Below, in pieces: positions 1 to 64,000 of a stretch of DNA of 64,000 nucleotides. The stretch comes from Eledone cirrhosa (Eukaryota). The stretch spans positions 392,584,001 to 392,648,000 of the forward strand of contig OZ024740.1 in the NCBI GenBank assembly GCA_964016885.1, in the 5' to 3' direction. The position numbers and the translations under genes are program-made. The notes below the pieces were generated by a model. The model did not search any database. It was not told the origin of the DNA and saw only the letters and a program-made list of their open reading frames with translations. The number at the start of each line of letters is the position of its first letter. The stretch's first letter is position 1.

Positions 1-219
1 CCATAAACAACTTTTCCCTGACTTGTGCCTCGGATGAGAAATCCCATGGTCATTTATGACCAAAGGGGGTCTTTACCTTATTACCCAATAAATATAAGAT
101 TCAAAACTCCCTCCTGTCATACTTATTGTTGTAGAGTATTTTGTAAACTGCAGTGAATTTTGCCCTGATTGAATCATCACTAATCTGAGTTTACTTCCAT
201 ATTCTAATTTCCTTTACAG

Positions 220-374
220 AAGGGAATAAAAAGGCTTCAAAACTTCCTAAAAAATCCAAGAAGTCAGATGCAGTTGCTACTGAGTGTATTATGGCTGGAA
301 AGGAAGAAAAGATTATCAGTGTGATTGAAGTTCCTGAAGATATCCTAAAAGAAAATGAATCCTTAAAACTTAAG
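220..374 (+). CDS. CEP162: CEP162 coding exon (first of five in the window; gene continues upstream)
   Basis: Acceptor tttcctttacag|, open frame GNKKASKLPKK...ENESLKLK, donor |gtaaaa in phase 0, splicing in frame to the exon at 1467. The 5' boundary is less certain than the 3'. Confidence 0.7.
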
Positions 375-449
375 GTAAAACAAAGTAAAAGTAAAACCAA
401 ATCTAGCCAAGCAGTTAAGAATGTTGAATTTTTTTTTTCATATATCAGC

Positions 450-650
450 AGTTGCTGTTGTTTAGTTTTAAGTCAGACTTGATTGAGCAAACCTATAATA
501 TAAGATGTTCCAGCTATGATCATTTCATTGTATATTTATAATCACATTATCCAACACATCCTTCCAATTTATTTTACCAGCCATAGGGTATAATTGAAGG
601 ATCTTTGGCTGCTATTTCTACCAGTATGAACAACCACAGAGAGGTACATA
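450..650. repeat. Unclassified interspersed repeat (related copies ~6840-7045, partial ~2285-2350, inverted ~35545-35945)
   Basis: Shared blocks ttgtttag...gattgagcaXacXtat and ttggXtgctatttct...accacaXagagg recur between these loci. Confidence 0.5.
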
Positions 651-811
651 TGTTAAATGGAAGCATAGAATTAAGTGTACTGCACAGATACACTGAAAAT
701 GCTTACAGGGATATTGAACTTGTTCCATGGGTGTCTTTAATGGAGTTCACTCTGTTGTAAGCATTCAGGCCAGGTCTCCAGTTTGAGGATAACTTCCTCT
801 CTACTAGGTAA

Positions 812-965
812 TGTATTGGCAGAGTCATTAGAATGTTGGATAGAATGCTTCATGGAATTACTTCTGGCTCCCTGCACTCTTTGTTCAAATCCTGCCATGG
901 TCAACTCTGCCTCTCATCCTTTCAAGATCAATAAAAAAAAGTACCAGTCCATAACTGGGGTTGAT
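812..965 (+). mobile_element. Degenerate tRNA-derived Nin/Deu-domain SINE
   Basis: B-box gttcaaatcc followed by caactctgcctctcatcctt...taaaaaaaagtaccag, same family as 39521-39708. Confidence 0.6.
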
Positions 966-1161
966 TGTTCCTCAATATCTCTTTCTCACTTCCTCTCTAT
1001 CATCTTCTTTCTTCTAGAATAATTTGCTGTATCAGACCAAGAAAGGGGATGGGCTCTGTCAAGCTTAAAATACCTAATGGCACTATGATGCCTCTATGAC
1101 TCCACCAGGAGTTATGAATCCATCATAAATCCATTAGTTTTGGAGATCTTAAAATAATAAT

Positions 1162-1357
1162 GATTTCTATTATAGGCACTAGGCCAGCAATTTTGGGGAG
1201 GGGAAAGTCAAATAAATTGACCCCAGTGCATTACTGGTGCTTTATTTTATTGACCACATAGGATGAAAGCCAAAGCTAACCTTGGTGAGATTTCAACTCA
1301 GACCATGAAGCGCCATAACCCTATGCTGCAAAGCATGATGTCTGACACTCTACCGAT
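1162..1357 (-). mobile_element. tRNA-derived Nin/Deu-domain SINE
   Basis: Reverse-complement match to the family consensus seen at 39521-39708. Confidence 0.75.
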
Positions 1358-1466
1358 TAAAAGGTCATAGGCACTGCTATTTCCTCTTTGATTAAGCAGC
1401 ATTGTTCTACTGTTTCTTTTATGTCATTGTCAATACTAAAGTGTTTCTATATTCATTACTTTGTAG

Positions 1467-1574
1467 CTGGAACAGCTTCAGTTGTCTCTGGAGCATCAGA
1501 AAGTTGATATGCTCAAGTCTTCAGCTGAATTAGAAGCAAATATTCGGAAAATACATGAACATTATCAAGATGAG
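1467..1574 (+). CDS. CEP162: CEP162 coding exon
   Basis: ctttgtag| LEQLQLSLEHQKVDMLKSSAELEANIRKIHEHYQDE |gtaatt; 108 nt, phase 0-0, coiled-coil composition. Confidence 0.85.
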
Positions 1575-2872
1575 GTAATTATCAATATCTCTATAATATA
1601 CTTTACAGAAACACACAGATACACCCTGTGTACATGCACGTGTGTATGTGGGATGTATGTCTGTGTGGAATGTCTATATATCATCATCATCATGTCAACT
1701 TTTCCATGCTGGCATGGGTTGGATAGGACTTTTTGAGGCAGTGTTTTACAGCCAGTTGCTTTTCTTGACACCAACCCTTTTTGTCACTTAAAAAATTTGA
1801 ATTCAAAGATTTGACTTCATGCGGAAAATTCAAAATTAGTAGAACGATGTTATTTTAGCTTGGCAGTGTTTATCCTATTAATGAGTTCTGTTAAATAATA
1901 ATATATATCAAAAGAGATCGCTATATCATATATAATGATCATTTAGCTCTATGATAACTCTATGAGAAAATTAGAGCTAAAAATTCAAGAATCCAAGTCC
2001 TCAGAACTTTGTACACTGCCAATATCATAGGAAACCACATATATAATATTTTGCAGAGAACAATTTAATTAGGTTAAAAAGAGCATAGTATTATACTTAC
2101 ATTGCCACTAAGTCTTAACAAGGTCTATATGGTACCATTTCATACAGCAAAAATCATCAACATTTACCATTGATTAACATTGGCAAATGGTGAAGCCATA
2201 AGCTGCAATCATCAGTAGACATCTTGAAATTCTAGAAAAGTTTTCATTCTAGAAAAATATTAGTTTCCATATTGAAGAGGGTAAGTTGTTATTTGAGAGG
2301 AATTCAGCTGCTTTTTCTAGCAGATCAAGTACCACATACAGGCTACCTCTCTTTACCTTTTTAATTGTGTGTGTATGTTGATATTTATGTGTGTGTGAAT
2401 GTTTGTAGGAAGTGCTATAGAATGGCAGAAAATTATGTTAGTAAGAGAAGTATTCTGTTGAATTTTAATTCCTAGATGGACCTACTTTACTTCACTTACA
2501 TTGTTACTTAAGCATGTCTTCCACACAAAGTGATTAATTACTTTGTAGTGAGGATTAGTAATGAGTATGTTGCTCTGATGATCACCAACAGTGTGAAACA
2601 GACTCTGTTGGCTTCTCTCCATTCTTTTGCTGAAAAAAAAGAAGTAAGTAACATAGTCACTACTTTAAAAATGATAGCGCAAGGTCTTCAAAATGTTCTT
2701 AATTAAACATACGGTATATTGCCAAATATACTATACATACATTCATGTATACATCATTATTTCAGAGCACCAATCCTAAAATATATATATATATATACAT
2801 ATATATCCCTGTTTATATATAGATAAAGAGAATAAAGAGAGAGAATATATGTTGATCATTTTTTAATTTCAG

Positions 2873-2989
2873 TTGAACACCATGAGAATTTCTCATCAGA
2901 AAGAACTTCACAAAATTCTGACAGAGCAAGCTTTGAAGAATTCCACCAGTTCTGCTGTACAATTGCAATGTAAAGTTGATGCCCAGCAG
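2873..2989 (+). CDS. CEP162: CEP162 coding exon
   Basis: ttttaatttcag| LNTMRISHQKELHKILTEQALKNSTSSAVQLQCKVDAQQ |gtaatt; resembles the vertebrate CEP162 segment SHQREIEKLLCQNAVENSSS as recalled. Confidence 0.9.
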
Positions 2990-3259
2990 GTAATTAGATA
3001 AAACTGTTGAAAATTCAGAACTTATTCATTTTAACTCTTTTGTTACTATATTTCTTTTGAAAGGGACTGTTAATGGTTTTCAAATACTTTTGAGAATAAT
3101 GAAGAGTTTCGAGGGATTTTGTTATATAACTGACTTTCTCATTATCCAGTTGGTGCTTGGAATATAATCCAAGAAAGATTCTTTCATGAAATTATGATGG
3201 GAGGTTTTAGATAAATATACACAGGGTAGATAGTGGAATCTCAGGCAGGCTAGCAAAGA

Positions 3260-3620
3260 TTGTAGGTTTTATATGTGGTTGATACACAGGAGCAGTAAAC
3301 AGTAAGAGCTCACAGGATACAAGCTCAGTGGGCTTCGTAGAAGTAATTAATAGCTTCTGTTACATGGGTGATCAAATTAGCAATGGAGGTGGATGTTCTG
3401 AAAGAACAGTTGCCTGAATGAGAACACGATGGAACAAGTTCAGGGAGATACTACCACTGCTAGCTACTAAAGGTTTCTCCCTCAAAATGAAAAGTAGAAT
3501 TTATGCTGTTTGTATATGAAGAGCAATGTGAGACCTGTGCACTGTGTGCAAAGGACCTATGAAGATTGTATGAGGCTTGTGTAGAAACACCAATGTTGCA
3601 TGGAAGTGAGACCTAGACAC
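3260..3620 (+). mobile_element. Decayed RTE LINE fragment (intronic)
   Basis: FCYMGDQISNGGGCSE...WNKFREILPLLATKGFSLKMK matches the ORF at 4667-5830. Confidence 0.75.
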
Positions 3621-4205
3621 TGCATGTTTTTAATCATGGAACCAGGGGTAGTTTGGTATTGAAAGGGTTGAACACCAACCTGTCCAAAACTGCCTGTATA
3701 GCAAGGTGTTCAAATTTATATCCAAACCTATAACTGGAATCTCATAATTTATATGACAGTTAATATCATATTTCAGGTAAATATTCGTCTTTTATTAAGT
3801 TGAAAGTTAGTTATATTAAACTTCTCATAATTCTTGATTATTTTGATAATTAAAATACATACCCAATATTGTCTTGTTAGAAACATGATGACAAAAAATT
3901 AAATCTCCTTCTAACTTGTTATTATGTCTGTTCTTTTCAAAGCGATTTTCACATTTTTATATTTTGAATATCAGAGTTTCAGTAAGAAAGAAATTAATTA
4001 AAAACGAATAATTATTTTAATTATTTTTTTTTCAAATCAGAAACTGATTAGCATTAGAGATTTACTGTTGCAATATTTTTTTGTTAGTATATAAAATATA
4101 TTCCATTTGCATTTGAAGTGTATAAATATATTTATTTGAATGTATTCGAAGTGTATAGATATATTTAATTTCTGAACATTTTAAATGTTATTATTTGCTA
4201 TTATT

Positions 4206-4320
4206 TGTTCAAATCCCGCCGAGGTTAATTTTGCTTTTCATCCTCACGGGGTCAATAAAATAAAGTACCAGTAATGCACTGGGTATTTGCTGGCCTTGTG
4301 CCAAAAGTATAAACAATTAT
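4206..4320 (+). mobile_element. 5'-truncated Nin/Deu-domain SINE
   Basis: gttcaaatcccgccgaggttaa...ggggtcaataaaataaagtaccag...ggccttgtgccaaaagta. Confidence 0.8.
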
Positions 4321-4357
4321 TTGCTATTATTTGTTTCAATTTATTAAGGATAAAAAT

Positions 4358-5981
4358 CATCATAATCATCATCATCATCATTTAACGTCCATCTTCCATG
4401 CTAGGGTTAGACGGTTTTGTTCCATTTGATGCGGGAATTGTTGGGAGACCATGTCTTGCTCGCACGGAAGCATCTTTGGCAGGTTTTTTTTACAGCTGGA
4501 TGCTCTTCCAACCACATATACAGTGTGGACTGGGAGCCTTTTCACCATGTCTCCTACACGGCCACCTTACAGTGTGACTGTTGTGTCATCGACACAGTGG
4601 ATGGAACAGGAGAGGGAGGATGGGGTAGGGTATGGGGGTGGGGGTGTACATTGAGTTAAGAGGTGCCTACTGACTGTAGGTTTGTATGCAATGGTAGTCG
4701 GGTCTCCTGTACCAAAGGTCTCGATCCAGTGTCATTGTCTTAGAGAAGTGTAGGTAGGCAAGGTCAGTTTTTATCACCTCGTCCCAGGTTTTTCTTGGTC
4801 TACCCACTGCGCAGCTTCCAACAATTTTCATTGCCCTGCACTTTTTTATACAGCTGTCATCCTTCATACGCATCACATGTCCATACCAACGCAATCTCCT
4901 CTCCAGAACACAACATTTGATATCTCTTACGCTTAGTCTCCCTCTTAGTTCGTTTATGCTTTGCCTTTCACACACATTACTATTATACATCCATTGGAGC
5001 ATGCAAGCTTCATTTCTTTCTAATCTACGCAGGTCTTCAGCACACAATGCCCAAGTCTCACTACCATGTAAGATCGCTGTTTGTATACGTGCATCATACA
5101 ATCTGCCTTTCATTTTTAGAGAAAAACCCCTTATGGTCAACAGTGGTATTAGCTCTCTTAACTTTTTCCATCCTGTTCTAACTCTGGCTACTACACTTTC
5201 AGAGCACCCTCCTCCATTGCTGATTTTGTCACCCAGGTAACGGAAGGTGTCTATTATTTGTATAGAACCATCTGGGCAGTTGAAGGAGATATTATCCAGT
5301 GGGTCCTTGCTACTTACTGCACCTGAGCATCGGCCACATATAAAATCTACATTCTTAGATAGCGTACCTCTGATCCCACTACATCTTTTATGTACCCATA
5401 GTTTGCATTTGGGACATAGAATGGAATTTCTACCTACTCCTTTCCTACATACTGAGCATGGCCATTTCCCAGAGGGCAGCTGTGCCCTATTCTCCTTTCT
5501 ACATACTAGAACCTTAGTCTTAGACAAGTTGACTCTAAGGCCTTTTGATTCAAGGCCATGCTTCCATGTTTGGAACTTCCTCTCTAGTTTAGCCATGGAT
5601 TCAGCTATTAGAGTTATATCATCTGCATATAGAAGTTCCCATGGGCAGCCAGTCTTAAACCTCTCTGTTATCGCCTGTAGGATAATAATAAACAGGAGGA
5701 GGCTAAGAACAGAGCCCTGGTGAACCCCTACTATTACACTAAATTCATCACTATAGTCTTCGTTAATTCTAACCTTGCTGACTGTTTCTTTATACATGGC
5801 TTGTATAGCTCTCACAAGCCATTCTTCCACTCCTAGTTTTCTAATAGCCCACCAGATTAAGGTGCGTGGGACTCTGTCAAAGGCCTTCTCCAGGTCAACA
5901 AAATCTAAGTAGAGGTGTTTACTGTTAGCTAGGTACTTCTCCTATAATTGCTGTACAAGGAAAAGAGCATCTGTGGTACTT
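4358..5981 (-). mobile_element. 5'-truncated RTE-clade LINE (RT with PHD-like insert, 3' UTR and (GAT)n tail), antisense in a CEP162 intron
   Basis: ORF 4667-5830 has GVHQGSVLS, LLYADD, FRYLG, RRLRWYGHVMRM and GRPRKTW; FVDLEKAFDRVPR lies upstream; ends ggacgttaaatgatgatgatg, typical of RTE. Confidence 0.95.
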
Positions 5982-6179
5982 TTACAAATGCAAACAAAAT
6001 GGATTTTTATATGGGAAGAAATAGTACTGCACCTGTAATTCCCCTAACCATAATGAGTTTCTGATTGAATATGAATTTTTTTTAAATTGTAAAAAAACTT
6101 TTTTTTTTTGCCGATTTTGAGACTGATGTTCAAAACAAAAAAAAAATCTGAAGAGGAATGTTATCATTTTTTCTAATTC

Positions 6180-6312
6180 TTTCTAGCATTGGCACAAGGC
6201 CAGTAATTTAGGGGAAAGAGAAAATCAATTATATCAATGGCAGTATTTAACAGGTACTTTATTTTAGCAACCTGGCAGGTGGAAAGGCAAAGTTGCCCTT
6301 GGCAGGATTTGA
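6180..6312 (-). mobile_element. Degenerate Nin/Deu-domain SINE
   Basis: ggcacaaggccag...ggtacttt...gaaaggcaaagtt family blocks. Confidence 0.65.
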
Positions 6313-6478
6313 TCCAATCCACCAGCTCTAGACTGATATTTTATTTATTGATGCTGAAAGTAGAGCTAGAATAAATGCCAGTGCATTGTTGCTTTTCATT
6401 TTGTGATGTCTGTGTGTCATTATTTAGCTTTTCTTTCTTTTTGTTTTTGGTAAAAAATTTCCATTTCTAATTTTATAG

Positions 6479-6628
6479 GTATTAATAGATCATTTCCAGG
6501 ACCAACTTACAAATTCTCAGGTGGATGCTGAAAAGATGTCTGCACTTAAAGTGCGTGAAGTTGTACTGGAGGCTCGCATACAGCAGTTACAAGATGAGCT
6601 AGTTGAAGCAAAAAGCACGCATTCCCCG
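6479..6628 (+). CDS. CEP162: CEP162 coding exon
   Basis: ttttatag| VLIDHFQDQLTNSQ...LKVREVVLEARIQQLQDELVEAKSTHSP |gtatgt; resembles CEP162 VLIRHFQSQ...EVREE...ELREAKENHTP as recalled. Confidence 0.9.
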
Positions 6629-7876
6629 GTATGTTTAGCTCATTAATAGTTTCAAAGTTAAAATCATAGATAATGACTAAAGGGGTCATAAGTTCAAATC
6701 TTGTGAACCCCATTTTTCTAGTCTTGCCTCTTTATTTTTTAAATTCATATTTCATGCATTTGTAAACAATGGCTTTGCAGGAAGTTTGAGTTCCATAAGG
6801 GGTTTAATGAGACAATCGGTGATTCACATCATTATGTTGTGTTGTTTAGTTGTTGTTTAGGTTCAGGTCGTTCATGATTAAGCAGACTTATGATCAAAGG
6901 TATTCTAACCACCTTTTGAGGCATAATATATCAAGGATTGCATTGTCCTTTGTATCCTCCCCTTTTTTAAGATGGTAGAGTGTAGTTTGAAGGAGATTTG
7001 GTTGCTATTTCTTGCAGGTTGAATGACCATAAAGTGATTTCCTCTGTACTACATTATAATGTACTTGCCTCAACTTGTCAGGCAATAAACAGACTGTGCC
7101 AATCATTTCTTATTTGAATGGTTAACAATCAGAAGAGTTTCCATCCATAAAATCATTGTTGCAACAGTGTGCAACTTTGCAACAAGAATCATCTCAACCA
7201 TGCTAGTATGACAAAAGAAAAAAAAAATCGTCCTCTTCTTCATAATTCTCATTGATTCATTTAATGTCTATTTTGGTTAGGTGGCAAATTGGTATAGTTG
7301 TTAGGATCAGATTAACTGTTTTGGTATTTGTTCCTACTCACTGCACTCTGAGTTCAAATCCTACATCATTCTACCAGGAGTTTCATCTAGCAGATAGTGT
7401 CAGCAATGGACTGTCAATGGAAACATTGTTTCCTTGGTCCAGTCTGATGATTGACTCCTTTTCTTTTGATTAGTCCATATTTTTAGGAGTTACATTCATA
7501 TAGATAGATGGTTAAGACTTGCAGTTTTTATATCAACCATAGCCCCTCTACCAGTTACAGATCATCATCATCATCATTATCATCATCGTTTAACGTCCAC
7601 TTTCATGACTAGCAAGGGTTGGACGGGTTCACACAGACTGTTTCTGTACTGAAGTGGGGTGACTGACCTCCCAGACAGGTTGGGGGTTTGCATCACGCTT
7701 ACATACAGTTCTGTGTTCTACCAATTACATTACATCATTTATAATAGTTTGTATATCAAAAGGAGACATAAATGGAATCAATATTTTTATAGCTGGATGC
7801 CATTACTGATAATAGATAATAATTTTCATCCTCATTGCCACTACCGCTACCACCATCATTATTATATCACCACCAC

Positions 7877-8039
7877 GGTGGATTGGCAGTATCGGTAGAG
7901 TTACGGCCCTTGCCATTCTGAGTTCAAATCCCACTGAGGTTAACTTTGCCTTTCATCCTTACGGGGGTCGATAAAATAAAGTACCAGTAATATACTGGGT
8001 AATTGCTGGCCTTGTGCCAAAATTAGAAACAATTATTAT
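7877..8039 (+). mobile_element. Nin/Deu-domain SINE with internal deletion
   Basis: A-box tggcagtatcgg, B-box gagttcaaatcc, core gcctttcatccttacgggggtcgataaaataaagtaccag, tail ggccttgtgccaaaattagaaacaattatt. Confidence 0.85.
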
Positions 8040-8382
8040 ATCACCACCACAATCATCATCATCATCAGCGGCACAATCACCACCACCATGAATACCATCA
8101 TTATCATCAGCAACACCACACCACTGCTGCACCACCACTGCAACAACAACAAACACCATCATTATCATCATCAACATTACCTCACTGCCAGCATAACAAA
8201 TATCATCATTTCCATCTTCATCATCACCACCATCATCATGAGCAGGACCAAAGCTACATACTTGGTCACAGTTACACATCATAATCATTATTTGTGTTAT
8301 TATCAGTCACCATCATTATTCTACTAATGCTACATCTCAGAACAATGTAAATTATTATTATTTTTATTTTTTTAATATATAG

Positions 8383-8670
8383 GAACGGCAGCATTTCCAG
8401 AGTCTCGTCGAGAAAATACAAGAACTAGAAAGAAAACAGGATGCTCGTGAGAAAGAGATGTTGAGTGTCATGAAAAAAGGCAGCTCTTTACCATTCTCTG
8501 AGTTGGAGAAAGAGGTGGAGAAATGGAAGAAAGTGGCTGAAAGCAAAAACGCAGACATTGAAAAATATAGGGTCGAATTAGATTCAATGCTCAGCATGCT
8601 GACTTCTTTAAAAGCAAATGGTACATTCACAACCCCAAACAATTATATGGCTGCAATGCTGTACAGATAA
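8383..8670 (+). CDS. CEP162: CEP162 terminal coding exon (TAA ends at 8670)
   Basis: atatatag| ERQHFQSLVEKIQELERKQDAREKE...KEVEKWKKVAESKNADIEKYRVELDSML; matches the conserved CEP162 C-terminus KEVEKWKRLAQLKNRELEKFRTELDSIL as recalled. Confidence 0.92.
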   Translation, partial: ERQHFQSLVEKIQELERKQDAREKEMLSVMKKGSSLPFSELEKEVEKWKKVAESKNADIEKYRVELDSMLSMLTSLKANGTFTTPNNYMAAMLYR

Positions 8671-9139
8671 CGGCACTTGGCACACTGTGCAACATTATAT
8701 TTTTTACTATAGGTGTACATTTTCTTTTCTATTTTTCTGTTAGAAGAATATGTATTTATTTGTTTGTATGTATGTTTTTTTTTCTTCTTATGTATGTTTA
8801 TTGTGAAATGTTCTGTGGCAAAAGAAAAAAATTTAAAAAAATCCCTAACAAAGTTTTCTTTTTTTCATTTCATCATCTTTTGTAAATTTATTGACTCTAA
8901 ATTTTAAGGTCATGCTGAATTGTATTGTCTCAGATATGTGGATGATTATATGTATGTAAAGTATATGTATCTATGTTATGCAGTACAATGCAATGTATGT
9001 GTGTCTGTGTGTTAGTCTGGCTATCTGCCTGTCTCTACCTGGAAAAATTTCTCCATATGTGTCTGTTGTATGACTATATATCCATTCAGATTGGAAAGAA
9101 ATGAAGTTTCCATACTTTGATGGATCTACAATAGTAATA

Positions 9140-9602
9140 TACATGCATGGCAAAGCATAAATGAACTGCGAGAGAAATTAGGTAAAAGAGAGATCAGATG
9201 CAGTATGCAGAAGAGGAGATTCTGTTGTTATGGACATGTGATGTGTATGTAGGATGACAGCTGTATAAAAAGTGCCCACCCCAAGTCCCCACTCCACACC
9301 ATAAAATGGTCATCCTGGAGCCACGACATTAAGCACCCAGCCCACACTATAAAGTGGTCGTGTTACTGACATGACAAAAAGTGCCCAGCCCACACTGTAA
9401 AGTGGTTGTGTAGGTATCACAACAAAAAGCACACAGTACACACTGTAAGTGTGGTTGGCATTAGGAAGGGCATCCAGCCATAGAAACCAAGCTAAAATCA
9501 GTTCTGTGTGAGAAAAACTCGGTCCTTCGACCTGGCTGTCTCACAAAGGGGCAGCACGTCTAACCCATGCTCCTGTGGAAAATGGATGTAATGATGATGA
9601 TA
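9140..9602 (+). mobile_element. RTE LINE 3' end fragment
   Basis: Remnant of RRFCCYGHVMCM, a repeated 3' UTR unit, ttggcattaggaagggcatccagcc and a gatgatga tail. Confidence 0.75.
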
Positions 9603-9744
9603 TCCATATATATGTATATACACATACCTGGCAAAACTTCGAAGTTATTGTCAATAAAACTACAATAAACATTCAACTCTACACTTGTATTGAGTCTTTA
9701 TTTAGTCAGCGTTCATTGTTTTAATGTATATAATACACTATACA

Positions 9745-10740
9745 CGCATATATATAAAAGGCAGATTGTATGAGGCTTGTGTAGAAACAGCAATGTTGCA
9801 TGGAAGTGAGACCTGAGCACTGTCCTGAGGACCCACAAAGATTGGAAAGAAATTAAGCTTGTTTGCTTCGATAGATGTATAATAGTAGTGCACATGAATA
9901 ACAAAGCATAAATGTACTGAGAGAAACTGGGCATAAGAGGAGTCAGATGCAGTGTGCAGGAGATGTGGTGGTATGGACATGTAATGCAAATGGAGAATGC
10001 CAGCTGTATAAAAAAGGTACAGGGTGCTCAAAGTCGATGTAAACTATGGAAGAGGAAGATCTAGGAGTGAAGTGATAAAAGCTGACCCTGCGCATTTAAA
10101 CCTCAGAAAGGATTAAATATGCAGAGATTTCTGGAATTATGCTGTATTGCAGAAGACCTGCTTTCCCATGTGCAGAGGATGCTTATCAATGTCCTCCCTT
10201 CCCATTCCCCAAGTCACCCTTCCCCAAACAGCTAAATATCCCACTTACCTTGTCCATGTCCAACTTGCATACTCAGTCCCCCCCCCCCCCCATCACCTTC
10301 CTCACCTCTGATACAGCACTTTTGTCCAACCCACACATACAAGCTTGGAAAGCTGGACACACTCCACATCTGATTTCCCACAATGCTGCTGCCACAACAA
10401 AAAGGCAATAAGTCCTCCCTGTATGATGATCTGGTGCTACAACAAAAACACCTAGTCCACCCTTTAAGGTGGTTGTGCTGGTAACATGAGAAAAAAAAGC
10501 ATCCAGTCCACCCTGTAAGTGACACAAAAAAAAGCACCCTGTCCACCCTGTTACATGATCATTTTGGTGCCACAATTAAAAGCACCCAGTCCATACTAAT
10601 GTGTTTGGCATTAGCAAGGGCATCCAGTCAAAATACTGATTTATATAAGTAAGGCATGGTCATCGGTCTTGACTTGTTTCATAATGTGACAACCTGTCTA
10701 ACCCATGCAAGTGTGAAAAAATGGACATAAACGATGATGT
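9745..10740 (+). mobile_element. RTE LINE 3' part (decayed ORF end plus 3' UTR)
   Basis: KGRLYEACVETAMLHGSET*AL...RRCGGMDM; 3' UTR with repeated aaaagcacccagtccac units; ends acgatgatg. Confidence 0.8.
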
Positions 10741-10764
10741 GTGTGAGTGAGTGTGTATACACAT

Positions 10765-11310
10765 CCATTTTCAATGATCTTCCAGTTGTTGCATTCTTTT
10801 GTCATCTCTTCTGAGATCAGTTCTTACCATCTCTGCCTATGTATTCCTCCTCTGTAGCTTCCTTCCACTGGGATCTCCTAGCACTTCCTCATACAATAAT
10901 CATCATTCATATGTATCATGTTTCCATATTGGCACATTCTTCTCTCTTGCATGCTACATCTCATTCCTTTTTTGCCCAGTTTATCGCTTAGCATATGTTA
11001 TAGTTTTCATGCTCATTAACATTACACACCCACCAAACTATACTCACTTTATTATTCTCCAACCTTCACATATCCCATGTCTCACTCTCGTGCAACATCA
11101 AACTCAAACTTTGCATGCAGTCATCTTCCAATCTACCCTTTGCTTGTAGAGAAAATCCCTTTGATGTCAACAGTTGTAGTAGATTTTGAATTTTTTCCAT
11201 CCTGTTTTTTATTCTGACTACAATACTTTCAGAGCAACCTTTTCTACTGTTAATTAGGTTACCCCGATAATAGAAGCTATCAAATACTTTTATGGAACCT
11301 TCCTTGGATT
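10765..11310 (-). mobile_element. Highly decayed RTE LINE fragment
   Basis: 11150-11240 aligns by eye with 5120-5210 in the same orientation. Confidence 0.6.
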
Positions 11311-11759
11311 GTACAAAGTTTATTGAGCACAGTCATTCCCCAGATAGTATCAATGTCTTCTCTTCTTTCCTACTGATTTAGAAAAGTTATGGGGTGCTAT
11401 TTCTAATATAAACCCGTATTGTCCTATAGAGAGATTTTTCTTCAGTTAGTACTTCAATGATGCAAGTCTTTGGACACCATGCAGTTTTCATGACATGGTC
11501 TTTATGCTATCTATTCGATATTTTGTTCTACTTTCAAAGAATTTTCTCCCAAAGACAGAATTATTCTCCAATATTGGTTGGGTATAGTATATGAGTAAAA
11601 CTGACTTATTTCAGTTTGTCTAGCATATACCCCCCCCCCCCCCCCCCTCCACAATCGAGTTTTGACTTAAGTTTGATAGGTTTAATTGCTTCTCTTCAGT
11701 TGATATTTTATTTTTCATTGAGATGCCTTAAAATATTAGAGACAAATAACATTTCAATT

Positions 11760-11790
<31 letters not shown>

Positions 11791-13240
11791 CAAGTGGCCA
11801 GGAGAGAAGCTGGGAGACAAGAGACAAGTGTACCTTGCAAGAAGGGAAGCAGAGGATAGAAAGTTCAAGCATGTTCTCCAACGCGAGGACCAAAAACGTT
11901 CAGGATTGCAAGACAATGTGTCAAGGAAAACCATGATATTGTCGGGGAGAAGTGTGCCTGTAATAATGAGGGTGTACTTGCCCTCACTGATACTGATAGG
12001 AAGGTAGTTTGGAAGTGTCACTACGAGAGACTACTAAATGAGAAGAATAAATGGGAAAAAGATAGTCTGCCCCAAATTGATCCAATAGAGGGACCAGCAG
12101 TGCAAGTTAAAGGTAGTATAATAAGTAAGGCAATCAAAGATATGGAGACAGGCAAGGCGGCTGGGCCTTCGGAGATAGTTGCTGAGATGTTGAAAGCATC
12201 TGGAATGATGGGACATACAGTGGTCACTCGTATAGTAAACCAAGTAATGCAGAATGGGGTCATACCAAAGGACTGGCATAGCAGCATCATCGTTAACTGC
12301 TACAAGGGTAAAGGAGATGCTCTAGATAGGGGAAACTATAGAGGCATTAAGTTAGTTGACCAGGTCATGAAGGTCACAGAAAAAGTAATAGCACAACTAA
12401 TCAGAGAGCGAATTGATCTAGATGAAATGCAGTTTGGGTTTGTGTCAGGTAAAAGTACCACAGATGCTCTTTTCCTTGTACGACAACTACAGAAGTACCT
12501 AGCTAAAAGTAAACCCCTCTACTTAGCTTTTGTTGACTTGGAGAAAGCCTTTGACAGAGTCCCCCGCTCCATTATCTGGTGGATCCTTAGAAAGCTAGGA
12601 GTAGATGAATGGCTTGTGAGAGTTATACAAGATATGTATAAAGAAACAGTCAGCAAAGTTAGAATTAACAATGAATATAGTGAAGAATTAGCATAAAAGT
12701 CGGTGTTCATCAAGGCTCTGTCCTTAGCCCCCTCCTGTTTATTATTGCCCTTCAGGCTATAACAGAGGAGTTTAAGACTGGCTGTCCATGGGAACTTCTA
12801 TATGCAGATGATCTAATACTCATAGCTGAATCTATGTCTGAACTAGAGAAGAAATCCCAAACATGGAAGCATGGCCTTGAATCAAAAGGCCTTAAAGTTA
12901 ACTTGTCTAAGACTGAAGTTCTAGTATGTAGAAAGGAAAATAGGGCACAAGTGCCCTCTGGGAAATGGCCATGCTCAGTATGTAGGAAAAGAGTAGGCAG
13001 ATATTCCCTTTTATGTCCCAAATGCAAAGTATGGGTGCATAAAAGATGTAGTGGGATCACAGGTAAGCTAACTAAGAATATAGATTTTATATGTGGCCGG
13101 TGCTCTGGTGCAATAAGTAGCAGCAAGTGCCCATAGGATCATAGCTCCTTCCATTGCCCAGATGGTTCTATAGAAATAGTGGACACCTTCCGTTACCTGG
13201 GTGACAAAATCAGCAGTGGTGGAGGGTGCTCTGAAAGTAC
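11791..13240 (+). mobile_element. RTE LINE fragment (RT domain plus PHD-like finger, with stops and frameshifts)
   Basis: KAAGPSEI, YKGKGD, NYRGIKL, QFGF, FVDLEKAFDRVPR, YADD, WPCSVC...WVHKRC; closely related to 4358-5981; 5' end abuts (TA)n, 3' end cut by a PLE fragment. Confidence 0.93.
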
Positions 13241-13478
13241 AGCTAGATCCGAACTAAAGCGCCAGTATTCGAGCGGCGGGAATCTAGCTGAACTCTTCCA
13301 GGGGTATAATCCATATATGGGCCAACAGTCTAAGCAAATAAATCTTAAAAGTTGTCTTGTTTTTTTGTTTGTATTCTTTTGTTTTGTTTTTCTCTGGGAG
13401 TGGTCAGTGATCGGGGGGGGGGGGATACCTGTGTTCAAATGGCAGTGTTGAATTATCTATTTTTATTACACTCATTGC
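13241..13478 (-). mobile_element. Penelope-like pseudo-LTR fragment carrying the 5' half of a hammerhead
   Basis: Colinear with 61520-61752 (agctagatccgaact...aatctagcXgaact...ggtcagtgatcggggg...caaatggc). Confidence 0.75.
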
Positions 13479-13479
13479 G

Positions 13480-14470
13480 ATCTTTGACTCTTAGTAAAAG
13501 ACAGCCGAAAAATTTGAAGCAATTACTAACAAAAGCAAAGTTTGACCTTAACAACAAAGACCAATCATTCACTGTATATAAATGCAATGATAGTCGATGC
13601 GGCACATGTCAATCCATACACAACGGTCAATATATGAACACAAAAACTGGGAAAATATTCCCAAATGTAAATATGAACTGCAAAAGCAGAAATCTAATTT
13701 ACTGCATTAAATGCCCGAATTGTGAAGAACTATATGTCGGTCAAACTGGAAATGCACTATCGGAACGTGCACGGGTGCACCGACAGAAAATCAGAGACCC
13801 AAATGTCCGTCAGATACCCCTGAGTAACCATCTATCAACATGTGGTCAGAGAATATTTATATTTCCATTCTATAAATTACACAGCCCAAGAGAAAATCAA
13901 AGAAAAGAATGTTATTGATAAATTCCAACCCAAGCTAAATGAACAATAATAATGGGGTATTACTCCTACTATGACTATGACTACGACCACTAACAACAAC
14001 AACAACAACAATAATAATAATAAAAGTGATGTTGATAGTGATGATTACTAGAAAATGCTATTTTCATCATTTCTAAAAATAGCAAAACAATTGATGCTTT
14101 GGATAGCGTCAAATAGTAGTCGTTAGACATGCTCAACCAACCGTGACGCCTAAACCAATCAGCTTTAGTAATCCAGTGAAACTACACACCGATTGGTCGA
14201 AATACAGTTTGCAGAAATTAGCATTCTGTAGCCGATTTTCACTGTATATAAGGCACAACATTTACCCATCTCATTACAGTTGAAAATTGCAAACTTGACT
14301 GTCACCACAGAATATGAACCTGAAGATTGAGAAAGCATGAAAGTACTTGTTCAATTAACACTTAACATTTAATATTCTACCATACTATTTCATTCTAATA
14401 CCATTATAAATTTTAAAGGATTGTAAATAAAACGAGTAAATCAGACAAAGTTGGAATTCCTTTTATTAAT
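13480..14470 (+). mobile_element. Penelope-like element 3' end (Neptune-like): Cys-rich linker, GIY-YIG endonuclease and pseudo-LTR
   Basis: RQPKNLKQLL, CNDSRCGTC, CKSRNLIYCIKCPNCEELYVGQTG...ERARVH; downstream region has a minimal hammerhead and ends in (TA)n. Confidence 0.85.
14315..14353 (+). ncRNA. Minimal type I hammerhead ribozyme (PLE pLTR)
   Basis: TGAAC-CTGAAGA-t TG agaaag CA t-GAA AGTACT T-GTTCA: 5-bp stem I, palindromic stem III, CUU triplet. Confidence 0.7.
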
Positions 14471-14564
14471 ATATATATATGTATGTGTGCGCGCGTGCGT
14501 GTGTATGTATGTGTGTATGTATATGTATGTGTATATATGTGTGTGTATATATATGTATACATAC

Positions 14565-14920
14565 ATGGAGGCACATGGCTTAGTGGTTAGAGCATTGGCC
14601 TTGCAATCGAAAGGTTGTGAGTTCAATTCTCAGACCGGGTGATGTGTTGTTTCCTTGAGGAAGACACTTTATTTCACATTGTTCCAGTTCACTCAGCTGT
14701 AGAAATGAGATGATGGGGACTGGGGTCCCTATCATTCCACGTGGAGGTGCCACTGTAAAGTGTACGTGAAGGCGCCACGGGAAAAAAGCACCCATCACTC
14801 ACTGTAAATGAAGTTGGTGTTAGGAAGGGTATCCAGCTGTAGAAATCAAGCCACAGTCAGTTCCCGTCCCACCCTTGCAAGCAGGGAAAAGCGGACGTAA
14901 AATGAAATGATGATGATGAT
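14565..14920 (+). mobile_element. tRNA-derived CORE-like SINE with RTE-derived 3' tail
   Basis: A-box tggcttagtgg, B-box gagttcaattc, core tttccttgaggaagacactttatttcacattgttccagttcactcagctg, tail ggacgtaaaatgaaatgatgatgat shared with the RTE 3' ends. Confidence 0.75.
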
Positions 14921-14958
14921 ATATATATTTAACGAAGGGTATAAGTAAATAATGGTTA

Positions 14959-15469
14959 TTTAGGATATTAGTATCAGTGTATATATATATATTATCAAGA
15001 ATGACAATAAATGCAGGTGAGTGTTGTGACAAGGTTTTACTTCACAGAAGTCAAATAAATTAATATAAATAATTTGTTACCACATGTAGATGTTCAGTTG
15101 GTCCAACTCCCAGACTGGAGTGTGTAGAGAAGAACAGAAACCATCTCTTGGAGCTGTTCAACTATTTCTTTAGGCAGCCAGTATTCTTCTTCTTGCGGGC
15201 GAAGGAAGTGAGACAGGAGTCATCTCTTGACAAGGACTCAGGTGGTCTTGTTGTCCCTTCGAAGTTCAGGATGCGAGAGAGGCTTATGCCTTGCCAGTCC
15301 TCAAATATATAGTCCCCAGGGGGACGCAACTCCATTTAGCACATGAATCTGCCAATGGGGGTCGCGCCTGTCGCAAAGAGACGTAACTCCTATACGTGCT
15401 GAGTTACAACCGTCGTAAAGGGACGCAACTCACATACGTGCTGAGTCACAGCCGTAAGGGGCCGCTACA
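14959..15469 (-). mobile_element. Solo LTR of the Gypsy family at 40081-44084
   Basis: Colinear with 40081-40596 and 43548-44084; 4-bp TSD GTTA at 14955-14958 and 15470-15473. Confidence 0.92.
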
Positions 15470-16286
15470 GTTATTTGTTAAAATGATTATAACAGTTGTT
15501 AGATGAAATAACAAGTATTATAAAACAGTTACCAAGAGTTGCGAAGGTTGACAATGTGATTTTGTTGTTGATGTGAAAACAGCGAACGACCAGATAAAAT
15601 TTGTTGGTGGTTAAAGTTTGTTGCAGTCCCTCGTAGTAGTTCTCGTCCTGAGTCTATGACCATAGTTAGAGAAAGAGAGAGAGTAATGGTTTGTATACCT
15701 CTGAATGGTCTGTAGTAGTTCTCGTCGTTAGTCTATTCTCTCTGTATTTCTGTAGATCACTGGGGTCTGTTGATAGCAGTGAATCTTTACATAGCTTGTT
15801 GTATTTCGTGGTGCTCCGATGTCTCTATGTTCAAGGTGGGAAAATATCGGCTTTATATACCTGTCGCTTTCTGCCTCCAACCTTTAGGGGATAGCCCACG
15901 CATGAACCTGTTTACACCAAAAGGGTGATGACCTAGAATTTGGTGTCACCCAAGGTTCAAGGCGCGGGCAGATTTCACTACATTAGTTCCCTACCCAGAT
16001 CGATGCAGGAGCAGCGATCGATAATAAAAGGGGTAACGAAACCTGATTCCTAGAAGCATGTCCCAAAACACACAAATGTGGGTACTGCGCCTGCATTTCG
16101 AGTGTAGAGAAATTTGGAGAGAGAAAAAAAAAATATCGTATAACTGTGTATGCATGTGTGTGTGTAACATTTAGAAGGAACTGTAAACATACAAAGTTGT
16201 GATCATGTATTTCGAACTGTTGTGCATGGATGGACGTTGGGGTTACGGTATCGGATTACGATATGACAACACAGAGGACTATTTCT

Positions 16287-16618
16287 CTCGATGTATCATC
16301 ATACGTAAGATTCTCTTCCAGTGAGTCGAGGTTTATGCTATGACATGAGTGTGTGCAATTTTGAGTTGCGTGCTCAGTGAGTCGAGCGAGTAGTAACCGT
16401 GGGTTCATTATCATGTGTTAAATAGCTGTTGCCGAACTTCAACCAGTTGAATCTCGATGTATTATCACACGTAAGATTCTCTTCCAGTGAGTCGAGGTTT
16501 ATGCTATGATATGAGTGTGTGCAATTTTGAGTTGCGTGCTCAGTGAGTCGAGCGAGTAGTAACCGTGGGTTCATTATCATGTGTTTAATAGCTGTTGCCG
16601 TACCATGACCAGTTGAAA
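16287..16618. repeat. Tandem duplication (2 x ~166 bp) inside the non-autonomous LTR element
   Basis: ctcgatgtatXatcaXacgtaagattctcttccagtgag...accagttgaa repeated at 16287 and 16453. Confidence 0.9.
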
Positions 16619-17667
16619 AGTGATCCCGCAGAGACCCAACCGAATCCAGAATATACCATAGACAAAAAAAAAACATGTTGGTGTGGCAAAGAAAATGATG
16701 TGTGTTTGATGCAAAACGTGTTATTCATACAGGCATATAATACAGTAAAACGAATAAAAAAATAAAAAAATAACATTCATATATTACATGTAAAAAAAAA
16801 AATTTATATAATTGTTCTTTACAAAAAGTTCAGTTCTCTCTTCTTTATGTGAATGTTTCCTTGCTAGGAAGCTAGTAGTATTGTTTGTTGTTGTTGTTGC
16901 TGGAGATTACGAAGCAAGCGGTGAAGTGTTTGGTAAGAGAAAGTTGTTGATATTGGCAAAAGAAGCCATGATCATATCAAAAGGCTGCGTCCGGTTTCCT
17001 TTTTTTTTTTTTGTATATACCACTTCGTTTTTGTTTTTAATTTTTTTTTAAACGTCAGGAAACCAATTTAACGAAGGGTATAAGTAAGTAATGGTTATTT
17101 GTTAAAATGATTATAACAGTTGTTAGATGAAATAACAAGTATAATAAAACAGTTACCAAGAGTTGCGAAGGTTAACAATGTTATTTTGTTGTTGATGTGA
17201 AAACAGCGAACGACCAGATAAAATTTGTTGGTGGTTAAAGTTTGTTGCAGTCCCTCGTAGTAGTTCTCGTCCTGAGTCTATGACCATAGTTAGAGAAAGA
17301 GAGAGAGTAATGGTTTGTATACCTCTGAATGGTCTGTAGTAGTTCTCGTCGTTAGTCTATTCTCTCTGTATTTCTGTAGATCACTGGGGTCTGTTGATAG
17401 CGGTGAATCTTTACATAGCTTGTTGTATGTCGTGGTGCTCCGATGTCTCTATGTTCAAGGTGGGAAAATATCGGCCTTATATACCTGTCGCTTTCTGCCT
17501 CCCACCTTTAGGGGATAGCCCACGCATGAACCTGTTCACACCAAAAGGGTGATGACCTAGAATTTGACCTTTAGGTGTCACCCAAGGTTCAAGGCGCGGA
17601 CAGATTTCACTACACACATATATATATATATGTGGTTGTCTATACATATATGTGTGTGCATTTATAT

Positions 17668-17966
<299 letters not shown>

Positions 17967-18605
17967 TTATATATATATATATATATATGTATACCCACAA
18001 GTATACTGTATTCTTTTTGAAATATGTATGGTGGAGGGTATTCTAAGGCTGTGTCCTACAAATGTTACGCTAAATATCCCTATGATTTTATTTATTTTTT
18101 TTTAAAATTCCAGCAAAACATTATTTATGATGAATGCCGCATACAGTATAATTGCGGCCGTGTACCTGACCGATGTAGACTAAGGCCTCTAGGGGCAATG
18201 AAGACGTCGAAGTGATGCCAGCCGTTCAAGATTACAGCCCCTCTCCCACCACAGTAGTAATTCTGATACATGAAGAAATTTTGATTGACAGGTGGAGAAC
18301 GAGAAGAAACAAGAAGTGGGCAACCGTGATTGGCTAGAAATACCGGTGACGTGTACAATTCTTGACCACTCATAGAATGACAACAACAGGATTTAAATCA
18401 ACAAACGAAGGATTTCGGTGTTAAAGGACAATAGGAAAATCTGCTTCGTAGAATCGAGAGGACCGCACGATTTCAGAGTCAGGTTTGATCACCATATCGA
18501 TCGTGCCTTGAGCTGGTCGCCCGAGAAACAATTGTAATATGGCCAATAAATTCCTTTCGTCGCAACACTGATTTTATTTTTTCTGTGATATATATATATA
18601 TATAT

Positions 18606-19580
18606 AAAATAAACTAAAATAAATAAGTCAAATATTTAAAATTTGGCTTCGTTTATTACTGTTATATATATTTCGGTGACAGCCATCTTTGGCTGTGACC
18701 TCTTCAGGCAGTCCGCATTAGTGTGGTAGAGACGAGTACACATGCTGTTGAGGTGTTTAACTTTGTCAATACTCTGATATGCCCAGTTCCTGGTTGGGTT
18801 GTTATTTCTATGAGGAACTGGAATCATATGAATTTAAACAAACGAATTTCAGCGTCAAAGGACATCCTCTCCTTCCATTGGTCAGTTGTGAGAACACCCC
18901 TCAGTCAAAAGTCTATAGAAATTCGTTCTGAGGCGAGGCAATCTGTAGTGGTTGTTTTTGTTATTGTTAAGTTAAGTACATCTGACCTCTACCCTTATGT
19001 TGGAAGTGGTGTTGGTGCTGGGGTCAGACTTAAGTCCTGTTGCTGTTGATTTTAGAAGGATCTCTGTGTGTGTGTTGGCATCTACCCTGCCACCATTTCT
19101 CGTAGTGGTGGTCGTGGTGGTGGGGGTGTGGGGTGTGCCAAGCATATGAAGAAATAAAAGGCAATAAGATGAAGAAAATAAAAAATAAAAAATAAATAAT
19201 AAATAATAAAAAAATAATAGAATGAAATGAAAAGGTAAAAGACTAAAAAATACGAATAAAATAAAATAAAGAAAAGTAGAGTAAAATAAAATGAAATAAA
19301 ATAAGATAGAGTAAAATAAAATAATATAAGATAATATAAGCAAATAAGTAAACAAAAAAAAAAGATAAAATGGTAGAAGGAATAAGATGATAAAAGAATA
19401 AAATAAGATAATCAAATAAAATGTGTGTGATATAACCAATCTCAAAGTTAGAAAGATTTGGAAGATCCTCTCCTCCCATTGGTCAGTTGTGAGAGCATTC
19501 CTCAGTCAAAAGTCTATAGAAATTCTTTCTGAGGTGAGGCGACCTGTAGTGTTTGTTTTTGCTTTGTTAAGTACACCTTA
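18606..19580 (-). mobile_element. Probable PLE pseudo-LTR remnant with partial tandem duplication (18865-18983 ~ 19467-19578)
   Basis: Hammerhead near its 3' end, (TA)n flank, ~115-bp direct repeat cctctccXXccattggtcagttgtgaga...gttaagtaca. Confidence 0.5.
18658..18712 (-). ncRNA. Type I hammerhead ribozyme with long stem II and palindromic stem III
   Basis: Minus strand ACTGc-CTGAAGA-GGT c ACAGCCA aaga TGGCTGT c ACC-GAAA TATATA TA-aCAGT. Confidence 0.75.
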
Positions 19581-19648
19581 CCTCTATTATTTTACATTAC
19601 TCCGGAGTAACCAAACCAACCTGCGCACTTCGTATAGGAAAATGTATG

Positions 19649-19744
19649 ACCCCGACGGCAGAGCTCAAGCCGTTTCGACGGCTATTTCTGGACTAAATTA
19701 GAATTTTTAGCGTGGTAAATAAATAGCCGAACTTTTCAAGGGGT
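19649..19744 (-). ncRNA. Type I hammerhead ribozyme, U3-A8 core variant (3' pLTR)
   Basis: ACCCC-TTGAAAA-G tt CGGCTATTT...AAATAGCCG t C-GAAA-CGGC ttgagctct GCCG-TC|GGGGT. Confidence 0.8.
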
Positions 19745-22700
19745 AATTCCTTATATGGGAAGATTGTAGTTGTTAAGAGGATTGGTCAAAATTTCTTGTA
19801 AACACAATTAAGTCTATCCTGGCAGTGAGTGGGAGGTGGGGGTGGCTGAACTTGCCTGTAGAACAATGAGGGAGTGGGAGGAGCAGGTCAAGCGTTGAAA
19901 CTGAATTCTATACAGCAAATTCTAAGGATTGTGTATGAAACTAGGCTAGAGGAAGTAGGCGATAAAGGATTATGGAGAAAATAGAGAAGGGACGTTATAG
20001 AATAGGTAAATCCATTGGGATTAGAAGATAATAAATAAATGAGAAAAAAAAAAAAAAATTGGATAGTAAGAAGTGATAAAAAAACTATAGAGTCTAAAAC
20101 AGCTGCTATATTTAGTCGGTGTTGCGTTTTCGGCCAATTCTATAGAATAGGTTAATAAGTTGAGAATAGAAGATGCTAAATAAATAAATAAAAATTTGAA
20201 ATTATAGAATTGGGTAATAAAAAGTAATACAAAATCTCTGGGGTCTAAAACAGCTGCTATAATTAGTTGGTATTGCGTTATCGGCCAATGCTATCTTTAA
20301 TTTACTGGGGTGGGGGTACTGATGCTACAAAGGCCCGATGGGCTGCCTCGGGGTAGGTAAAAGGGGAAAAGGGAAAAGGAAGAGGATAGGGAGTGGAAGG
20401 AAGTGATAGGAGGAGACAAAGGGAAGAAGAAAATAAAAAGGAAAAGAAAAGGGGGTACATCTACCAATGTTAGCTGGGGTTTTCCCTATCTTGTTCGGCA
20501 AGTGGGGAATAGGAGGATGTTTCAGCCATTGTCTACCCACCCGGTCATTAGGGGGTTTGAGGGCGAGGTAAGTCCTACGCAATCGGTGTTTGTATGCAGT
20601 TACCAGTTCGTCTTCTTTGTTTAGGAGTTGGTCCTTCGTAAACAACATTTGTAAGTGCATAAGTTACATGGAGGGTGTCCCCCCGTGTAGGAGTTAGCCC
20701 TGGACAGTAAGCTCCAAGTAAGATTGTATGTTATTATCTTGGAGGTCCCAGATGTGGCCTGAAAGTGTAGTGGCATGTCACCGGGCCGGGTTTCGGAACG
20801 TATGTCGGTGTTGGTAGAGCCGGGTCTTAAAGTCACAAGCGGTTAATCCTATATAAGATTTTTTGTCCGTCCTCCCGTTGCACTGGTAGATCACATTACG
20901 TTCTCGGCATCTGTTGTTGAGGGGGCACGTAGATATATCAGGGCAGTAACACCTCCTGGTCGGCTCTCCACTAATGTCTATGTTGTTTCTTCCATAGGGG
21001 TTGAGTTTTTTGTTGTTTGACTAGGCGATGTTTTGTGCGAAGTTGGGTGTGGTGCTGTAGGAGAGTTTGATAGTGTTTTTGTTGATTATGTTGTGGTATC
21101 GGTGTTGTGGTGGGAAGTGTTTTTTGAGGAGCCTAAAGAAGATTTTCCCGATAGGTGTTGCCACCTCGGCATTGTGGGGAGGGTTGAACCACGTTACGTG
21201 GCGTGAGCGGCGGCGTCGCCTGCTGGTTCCGCTAAGGGAAGCTGGATAAAAGAATATGTCCTCCCGGAAGCCGCTTCGCTTGAGGGCCTGGTTGTAATGA
21301 GGCGCATGTTCATCGAATATCTTCTCATTAGCGGACAAACGAGATATGCGGAGGGAAATGTTTTTAACCAGGTTATTGGTGATGTTTCTAGGATGGTTAG
21401 AGCGGCGGTGGATGTAGTGCAGGTTGTCGTTTGGTTTCCGTTTTTAGGGTGATTTTAAATCCCCAGTCCCGGAAGAAGCTGATTAATTGTTTACGGACCC
21501 GGTCTGTACTACTGGGGTTGTACCCTTTGAGGGTAAGGAGCCCATCGTCTCGGTACAATCCACCGCCGAATGCAGGAAACATTTCGGTGAGTTTATATAG
21601 TAGGAATAATCCTATAAGATCGGTCACCTCGGCCGAAACGGTCGCGCCCATACTGACGTCGAAGTGGGAGTCGGGAGCTCTCTTTATCCACTTGGAGTTG
21701 TCGAAAAGTAGGACTGTTCTCATGGCGTGGAGAATGATATTTCTTTCCTGGTCGGTGATGGGTGTGAGTGTTTTGACAAAGTTCAAAGCGGCCATAAGGA
21801 GCGGTAAGGTAATAGATGCATAGTAACTCTCTATGTCAAACTGGATGAATTTGGTGTCCTGTTTGTCCTAAATATTCCTGAACCATGAGATTACATCCTG
21901 GGTGCTGACCCATAGGCTAAGTCTCGTGTTTTGCTTAACTTTTGGTATTACGCGGTCTAGGATCTTTTTACTGATTCTTCCTATGTCCGACTTCGTCGGG
22001 TTTATAAGCCTGATGGATGGTTTGCGGTCGAAGTCGGATTTGTGGTCCTTCAGTGTGAAGTAGGAAGTCCGTGGACCGAGGGGGTTCCGAGGCTGGAGGT
22101 AATTTGTTGTCCATCTAGATTTATGTCCTCGATAATTGAATGGTTAGCCTTTTTGTAGGTGGAGTTCAGGCTGCTCCTGATCAGTGTGTGGTATCTGTCA
22201 GGGTTGACGAAATAGAGGTTTCCAGTTTTGTCCGAATGCACCAGGATGTCGTTGGTGCTTTCATACTCCGTTATTTTGCTACGGAGTTGTTGTAGGAATC
22301 TGTTGTGTCTGGGTTTGAATTTATACCCTTGACCAGGTGGAAAAGGTGTTCTCGAAGGGCGAGAACATAGGGTTCGGTGGGCGAGATCTGTAGGTATTTA
22401 ATCCGAATCTCTCCTTGGTGTCGAAGTCCTGGTTGTCGCGGTATCTATCGTAGAGAAATGTTCTCCATCTTAGTCTTTTCGCAAACAGGTCGATTTTTTG
22501 CGTGAGCATCCGAAGGTAAAGTTTTCTCGGTGGAACCGGGATGTTCTTGGTAGAGAAGTCGATATTGTGTTTTCGCATAGTGGGTATGATGAAGAAACTG
22601 CAGCTGGGTGGAAAAGTCGGGATATGGCGTTGTAGGGTCAGAAAGTGCTCTACTACGGAGGTAGGAGCTAGATAACGAAGGAGTTGTAGTAAGGAACCAG

Positions 22701-22766
22701 ATGGACCATAACGCACCAGAGTACTCAATACTTAGGGTAGTAGAGTGGGTAATAGGAAAATGTATG

Positions 22767-22861
22767 ACCCCGACGGCAGAGCGCAAGCCGTTTCGACGGC
22801 TATTTCTGGAAAAATTAGAATTTTTAGCGTGGTAAATAAATAGCCGAACCTTTCAAGGGGT
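22767..22861 (-). ncRNA. Second copy of the U3-A8 hammerhead (5' pLTR) with an A9G core substitution
   Basis: Same fold as 19649-19744 but the core reads TTGAAAG. Confidence 0.7.
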
Positions 22862-23261
22862 AATTCCTTATATGGGAAGATTGTAGTTGTCAAGAGAATT
22901 GGTCAAAATTTCTTGTAAACACAATTAAGTCTATCATGGCAGTGGGTGAGAGGTGGGGGTGGCTGAACTTGCCTGTAGAACAAATTCTAAGGATATATAT
23001 ATATATATATTTTTATATATGTTTATGTGTATTTGGTGTATACGTTCGTATGTGTGCGGATACAGGTGTTGCGTGGGTTTTTGTATGTGTGCGCGTGTTT
23101 TTGTGTACGTTCCTGTATTTGCATACCCATGGCGGGTGTTTTTACGTATGCATGTGTATGTACGTATATGAATGCGTGCATGTATATTTTTAATTATTGT
23201 TTATTTCAATAACCTCTGTAATTTATTTACATTATTCTTAACTCTGAAGCGAAGAATCTTT

Positions 23262-23540
23262 CCACGACTTCAGTTATACCATAAACGTGGTTTTGTCTTT
23301 GCGTGTAATTGTTCCCCACGCTTCACATAATGACGTGTTATCTTCGTTTTTTTTTCGTTCATTGCCAGGGAACGTCTCCACGAACCACCTAATAGAATAT
23401 TAGCCTACGACTTCATTTATACCATCAACGTGATTTTGGCTTTGCGTGTAATTGTTCTCCACGCTCCAAATAATAACGTATTATCTTCGTTTTCTTCTCT
23501 TCTTTGCCAGGGAACGTATCCACGAACCAAAGTATCGTCT
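23262..23540. repeat. Degenerate tandem duplication (~145-bp period)
   Basis: acgacttca...tttgcgtgtaattgttcXccacgct...ttatcttcgttttt...gccagggaacgtXtccacgaacc occurs twice. Confidence 0.75.
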
Positions 23541-23765
23541 TCCTGTCTTCCTTCGGTTGCAACGTTTTTCGAAATATTTACTTCCCCGTTCACATTGCTT
23601 TTTTTAGTTTCAGAAGATCCCGTTAAGGGTGAAAGCAACGATTCTTTGCTTAAACTTTAATCTGTTATTTTAATAAATATTTGCTCTACGGTTCTTATAT
23701 ATTTGATATATATTTATATTTATCGAGCCCTCTTTGGATTTTAGTCTTCAAATTTATTATTATTA

Positions 23766-23818
<53 letters not shown>

Positions 23819-23899
23819 TAAGTCATGATAGGCAAACTGCAATATTATTATTAGTATATTTCTATCTAGCTAACTTGGTCATTTACAATACAAACATAA

Positions 23900-25660
23900 A
23901 TATGAGGATATTTGTGTTTATCAAATATATTGATTTGTGTTAACCTATATTCACGGCTCAGAAATACTCTTTCTTTCTTAGAGCTATTTCATTGTAAATT
24001 CCTCCTTAAATTCTCGCCAGCATTCCTTTAATCTCTCTCCTATATTATGGACTGTCTCCTATGTATGTCGTTGTCTTGCTTTTGCATCGTCCCTCTGTAC
24101 ACTTATCCTTAGACTACATTTCTAGTTCTACAGTTTATCTGTGGCCATATCTTACAGGCAATACAGTTTCTACCAGTACAGGATTTTATGGTAACTCCTG
24201 GTTATTCATTTTTTCTAAATCTCTTCTAAAACGATACGCTAGTTCGTCTCTAGGGGTAGCATCGATGAATATGACACTCTGGTATTTTGGGCTGTCATAT
24301 TATGAGTTGACCTTCCCTATCTTTTTCTTAGTCCTTTCTTTGGTATTCTTTGATTTGCTCCTGTATAGTGGACAAATCCCATTCATATCATTCTCCATAA
24401 TGGGTTTGAATTTAGCCATGGCTCCTTTATACACTTTGATCCTGCCTCTTTGGTTATAACCAGAGAACTGCATGTGGTGGATAAAGTGCTGTATGTGTCT
24501 CTTTAAATCTGTTGGATGGCACACGCGGTTCGCATTTTTCATCACCCTTACCAAGTTGGTTATCAAGATACTGAACTTTGCACTATTTTAGATAGCTCAG
24601 CTCCGGTGGATCAAGTACTGGGAAGCCATAGGTTTGGTAATATGTGAATGGAGGATTTGGGGTCTATCATTCCTAGTTTCCATCCAGAGTTCTGTGTTTA
24701 ACACAAGTAATCTATTTTTGGGGTGCTTAGTGGGGTGGTATACTGTTACCTTAATGCTCTAGTGGATGGATGCTCTCCATGGTGCTAGCTTCTAGTTCTC
24801 ATTTGTGGTTACTCTCTAGTGGGGTAGTTTTAACCACTATCTTAATAATCATCAAATAGCGAGAGTACATGGCTATAGCTATGGAGTTCTCAGCTAAGCG
24901 TTCTTTGAGTTTTCTGTCCCACCACACCATAAACAGATTGGCCACATCGCCAGCGACGCTGACGCCAATGGCCGCTCTTTTCTCTTAGGCATATGTTTAT
25001 TATTGAAATTAAACATAACCTTTTAGAGTAGTTTTAATACTCGCTCCCACTTCATGCGCGATCATTCTTCTCATCTGGTTGTGGTTTTCGGGGGTCCGTA
25101 TGGCTCTGATCCAACTGCTCCATCTTTCCAGTGGGGGGTCTTTTTGGCCATTGAGGTGATGGTGGGAGGTTTACCCCTTACAGGTCTACTGGGGCAGAAA
25201 CAGCTAAAGTTGTATTCATCTAGATATTCTCTATCACAGGTAAGTCTAAAGAGGCCCTGTTTCTCAGTGTCAACTCCTCGGAATTCCACATCGCTCCCGC
25301 TGATCATTTCCATTTATTTCTCCACAGCAAAATCAACGTCGATGGATGGATATAAGGATACTACATCCATGCTATTATGTAGTTTTTCAGGTCGTGAGTT
25401 TGGTTGCACTTGTTGATTTTTGCTGAGGAGATCCTCTGCGCTGTCACACACGTCTGGGAACATCTTGATTATGGAGCGTAAGATCATTGTGAGGAAGTTG
25501 CTGGTGATGTTTAGTCAGCAGACAAGTCTTGTTGGTAATGATGCCACAGGATCGGTGGATATTGTATGGTCCTTGCGGAGTCCATACAGCACTGGAATGT
25601 TATTATTCGAAGCTTGGAAATTGTTGGCCGGGTGCTTTCTTTGTCCTAGGATATCAGACT
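23900..25660 (-). mobile_element. Decayed Penelope-like element of a third lineage (RT plus C-terminal GIY-YIG)
   Basis: Minus-strand peptides GVAGDVANLFMVWWDRKL, YSRY, KPMASQYLIH, MQFSGY, PLYRSK, SVIFIDATP, CIACK...NCRTRNVV*...TYIGDS. Confidence 0.75.
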
Positions 25661-25749
25661 ACATCATTATGAATATATATATAACCTAGCTAGTATATAT
25701 ACTATTATAGTTAAGGCATAGGAGGAAATATAAACAAATTTTATACTAG

Positions 25750-27250
25750 TTAATGCTGAGCATGTGTTGAAAGAATATTCTCAATAATGAACTGTTTCAA
25801 AACAATAAACACTAATTGTTTAAAATCAGAGGCTGTAAATGGTATCAGTAAATTCTCTGTGATTAAAATGATACCTCCACCATTAACCATCAAGATCACT
25901 TATCCTGTTTTCAGGCACGGTGGATATGAACTGAACAGCAAAAAGAATGGTAGACATGAAAATATACTAAGACCTGTAGTGTAGCAATAATTTCATATTC
26001 CCCAAAAGGAAACATCTTTCTTATATGAATATAGATAATCAATATATTAATTAAATGTGTTCCATGGCAAACATTTTTACTATTTTTATAGTTCTTTGCT
26101 TGGATCAATTTTTGATAATATAATGTTCACTAATTCATCATTTATCTCTAATAAAATATCTAAAGAGATTGTTTATATTTTGATGATATCCTTAAATACA
26201 GAAGATTCAACTTGAAATACTCGGATTGAAATTCAGCATTCAGTAAATTCCCTTTTTTGAAACGCTTACTAAAAGAAAAGTAGCATCAACTTGTTCTAAA
26301 GTCACTACAATAACTGTTTTTCAAGAAAGTCACATTGTTTGTGTAAGTTTAGATATTTTATAGTAAATTGACAAACCACCTCTTAAATGAATGTGAAGTC
26401 CGATTGTCATTTGTAAGAATGGTAATGGTGTTAATTCTTTTCAAGAAAGTTTCTATAACATGACTAGTGCAAAGAACGAAAGAATAACAAACACATACTA
26501 TAAAAACAGAAGACATATCCTCTTTCAATAGTTTCTGGAACTACTTTTTATACCAAACATGGAAGAACAATTATCGCTAGCGAATACAATAATATTTTCT
26601 AAAGAAATATTTCTTTCCTGCCAAGAACCTATCTATTTCCAATAACTACAGTAGAAGAGCATCTACATTATACTTATTCAATTCAAACTACAGCTAAAAT
26701 TTGGGCAACTAAAATATCAGCACTTTCGTCAATTATAATAGAAAACTTTGATGTCTTGCAGATATTCATTACCACTATTTTTTCTTAAAGTGCAATTCCA
26801 TCCTGAAAGCCATACAAAGGTGTTGTTCTTTTTCATTGATATTAGTTTTTTAGTGATCTTACTGCTCGGAAATGTTCTTTTACATACTGTCAAATGAGAA
26901 TCAATAGTGAAAAAGGGAATGTTTTGTTCAGTAAACTAGCTAGCAGTTCCTTTTTAGCTATTTGTTCATTCACCATAAATTGAATAATATTAACACTAGA
27001 TTTAGCCGTATTGAAACGTTTCTTTCACAGAAGTTTTGTGTTTCCTCGGCAAGGATTTATTTATATTTCTCAATAGCATTGCAGCATTTACAGCAATAGC
27101 TTAGTTTCTTTATGATTTTTATCTTGTTGAAGCCAATCCTTATATTCAGGATCTGCAGCTAGTTTTCTTTGATTGTGCATACCATCTCCTCTCCTCCATT
27201 TTTACTGGGTGTTTGCATTTCATCTCTCATTATCATTGAAGTCAAATAAT
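25750..27250 (-). mobile_element. Decayed hAT-family DNA transposase
   Basis: Minus-strand peptides DPEYKDWL, SIIIDESADILVAQILAVV, FASDNCSSMFG, SFALVM, LEQVDA correspond to hAT BED and catalytic blocks; many stops. Confidence 0.7.
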
Positions 27251-28214
27251 ATGCAAATGTAGTAAGGTTATGTTAACAGAAAACATAAGGCTGCTCATTC
27301 ACACACCATGACGCATGGCCAATACCGACAAAGAATGCCAGGGACGCCAGACATAAAGCTTTTACTGTACTACAATAGCACACGAATCATACAAAATTTA
27401 AATACGTTTAATTGATGACTTATCTATCAATTACCTATTTGAAGATGGTTTAAATTTTCGAAAGTTATTTTGAACACACACTCACACACACGCCTGCAGA
27501 CACAGACAGACTCATACATACAGACATACACGAAATATCTTCAAGAATGCATTTATTGGCGGTATGAAAAAATCGAAATTATAAACTATTTTGAAATTAT
27601 GAACCCAGACAATAAGTGAATAACTCAGATTTTGAGGGGGGGGGGGGGGGGGGGGAATCCCAGATGTGGAAACCCTAATCAGAAAGCCACATGATACGAA
27701 ATGATAAGCGGTCTGTAATATTCTTGGATGTACGGGGCTGCAGATGCGGTACATTGAAGGCATCAATGGGCATATCCCCCTGGTTCGTCTGGGTAGAAAA
27801 AAATCTCTGAAATACTTCCCATGATAAAAATTAGGGAACAGCATAAACCCTGTGATCAAAGAATATCCAGTAGGCGTGAGTCTTCAACCAGAGTATAATA
27901 CGATTCTGTACATGGACAATAATTATATAAAAAAAAAAAATTAAACCTGTATCACATTTTATCACTCAATTTTATCATATCTATCTCACTTTTCGCGCAC
28001 GCACACAACCCCCCCCCCTCACACACTCTCTCTCTGTTCCCTTCTTTCTGTCAATCAAACACACACTTATGAAAAATTATCTGAACTAACAATAGCACAG
28101 ATTGCCAAATCTGAAGGGTTAACCTAAACAGTGATACATTGTTTCTTAATAAATCTTTCTAACATTTGTATAAGGTCTGCAATGTGATGGAAGGAGAAAG
28201 TTAATTATATAAGA

Positions 28215-28520
28215 CAGGTGGGTTTTGAAATCAGAACTTAAAGGGCCATAACTCTATACTGCAAAGCATGGTGTCTGACGCTCTACCGATACTGCTAATC
28301 CACCGCCCTTTCATTGTTAATAATGGTTTCTTATATAGGCACAAGGCCAGAAATTTTGGGGGAGGGGAAACGATTAAATCGACACCAGTGCGTAACTGGT
28401 ACTTTATTTTATCGACCCGTAAGGATTAAAGGCAAAGAGAGATTTGACCTCAGAACGTAAAGGGCTGGAATAAATACTGCTAAGCATATATTCAATGCAC
28501 TACCGACTTTATCAATCCAT
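28215..28520 (-). mobile_element. Two adjacent Nin/Deu-domain SINE copies
   Basis: Family blocks ctaccgatactgctaatccacc and ggcacaaggccag...tcgacccgtaaggattaaaggcaaag; a further decayed + strand copy lies at ~28838-28985. Confidence 0.75.
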
Positions 28521-29099
28521 CACATAACTGTTTCCTCATAATAATAATAAAGTGTTGGGTAAGTCCTACCATTTAAAGTTATTTAGTTATTTTAGCTGCT
28601 ATTAAGTAGTTAGATACTTTTCTATACATTAAAACATTTTCTTCAGTTATGTTTAGAATATGCCATCTGCCTTAAACTACGTGAAACAATATTTGTTGTA
28701 GTGTTATTAATGGGGGATTTAAATTTTGAAGTAATTCAATTATCAGTTAAGTAACTTACTTCTCATGGAGAGTTAAAGAGAGAGCGAAATGCATTTTTTC
28801 AGACATTTTCTCCATTCAATTTTCTTTTAAAGGAGGATAGTGGATTTGGCGGAACTGGTAGAGCGTTGAATAAAATCCTATTGTGTAATTTATTTTGGCG
28901 CTTTACATTCCAAGTAAACGCGGTCAACTTTGCTTTTCATCATTCTGTAATTTCTGGCCTTGTGCCTAAACTAGAAATCAATATTGTTTCAAAGTGTTCA
29001 TGTTGTATATACTTTATACATACAGCATAAAGTACTTGTAGCAGAAATAAATAAATTGAATATGATGAACATCGTCGATCTGGTTTTATGAGGAGGGTA

Positions 29100-31140
29100 A
29101 CTAATGATAATTAGTGTTAGCATGCAGTGAAGTATTCGAAACATTTGATAACGCCTATGCTTTTAAATTTACGTGTAAGTTTAAATGTACTGCAAAATGT
29201 AAGTTACTATTATCGACTGCAAACAGACACGAAAAATATATGATTTCTCTGCCACCATAACCTGTAATATTTCACGACTGGGAGATTTGGAAAGCTTTAA
29301 TTAAAATGTAGTATATGTATAGTAAAATATCCATTATACGATGACATTCTAAAAATGAAAGACTCGTAATTATCTTAATCAATTTACCATAAAACCAATC
29401 AAAATCTGCCAAAATCCTTTTTAAAATTATTATTCCAGTAAGCGAATTTGGTAGCAACAGCAATCAGATTTATTTCCGTGTGTCTGTTCTTTGCGATTTG
29501 AAAGTAAAGCCAGAGAATTTAATTTTTCTTGTATCATTATTGACCGAAGACATGCCTTTAATCGGTTTACTAGAGAAAAATGTTCGTTTAGCCGTAGAAG
29601 ATGTTGCAGGAATTACCAGTAAAAATGGGCAACATATAAAAATCTCTGATATTAAATGTTTGTCATCAGCTGTTGGTCATTCAGATGGTCTATCCGTCAA
29701 ATAACAAATATAGTTCTCAGAGAAACTGCAAATGCCAGAAGTTGAGCGATAAAAAAATTAACGTCAATGTTAGCAGCTTAACTTTAAGTAATAACATTGA
29801 CTTTTGATGAGATGTTCCCATGTTGATCGCCCTTAGAAGTAACGTTTCCAGCCTTGCGTATACCTAATAAGCCCCTTTTTAAAACGTTAGTCGATATAAG
29901 AAATTATTGTAGCTACGGCCTCAAAATATACATGTCTGTATTATTGGCAGAAATGTACCTTCCCCAATTTCCATTTTAAGTTTTCTCGGTCTTTAGCTGC
30001 CGTAGTAATACAGGTTTTGCGATGAAATGGTGTTTCTGCCTTCCTCAAAATATCAAATAATCTTCATTTCTCATCTCTTTCAAAAGTTGCTTAGTAATTT
30101 CAATCATCCTCGCCCATCTCTTGACATTTTAACTATCAGCAGTGACTTTGATAAATTCTCCGAATGCAGATACAACAGATGGTTCAGTCAAAAGTCAAAA
30201 TGAAACGTTTTCTGGTAGCCAATTATATGGCCCAAAGCATCAACATCCAATTGCGGCTCTAAAAATTCTTACTAAATCTCAAACAGGACTGAATATTTAT
30301 CAGAAATTCGCCAAAAGAAATCACATCAAATTTCATTTAAAGTTAAGATACCCTCAATCATCACTTTGCTTTCAGGTTCGATACTTTTTTTAATTTACCA
30401 AGAAATGTCTCACTCTTAGGAGAATACTTTATTAGAGTAAATAAATCTTTATTGTTACTCATCAAATAGTTAAGATACCCTCAACCTTACATTGCATCGA
30501 AGTTTTCTTTACGCCCAGACTCAAAGAATATGCTTGATCATGTGCTGTCTTTTGTTCAAGTTCTTCCAGCCATATTTTCACTCTATATTTTCCTCAAGCA
30601 TGTTTCTCATTGCGTCAAAACACGCGTCTCTGCAATACATTTACCTGCAATTTTGTGAACATACTTATGAAACTGAAAATATTATCGAGGCTTTTTATTT
30701 GGCAAGCAATAAAAACCCAGAAATTCTTCATTGACCAGCGAGCGTTTGTCTATCCAACAAATGCATCAGTATATTCATAAGAAATATTTGATAACAATGA
30801 CAAGGTTTGTGTCTTTTCCACCACGCAAAATTCACATAGTAAAGTCAACCATTATAAATCAGAATTCATTTTGTATAGCGTGACATCGGCACATATATGT
30901 ACCAGCTTTGTTGAGCCCAACGTTAGGAATAATCTTTCCGTCGAAATCGTACTGCATTATACAAGTTAAATGGTTCTTTATAATTTCCCTGCATAAGTAA
31001 TTTTTATTATGGATTTACATTTTGTTTGTATAGGCTTTCTTGCCAATTCAGCCAACAATTATTTTAAATTCTTATATCTAGGAATAGCTGTGCGGTGACA
31101 TTCAGAAAGTAACTGTCTCTTAAAATGTTGACGAGCCTTT
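29100..31140 (-). mobile_element. Highly decayed DNA-transposon ORF, possibly Academ (transposase plus XPG-like and Cys-rich tail)
   Basis: Only fragmentary minus-strand peptides (VHKIAGKCIA, NITGYG, Cys-rich end) in the expected order; many stops; family assignment is weak. Confidence 0.35.
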
Positions 31141-31289
31141 TCCAAATTACTTCAAAATATTTTTTTTAAAATCATGTTCACTTAAAAATAATTTTTAAAT
31201 AATTAAAATCTACACAGACATGTATATAATGTGAAATGAAACTAGAAGGCTCATATATATATATACGTGTCTGTATGTATATATATAAA

Positions 31290-31336
<47 letters not shown>

Positions 31337-31495
31337 ATATATATATGTGGGTGTCTGATCTATATACAGTGGTCATAGACACACATACACACACACACAT
31401 ATATATACACACTCACACACACACATATATATATATATATAAAACAACACCAACAGCTCTCTCTCTCTTTCTCTTCCATTCTCCTTCTCTGTCTC

Positions 31496-31532
<37 letters not shown>

Positions 31533-33199
31533 GTCTCTCTTTCAATCTACTCTCTCACAACCTCCCTCTCTCTCTGTTTATGAAGGTACTCGGAAAAACC
31601 CCATATTTCGGGAACCTATGCTCCGATTTACGCGAAACTTGTTTTATTCCATTTGCATTCCCATTTCAGGGTCAACTTCCATTCAAAGTATTTTCCCATT
31701 ATACTCCCTTTTGGATGTATTACATTATAGACAAGCAAGCAATCACAGAGTTTTAGTAGTATATAGATAGATATTAACACCAAAAATATAAATCTTAACC
31801 CATTGAGGATTATAATATCATACATGAACTATTAATTATTTGATGTTGGATGATGAAGTCCTGGCTATATATTCCACATTCAGTTGCACTTTGTTACTAT
31901 CGAAATTGTAATTTTCCCCAAACCTACCCTTTACTTGTATATTTTGCTGTTAATATTAATTTTTAAAAATAATTATATTATGCCGTTAATGTTAATTCTC
32001 TACATTAGCTAGATTTTAAATCATGAAAATATAAAGAAATAATTTAGATCTGAAGGGGTTAATTTATAAACTAAAATAAATAGTAATTCCAAGTAGAAAT
32101 GAGAAAAATATGAAGCAAACTAATTATTTACTTAGTAAAACAGTACTTTCTCTCTCCCTCCCTCTTTCTCTCCCCCTCCCTCTTTCTCTCTCACCTCCCT
32201 CTCTCTGTAAGGAAGGGATCATCTGTCAGACCTGGAAAGAGATGGACCCCGCTAGCTTTAGATACTTAAGATGCGCCATTGATCACGACAACACACAAAT
32301 GCCTTCATTAAGAGCCCAAAGCAAGGCAAAATACAGTAATTAACAGTTTGTTCCATTATAATTTCTAATCAATATTGAGCGTTAAAGTTTCTTACAGAGA
32401 AAGTAAATCAGACATTGTATAAACATTTGTGTGCATATGTACATAAGATAATCTAACTCAGTAACTGTTTTCTCGATATAGATATCTTAGCAGCAATTTC
32501 TTTGGAAATTGGAAGCTGTTGAAATTCAGCATATAAATAAATTTCTATTAACCCAACTGATGAGATTTGATTTAAGAAATACGATACCATAAAACCAAAT
32601 AATTACTCAAACACCTCTTCATTTCTAAACTAAAATAAACAGTTTATCTCCTTAGAAATTTGTCATTTTCAACATTAACTATTGGTAGCATCGCATGGCT
32701 TTCTTATGGTCATCAATTTTGTTAGAAGAATGTTATACAGAGAAGGTGTAAGAAAACCTAATGTCTCTTTTCTTATATCAAGCCGTAAAAAACAACTAAA
32801 CTCTATTTGTATTTTATGCACTTTGGACTGAAACCATATATATTTTGTGATAAACGATCAAAATTTGATACACAGTTTATCATAATCTGTTTACAACGAA
32901 GCATTTTTCTGACTACAAAACTTACATAACGTTTCATTAAAAAAGTCTTATAACCCGTTTATTATAAATCAAAAACTTTCTTTTTGCAGTGATTAACAAG
33001 TCAGAAAGGAATTATGAGAAAAACAAAACAAAACAAAAAAGCATCTTCAATGTTCTTAAACATAATATCTATAATTTGAAATTTCTCGAATGGAGTACAA
33101 CACGTTTTCATCAATGCCTCTGAATAGACTCATCACACCCCCGAACACAGTAAGGAAATGAATTCGCCTTCTTATTTAATAGAGAGCGTTTTTAAACCT

Positions 33200-34020
33200 T
33201 TTGAATTTATCTTGGCACATTTGTGCTACATCTGTATTATCTTCTCATTCAGTGACTAGAACGTAAGCGACTGTGACAGAACTGAACCAAAAATAGACAC
33301 GGAAGAATTCAAATGGAGGAACAAAAATGAAATTCATTTTAACAAATATGCAGAGCATTGTGAAAGATGTGATAGCTTTTTCACAATATTGAAAGTGAAC
33401 ATCATCTAGTAAAGATAAAAATCAAGGCTGATATGAATTTAGAATATCTAAATTATAGAGAAAAATAAAGCCACAAAAATACAAGACCGTAAGTAAATCG
33501 AAATTATTAATATGAATATGAAATTGAAGTATAACATGTATTTGAAAAGTTAAATGATGAACTGGAAAACTGAAAAGTATAGAGTTACAGAGAAAAGATG
33601 TGGTCCATATTATCACAGAAACTGTAGCATTGAGAAAGAACATTGTAGCATGGAGAAAGAAACACCAAAGAAGAAAAATGTTTGAGGAAACAGAAGACTT
33701 TATGAAGTGAAGGAGGGAAATGAAGAAAAAGAATGCAGTATTCAAAAGGTGGAATATGCAGAAACTCGTAAAACTATTAGGAAAAAAGTGAAAACGTAAA
33801 TATAGAAATTTATACAAGCAATACAGAAAATAAAAGCTTCACAGGAGCTAAAAGAAATCTTGTAAGGAAATCACAAACTATTGCTTTGAAGGCTAATGTA
33901 CAAGTAATATATTGTTGAGAAGATATTCATGAGGTAAAAGAAATGTATCAACATATATACTCAAGCAAATGTCATCTAAGTACTCCAGAAATTTATGTAG
34001 TTGATGAAAAAATACCAAAC
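33200..34020 (+). mobile_element. Probable decayed LINE (RTE-like) ORF fragment
   Basis: A-rich, Lys/Glu-rich coding-like strand with linker-like remnants; no intact motif. Confidence 0.35.
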
Positions 34021-34021
34021 A

Positions 34022-34470
34022 TACGAGAGTAGGCTGAAAGGTTCATAGGCTGACCAAAGTACTCACATGGAAACCAAATGAAGTTTATTGTTCAATATAG
34101 CCCCCCTTGTGATCCACACACTTCTTTCATCGGTGTTGCAGTGCTTGGATCCCTTATGTGAAGAAGCTTTCAACTTGTTGGTAAAAAGGAAGAGTCACCA
34201 ACGGCAGATATGACGTCATAATCACTGCGATACTGGTTCGCAGTCAAGTGTTTTTTTTTTTTTTTTGTGTTGGGGAACAGATGATAGTCAGATTTGTCCA
34301 AATTAGGAGAATAGGGAGGGTGATCAACCAGTTCAAAGCTACAGTCATGCACAGCAGCCATTTAAACCAAGGATTCATATGCTGGAGCAATGTCCTGATG
34401 AAACAAGATCCCTCTCGTCAGTTTTCCTGGGCGTTTGATCTTGATAGACTTTCGTAACTGCCCCAGCAAG
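34022..34470 (-). mobile_element. Mariner transposon 3' fragment
   Basis: HQDIAPA, HPPYSPNL..SDYHLFP (YSPDLAPSD motif); TIR-like tacgagagtaggctgaaaggttcataggctgacc at 34022. Confidence 0.88.
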
Positions 34471-35954
34471 TTTATGTTATCAAACATAACGTCAAGTGTT
34501 TTACTGATCCCAGTAAATTGCTATTCAAATATCTGAAGAGAATGTTTTTAAAAAACATTTACCTCCAAACTTACACAAGAAAGTTTTCCATTCGTCAAAA
34601 ACAAATGAATTTCATCCAAACACATCTCGTTTAATGAATATTATTGTACATATGTAGTCGTGTATACACTGATTTTACATAATTCAATGAATTCTGAAAT
34701 TGTTTTATTTATAAAACACGCGCCTATATGATATTAACTTGGATACAATATTAATCACATTTTCAAGTAACTTAATGCTTTTATTATCATATTTCTAACG
34801 AAAGACACTCTGATTTATTATTTGTTTTAATGATATAACGAACTTTCTTATTGTTATGCTGCTGTTTCAAATATAACTTAACAAATAACGGAGGAAGGAT
34901 TTTAGATAAATACAGACACTTTAAAAGAAAATAAACAACTTTGTATCATAGAACGAAAGGCAATTTCAGACGGACCAACTTTTAAACGCAAAGCCTCCTC
35001 ATGTACAATAAAATAAACGGCTGCCAGTGGTGCCCAACTTATTTTGCAAACAAATTTACAAAACATGCTTCTCTGCCACTGGTGCTGAGTGAACCGAGTT
35101 GGCTCAGAAACTTTTTGAAAGGTCAAATTGTCGATCAGACTGTTTGGTCGCTACTGACATATTTCAACCTCATATGTTCAGGTAACGTCACCCAGTTAAC
35201 CAATCCTTCATATGTGTCCTTACCCTGACAAAATCAAGCAATAATTCTCAGCTTTGCAAAGGAAAAATAATTTAAAGGAACCAATATCTTTTGTAGGCTA
35301 TTCTGATGTTTGTTTTCATTATAAATATTCTATCTTGTATTGTGTTTTTACTCACTATCAATTTTCTTATCTCTTTCCAAGGTGTTAAAATACTGAAGTA
35401 ATCGATATCTGAGCAGCAACTCCATTTATGTACAGATATTAGAACAGCATTCACATTTAACTTCAAGTATTTCATACAGAATTCAATGTTCTTGTCCAGA
35501 GAGATGTTTAAGGCTTGCTCATAACACAGCACCAAACAAGAAAGAGAGAAGGCCCCCATGTAGTTGTTTGATCTGCTAGAAATTCTCTCAAATAACACAT
35601 TGTTGTATTAAAAAGAACACATAGGGTAATGTAATCCTAAATTTACAAACAGAGGGGATGGTTACGGTGGAAACATCTACAATTGTAGGTCAACTAAATC
35701 TAAACTACTCTGGTGCTAAACAATAACACCAACAATAACGGCAATGAACCAATGAATAAGCTTTTAGGCGATTATTCGACCGGATAGAAATAGCATTTAA
35801 AGGACATCAAATGACACCCTACTTAAAACACATAAGAACACAGGATAATGCAGTTCATGATATACAGAGCATGCAAAATGTTGAGATGGTCATAGTAGGA
35901 ACGGACTGAAATGAAACTAAACAATATTAGGAATAACAACTAAACACACACAAG

Positions 35955-36072
35955 AGGCGTAGCCAGCGGGGGCAAGCGGAAGGTTGGCAGCCAACCCCGG
36001 CCAAAGGTGTGAAGGGACACAAAACTCTCTCTGGTTTATTGCACCCAGACGCAGAGAATCCTGACTACGCTG
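35955..36072. mobile_element. Possible small MITE
   Basis: GC-rich island bounded by imperfect inverted ends ggcgtagccag ... ctgactacgct. Confidence 0.35.
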
Positions 36073-36171
36073 CTGACCCACACACCACACACCACTAGAC
36101 GTGGGATACAACTTATCTGTTAATAATGTTTTTGACATGACATTGGATTGAAGAAAGAGAATGTTGATTCA

Positions 36172-36330
36172 TTGACCCAGTACTTAACTGGTACTTTATT
36201 TTACCGACTCTGGGTGGACAGATGGCAAAGTTGATCTCGGCGGTATTTGAATATAAATCATAGAAAGTCGTATCTAAATTCCGCATAGCATTTTGTCCGA
36301 CGTCCTAACGATTCTGCCAATCCACCTCTT
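36172..36330 (-). mobile_element. Degenerate Nin/Deu-domain SINE
   Basis: actggtactttatttt...ggcaaagttgatctcggcggtatttgaa...ctgccaatccacc. Confidence 0.7.
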
Positions 36331-36859
36331 GCATTTCTGTTAAAAATATATGAGAGATTGGAGCATTAACTGCCATTCTGTAATTGTGACTAATCAATGA
36401 ATGTAATGTGAATAGCAAAGCGTTAGATTTCTGAAAAGCTACCATAGTATTTCAGAACAGAAAATAATTTGCTTATGCAATTGTGTAGGTTGACACGTTT
36501 TTCTTTCAATTTTCTTTCTTTTTAATGTATAATGTAATATAATGTACCCTCATGTAGAATTATATTGTTGTTGGAAACGAGGAACTAGAGTTTGGTTTAT
36601 CACCACACGATGTTTATGCTTGCGTTGTTTGTACTGAATTATATGTTAATACATTATTACAGTATTGATGTATTCATATTTGTGTATTCTTGAGTACAAG
36701 TACCAGTAAAATATTCTTTTTTTTATCTATCACACACGCCCACACAGAAACAGACAGGCATATATACATACATGCATAATAAATGTAAATGCTCATTTTT
36801 GTTTTACCCAGTGACATAAATTGTATATTAAACTCCGTGTAGAAGTTCAGCAATGCCAT

Positions 36860-37870
36860 AAATAATGTATGAAACTTCCAGAAGGAATTGCTTATTCTAT
36901 ATACACTGCAAACGTTTCAATCATAAACGTTTATTCCAGATAATATTAATAATATGGCTGAGGAAAATACTTTCGGGAAGAGATTTGCATACATATGTGA
37001 TAGGACATCACATATGTAATATATTATGTTAAAAAATCCCCTGATTAACGGAGGTTCCCCCCCCCCCCCCCCCAAGAAATTCGTGGACAAAACCTCCTCT
37101 ACGGATAATTAAAATTTAAAATCAACAAGCAGTAACAATCCTATAAGATCAGTTGGACGAAATCCTTTGACAAAAAAGCAAATACTATACATATTACTAT
37201 ACATATAGGAAGCTTAACGAAGAAACTGTTTTCAGTCATAAAAACTCCAACTACCAGTTATCGTTATAAACCTAGTACATTGAATTAGCAAAATGATCTC
37301 TAGCTTATCATCGATTACAACGTGGCACTAACGGGAAGTGACTTCAACGAAAAGTTAGTATACGTGGATCCCTGTCATCCTACAGTGAGTTAGGAAGAGA
37401 GACATGAATTGGTTTAATCCTCCATTCAAACTAGAACTCTACACAAATAGTATAGCCAGAAACTTCCTTTCTCTAATTAGACGACGTTTCCAAAACACAA
37501 CAAATACCATAAGATCTTTAACTACCATACGTAGGGGTTAGCTACTCGTGCTTACATAGTATCGCTCCCAGCATTGCACACTACAACAGAGGAAAACATG
37601 CTCTTACACAAGCCCTACCACCCTACTGAGTTTGAGACAGTAGAAACACCATCAATTGGGTCCTCTGGGAAGATCCTGACTCTCAAAGTTTGTGGTCTAT
37701 AGAGCCATCCTCACATCGCCAGATGGAATCCCGAGGGCTTACACATCTCTAACAGCCAACGACCACAGGGTTATATTCATCAAGAATATGAACTCTTTCA
37801 TACGCTTGATGAATATACCCAACCATGACCGGTTGCACTGGGCTACATGTTACCAGGAACACACGCGCGC
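36860..37870 (+). mobile_element. Decayed Penelope-like fragment (same lineage as 19635-22994)
   Basis: WFNPPFKL, IARNFLSLIRRRF, HKIFNYHT, VVYRAIL...AYTSLT. Confidence 0.7.
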
Positions 37871-37974
37871 GCGCGTAGTTGTGAATATAAACGAAGAAAA
37901 AAGGTATTAAACATAATATAGAAGTTGAAAGTATATACATTAACAATTTCACTTATTTCTGTGTGTGTGTGTGT

Positions 37975-38520
37975 TATCGACCCAGTACTTAACTAGTACT
38001 TTATTGTAAAGACGAATGGCAAAGTTTGTCTCAGCGGGATTTGAACTCATGCCATAGAGGGTTGTAGCTAAATACCACAAAGTATTTTGTTCAACGCTTT
38101 AATAATTCTGCCGATCCAGTGGGCAGGAGTCCAAATTGAAAAAGAAAACAAAATGGCGACGTGGTGAATCTGTGTACATATCACCGAAAATAATTGTTTC
38201 TACTTTTGGCACAAGGCCAATTAATGAAAGGCAAAGTTAACCTCGGCGCGATTTGAACTTAGATCAGAAAGGGCTGTAATTCTATGCTGCAAAACATGGC
38301 GCCCGACCCTTTACCGATACTCCCAATCCATCGCCCTGTTGACTGAGATAATGGTTTCTTATATAGGCACAAGGCCAGCAATTTTGGGGGAGGGGAAAGT
38401 CGATTAAATCGACCCAGTGCGTGACTGGTACTTTATTTTAGCGATCCCGTAAGGATGAAAGGCAAAGTTAACCTCGGTGGGTTTGAACTCAGACCATAAA
38501 GGGCCGTAACTCTTTGCTAT
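37975..38520 (-). mobile_element. Cluster of three Nin/Deu-domain SINE copies
   Basis: Family blocks at ~37975-38120, ~38190-38335 and ~38350-38520. Confidence 0.8.
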
Positions 38521-38811
38521 GGTACAAAATAATATTTACGAAACATGATACAGATTTGTCTGTGTGTGTGTGTGTTGGATATCACAGTCTGTAGACGAGT
38601 GTTTGCCAGTTAAGAGATAGAGAGAACGTGTTAATGTATGTGTGTGTGTAAAAGAGAAAGATAGTATGTTAGAGAAGGTGAGAGGCTGGTAGGTCAGTGT
38701 CGCTGGCATTTGCCGAAGCCTGTTGTGGTCAGCCAAGAGACTGATTGACCCACTGTCTGCGCACCAGCCTTTTATAGAAGTTACCCCCACCCCTTCCCTG
38801 AGAATCACTCC

Positions 38812-39096
38812 AGGTAGAGCCGCTATTTCTCCAAATTGAGAGATCGCAGCTCCAATACTTTGGACATGTGATTAGAATGTCTCAGGAAAGAATCGCTGGA
38901 CAGATTTTACGGGAAAAACCAACCGGCAGAAGACCCAGGGGTAAATCCCGAGCAAGATGGTTGGATAACATCTATGAGCTTGGCTGGTCTTGCTTGGGGA
39001 TCCAGTCAGATTAATTAGAGACGGTTGTTCCTGATAGGATCCGCTGGAAGGAATGTTTGAGGATTCTAGCCCCACGACCCTCTCAGGAAGAAGAAA
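38812..39096 (+). mobile_element. RTE-type LINE extreme 3' ORF fragment (different family)
   Basis: LQYFGHVIRMSQERIAGQILREKPTGRRPRGKSRARWLDNI...DRIRWK. Confidence 0.8.
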
Positions 39097-39520
39097 ATTT
39101 CCCGCATATGTAAACAGAAATTTGAAGAAGGAGCCAAAATGGCGATGCCGCGCACGTGCGCAGAAAACATCGCCGAAAAACCAAAAGTAAGACGATTACC
39201 CCCTTAGAACGCTGGAATTCTATAGTTTCTCACCCTCCTTCCTCAGTCATCACATAGATGTGTATGTAATAATAATTTTTTCTAAGTGCATCTGTTTATA
39301 TATATGAATGTGTAGATGAGTGTGTGTTTGTAATCCTATTGTCTATGTATCTTTCTACATAAACATATACAAACACATATTCACTCACATAATCATAACA
39401 GCCAATGTGTGTAGCTAATTCGCTAAACATATACACACACACAGGTGTAGCGAATGTTAGACGCTCCTTTCTGTTGTATGTCATCACCCTTCCTTCCTCA
39501 GTCATCTCTAATGTGTGGCT

Positions 39521-39708
39521 AGTGGATTGGCAGTATCGGTAGAGGGTCGGACGACATGCTTTGCAGCAAAGAGTTACGGCCCTTTATGGTCTGAGTTCAA
39601 ATCCCGCCGCGGTTAACTTTGCCTTTTATCCTTACGGGGTCGATAAAATAAAGTACCAGTAATGTACTGGGTAATTGCTGGCCTTGTGCCAAAAGTAGAA
39701 ACAATTAT
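39521..39708 (+). mobile_element. Full-length tRNA-derived SINE with Nin/Deu-like central domain (reference copy)
   Basis: A-box TGGCAGTATCGG, B-box GAGTTCAAATCC, core aactttgccttttatccttacggggtcgataaaataaagtaccag, tail ggccttgtgccaaaagtagaaacaattat; about 20 copies in the window. Confidence 0.88.
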
Positions 39709-39739
39709 ATTACTGATGACAATGTTAAGATGAAGCTAC

Positions 39740-40070
39740 AATGCAGAAATACATTCTAGACTGCATTCAAGAAGCTGTCCTGTTCATTGGCAAAAAACTC
39801 ATTTACCAGCAAGCTACTATCCCAGGTTCACAGTCACAATGTTCCATCTGTTTTCCTCTTCCAGAATTATTACCACTCTCTTTTACTATGAATTGCTAGT
39901 TGTGTATCAGCTCCACCCAGCTTACCCAAGAAACCTCACTTTTTTCCGCACCTCATTCATAGTTTGACACAGTTTCCGATCTCCCACTAAATGCTTTAAC
40001 TAGTACTGAAAACTGTTGGAATTACTAGGTTTACGTTTTCTCTGTAGACGTTGATACACTGAAGTTCAAG
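39740..40070 (+). mobile_element. Decayed L2/CR1-like LINE 3' fragment
   Basis: LDCIQEAVLFIG...TSKLLS resembles the LDRIQRRA.R.IG C-terminal block. Confidence 0.45.
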
Positions 40071-40080
40071 GTGATTATAT

Positions 40081-43000
40081 TTTAGGATATTAGTATCAGT
40101 GTATATATATATATATATTATCAAGAATGACAATAAATGCATGTGAGTGTTGTGACAAGGTTTTACTTCACAGAAGTCAAATAAATTAATATAAATAATT
40201 TGTTACCACATGTAGATGTTTAGTTGGTCACAACTCCCAGACTGGAGTGTGTAGAGAAGAACAGAAATCTTCTCTTGGAGGTGTTCAAGTATTTCTTTAG
40301 GCTGCCGGTATTCTTCTTCTTGCTGGCGAAGAAAGTGAGACAGGAGTCATCTCTTGACAAGGTCCCAGGTGGTCTTGTTGTCCCTTCGAAGTTCAGGATG
40401 CGAGAGAGGCTTATGCCTAGGTAGCCCTCAAACTTATAGTCCCCAGGGGGACGTAACTCCATTTAGTACATGAATCTGCTAATGGGGGTCGCGCCTGTCG
40501 CAAAGGGACGTAACTCCTATACGTGCTGAGTTACGACCGTCGTAAAGGGACGCAACTTCCATACGTGCTGAGTCACAGCCGTAAGAGGCCGCTAAAGTAC
40601 CCTCCTCCAGACGCTAGGCGAAAAGCCCGAAGGTAACTGTAGCGAACCCACAAGCGTGGTCTCCCAGCACAGGCATGAAATGGTAACGAGAAGGTACAAT
40701 CATGAAATGGTAACGAAAAGGTACATGGTAATACAATAACGAGAAAAACAAACAAAAATATGGCTCCAGTGGTCAGTTCACATGAAAACAGTTTGGCAGA
40801 GTTTTTTGGGCCAGTGGACTCTTCGACCGGAACAGGTCGTGGTCTTGTATGTAGGTGAATGTGGGGCAGAAGGAGCAGGTCTATGCACAAGAGAGAAAGA
40901 TTGGGGTATTTGTGGCTCGGGTGTATGAGCGTCATTGTATGCCCTTTTTAGTCAATCCACCGAAATTGTCTCTCTGGACCCCTTAATGTCTACAGTGAAA
41001 TGTTTGTCAGTACGTGTTAACACACGGTAGGGTCCAGAGTACGGTTGTGTGAGGGGTGGAGTAACCGCATCGTTTCTGACGAATACATGTGTCCATGAGG
41101 CAATATCCCTCGGGACTGCAGCTTTAACATTCTGTTTCCTAGTATTCATGGACGGTAAGTCCTGAAAATAGGAGCGCAAACGAGATACGTAGGAAACAGG
41201 GTCCTGGAAAGCAAAATAAACAGGGGCATTATAGAAGGTTAAATGCCATGACGGTCATGGCATTTAATCTTCTATAATCCCCAGTGGGTTTCCAGTCGCC
41301 GGAAGTCTTGGGCACCATGTGTAAAGGTGAAGCCCAAGGACTCGTAGATGGGCGAATAATGCCTAGCTGCAGCATATGGTCGAACTCAGACCGTGCTCCC
41401 TTTAATTTGTCCGCCGGTAAGTGGCGTGGACGCGAAAACACTGGAGCACCGGTGGTGGAAACGAAATGTTCAGTTGAGTGTGTTGGCTCAGTGACTCTAA
41501 AATTTCCATCGGTGAGCTCCGGGAAGGAACCTAACAACGAATGGTAGGCGTCTCCAGCGGCAGCGATGAAGAATATGGGGCTGACAGTTGGGGCATTGGC
41601 TTTCCGGCCACGAATTGAAAAACCGGTGATGTCATCCACCAGGCGTTGGCCACGGACGTCCACAGTCAAAGAGAAGTTATGGAGGAAATCCGCTCCTAAG
41701 ATAGGGTATGGCAAATCGGCAACCGTAAAAATCCACTTAAAATCCCTACGAAGATTTAGGAAATTGAGAGGAAGCGAGATTTGCCCGTACGTCTTTATAG
41801 ACGAGTGATTAACGGTCTGCAGAGTAACGGATGACTCCACGGTGGTATCTTTCAGGCAATGGACCGGCCAAATACTACAGGAGGCTCCTGTATCCACGAG
41901 GAAACCTCTTCCCGACATAAGGTCCTTAATGAAGAAATGGCGGTTTGGTGGCTTTATGTTGAGGTCAACTGCCCCCATCAGCGGACCTCTTAGGCGTTTC
42001 CCGCCTTATGAAACGAGCAAGGTTTCACGCAGTGGTTGGCGCTCTCGGCAAATCGCTCATGGTACCAGTATAAAGATGAACCTGGTGACTTGGAACAACG
42101 TCTATAAGATTGCGATCTCCCGCGGCTGCGGGGGCGCGAACGGGCACCACACAAGGCCTTCATCTTCTGGAGTTCCAGGGTGAGTTCCTGAATGGCCTTC
42201 TGCATCGCCATAATAGCTGAGCTGTCTATAGGCGCTGCCGCGCAGATGGCTTGGCCAGGTGTGGCCCGAGCTGGGTGGGAAACAGTGGCAAGGGCTTCGC
42301 TGCCTCCAGCACCCGTCACTTCGAAAACTTTGTCCGCGGAGGCTGCAAGCTGATCCACTGTGCAAGTATCCCTAATGGGGGTCAAAATTGCCTGTACGTT
42401 GGTCGGTAGGCGCGAGAAGAATGGCAGTTTCCGCTACCGACCCCTCCGTTAGGTCCTTCATTCGCCTTAGGAGGTTCGATGGGGTGCCATCACCTATATG
42501 CTCCAGATGGACCAGAGCCCTAAATCTTTTTTCTGCAGACTGTGCAGTCCGGCTGAGTATTTCAGCCTTCAGAGACTTGTACGTCGCGTTTGTGGGTGTC
42601 TCTAACACCAGGTCCTTAATCGCTGGGAGAAGTGCCGGCGGAATTGCACAAAGGACCAGAGGACGTTGTTGTGCCTCGTCAACTCTGTTCGCCTCGAAAA
42701 ATGCTTCGAGTTGGGCAAACCATAGCCTTACGTCTCCCGTGTACGTAGGTAGAACAGAATGAGATGCCATTGGTATACCGTAGGTAATTTTCCCAAAAAT
42801 TAAAAATCGTCTCCGTTTGGAAAAATCTCTCCAACACAACAGAAAAGGAAAACAAAATCGCTTGTTTTTCTCTGTCAAACAACTGGACAGGAACAATAAT
42901 TGTTTCTACTTTTGGCATAAGGCCAGCAATTACTCAGTACATTACTGGTACTTTATTTTATCGACCCGTAAGGATGAAAGGCAAAGTTAACCTCGGCGGG

Positions 43001-44084
43001 ATTTGAACTCAGACCGTAAAGGGACGTAACTATGGTGGAAAGCATTGCGTCCGACTCTCTACCGATACTGCCAAATGGCCGTGGAAAAATAATGCATCCG
43101 GGACAATATGCAAAGGAGCGACTAACCGAGCGATGTCATTCATAAGGTATAGGCAGGGAACTTAAAACTAAAACCTACATGGCGAACTATTTCGCGCCAA
43201 AAACACTAGTGATGTAGAAGAAAGCTGCCATCTTGTCATCCTCAAAATTTTTAGCCAGAGAAGAGAAGAAAAGAAGAAAAGGAGAAAAAAAAAAGCAAAA
43301 ACATTCATACAATTGCTGTTTGTTTGTGTGTAAATAACTTTGGGTGTTCGTTTTGCACATATGAGAGTTTGATGTTAAGTGTTACAGAGAAATATGTTTA
43401 GATCGGTCAATAGAGCCATATCAGAATCAAGTGTGTTCTGTATTAAATGTTTTTTTCTCTCTCTTTTTTTTTTATATACACATGGTACTATTTCCCATTC
43501 TTTTTTTTATTTGAAAAAAAAAAAAAGAAAAAAAGTCAGGTCACCAATTTAGGATATTAGTATCAGTGTATATATATATTATCAAGAATGACAATAAATG
43601 CATGTGAGTGTTGTGACAAGGTTTTACTTCACAGAAGTCAAATAAATTAATATAAATAATTTGTTACCACATGTAGATTTGGTCACAACTCCCAGACTGG
43701 AGTGTGTAGAGAAGAACAGAAATCTTCTCTTGGAGGTGTTCAAGTATTTCTTTAGGCTGCCGGTATTCTTCTTCTTGCTGGCGAAGGAAGTGAGACAGGA
43801 GTCATTCTTCTTCTTACTGGCGAAGGAAGTGAGACAGGAGTCATCTCTTGACAAAGTTTCAGGTGTTCTTGTTGTCGCTTCGAAGTTCAGGATGCGAGAG
43901 AGGCTTATGCCTAGGTAGCCCTCAAACTTATAGTCCCCAGGGGAACGCAACTCCATTTAGTACATGAATCTGGAGGTCGCGCCTGTCGCAAAGGGACGTA
44001 ACTCCTATACGTGCTGAGTTACGACCGTCGTAAAGGGACGCAACTCCCATACGTGCTGAGTCACAGCCGTAAGGGGCCGCTACA
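40081..44084 (-). mobile_element. Ty3/Gypsy LTR retrotransposon, CsRN1-like clade, internally deleted (gag, protease, start of RT and integrase GPY/F tail retained)
   Basis: LTRs 43548-44084 and 40081-40596, TSD ATAT, PBS TGGTGACCTGAC (43546-43535), PPT GGAGGAGGTAC; gag WFAQLEAFF and a CHCC-type knuckle remnant YWYHERFAESANHCVKPC; FLVDTGA; SPWASPLHMVPK..GDYRRLN; QPYSGPYRV. Confidence 0.93.
42895..43080 (-). mobile_element. Nin/Deu-domain SINE nested in the Gypsy 5' leader
   Basis: Near full-length family match between the PBS and gag. Confidence 0.85.
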
Positions 44085-45197
44085 ATATCCTGCATCAATC
44101 TCACACATTTTCGAAAGTCTATATAAACGATGGATATTACTGCTTTTCACCGACTAATTAACAGCAAAAATTACTGGTACCTATTTTATCATCTCCCAGG
44201 TGGATGATTGTCGAAGCCAGCTTCAGAGTGTTTTCTATTCAGAAAGTAGTTAGACGAAATGGAATATAGGAAGTCATTTAATACTTACTACGCTTTATTG
44301 TTTAAATTAACTAATCGCTTTCATAATAAAACCAATAACCTCTACAGTACCAACTGGATTTCTGGATTTAGTCTGAGTATAATTGAATTGGAACCAGAAA
44401 AGTTTGTGAATTCAAAACAAAGGGAATGTATTTTTCTCTTGAAGATTAAAAGCTGAAATGTCTACAAACAAACGAATTATAACATTGCTCTCTATTGCTT
44501 AGATCGGTCAGTAAGACGACGAGTTTACCATTTACGGACTATATATCACTTTAAAATAATCTATAGCATTAGATGCTCTGAACCGGAATGTTACATAGTA
44601 TACGAATACAAAAGGTATAATCTACCAATTTTCTTTCCTTCTGAGTGAATGAATATAATCCTCCACCGTCGAAGAATGGATTGACTTGGTTTTGGGGAAA
44701 TATTAATGGCTACGGGACATTTTCTTGGTTTCTACATGAATATAGTTGGTGTAAAGGTTAGGAAGGATTTTATAGCTTCCTGTCATGTTAGAATCTCTAC
44801 ATAAACAAGAGAGAAAAATATGATAAAAGTAAAATGGAATTTTGCTGTATGTTTTTCCAAACTTTTTCTTAAGCAATAATTGAAAATATCTTGTGAGCAT
44901 TCAATACAAATCGTAATAAAAAAAAAATGTTTGAAAAAGAAAGCTAAAGAGTAAATAAATATTTACAAACATATGGCAGTAACAATTTTGTGCAAATAAA
45001 TTCCATTTACTATTTTACTTTTTATTTCGTGTTAGTATATGATTGATAGATTCTAACTGATAAACTGGGAAAGCAAACAATGAGGAAATTATATCAAATA
45101 TTGAAATCCTATCTACTCCAAAATCACACTTAAATATGTACAATATGTCTGAAGAGTGTTTTGCATACTACATACATAACGTATCATATATATAATA

Positions 45198-45632
45198 TAG
45201 ACCTGAAAAATGCGCAAGCTCAAAAGAGCCACAGAATGTTATAATAAACCTTCAAAAGTGTGGGACTAGAGTTGTTGCTCAAAAATATTGTAATCATTAT
45301 CTATCGTACACTCTGTCGCATCCTTTTATAAAAAAGAGACTCATAACGAACTCAAGACGACACAATAATTATTTAAGCTAATGTTCAATATCTCATATTA
45401 GATGTTTAGTAATGATTAATACGAAATGCACTTAAACCGAATTCTATATTATAAATTATAATTATCGTGTCGTCTTGAGTTCGTTATGAGTCTCTTTTTT
45501 ATAAAAGGATGCCACAGAATGTACGATAGATAATGATTACAATATTTTTGAGCAACAACTCTAGTCCCACACTTTTGAAGGTTTATTATAACATTCTGTG
45601 TCTCTTTTGAGCTTGCGCATTTTTCAGGTCTA
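45198..45632. mobile_element. Fold-back element/MITE with ~180-bp inverted arms
   Basis: 45198-45376 is a near-perfect reverse complement of ~45452-45632; ends TAGACCTG...CAGGTCTA. Confidence 0.85.
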
Positions 45633-46514
45633 GTTTAATATTTTTTTAAGGCAACGCTTGTAATAACTCCAGTTAAACATGATATATATTAATAATAAAT
45701 TATCGTTGTAATGTAATTAGATTATATAATTGTTATTTTATAAATGATCTTATAAATATTATTGTAAGATGTATAAAAATATTTTCAGACTTTTAATATA
45801 AACAACTACAAAAAACAATCAATATTAAATAAATATATTTTACATAATAATTGTTATAGTTGAATTAATAAAAATTAAATATTACATACAAATAGTCTAA
45901 CATAATAAAAAAAAAATAATCTAACATAATAATAATAAAATAATCTAACATAAAACGAAAAATAATATGGACAATATACAAGTAAATATGATACAACCAA
46001 TATTATAAGCATGTTATAACGAACTGAAAAAAAATAGTTAATATAAATTTAAAAAACTTACCAAAACGAGAAAAATATTTTGATGATAAAACGACGAAAT
46101 ACAGGAGGAAGATTCGAAAGCGAAACGATAAATAAACGTGCAAACAAAGTGGCGGATGCTTTTGAGCAACAATTACTCTCATTGGTTGATTAGCCAATAA
46201 GACGATGAAATTAGCCAATAAGACGATACATTACAAAAGATGTTTGGCAGGGATCACCACGGCCAGCGAACCTTTTGAATTTTTATTCACAAGCTACGCA
46301 TATATGCCAGAAACGCAGACTTAAAACATTCTTTTGTTAGTCACTGCGTGTCTAACAGATAAGGAGTTGAGAAAATCCGATTAACTGTTATTACACAGGC
46401 AATTAATAGATAAAAATACCCCTAGACAGTGTCTAAAATCTAAAACAAAACCCCGCAACAATCAGGGGAGATCACGCTAATAAGACCGAAAGATTAAACA
46501 TTTTTGTAAATATT

Positions 46515-46618
46515 AATAATTATTTCTACTTTTGGCACAAGGCCAGCAATTATCCCAGTACATTACTGGTACTTTATTTTATCGACCCCGTAAGGATGAA
46601 AGGCAAAGTTAACCTCGG
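46515..46618 (-). mobile_element. Nin/Deu-domain SINE 3' half
   Basis: tttctacttttggcacaaggccagc...gaaaggcaaagttaacctcgg. Confidence 0.85.
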
Positions 46619-46619
46619 A

Positions 46620-48400
46620 ATGCAGATTAGAGTGGATATTCCCTTTATTGTCAACTGGCGAAAGCAGTGGATAGTGAGTGTAGTTCTGCGCCACCAACCA
46701 AGCTGCGAAGTAGGGCGTCATCGATGCACGAATAAGCAGTCACATACATCACAGAAGCAGGTCCTGAGAATGCACTGACCTGAAATATGGCAGCTTCTCG
46801 TCTATAAAATGGTGAAAATATCCTACGAGGGATTTGTGTCAGGACGAGTCAAGGCCGCTCGAAAAGCCTTTGTCCCCACCAATCCATGGGTTAAATGGTA
46901 ACTCTCCATGAAATGATTTACGCTTAACGTCTCTACAATAACTGAAAGTGTTTGGGCTGAAGGCTAGCAATCTACTCCCGTGATAAAACCCTTCGCTACA
47001 AAACAGTTCAAAGTGCAACAAACCAAAAGCAGTCAGGACGAAAATCGTCTCCACCTAGAAACAGTATGACGGATGAGAGAGAAAGCCCCTCTGAAAAGCT
47101 GCCACTTCGAAATCTCGAATCCTGTCTGCGAAATCTCTTACAGATATTGGATACTGGAACGTTCGAACAATGTACCAATCACCCAAACTGGCTCAAGTCA
47201 TCAACATCAAAGAAATGGAGACTTACAATCTAAACATATCAGGCTTCAATGAGTTCAGGGAAATTTAGATCAGAGGACAAGACTATTCTGTTTTTAGGAC
47301 GTCAAGTTAGAGTATATCAAGCTGGAATGGCCTTCATCTTGGATAAGTCTGCAAATGAGACCCTTGAGGAACGGTTTTTGACATCAAGATTTGTTACCTC
47401 ACACACTAAAGTCTGCTTAATACAGATGAACATGAGTATACGGACAAAGATGCATTCAACCAATAACTTTAGGACACAGTCAACATAATACCCTGTTATG
47501 ATATTGCCATCATCATGGGGGCATGAATGCCAAGATGGGAGGAAGCAGAAAAGCGTTTGAGCATGTGCTGGGTCCTTATGTGTTTGGTAACCGCACTTAC
47601 AATAGGAATAGATTAATTCATTTCTGTGCAATGAACAACATGAAGATCGGATCAACTCTCTTTGAACATTAGATCACATGGACTTTCAACGACCACGAGA
47701 CAAGGACCCAGATAGACCACTTAGCGATTGGACCTGAATGGAGAATGTCCTGTTTGCAAGATGTCAGAGTATATAAAGGTGCCGATGTCAGCAGCAGCTA
47801 CTACCTAGTCATCGCCAAAATTAAGATCAAACAGAGGAGGTAAGATAACAAGACATCATTTCCCAGGAGGTTTGACATACCCAAACTAAAAGATTCTAGG
47901 ACAGCCACCGACTTCGATGCAGTTCTTCAAAACAAATTCTCTGCCTTGGAAGTCACTCCACCAGGAAGTTCAGAATAATGACAATAGCTGGTGAAGAAAT
48001 ACTGGGGTACAAGAAGCCCATTAGAAAAGTATGGATTAGTGACTACACCTGGCAGATAATTAAGGAAAGAAAAGCTCTACATCAAAGAAAGTAGAACAAT
48101 GATGAGAATCGCAGTTGAAAAAGACAAGGAAGTAAAATGTAGTGATCCAACTGAGAAACGTCTGTAGTTGTAGAAGTGGAGTTCAGTGATAAACGAAATG
48201 ACATGAATGCTGTATATCAGATTGCTAAGATGACAGGTACTCCACAAAAGCAGGTCAGGCCAAATCAAGCAAAAGATGGAAACCTGCTGTCCAAAGCCGA
48301 AGATAAATGACGTAAGCCTGACTTTCTGGCAGTAACCGAAGAACTCTCTTATCATCTCCCAATTAATATTGGCGACTTATCGGGAAAAAAATATGGAAGG
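46620..48400 (+). mobile_element. Decayed RTE LINE 5' part (5' UTR and APE endonuclease)
   Basis: WNVRTMYQ, ITWTFNDHETRTQIDHLAI, QDVRVYKGADVSSSYYLVIAKIK, WISDYTW. Confidence 0.8.
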
Positions 48401-48419
48401 CCACCAAAACCCTAAAAAA

Positions 48420-49060
48420 CAACAAGACTCCAGAGATGCTCAAAGAGGAAGGGGAATGCTTCACCACATGGATGTGTCAGTTATGCAACCATATCTGGAA
48501 TACATCTCAATACATCTCAAAAGGAGTCAGTTACTTTGGATGACTTTTTTATGTTCTCATTTCCCAGGAAAACATTTACATATTTCAAATCATACCCATC
48601 CACGTTTATTGGAATTGCTGGAACAATATAAGTAGATGAGAATTACTCTTTTTGGTTGTATAGGTGTTGGCTTAGAATGATGTTGCCAGAAGCGTGTCAT
48701 ATCAAAAATACATTTTGCCCTATTCAGTGTTTTCACCTTGTATCATTGGGGATTTAACAAATCTGACTCTTGTCTGGGTCCTTAAAAGCGCAACTTAGGC
48801 ATAACTGAGAAATAAAAAGCAAACAATACAGGATAAAAAGGAACCAAGACACAACCCCTTTAGTACCAATACTAATTCCGAAAGACTCAGATGATTCTCT
48901 ACCCGAGATAATTGCAGCTTTCATACACTCATAAAGGAAAATATCATTTACATGTTTTCAAGTAATCCTATTTTCTTTAGTACTTTCCAGAGATCCTCTT
49001 GGTATACCGTAACGAATTCCAAGGTAAGGCCCACAAAAAACAATGTACAATTCCTAGTTT
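48420..49060 (-). mobile_element. Decayed LINE RT fragment in the opposite orientation
   Basis: Minus-strand remnants DLWKVLKKIG, KGVVSWFL and FEMYSR; heavily degenerate. Confidence 0.5.
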
Positions 49061-50105
49061 GCGTCCCCTACATTTTATGAAATCTCAACGAGTACATTAT
49101 ATAAATAACTTCTCTACTTAATCTAAAGCAATATAGGGAATCAGTAAATATATTTTCAACAAAATGAACAATCGATCTGATTAGGATAAGCTGAGATAGA
49201 ATTTCATTGGCAATACAAAGAAAGGAAATGTCAGGATGATTATCACACATTACTTCATTGTTTTAGTTATTGAAAATCTGATGGAAACATTCTGAAAGTA
49301 TCGGGAAATATGCTCGCTACTCTATATTAGCGAGAAAACTTCCAAATATTTATGACTCGATTTTTTGAAAGACTTCAAGATGTATATCATCTTGGCCATT
49401 TGTTTTATTGTAGCCCTTACATGTCCAAGAGTAGGTTTATATTGAAATTACATTATGTTTGTTCTTTGTGGAGTTGTATATACACATTCCCACATGTACT
49501 GTCATAATGAATGTATAGGTCTTTGGGCAATATAATGTGACAAATATTATTTATACTAATATTTTTGTTGCTGCTACTGTTGTTGTTTGCCATGAGCAGA
49601 TGTCTGTTTCTTAAGAATTTAAATATTGATAGCTTTTACTTCAAGCAAAATATTTTTGAAGAATTATTATACTTTGGAACTTTCGAGTCAACACCATTTT
49701 CTCCCCAGGGGTAAAACCTAAGGTATTCATCTTATGGCATTTGTATATATTATATTTCATAAATCTCCCCCATATCAATATATAGGCTATATATTGGTAT
49801 GGGGAGCGGAAATAAACGTTAATCTTAAAGGCGGTAAAAACATAACAAGATTTTCAAAGAAAATTTTGTTGAAAAGTGTAAAAAGATAAATAGATAGATA
49901 GATGCAGCAGAAAAAAAATGAAAAAAAAAATGATGACAACTAAACAAATAGATGCAATTAGGAACACAGAAATATATAAAAGAACCCATAAACCAACACA
50001 TAAAATGTAAATACAGATTCTGGCGATAGTGAAATTGCAAAAACAAAAGTTTTGCCAATATCGCATGGCAAGCATATTTTGAATTTGGTGCAACACTCTG
50101 AACAA

Positions 50106-51090
50106 TCTATATATATAAAACTGTGGTTGTCTGTCTTTCTATCGATTTTTGGCACACATCTCCTCTTAGAATCTCTGACGGAATTGCACCGAAATTGCTA
50201 TACTTGTACATTGAGCCCTAGCGAAGACATCGGAAAAAAAATATTTCAAATTGACCCACCCTATGTGACGAAATCGAATATAATGTATCGATTTTTGAGC
50301 GTAAGTTATCAGTTATTTCCCTTTGTTCTGTTTACATTGAGCGTCTTACGTAAAAAATTACGCTGGCTTTCTCAGCGTTTAAAATGACATTAACACAATA
50401 CACGAACAGTTGTCGAGCCAGCAAAATATTGACCTGCAAAATTCATCAGTTCGAACACTAGGCTTCCGTTTTGCTTCATTTCCATTTAAAAGCATTTTAA
50501 AACAATATTTTTACTTGAAAACAAGTCTATTTAAAGACTACGTAAAACAAGCAAATATTTCGTCGTTAGGCGTGCAGACAGACAGTCGTGCAGACAGACA
50601 GTCGTGCAGAGAGGTGATATAGGCGTGCAGACAGACAGTCGTGCAGAGAGGTGATATAGGCGTGCAGACAGATAGTCGTGCAGAGAGGTGATATAGGCGT
50701 GCAGACAGACAGTCGTGCAGAGAGGTGATATAGGCGTGCAGACAGACAGTCGTGCAGAGAGGTGATATAGGCGTGCAGACAGACATAACTGATAATTTGG
50801 TTACGCTAATGTTTTTCTCTGCGTTGCAGTGTTTACATTTTCGATCTTTGTTAATAAATAACCAGTGCAGTTTCTATCCCCAGCATCCTCTTTTGTTATA
50901 ACATTCGGGTTATCGTTATGTTTTCTTAACTTCATAAGGCATATTGTTGGTTGAGGGAATATTAATCAAAAACACCACATGCAAGTCTGCACAGTAGACA
51001 CTACAGTTTTTAAGCCAAGAAAGAAACTTAACATTGTAACTTTAACACAGCTACTGAGCGACCCCGAGTAACGCCGGGCTTTACTGCTAG
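50106..51090 (+). mobile_element. Non-autonomous Helitron
   Basis: A|TCTATATATATAAAA 5' end, subterminal hairpin CCCGagtaacgcCGGG, CTAG|T 3' end, inserted between A and T without TSD. Confidence 0.85.
50568..50785. repeat. 37-bp minisatellite (~5.5 units) inside the Helitron
   Basis: aggcgtgcagacagacagtcgtgcagagaggtgatat at 50621, 50658, 50695 and 50732. Confidence 0.95.
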
Positions 51091-51709
51091 TAATAAATAA
51101 AAGAGAAAGAAGCGATGTAGAATAGAAACATTATGAAATATTTTCGTTGCCTGGCGATTTTCTTTTCGAAGTAATGACGAAGAGAAGGATGAAATATTTC
51201 TGCCTTTCGAAAAAAAGGAGACTTTCGGTGTATTCACCAATTGTGCCTTTATAATTATAAAGGCACAATTGGTCAGTGTGTAGGATGATATGGTTTCTAT
51301 TAACCAGGACAGGGTATATAAGAATGTATGCCTAGTATTCGAAAGTGAGGACGAGTTGAGATAGCAGGTCAAATTTGTGTGCCATATACTGGCCTATAAG
51401 GTTGCGCCACAATATATGGATCAGGCTATTGATTCAGCTATTGACTCTTGGCTCACCATAACATTTGCGGTATCAGACGGGTATGTTATGAGGGCTAAGA
51501 ATACAAGAAATGGGATCTGCATGAACATGTAAATTCTAATGGTCCTTGTAAACCCCAAAGCCATTTCAAACGTGGCTACGTCGTTGTGTTCTTGATTAAA
51601 ATATCTTTATTTATCGATTTTGCTAAACATTTACTTAGGGCTAACAAAATAAAGTATCAATCAACATTAATCTATATTAATCAACTGTGCCCTCTATACT
51701 CCTCTTGTA

Positions 51710-52840
51710 AACTATTAGATCAGGTACCAACCTTAGAAATTCTCATTAGACCTTGGTTCAGTTTACGAAACCATCATTAGACATTACTTCAAAGTCAGAA
51801 ATTTCCATTAGACATGGTGCTAGGCTAAGAAATCATTTTTAGACTTTGTACAATATAGGAAATATCCTCTTTAGACAGTGTCAATCTAAAAATATCATCA
51901 TTAGACCAAGTTTTTTAAGTCCCAGTTTTAGAAATCGCCAATTGACCAATGTAAGAAGCCATCATTAGATCAATGTGAGAAATTACCATTAGGGCATGTG
52001 GTAATGTAAAGAATTGCCATTAGACCACATGGTAATGTAAGACACCGCCATTAGACCACGTGGTAATGTAAGACACCGCCATTAGATATTGTGCCAATGT
52101 AAGAAACCATCCTGTGTTAATGTAAGAAACGTCATCGTTAGACCATGTGGAAATATAAGAAATATCATCATTCGGTCATGTTGCAATGTAAATAATTGAT
52201 ATTAGACCATGTGGCAATATAAGGAAACGTCATTAGACCATGTGGCAATGTATGGAACTGTCTTTAGACCATGCTGTAATGTAAGAAATTGGCATTAGAC
52301 CTTGTGGCAATGTATGGAACTGTCATTAGACCATGTTGTAATGTAAGGAATTGGTATTAGACCGTGTGGTAATATAAGAAATATCGTCATTTTACCATGT
52401 GGTAATGTAAGGAAACGTCATTTGATCATGTGTTAATGTAAGAAATTGGTATTAGACTATGCATCACTGTAAATAAACCATCATTAGACCATGCAGCACT
52501 GTAAACAAACCATCATTAGACCATGTAACACTGTAAACAAACCATCATTAGACCATGCAGCACTGTAAAGAAACCATCATTAGACCATGTAGTACTGTAA
52601 ACAAACCATCATTAGACCATGCAGCACTGTAAATAAACCATCATTAGACCATGTAGCACTGTAAAGAAACCATCATTAGACCATGTAGTACTGTAAAGAA
52701 AACATCATTAGACCATGTGGTACAGTAAAGAAACTATCATTAGACTATGTGACACTGTAAAGAAACCATCATTAGACCATGTGGTAATGCAAAGAACCGT
52801 TGTTAGACCTTGTCTAAGTTAAAGAAACCATTATTAAACA
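51710..52840. repeat. Degenerate 31-32-bp minisatellite (~35 units)
   Basis: Unit catcattagaccatgtagcactgtaaagaaac; period 31 near 52021-52052 and 32 near 52479-52543. Confidence 0.9.
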
Positions 52841-53082
52841 TTATCCTAATCTATTTAGAAAATTTCAAGATGTTTTGCCACCTCTAATCTTTTATGCTAG
52901 AGTAATAATGAAAAAACAAAGAAAATAATATAGAAGGTTGTGTAGAAGTTGGATGATGTGTTAAGAAGAGGGAGAAGGAAGGTGATAAGTTGAAGAATGA
53001 GAAAATAAAAGTGAAGTTTAAAAATATGGATGAAGTGACAATAGAAGCAGTTTCAGGAACAGCATCATCACCACCAGCAGCA

Positions 53083-53094
53083 GTAGTAGCAGCG

Positions 53095-53151
<57 letters not shown>

Positions 53152-53160
53152 ATAGTAGTT

Positions 53161-53212
<52 letters not shown>
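53083..53212. repeat. (GTA)n microsatellite
   Basis: Direct reading. Confidence 0.95.
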
Positions 53213-53279
53213 AAGACGAAGACGAAGAAGAACAACAACTATAAAAAAAACAGTAACAACAACAATGGCAACAACAAAT

Positions 53280-53728
53280 ATAATTGTTTCTACTTTAGGC
53301 ACAAGGCCAGCAATTACCCAGTGCATTACTGGTACTTTATTTTATCGACCCCGTAAGGATGAAAGGTAAAGTTAACCTCTGCGGGATTTGAACTCAGACC
53401 ATAAAGGGACGTAACTCTTTGCTGCAAGGCATGGCGTCAGACCCTCTAATAATAATTGTTTCTACTTTAGGCACAAGGCCAGCAATTACCCAGTGCATTA
53501 CTGGTACTTTATTTTATCGACCTCATAAGGATGAAAGGCAAAGTTAACCTCGGTGGGATTTGAACTCAGAATGGCAAGGGCCAAATAATAGTTTCCAATT
53601 TTGGCACAAGGCCAGCAATTCAAGGAGGGGGGTGGGAGGGGCTAAATCGATTACATCCACCCAATGATTGATTGGTATATTATTTTATCGACTCTGGAAT
53701 GATGACCTCAGTAGCATTCGAACTCAGA
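53280..53728 (-). mobile_element. Three head-to-tail Nin/Deu-domain SINE copies
   Basis: Units begin (+ strand) taattgtttctactttaggcacaagg at ~53281 and ~53453, and gtttccaattttggcacaagg at ~53591. Confidence 0.85.
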
Positions 53729-53818
53729 ATTTTAAGAAAACAAATATTACAACATATTTGATCTGACACTCTAACGATAAGAATAAGTAGGTTATCATAA
53801 TGTTGAAGATGATGATGA

Positions 53819-54441
53819 TGGGGAGGGTGGGGATGATGAGAGGGCGGTGATGGGGAGGGTGGGGAGGGTGAGAGGGTGGTGATGGGGTGGGGATGGGGAG
53901 GGTGAGAGGGTGGTGATGGGGAGGGTGGGGGAGGGTGAGAGGGTGGTGATGGGGAGGGTGGGAAGGGTGAGAGGATGGTGAGGGTGGGGGTGGTGAGAGG
54001 GTGATGATGGGGTGAGGCTGGGGAGGGTGAGAGGGTGGTGATGGGGAGGGTGGGGAGGGTGAGAGGGTGGTGATGGGGATGGTGGGGGATGGTGAGAGGA
54101 TGGTGATGGGGAGGGTGGGGATGGTGAGAGGGTGGTGATGGGGAGGGTGGTGATGGGGAGGGTGGTGATGGGGAGGGTAGGGAGGGTGAGAGGATGGTGA
54201 CGGGGAGGGTAGGGAGGGTGAGAGGATGGTGATGGGGAGGGTGGGGAGGGTGAGATGAGGATGATGGGGAGGGTGGGGATGGTGAGAGATTGGTGATGGG
54301 GAGGGTGGGGATGGTGAGATGAGGATGATGAGGAAGGTGGGGATGGTGAGAGGATGGTGATGGGGAGGAGGAGGGTGAGATGAAGATGATGGGGATGGTG
54401 AGATGAGGATGATGGGGAGGGTGAGAGGATGGTGATGGGGA
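53819..54441. repeat. G-rich degenerate satellite (GGGGAGGGT / GAGAGGGT / GGTGAT units)
   Basis: About 620 bp almost devoid of C on the + strand. Confidence 0.9.
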
Positions 54442-54610
54442 TGTTGACAGAGGATGGTGACATGAAGATAGGGAAAGTAGGAGAAATAAAAAAAAAACGA
54501 TGAATGAAGTAGAAATCAGAAGAAGACTAAGAACAAGAAACAAAAAAAAAAGAAAGAAATAAGCAATAGAAATAAGAGATGGCGAGAAAAGGATGTGAAA
54601 AATAAAATGA

Positions 54611-54795
54611 CTGTTTCTACTTTGGCACAAGGCCAGCAATTATTCCAGTGCATTACTGGTACTTTGTTTTATCGACCCCGTAAGGATGAAAGGCAAAGTT
54701 AACCTCGGCGGGATTTGAATTCAGACCGTAAAGGGGCGTAACTCTATGCTGCAAAGCATGGCGTTCCGACCCTCTAACGATACTGCCAATTCACC
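54611..54795 (-). mobile_element. Full-length Nin/Deu-domain SINE
   Basis: Reverse complement of the 39521-39708 family. Confidence 0.88.
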
Positions 54796-55619
54796 AAAAT
54801 AAAATAACAGCAAGAATAAAGAAGAAAAAGTAAGAGAAGAAGAAGGAGAAGAAGTTGAAAGAGGACGAGGTAGAGGAGAAAACAATATAAAACGAAGAAA
54901 GGAGAAACAAGGAATATGAAGTAGAAAAGTTAAAAAAATATTACAAGGCTGTCATCAGAACCAAAACCAACAACAGCAGAAAAAGAGAACTATTTCCTTG
55001 TCAACCAATAACATACGCACTGCTTTTTGGAAAACACCATATTGACAAGCGTGTTGTTCTATGAAGTATAGAACATATTCCTCCTTAGCGATTGTTATCT
55101 CACTAGAGGTTTTACTGCAGCAGCAGCAGGTGAGATATATTCATGGTTTCCGCCATACGATAAAAGCAGACGCCAACCGGCTTGGCTTGCTTCATACTTA
55201 ATTTTCTTTTCTCTCTTCTTTACTTCTTCTGAGGTAATTCTTTCATCTTTAATTTAGACATGAAGCTGAAGATTTTCTCAAAACTCTGCCAGTGTGTTAT
55301 AATACTTGCCCTAAACCTGCTCCCTATTGAAGGATCTAAGGTAAATAATATAGTTTAAATGCCGTTTAAAAACTAAACAAAAATAGTTATAATGTAGTTT
55401 ATTATTAATTTTCTTTAGTTTCGTTAATTTTTGTCATGCTTTTATTTATTTTTCATTTATCTTTGTACACGCATTCACGTATATACACACTTATACACGC
55501 ATGCCGCGCGTTCATTCTCCCCCTCTCTTGTTCCTTCTCTCTCTTTATCTTCCATTCTCGCTTTCACAAACATACACACAAGTATTGTTAATTTTCGTTG
55601 AGGTTATCTTAATCTCGAG

Positions 55620-55650
<31 letters not shown>

Positions 55651-55701
55651 TGTATGTATGTATGTATGTATGTATGTATGTATGTATGTATGTATGTATG
55701 T

Positions 55702-56207
55702 TTTCTCTTTCTCTTAATTTCGAGTATATTTTTTTGACCGGCCACCTTCCTGGTGGCAAGGTTGTAAAAGAAAAGAAATTGTCATCCCTTGAATCGCAAG
55801 AATGTTTTGCATATTTTGAAGGTGCCAGCTAACGCAGCCATTTGTAGACTATGAATTAGGGAGCTGCGCTTTTTGTCCGCAAATCCAAGTTCGGTCATAC
55901 TTTGGTCCAAGCGGGTTGGTATATAACCCGTAGCACCAATAATGATGGGTATGAAGCTAAAGGTGTATCTTGGATACTGGATTTGTAAGCTCCTCATCAA
56001 TGGTCCGTAGATGTCCTCCTTCTCCTGTATTTTTCTGACAACGTTTACATCAAGTGGGCAGCTGATCTCCACAACAGAACACGTTTTCAATGTGTGGTCC
56101 CAAACTACAATATCAGGCCGGTTGTGCTTTAATTTGGTGGCAGTTTTTATTTTCAGGTTCCACCAGTATTCCTTAGTGCCATCTGTCTCAATATATTCTT
56201 CCTCGTT
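55702..56207 (-). mobile_element. 5'-truncated R4/Dong-type non-LTR retrotransposon (restriction-like endonuclease end plus 3' UTR) inside a (TACA)n tract
   Basis: YWWNLKIKT..KLKHNRPDIVVWD...VVEISCPLD...EKEDIY..L...IPIIIGATG is the PD-(D/E)xK RLE signature; both flanks are (GTAT)n (55620-55701 and 56208 onward). Confidence 0.88.
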
Positions 56208-56538
56208 TGTATGTATGTATGTATGTATGTATGTATGTATGTATGTATGTATGTATGTATGTATGTATGTATGTATGTATGTATGTATGTGTATATGTGT
56301 GTATGTATATATGTATGTGTGTATGTATGTATCAATGTATGTATGTATGTATATATGTATGTATGTATGAGTGTATGACTGTATCAATGTATGTATGTGT
56401 GTATGTATGTATGTATGTCAGTAGGTAGGTAGATAGGTAGGTACGCATGTATATAAATATGTGTGTGCGTGATATGTATGCATGAATATATGTAAACATG
56501 AATGTATGTTTATCTATTCTCTCCTCTCCTGCCCTCCA

Positions 56539-57596
<1,058 letters not shown>

Positions 57597-57600
57597 GCGC

Positions 57601-57637
<37 letters not shown>

Positions 57638-57639
57638 AC

Positions 57640-57845
57640 AAAGAAGGTGTGGTAAGATACCAGGTGGACCATAACGTACCAAAGTACTCGATACTTAGGG
57701 TAGTAGAGTGGGTAATAGGAAAAGAGTCAGGACCCCGACGACTAAGATCCGGCCATTTCGAGAGCTAGATCCGAACGGATCTACTAGCTTTCGGATCTAG
57801 CTGTCGATCGGCCTGATCTCAGCCGTCGGGGTCTTTATTCTTTTC
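57640..57845 (-). mobile_element. Short PLE pLTR derivative with fold-back inversion inside the hammerhead
   Basis: 57660-57724 matches 22698-22760; arms 57719-57775 and 57790-57845 are inverted; flanked by (TA)n. Confidence 0.8.
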
Positions 57846-58003
57846 ATATATATATATATATGAAAAACAGGGTGAAAAAGAATTAGGAAGAAAAATATAT
57901 TTTTTCCTTTTTATTTTTTTCTCTCGTTTTACTTTGTGTGAAGTGTTAAGGTATTAGTTGATTTATTTATTAATTAACAATGGCATTTATTTATATATTT
58001 AAT

Positions 58004-58053
58004 AATTGTCTATTACCGGTTTCAGCATTTTTATGCATTATCAAATGATAATT
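58004..58053 (-). ncRNA. Minimal hammerhead motif with U3-A8 core
   Basis: aattatcat-TTGATAA-t GCAT aaaa ATGC t-GAA ACCGGT A-atagacaatt; palindromic stem III, GUA triplet, imperfect stem I. Confidence 0.55.
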
Positions 58054-58319
58054 ATATGTATTGGTGTAAAATGGTGGTGTTGAACATATTAAGGAAATGG
58101 TGCAGAAAGAATAATGTTATTTACAAACAAGGTTTATGAAGTGAAAAGAAAAAAGAAAAAAAGAGGCGTAATGTGGAACATAATAAGGCAATGTGAAATA
58201 AAAAATAAAAAATAATATTATTTACAGTTCAAGAACTATGCCTGTAAATAATATTATTTTTTATCATATATATTTTTTATCATATATATATATCCTAACT
58301 TGTGTGCTCCCTCTCCACA

Positions 58320-58377
<58 letters not shown>

Positions 58378-58790
58378 ATATATATATATATATATATATG
58401 TAAAAGTTCTATTTAAATTGTTGGGATACAACAAGTAAATATTTTTATAACTGATATAAAGCACTCAACAAATATTTGGAGTAAAAATACGATATTAACA
58501 AATGGAAACTATATTTATAAAACCATATTTATTTCATTATACATATTTCAAGGACACCAAGTTAAATTATGGTGTGCTTTCATCAGATAAAATATAATAT
58601 AGATCAGTTTTATAAATAAATATTGACATACCCTTAAAAAATGCAACCATTACTGTTGGAAGCTCCCGGATAGTGTAGCTTTAATTATATTATTATTAGT
58701 ATTGGATATTTTTATTTTTAAAATAAGCCGTTGGGTTACGGAGAAAGATAAAGATAAAGAAGGAGAGGGAGAAAAAGAGAGAGAGAGAGA

Positions 58791-58842
<52 letters not shown>

Positions 58843-59391
58843 AAAAAAACAGAGAGAGAAAGATATATAGAGAGAGAGGAGACAGAGAGAAGGGGAGAGA
58901 ACGAAAAACTCTAAGTCATATCTTGTTGAGTTATCTTAACAATTGAGATGAAATGAATAAATAAAATTAGAAATGTTAATAATCATGAATGGAATATACA
59001 TATATAATATGAGAAATTAACCATTGTTTAAATATGATTAGATGTTTAGTTAATCATTTAAAAATTGAGATCAATATATTAAAAATTGGGATCTATATAT
59101 TAAGAAATCCATATATTACTAGAGAACTACATATCATATAACACGTATACACACGCAAAAATACATATAAATATATATACACACATATAAAATACATATA
59201 CATATCTACCTACGTATATAATATATACACACAAAACATAAAGGATTCTTTAATTTAATTTAAGATATAGGAATCTTATAAAACGTTATAATTGTTAAGA
59301 TATTAAAGGAAATTTTGTTATACACACTTTATGTGATTAAACAACATTTTTTTTTGTATAAGTTTTATAAGATTACCTGTTATATATTACG

Positions 59392-59510
59392 ATCTGAGTT
59401 CAAATCCCGGCGAGGTTAACTTTGCCTTTCATCCTTGCGAGGTCGATAAAATAAAGTACCAGTAATGTACTGGGTAATTGCTGGCCTTGTGCCAAAAGTA
59501 GAAACAATTA
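59392..59510 (+). mobile_element. 5'-truncated Nin/Deu-domain SINE
   Basis: gagttcaaatcccggcgaggttaactttgcctttcatcc...ggccttgtgccaaaagtagaaacaatta. Confidence 0.85.
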
Positions 59511-60026
59511 TATGTCTATCTATCACGAATCTTGGGATAATCACTATACATAAGTGCAATCAAATTGTATGGATATACACGCATATGTATATACACAATT
59601 CCCACATATACATATATATATATATATATGTACCCTCAACCAATAGGTAGATACGCACATATATATTAAAAAGAGAAAAGAATGACTTCACTAGTAGTTC
59701 TAAACAATTTAATTTTATTTTATAAAATCAAGTGAATGAAGTCATTCTTCCCTTTTTTAAATATACCTAACTGTACCATGGATTTCACACATTTTCCAAT
59801 ATATATATATATATATATAAATTTAGAATACGTCGTTTTCAAATACGAAAACAGTTAAAGGTAGGTGAAGACATTTTTACAACTCAAAATTTAATTAATT
59901 AACTAATAATTAATTGTATGTCCTATAATATGGAAGACACGTGCGTTAATTAAAATATGATATATTTAACATTATTTGGTTTTATTTTCGATATAGATAT
60001 ATATATATCGAAATCTACCACGCTTT

Positions 60027-60318
<292 letters not shown>

Positions 60319-60336
60319 ATATATGCGTATACACAA

Positions 60337-60367
<31 letters not shown>

Positions 60368-60659
60368 ATTCAATAGATGGTAATAAGCGTGGTATAGATG
60401 TGATATACACGTATCACAACGTTTGATCTTTTATTTTCCATTTATCATTCTTTCGTTGTCTTACTTTTCTTATTTTCCCAATTTTCTGGCGAATGGCTTA
60501 CGTCCGAAACGTTAGAATATTTATATTTCTCTGAGGATGAAAGTAATGAAAATAATTTTTATGTTGTCTTTCACATTCTTATTTCTACGGTTTTGATATC
60601 ATGCCACTGTTCATACTACATCGTGCTTATTTTAGTAATATACACTCATGTTCCGACAC

Positions 60660-60837
<178 letters not shown>

Positions 60838-61475
60838 GAATGAATTTTGTACATGTTTCGGTAATTCCTTTCTATCAGCTGTTAACATGATTTCTCTACA
60901 ATTTTGTCAATTTTCGATTGTGCAAGTGTTGCTAACCCCAATTGATACTTCGAGAGTATATGTGGGTGTTTAGGTCAGTATTTTACTAATGCACACACAT
61001 ATACCTATACACACATATATAAATATATAGGTATATCGTAGTATTTGTAACTTGTGTCAGGGCAACCTTTCTTGTAAAGTCAGCTCAGGCCAATTCATAT
61101 CTTATAGCTGAAAGTTTCATGCTCGGAAGCAATCCTTAGACGAATACGAGTAGTGATAAGAACTTTCGATAGATTTCGGTGGTCCATCAGTTATGAGACT
61201 TAAAAGTCATTGTCACAGAATGACTACAAGGCCACAGTCCAATGACTGAAATAAGAACAGCTGTTAGAGAATATACTTACATAAACACGTCATTTAAGTA
61301 ACGGGTTTCTTTGACCAATAATGCTGGACCAACACTTTTAAAATATATGTATTTTCAACATATATTTCTTTCTAACATGATATTTTCAGATGTTTATTTT
61401 TGTTGTATATTTTTCATGCAGACCTATAATGTAACTCTAAATTTTCTAACTTATCTTGTATATATGTATATATAT

Positions 61476-61760
61476 AAAAGATTCAGGATCCCCGACGGCT
61501 GAGCTTCGGCCGTTTCGACAGCTAGATCCGAACTGAATCGCCGGTATTCGAACGGCGGGAATCTAGCAGAACTTATCAAGGGATACAGTCCATATATGTA
61601 TGGACATACAGTCAAAGTAAAAAGAAATCTTAAAAGTTATTGTTTTTTATTTTTCTCAGGACTGGTCAGTGATCGGGGGCTGGGGTATCTTAGGTCAAAT
61701 GGCTGGTATAGCCCTGCTACATATCGTGTATTTTATTTATTACATTCTTAGCGGCGAGGG
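61476..61760 (-). mobile_element. PLE pseudo-LTR (sister subfamily) ending in (TA)n
   Basis: Colinear with 13241-13478 and contains a complete hammerhead. Confidence 0.75.
61488..61584 (-). ncRNA. Type I hammerhead ribozyme, U3-A8 core, extended stem II
   Basis: ATCCC-TTGATAA-G ttc t GCTAGATTC c CGCCG ttcgaatac CGGCG attcagttc GGATCTAGC t gt C-GAAA-CGGC cgaagctca GCCG-TC|GGGGAT. Confidence 0.8.
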
Positions 61761-62138
61761 GCTAGACATGCGAAAATGAAAGGGGAATGGGTCGGTAGAC
61801 TAATTGAACTGAAAGTGCCAAGCAAGTCAGCCGCGCACTCAAACTATTAAGAGAGATTTAATCTTTATCAACTATTTCCGATCTGTAGAAATTTTTTTGA
61901 GTTAAACTTCAATTCAAGAGAGAAAGAAACTGAACGAGAGAAAATATAATTTCAGCGTATATAAGTCAAAGAGTATTTATGTTTTTGCTTTATTTTTACA
62001 CTTTGCTAAAAAGCTAAGCATTTATAATTTTTTACTATTTCTCCTCATCATAGAGAAATCTAGTTACCGGTTGCTCCATGGCCCGGGAAAAGCGCCTCAT
62101 TCACATGTTTTTTATTTTACTTATTTTCAAACTCATTT

Positions 62139-62246
<108 letters not shown>

Positions 62247-62427
62247 AGTGAGTGTACTGAGGAAGGGTGATGCCCAGAAACATTAGTGTCTGCAGTTCTG
62301 TTTACATGCCAACACAAGAGCAAGCATGAAGGGTTCATTCTACTGACATGGCATTAAACATGAGGCTTGTTTGCATAATTGCAAACGAATCGAATGTTAT
62401 TATTAATATTCGAAAAACTCAGATTAC

Positions 62428-62561
<134 letters not shown>

Positions 62562-62793
62562 TAATAAAATCTATGAAATAAAAACAAAGAACAAGTTCCT
62601 TATATCAAAAAATTCATCATTTTACGATCGTTTCTGGGATGTATATGTGTGTTGGTATGTATATCATGTTTAAGATCTATGTAAAAATATTACAAATTAT
62701 CAGAGAAAATATATATACCTTCACATATACATGCCGTCCTCAGAAATGATGAGATGTGTTTATTGAAAAAAACAAAGAATTGATATAAAGAGT

Positions 62794-64000
62794 TTGTATG
62801 ATTTCACCACATATACGAACCCACCACACAACTCCTTTCTTGAAAACTTCGAGAAAGACCTATTTGACTTAATCAAACACCTCAGATTTAAGAAATATAA
62901 ATCTAATTTTCAAAAGGATCTCGACTCTACCCTATTGGAACTAATAAAATCTAGCAAAGTCCACGTCCACTCTGACAAAACAGGAAATCTATACCACATG
63001 GATATTGATAATTATAATGAGTTCATTTATAAGGAACTCAGGAAAAATTATAAAAAAACAAATAATGCGGCTCTTACCAATATCAAAAACAAAACATACA
63101 ACATAGTAAATAAACTCAATATTGAAGACAGAACTGAACCTTTGGCACTGAAAAAACCACATTTTAACCCGAAAGATCACAAATCTAACTTCAACTCTAA
63201 TCCTTCTATAAGACTTATATGGCCTTCCAAGTCAGACATTGGCATTATTAGTAAAAACAAATTGGATAGAATTATCCCACAATTAAGAAAACACGTTAAC
63301 TTACCACTCTGTGAAAACACATCCCAAGTAATTAATTGGTTTTCTAATATTAAAAATAAATCCTCTGCTTCATTTCTACAATTCGATATAGATGCTTATT
63401 ATTCCTCTATATCACCCATACTCCTGAACAAAGCCTTGATATTTGCCAAAAATAGATCAGACTTAACTATGGATGACATTAATATTATCACGCACGCTAG
63501 ACAAACACTACTGGAATTTCAGAAGGAGTATTGGACCAGAAATACATATAATAATCTCTTCGACATAACTATGGGCTCTAGTGATTCTGCCCAAATAACC
63601 GATCTTATGGGCCTCTTTCTTCTATTTAACATTAATTCATCTTTCCCCCACCTTAAAGGTGGTTTATATCGTGATGACTGTCTTCTTCTATCCATTAATC
63701 TTAGCCTATCAGAAATTGAAAGAAATAAAAAACTTAGAACTTTCCTCAAAGACTATTATAATCTCACTATTACATTTGAAAACACCAGTAAAATAGTCAA
63801 TTTCCTAGATATAACTATGGACCTATCTACGGGTATCTACCAACCTTACCATAAACCTAACCAAAACTTGCATTACATACACTCACAATCCAATAACCCT
63901 AGATCTATCCTTAAAACCTAGCATATAATATCTCACTCAGGATCTCTAACCTTTCATCAAATCAGGATGTATTCGATAAAAACGCGCCCTTTTATAACGA
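62794..64000 (+). mobile_element. Penelope-like element RT region (same lineage as 19635-22994), running off the window
   Basis: HSDKTGNLY, KDHKSNF, SKSDIGIISK, QFDIDAYYSSI, FDITMGSSDSAQI, GLYRDD, NFLDITMDL, YHKPN; continues after a frameshift as LRISNLSSNQDVFDKNAPFYN. Confidence 0.92.

Follow-up and report, generated by a model that had tools for sequence, protein, structure and literature searches.

The minus-strand motif described here is a type I hammerhead fold in a pseudo-LTR of an abundant Hydra-clade Penelope-like retrotransposon (PLE), and positions 3 and 8 of its core are U and A. We propose, at a probability of roughly 0.7, that in vivo this U3-A8 hammerhead cleaves a minority of the transcripts after GUC, while the element spreads without needing the cut.

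The motif was found in a 64,000-nt stretch of DNA, referred to as the window. The initial annotation had placed a type I hammerhead with a loop III palindrome, GAGCUC, in a Penelope pseudo-LTR, and every element that it named was present on the minus strand at 19649-19744 (Table 1). The architecture is that of type I, with a three-way junction at which stem I is open and stems II and III are closed. The minimum-energy fold of 19640-19755 formed all three stems at −26.3 kcal/mol, a modest energy (z −1.73; 11 of 200 shuffles were equally good). With up to 200 nt of flank, pair probabilities were 0.78-0.99 for the three stems and only about 0.1 for G10.1-C11.1. The window's top score in the structural descriptor, 19, was given to this site and to its twin in the 5' pseudo-LTR, which the initial annotation had overlooked, and paired-core matches scoring 19 were found in 0 of 10 shuffled windows. 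Exact core matches numbered 6,756 genome-wide (2,556 and 4,200 from two disjoint patterns) and 0 in the reversed controls; on these counts, and since shuffled windows lack such a score, a chance fold was rejected. A distal extension of stem I, absent from the initial annotation, is also predicted; an internal loop would lie within the extended stem, and the 3' arm of the extension would terminate at the element's +20 insertion end. No partner motif for a tertiary contact of stem I with loop II was recognized. As had been anticipated, the U3-A8 core escapes searches for CUGAnGA, and it escapes Rfam as well: in the scan of 14000-26000, none of the 37 matches with E ≤ 10 was to a hammerhead family. 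Searches with a fixed core and Rfam miss thousands of hammerheads in this one genome.

Table 1. Coordinates of the hammerhead, its host element and related copies in the window
Feature	Position	Strand	Remarks
Type I hammerhead fold, 3' pseudo-LTR copy	19649..19744	-	stems I, II and III; U3-A8 core
Core U3 U4 G5 A6 A7 A8 A9 (UUGAAAA)	19733..19739	-	
Stem I	ACCCC 19744-19740 / GGGGU 19653-19649	-	
Stem II	G10.1 19732, C11.1 19677; CGGCUAUUU 19729-19721 / AAAUAGCCG 19687-19679	-	33-nt loop
GAAA strand after stem II	19676-19673	-	
Stem III, ACGGC/GCCGU		-	5 bp; 9-nt loop UUGAGCUCU
Loop III	19660..19668	-	palindrome GAGCUC 19666-19661; intermolecular stem III between two copies predicted
Predicted scissile bond C17/G1.1 after GUC	19653..19654	-	genomic mini-insertions elsewhere start at the equivalent G
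Distal stem I extension, predicted	19634..19752	-	AAGGAA 19752-19747 with UUCCU 19640-19636, across internal loop
3' pseudo-LTR	19634..19866	-	96% identical to 5' pseudo-LTR over 227 nt
Broken ORF, RT + C-terminal GIY-YIG, Hydra clade	20535..22578	-	
+1 to +100 after cut	22672..22771	-	holds both insertion ends (+20, ~+100) defining the PLE 'tail'
5' pseudo-LTR	22752..22983	-	second hammerhead copy 22767-22861, with A9G and loop III GCGCUC
Second family-B short insertion, head-to-head	57632..57850	.	
Family-B short insertion, head-to-head	60122..60330	.	ribozyme 3' half + tail
Older family-B hammerhead copy	61489..61584	-	UUGAUAA core; compensatory stem II changes

The pseudo-LTR setting was likewise borne out, as paired pseudo-LTRs flank a broken ORF for a reverse transcriptase (RT) and GIY-YIG. 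Aligned with an intact ORF from the genome, it falls into four segments that alternate in frame and are 79-89% identical, and the Pfam matches of its fragments to RVT_1 and GIY-YIG are weak and below the cut-off. The window copy of the element is dead because its ORF is broken. Young intact copies were found elsewhere in the 3.0-Gb genome, for instance in L126-L127, where four units of 3,531 nt, with ORFs of 717 aa, stand in tandem and five ribozymes have an identical core. The intact L126 element has a single ORF, RT then C-terminal GIY-YIG, of 717 aa from the first Met (YRDDG 348, YIG 606), and the hammerhead sits about 190 nt upstream of the first AUG. Assignment to the Hydra clade was made from protein motifs, with Hydra reference proteins compared by eye: the published clade description gives RWK, DKT, a CxCX5C linker and flanking CxxC and CxH motifs, and the L126 protein has RWR 37, DKT 117, CNCPDRSIC 572, CNLC 670 and CKH 698. 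The Naiad clade was rejected on the domain order, the endonuclease being C-terminal. The insertion traits of the Hydra clade, namely (TA)n targets, pseudo-LTRs and tandem and inverted copies, were all observed. Two clade traits were not: the unit is 3.1-3.5 kb rather than <3 kb, because the 3' UTR is long, and the hammerhead is U3-A8 rather than canonical.

Several other loci in and beside the window were noted. A second, distant Hydra-like PLE ORF, broken and about 45% identical, occupies 62773-64000 (+) and continues into the adjoining locus L422; the descriptor found no hammerhead directly behind this ORF. Just outside the window, at about 5950-6030 (+) of L422, a canonical CUGAUGA hammerhead with a GUCC/GGAC stem II and a palindromic ACCAUGGU stem III was recognized by eye, and from this candidate it appears that canonical-core hammerhead families coexist with the U3-A8 family. 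A lone canonical-core candidate (CUGAUGA, descriptor score 15) lies at 2130-2222 (−) with stems I GUCUA/UAGAC, II UGCAGC/GCUGUA with a long loop, and III AUGG/CCAU; a second copy was not found among the genomic loci compared. At 13239-13353 (−), a truncated family-B ribozyme (5' half, mutated core) is located within another retroelement-like ORF region. The window also contains an inverted repeat pair at 14400-14640 and 17690-17840, probably a SINE, with a weak tRNA match (RF00005, 28.1 bits), and minisatellite arrays at 51700-52830 with periods of 31 and 32 nt.

The major data bearing on cleavage were the insertion junctions. Insertions have their 3' ends 20-22 nt past the cut or at about +100, and the loose ends observed in the four sequencing-read contig sets at L126 1286 and 1366 correspond to these +20 and ~+100 ends. 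Loose ends at +1 were not seen among the 16 of 263 rows listed in the contig sets, where depth is not copy number; sets X5 and X6, with only 3-4 pieces, were left out. Most pieces are short and start upstream of the cut, as 9 of the 11 pieces collected from 40 evenly spaced 10-kb stretches (400 kb) start at −26 to −41 and none at +1. Scaled up, 11 pieces per 400 kb corresponds to roughly 80,000 genome-wide. The cut as the 5' end of most copies was rejected, since most 5' junctions fall at −26 to −47. The commonest short-insertion starts in this range are in or just before the 3' strand of stem II, often head-to-head.

Junctions at the cut itself were sought with a pattern in which three bases foreign to the ribozyme come directly before positions +1 to +29. 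This gave 710 matches, and the same design gave 32 at −3 and 109 at +5, the two boundaries against which the excess at +1 was measured. Measured against the 109 matches at +5, the +1 boundary is in excess by about 3-fold and not 10-fold. Among the first 100 of the 710 matches, 51 were true +1 junctions and 16 were slips or deletions (67 were inspected, and the other 33, all TCG rows, were counted as extra-G slips without inspection), which extrapolates to about 360 true +1 junctions. At +5, where 10 of the 109 matches were viewed, about 48 of 100 listed rows were preceded, by eye, by CCC or ACC; such rows can come from microhomology with the inverted partner, and +5 is not clean as a control, nor does it add support.

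The mini-insertions starting at +1 are 20-100 nt long, and their junctions exclude C17. Their inverted partners were particularly informative: 20 of 35 also end at +1/+2, while 7 run past and 8 stop short, and in 13 of the 20 double-ended cases one base has been added, T in 7 and A in 6. At −3, with all 32 matches viewed, 0 of 23 inverted partners end at the site (p = 2e-6 versus 20/35). For R2 elements, it has been reported that 5' junctions track the ribozyme cut and that the RT adds untemplated bases at run-off (PMC3774820). With R2 as the precedent, the shared stop at +1 and the one added base point to run-off of the reverse transcriptase where the RNA template had been cut. It is likely, judging from these junctions, that hundreds of +1 mini-insertions record RNA self-cutting in living cells, and they suggest that cleavage happens in the germ line. 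The cut predicted in the initial annotation is located where it had been placed and gains indirect in vivo support from the +1 excess.

The state of the 3-8 pair was then compared across copies. U3-A8 is present in about 5,177 of the 6,756 core matches and C3·A8 in 1,508 (487 + 1,021), and the 71 G8 matches were divided by eye into 10 C3-G8 and 61 U3·G8, using a slightly different pattern. Only about 10 C3-G8 copies were observed versus about 16 expected if positions 3 and 8 were independent (p = 0.11). Covariation of the pair within the genome was rejected on this basis, and the change from C3-G8 to U3-A8 is seen only against relatives in the clade. The proposal that copies would covary was upheld for stem II, where three pairs show two-sided change (40 copies, few independent events), and failed within the genome for the 3-8 pair; stems I and III gave no two-sided changes but only G-U wobbles. 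A U3·G8 wobble subfamily of about 26 copies, L062 included, branches in the ribozyme tree at a position intermediate to families B and A and possibly represents an intermediate state.

Conservation was assessed in 200 distinct full copies (L001-L175 and the window), many of them chosen by pattern rather than sampled at random. Between families B and A, none of the 14 core positions has changed, compared with 6 of 36 in the stems and 39 of 80 in loop II and the flanks, and the fixation of the core against the divergence of loop II and flanks is significant (p = 3e-4). In loop III, 2-3 of 9 positions differ, and GAGCUC is kept in both families. The column majority at U4 G5 A6, A9, G12 A13 A14, A15.1-U16.1 and H17 is unchanged in all seven subfamily groups, the exception being a tie in a 2-copy group, and all four bases occur among the subfamilies at position 7. 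For the CUGAGAA subfamily, an alternative register (CUGA-GA without N7) found no support; N7 is A in some C3 copies too.

The history of the pair was deduced from an ORF tree (last 1,100 nt, 72 copies) labelled by the linked downstream ribozyme. The tree is a ladder that leads from U3-A8 copies with the longest end branches, the window included, through a C3·A8 grade and to U3-A8 again, which is the state of the near-identical young copies at the top. Two changes at the 3-8 pair are required, and a single C3 clade was rejected (p-AU 4e-14) in an AU test run after the tree was seen on 71 rows (27 versus 44, one deleted-core row being dropped). The tree has no outgroup, and its direction was taken from the end-branch lengths and from family B being U3-A8; read in this direction, it shows that the active lineage apparently went from U3-A8 to C3·A8 and back to U3-A8. 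A smaller tree from the ORF 5' end (21 copies) agrees, save for one U3 copy inside the C3 grade. Selection on the pair would have been weak enough for a long amplification of C3·A8 before U3 returned. A conceivable rescue of the C3·A8 mismatch is A-to-I editing. In the available part of a saturation mutagenesis study (PMC9901934), single 3-8 changes were low, and among the doubles only the G-C swap rescued activity, U3-A8 being low. Because the 3-8 variants were low in that study, the ribozyme was probably impaired while the element spread, which agrees with the data for PAc (Poseidon, Anolis; Frangieh et al. 2024, PMC11167929). The literature on C3U/G8A kinetics yielded nothing usable, and papers on the kinetics of the 3-8 pair may already describe similar variants.

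The +1 junctions were also sorted by a tag 6-13 nt past the cut that marks C3·A8 subfamilies (of 54 full copies bearing such tags, 45 have C3). The C3-type tag was found in 0 of 13 strict double run-offs. It is significantly more frequent among full copies (22%; p = 0.04), among slips (13 of 39; p = 0.02) and among controls (19 of 32; p = 2e-4). As it was carried by 3 of 20 looser double-ended cases with longer inserts included, not different from 22%, and by 12 of 50 of all +1 junctions, the dependence of the +1 run-off on the 3-8 pair is suggestive only. That U3-A8 leaves cut-site run-offs and the C3·A8 grade does not, the ribozyme being active but dispensable, is a tentative reading to which we give nearly even odds. 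If true, the switching off and on of a ribozyme is readable from one assembly.

In the proposed mechanism, the element's protein would start reverse transcription at +20 or +100 and copy toward the RNA 5' end. On uncut RNA (tandem read-through) or re-joined RNA, the reverse transcriptase would pass the ribozyme and produce the usual copies, and on cut RNA it would run off at +1, often with one untemplated base added, to give the mini-insertions, often as head-to-head pairs. The U3-A8 pair derives from the C3-G8 pair of the clade and is probably slower.

As to how cutting occurs, it is quite possible, if somewhat short of an even chance, that a free monomer does not suffice and that activity calls for either dimer formation via the palindromic stem III or chaperoning by the protein of the element. 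Cutting may have this need because stems II and III, which both carry CGGC/GCCG, are predicted in several subfamilies to exchange their pairing strands and so to form an inactive structure. Against competing folds, the stem probabilities of the hammerhead were 0-0.76 in copies that are young, C3·A8 or family B. The predicted intermolecular stem III is far more stable than the hairpin (−27.1 versus −6.6 kcal/mol for the window copy; −27 to −31 versus about −7 overall), and its palindrome is the one kept in families A and B. Animal PLE hammerheads are reported to act as dimers (PMC4209133, PMC6765202), and the PAc hammerhead to cut only with protein (PMC11167929). Against such a need, the 5-bp stem III and 9-nt loop of the window copy fold as a monomer with a probability of 0.78-0.98.

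Routine cleavage was also considered, in which two ribozymes excise a unit-length RNA whose re-joined circle is the normal template, as proposed in PMC4209133. This would explain the tandem arrays, such as the one in L126-L127, and the +1 mini-insertions would be failed, un-joined intermediates; reverse transcription starting only 20-100 nt past the cut fits as well, and copies reading across the cut are compatible with a circle because re-joining restores C17-G1.1. We nevertheless regard it as unlikely, given that C3·A8 mismatch lineages amplified through many successive steps, that read-through from tandem loci accounts for the same copies and that, in the available account of PAc, hammerhead mutants left insertion in vitro unaffected (PMC11167929).

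It is quite improbable that the fold has little or no catalytic activity and persists because it binds a protein or acts as a structural signal, with the +1 pile-up due to RT pausing (stem III, G run) or to transcription start: the 1,508 C3·A8 copies, the U3·G8 subfamily, the low U3-A8 activity in the one saturation mutagenesis, the matches at +5 and a structure that shapes most 5' junctions speak for it, but the remaining catalytic positions do not vary among subfamilies whose loops II have diverged, the junctions exclude C17, the two partners share their stopping base and an additional A or T, and C3-type tags are missing from the strict cases even though the stems do not differ. For transcription start at +1, the cap is expected, after work on L1, to leave G rather than A or T at the junction.

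Cutting of a minority of transcripts by the U3-A8 hammerhead, probably dispensable for spread, is the reading that we retain. The role of hammerheads in endonuclease-bearing PLEs has been described as unclear (PMC8557442), and the available part of one biochemical study, on another PLE, reports neither a requirement for cleavage nor RNA reads ending at the cut (Frangieh et al., PMC11167929). What is new here is the junction record of cleavage together with a natural mismatch-and-reversion series. Since the genome offers natural 3-8 alleles (U-A, C·A and U·G), intact copies of young age and subfamilies in a dated series, the cleavage question is testable by junction counts as well as in the laboratory, and the same junction count is applicable to any PLE family. 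Our literature searches did not find the window element family described, and papers on dimeric PLE hammerheads may already hold similar variants; background on hammerheads and PLEs is given in PMC6765202, PMC3884650 and a preprint (bioRxiv 10.64898/2026.07.22.740005).

The hammerhead is a new variant among known PLE hammerheads and not a new ribozyme family. The suggestion of a possibly undescribed family does not stand, as U3-A8 was reported in 2014 for PLE hammerheads of Schistosoma mansoni, with about 1,300 matches (PMC4209133), and in 2011 for other natural hammerheads (PMC3088659). Nor does stem III mark a new family, since Hydra-clade hammerheads normally have one of 3-4 bp, with loops of 1-3 nt (PMC8557442, File S2). 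Like the one described here, the Hydra-clade PLE hammerheads (Craig et al. 2021, PMC8557442) are type I, on the sense strand and in the 3' region, with a real stem III; some share a 7-11 bp stem II beginning G10.1-C11.1, and the clade is the same by protein motifs. They differ in having CUGANGA in all Hydra-clade rows of File S2 and a short loop II, whereas U3-A8, a 5-bp stem III with a 9-nt loop and a 33-nt loop II are found here; TCGAAACGGC, the 3' motif of the window element family, has 0 occurrences in that supplement. Among 77 metagenomic relatives (~40% protein identity), 53 descriptor matches were obtained in 44 loci (1.8 per round in shuffled controls), 49 of them C3-G8 and 0 U3-A8. 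As these relatives are mostly C3-G8, and the Hydra-clade hammerheads of File S2 have CUGANGA cores and short stems III, the U3-A8 pair, the 5-bp stem III with its 9-nt loop and the 33-nt loop II were deduced to be derived in the window family. One metagenomic Hydra-clade relative, L219, has a U3·G8 core on the antisense strand at (−) 112.

The closest core is that of the S. mansoni Cercyon PLEs (Cervera and de la Pena 2014, PMC4209133), which have the same UUGAAAA with U3-A8 (supplement row UUGAAAAA) and, by the same source, a pseudo-LTR location, thousands of copies, a long stem II and a palindromic helix III region. In the part of that report available, Cercyon hammerheads are minimal, without stem III, and belong to a different PLE family; because of this difference in family, the U3-A8 change here is probably independent of Cercyon's. 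PAc differs, in the available text of its report (PMC11167929), in its C3-G8 pair, a tail of 30-40 nt (here about 80 nt) and the absence of ends at the cut site, and resembles the present element in having two RT start sites past the ribozyme that define the tail, copies that cross the cut site and AT-rich DNA as target. The R2 ribozyme is of another class, HDV-like, and its cut is the 5' end of full-length copies, unlike the minor mini-insertion class here; in both systems, as far as the R2 source extends (PMC3774820), the cut can be read from 5' junctions in the genome, and these bear untemplated bases.

Follow-up and report, generated by a model that had tools for sequence, protein, structure and literature searches.

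A decayed hammerhead of a Hydra-clade Penelope-like element in Eledone cirrhosa, with a likely transcription start inside its long stem II

Hammerheads of Penelope-like elements

Hammerhead ribozymes in the pLTRs of Penelope-like elements (PLEs), including a variant with a U3-A8 core pair, have already been published, as the available text of PMC4209133 documents. Hydra-clade PLEs, Hydra-1_Obim among them, are marked in the available parts of Craig et al. (2021, PMC8557442) by an RWK-like motif, a DKT motif, a CxCX5C linker, a C-terminal endonuclease and insertion into (TA)n. The element analysed here resembles them in its C-terminal GIY-YIG domain and RW(K/R), DKT and CxCX5C motifs, in its (TA)n targets, tail and inverted truncated partner, and in carrying a type I hammerhead on the sense strand close to the 3' end. 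The ribozymes themselves differ: all Hydra rows in file S2 of that paper have a C3-G8 pair, a loop II of at most 9 nt and a tiny loop III, whereas the present hammerheads have a mostly U3-A8 core, a stem II that occupies 56 nt, and a stem III of 5 bp with a 9-nt palindromic loop. The minimal PLE hammerheads of Schistosoma Cercyon and other metazoans (Cervera and de la Pena 2014, PMC4209133) share the pLTR location, U3-A8, G10.1-C11.1, a palindromic helix III with a dimer model, and pairs on opposite strands. According to the available text, their helix III is almost absent and a dimer is required, whereas the present motif is predicted to be able to fold alone; a start site in stem II is not described in that text.

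The biochemistry of insertion has been described for the anole Poseidon PLE (Frangieh et al. 2024, PMC11167929). There a PLE protein nicks AT-rich DNA and, starting at two internal sites of the RNA, extends both strands; the AT-rich target, the extension of both strands and the two RT start sites, which give an optional tail, have their likeness here. Ribozyme mutants of that element insert normally in vitro, its ribozyme needed the protein, and no reads ended at the cut site (PMC11167929). Poseidon belongs to a different clade and its ORF starts in stem II, whereas here the ORF starts ~200 nt downstream and it is the RNA 5' end that appears to lie within stem II. PLE promoters and transcription starts have been placed in the upstream pLTR in the accessible parts of PMC2377424, PMC6765202 and PMC3846280, and within the portion of the literature covered we found no description of a start site inside the stem II of a PLE hammerhead. 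Non-LTR retrozymes, in the available part of bioRxiv 10.64898/2026.07.22.740005, also carry a type I hammerhead derived from PLE ends, but they are tandem, with a whole ribozyme per unit, and the sequences described here are dispersed and mostly inverted half-ribozymes. No tandem array of units with whole hammerheads occurs in the window (the whole 64-kb stretch of contig OZ024740.1 that was analysed), and in the fetched loci, too, the copies lie dispersed or inverted rather than in tandem.

The motif at 61488-61584 of the window is, in our reading, a decayed type I hammerhead from the terminal repeat of a Hydra-clade PLE, and its long stem II likely holds a transcription start and not a module for tertiary contacts; we put the probability of this reading at roughly 0.65. 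What is new is a 5' edge within stem II that is shared by both families of the element, and this is more interesting than the modest covariation of the fold.

The motif and its parent element

The minus strand at 61584-61488 is by sequence a type I hammerhead: the core UUGAUAA, GAAA and GUC are present, and the type I definition (YUGAN(G/A)A..GAAA..UH, a 3-8 pair, helices I-III, open at stem I) holds with U3-A8 (Table 1). The predicted cut falls between 61494 and 61493. The motif lies far beyond chance, because the pattern UUGANAAGUU..UCGAAACGG, which does not capture subfamilies that have C3 or in which GCU follows A9, has 2,434 exact matches in the genome as against 2 for a reversed control. 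A first look at the genome gave 2,140 and 1,920 candidates for the two versions of the motif, and 40 of each were scored. Rfam returned no hammerhead at the 61488 motif, either at the gathering score or at E <= 10.

Most of the parts that an earlier note on this DNA had described from the letters alone are there: the core (UUGAUAA versus UUGAAAA), G10.1-C11.1, the UU/U loop, stem III CGGC/GCCG and GUC are common to 61488 and 19649-19744 on the minus strand, and the CGCCG/CGGCG hairpin is present in the 61488 copy on that strand. The distal stem II GCUAGAUUC/GGAUCUAGC does pair, but the pairing as quoted skips a U·U in the 61488 copy. The loop III palindrome, listed as kept, is broken to GAAGCUC in this copy; its conserved form is GAGCUC, inside the near-palindromic stem III. 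The note had overlooked that the motif is a PLE terminal repeat and that U3-A8 is already described in PLEs.

Table 1. Coordinates of the hammerhead, its parent element and related copies in the window
Feature	Position	Strand	Remarks
Stem I, 5' strand	61580..61584	-	AUCCC; subfamily majority ACCCC
Core U3-U4-G5-A6-U7-A8-A9	61573..61579	-	
Long stem II	61517..61572	-	56-nt region; G10.1-C11.1, UU/U loop, 11-bp proximal helix, distal hairpin, 9-nt 3' bulge
Distal hairpin CGCCG/CGGCG	61539..61557	-	only one-sided variants within family A
TCAGTT motif	61531..61536	-	short copies begin at its A (61534), 41 nt ahead of the cut site; putative transcription start
GAAA, stem III CGGC/GCCG with 9-nt loop, GUC	61494..61516	-	
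Stem I, 3' strand	61488..61493	-	one extra base in the 61488 copy
5'-truncated 3' end (3' UTR and pLTR) of a family A Hydra-clade PLE	61472..62140	-	between TA-rich repeats, ~670 bp
(TA)n	62143-62243		
Whole family B element	19634..22983	-	hammerheads 22767-22861 and 19649-19744 flank broken RT (~22391-21381) and GIY-YIG (~21200-20550) frames
Family A fragment	13239..13443	-	core UGGAAGA; without GAAA and stem III; adjoins a LINE-like RT fragment
Head-to-head pair, family A 3' half-ribozymes	57720..57861		
Head-to-head pair, family A 3' half-ribozymes	60202..60318		

The 61488 motif is the 3' end of a 5'-truncated Hydra-clade PLE of family A, a sister of the whole family B element. The truncated end matches other copies at ~80% across 400-620 bp. 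Other family A copies extend upstream into RT and GIY-YIG coding sequence, 70-76% like that of family B, which rules out a non-autonomous 670-bp element. One locus (L103) has an RT and GIY-YIG frame with a family A hammerhead on each side, and the PLE layout of RT and GIY-YIG between direct pLTRs, with an optional tail and an inverted truncated partner, is found there for family A and at 19634-22983, L067 and L068 for family B. In the upstream hammerhead of the whole element (22767-22861, minus strand), A9 is changed, the palindrome is broken and TYAGTY is damaged.

Translated copies carry RLRWR, SDKTG, CNCLDRSSC and CNLC, matched by eye to the Hydra definition and the Hydra-1_Obim protein, and element copies end in (TA)n with the tail present or absent. 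We assign the element to the Hydra clade because RLRWR, SDKTG, CxCX5C and the (TA)n ends match the marks given in the available parts of PMC8557442. A homologue search returned 28 proteins of 34-53% identity, and a Pfam scan of four element fragments gave no family above cut-off for the RT and endonuclease pieces. Two other candidates for the parent were ruled out: the RT frame at 62767-63921 is on the opposite strand and has its own hammerhead, and the frames beside family A ends in L065 and L066 belong to other PLEs.

The window and the fetched loci contain further hammerheads and repeats. The RT frame at 62767-63921 (plus strand) is part of a neighbouring Hydra-like PLE (62614-62752, minus strand; L061 3767-7100), whose frameshifted endonuclease lies past the window; its C3-G8 minimal hammerhead has a 102-nt stem II and the palindrome CGAUCG, and is inverted at the 5' end and direct at the 3' end. 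Three further C3-G8 minimal hammerhead-like motifs lie at 62253-62294 (plus), 58530-58594 (minus) and 2123-2220 (minus), with differing palindromes (CAUUAGUG, imperfect; UAUGUA; UGGUACCA). These three motifs come from a descriptor scan run without a shuffle control, in which a match at 32536-32676 looks spurious. U3-A8 hammerheads with a long stem II and a short palindromic stem III (CUACGUAG, CUGCGCAG) are found at L095:197 (plus) and in L098 (minus); their palindrome has changed in sequence and retained its self-complementarity. About 20 more hammerhead-like motifs lie near TA repeats in L013-L126; their palindromes vary and their stem II measures 13-60 nt, and a long stem II seems common in the E. 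cirrhosa genome, as represented by these loci. An open frame at 13481-13915 (plus strand), with a CxxCxxC linker and a GIY-YIG-like motif (NLIYCIKC..LYVGQTG), apparently represents the endonuclease end of a PLE from a different clade. Two LINE-like RT fragments (5195-5985 and 12449-13238) are 88% identical and oppositely oriented; one of them adjoins the 13241 copy where the 3' half of the latter is absent. Just 5' of stem I, at 61585-61606 and in equivalent positions, lies a conserved hairpin or palindrome (CCAUAUAUGG in family A, UUCC..GGAA in family B), which could also pair with the element 3' end as a distal stem I.

The 5' edge of half-ribozyme insertions

Searched by itself, the 3' half of the ribozyme is matched exactly at 54,366 places in the genome, and the control at none. 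Sampled 3' halves are mostly short head-to-head pairs in (TA)n, with one arm tailed. Anchors 3' of the cut site had 1,901 and 27,597 matches; the first ~70 of each were taken, and the arm samples are the first matches along one contig, not a random draw. An inverted partner is present for 103 of the 144 arms. Counted from the cut site, nine of the 144 5' ends lie beyond -75, four at -74..-46, 78 at -45..-35, 15 at -34..-21, 12 at -20..-4, 17 at -3..+3 and nine later. A second, overlapping count of 214 arms placed 140 ends at -45..-35, 10 at -74..-46 and 16 further up. The modal end is -41 in both family A (13/74) and family B (6/70), and in both it is the A of TYAGTY, which falls in a bulge of the A fold and in a helix of the B fold. 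The upper limit is sharp and the tail runs only to shorter ends, as would be expected of run-off at an RNA 5' end.

The A of TYAGTY, at which the ends pile up in both families, likely marks the transcription start; the motif resembles the insect initiator consensus. An extra G before the start base is what a copied cap would leave, and such a G precedes the -41 A in 13/22 as against 34/97, a marginal difference (p = 0.053) that is suggestive only. Read by eye in the first 100 of 4,315 matches, the base before -41 is G in 52, C in 42 and A in six. At 30 junctions this base came from the partner arm in 15 and from a longer copy in one, and was extra in 14 (eight G, six C).

An alternative, which we consider unlikely, is that the motif is an ordinary monomeric PLE hammerhead and that the edge was produced by stalling or template-switching of the RT in stem II, or by a cellular nuclease, and not by a promoter. 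The stem III hairpin is predicted to be stable enough for a monomer (-6.1 to -7.1 kcal/mol), the edge in family B is close to the base of the distal hairpin, and the cap-G signal falls short of significance. The two families nevertheless share the same edge base although their distal folds differ, which argues against a stall; the RT would already have traversed stronger structures, namely stems I and III and the proximal part of stem II; and neither the sharpness of the upper limit nor a tail solely towards shorter copies favours it. A transcription start inside stem II, the reading we prefer, would account for half-ribozyme insertions in their tens of thousands.

A smaller cluster of ends coincides with the cut site. 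The raw 17 of 144 at -3..+3 become ~13 once internal deletions and one duplicate are dropped by eye, which compared with 11 in the longer -20..-4 stretch is a modest excess (binomial p = 0.003), and joins at G-run microhomologies could produce it. A point against our reading is that the fetched loci showed no pile-up in stem II for other families of hammerheads (17 query motifs having at least four matches, few short copies each).

The distal part of stem II had been described as carrying an added hairpin, and the extension as a possible source of tertiary contacts. Every subfamily majority retains some distal hairpin; since the 19649 family has one too, in another register, it is not peculiar to the 61488 copy. 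The 13241 copy, in which the hairpin was said to be kept, has UGGCG instead of CGGCG and is not independent support, being of the same family and devoid of GAAA and stem III. Within family A the majorities combine CGCCG with CGGCG, UGGCG or UGGUG, and all of these changes are one-sided, C-to-U at CpG. The distal helix of family B is built from bases that are bulged in A, and of the five hairpin pairs of A, three also pair in B rows. That the extension is kept for tertiary contacts with a distal stem I loop, speeding cleavage, is consistent with the universal presence of some hairpin and with the ability of the 19649 copy to form a distal stem I extension, but we find it rather improbable: the helix differs in register between the families and shows no two-sided change within A, the two central pairs of A are unpaired in most B-type rows, and the loop sequences vary while the conserved piece is TYAGTY. 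A pseudoknot from the distal loop to the bulge was dropped by eye, as it is not kept in every subfamily. The stem II extension is likely better explained as the carrier of the RNA 5' end.

Core pair, decay and a predicted trans hammerhead

We clustered 181 distinct full copies into subfamilies and compared nine subfamily majorities. Stems I and III, G10.1-C11.1, GAAA, GUC and the GAGCUC palindrome are invariant, except that stem I of one majority has an additional C at its outer end, and stems I and III therefore contribute no covariation; position 7 can be A, C, G or U. In the proximal stem II, three of nine pairs are changed on both sides between families A and B. The chance of six changes forming three whole pairs is 0.0045, with all of them on the single A/B split, and two B subfamilies are mismatched among these pairs. 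Across a selection of 15 copies, pairing is seen in 88% of cells, compared with 28-49% after sliding.

The 3-8 pair is more variable. Among the first 100 of 3,114 B-type matches, read by eye, it is U-A in 63, C·A in 36 and C-G in one, and U4 is invariant (100/100) while position 7 takes all four bases. All 40 G8 matches comprise 28 U·G, 11 C-G and one A·G. On a midpoint-rooted tree of 62 of the 83 copies, built with the core excluded and holding four rows each for C-G and C·A, the states nest as U-A, C-G, C·A and again U-A. The 3-8 pair has thus switched more than once and been restored repeatedly, yet mismatched lineages amplify. This combination suggests that selection on cleavage is real but weak, and cleavage is likely not required for insertion. 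A C3·A8 core would be of low activity. Least probable of the alternatives is that the motif is catalytically dead here and kept as promoter DNA and a protein-binding fold, its hammerhead look being inherited: the frequent C3·A8 and U3·G8 mismatches in these matches and the insertion of ribozyme mutants in vitro (PMC11167929, available part) agree with it, but the 3-8 pair is restored on the tree, U4 is fixed beside a free position 7, and the 5' half of the core is kept although it lies upstream of the putative start.

The 61488 copy departs from its subfamily majority at five places, two of them in stem I and one being the U·U of stem II. At minimum energy it is predicted to take a fold other than the hammerhead (z = -0.94; as good in 35 of 200 shuffles). 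Hammerhead-compatible structures make up 0.002 of its ensemble as against 0.35 in its subfamily majority; two G8-bearing majorities also fold poorly (P 0.002-0.003), so this share is a rough guide. The hammerhead is the minimum-energy fold in five of the nine majorities, with a tie in a sixth. In 25 flank-anchored family A copies, taken from 27 distinct ones, non-CpG changes are as frequent in the core (13/274) as at unpaired sites (23/553; p = 0.72), the core is intact in 11, and 50 of 67 single changes break pairs, which rules out selection on inserted copies. Inserted copies decay neutrally, and the 61488 copy is an ordinary decayed repeat. The earlier inference of a selected RNA from covariation probably applies to the master lineages, with their three two-sided changes in stem II, free position 7 and 3-8 switching, and not to the decaying 61488 copy.

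A start at the -41 A would lie inside the ribozyme of the upstream repeat. The RNA would then begin with only the substrate half (GAAA, stem III, GUC) and end with a whole ribozyme. The element RT, primed on both (TA)n strands just downstream, would often run off near the RNA 5' end, and run-off on both strands would give short inverted pairs of half-ribozymes. The palindromic stem III is predicted to let the whole downstream ribozyme pair with the 5' half and cut it. A stem III duplex is predicted to be better than two hairpins by 14-16 kcal/mol in the majorities and by 7.7 kcal/mol in the 61488 copy. An unconstrained cofold of the half from -41 with the whole motif yields a trans hammerhead (predicted -51.4 kcal/mol, versus -38.3 kcal/mol apart), in which the GUC of the half is presented and that of the whole motif is paired off; the element ends are ~3 kb apart.

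More tentatively, a start inside its own ribozyme may equip the element with a capped 5' half and a whole 3' ribozyme, with stem III joining the ends as a split hammerhead that would remove the capped 41-nt leader, shield the 3' cut site and switch the RNA from translation to retrotransposition; the half-ribozyme insertions would then be a fossil 5'-end map of start and cut sites. Its amplifying lineages also present naturally occurring variants of the 3-8 core pair (U-A, C-G, U·G and C·A). On the role of PLE hammerheads the element gives a testable answer, namely an end-to-end split ribozyme from an internal start. Should the motif act as a core promoter, the genome would hold, in more than 50,000 paired copies, candidate outward-facing promoters.
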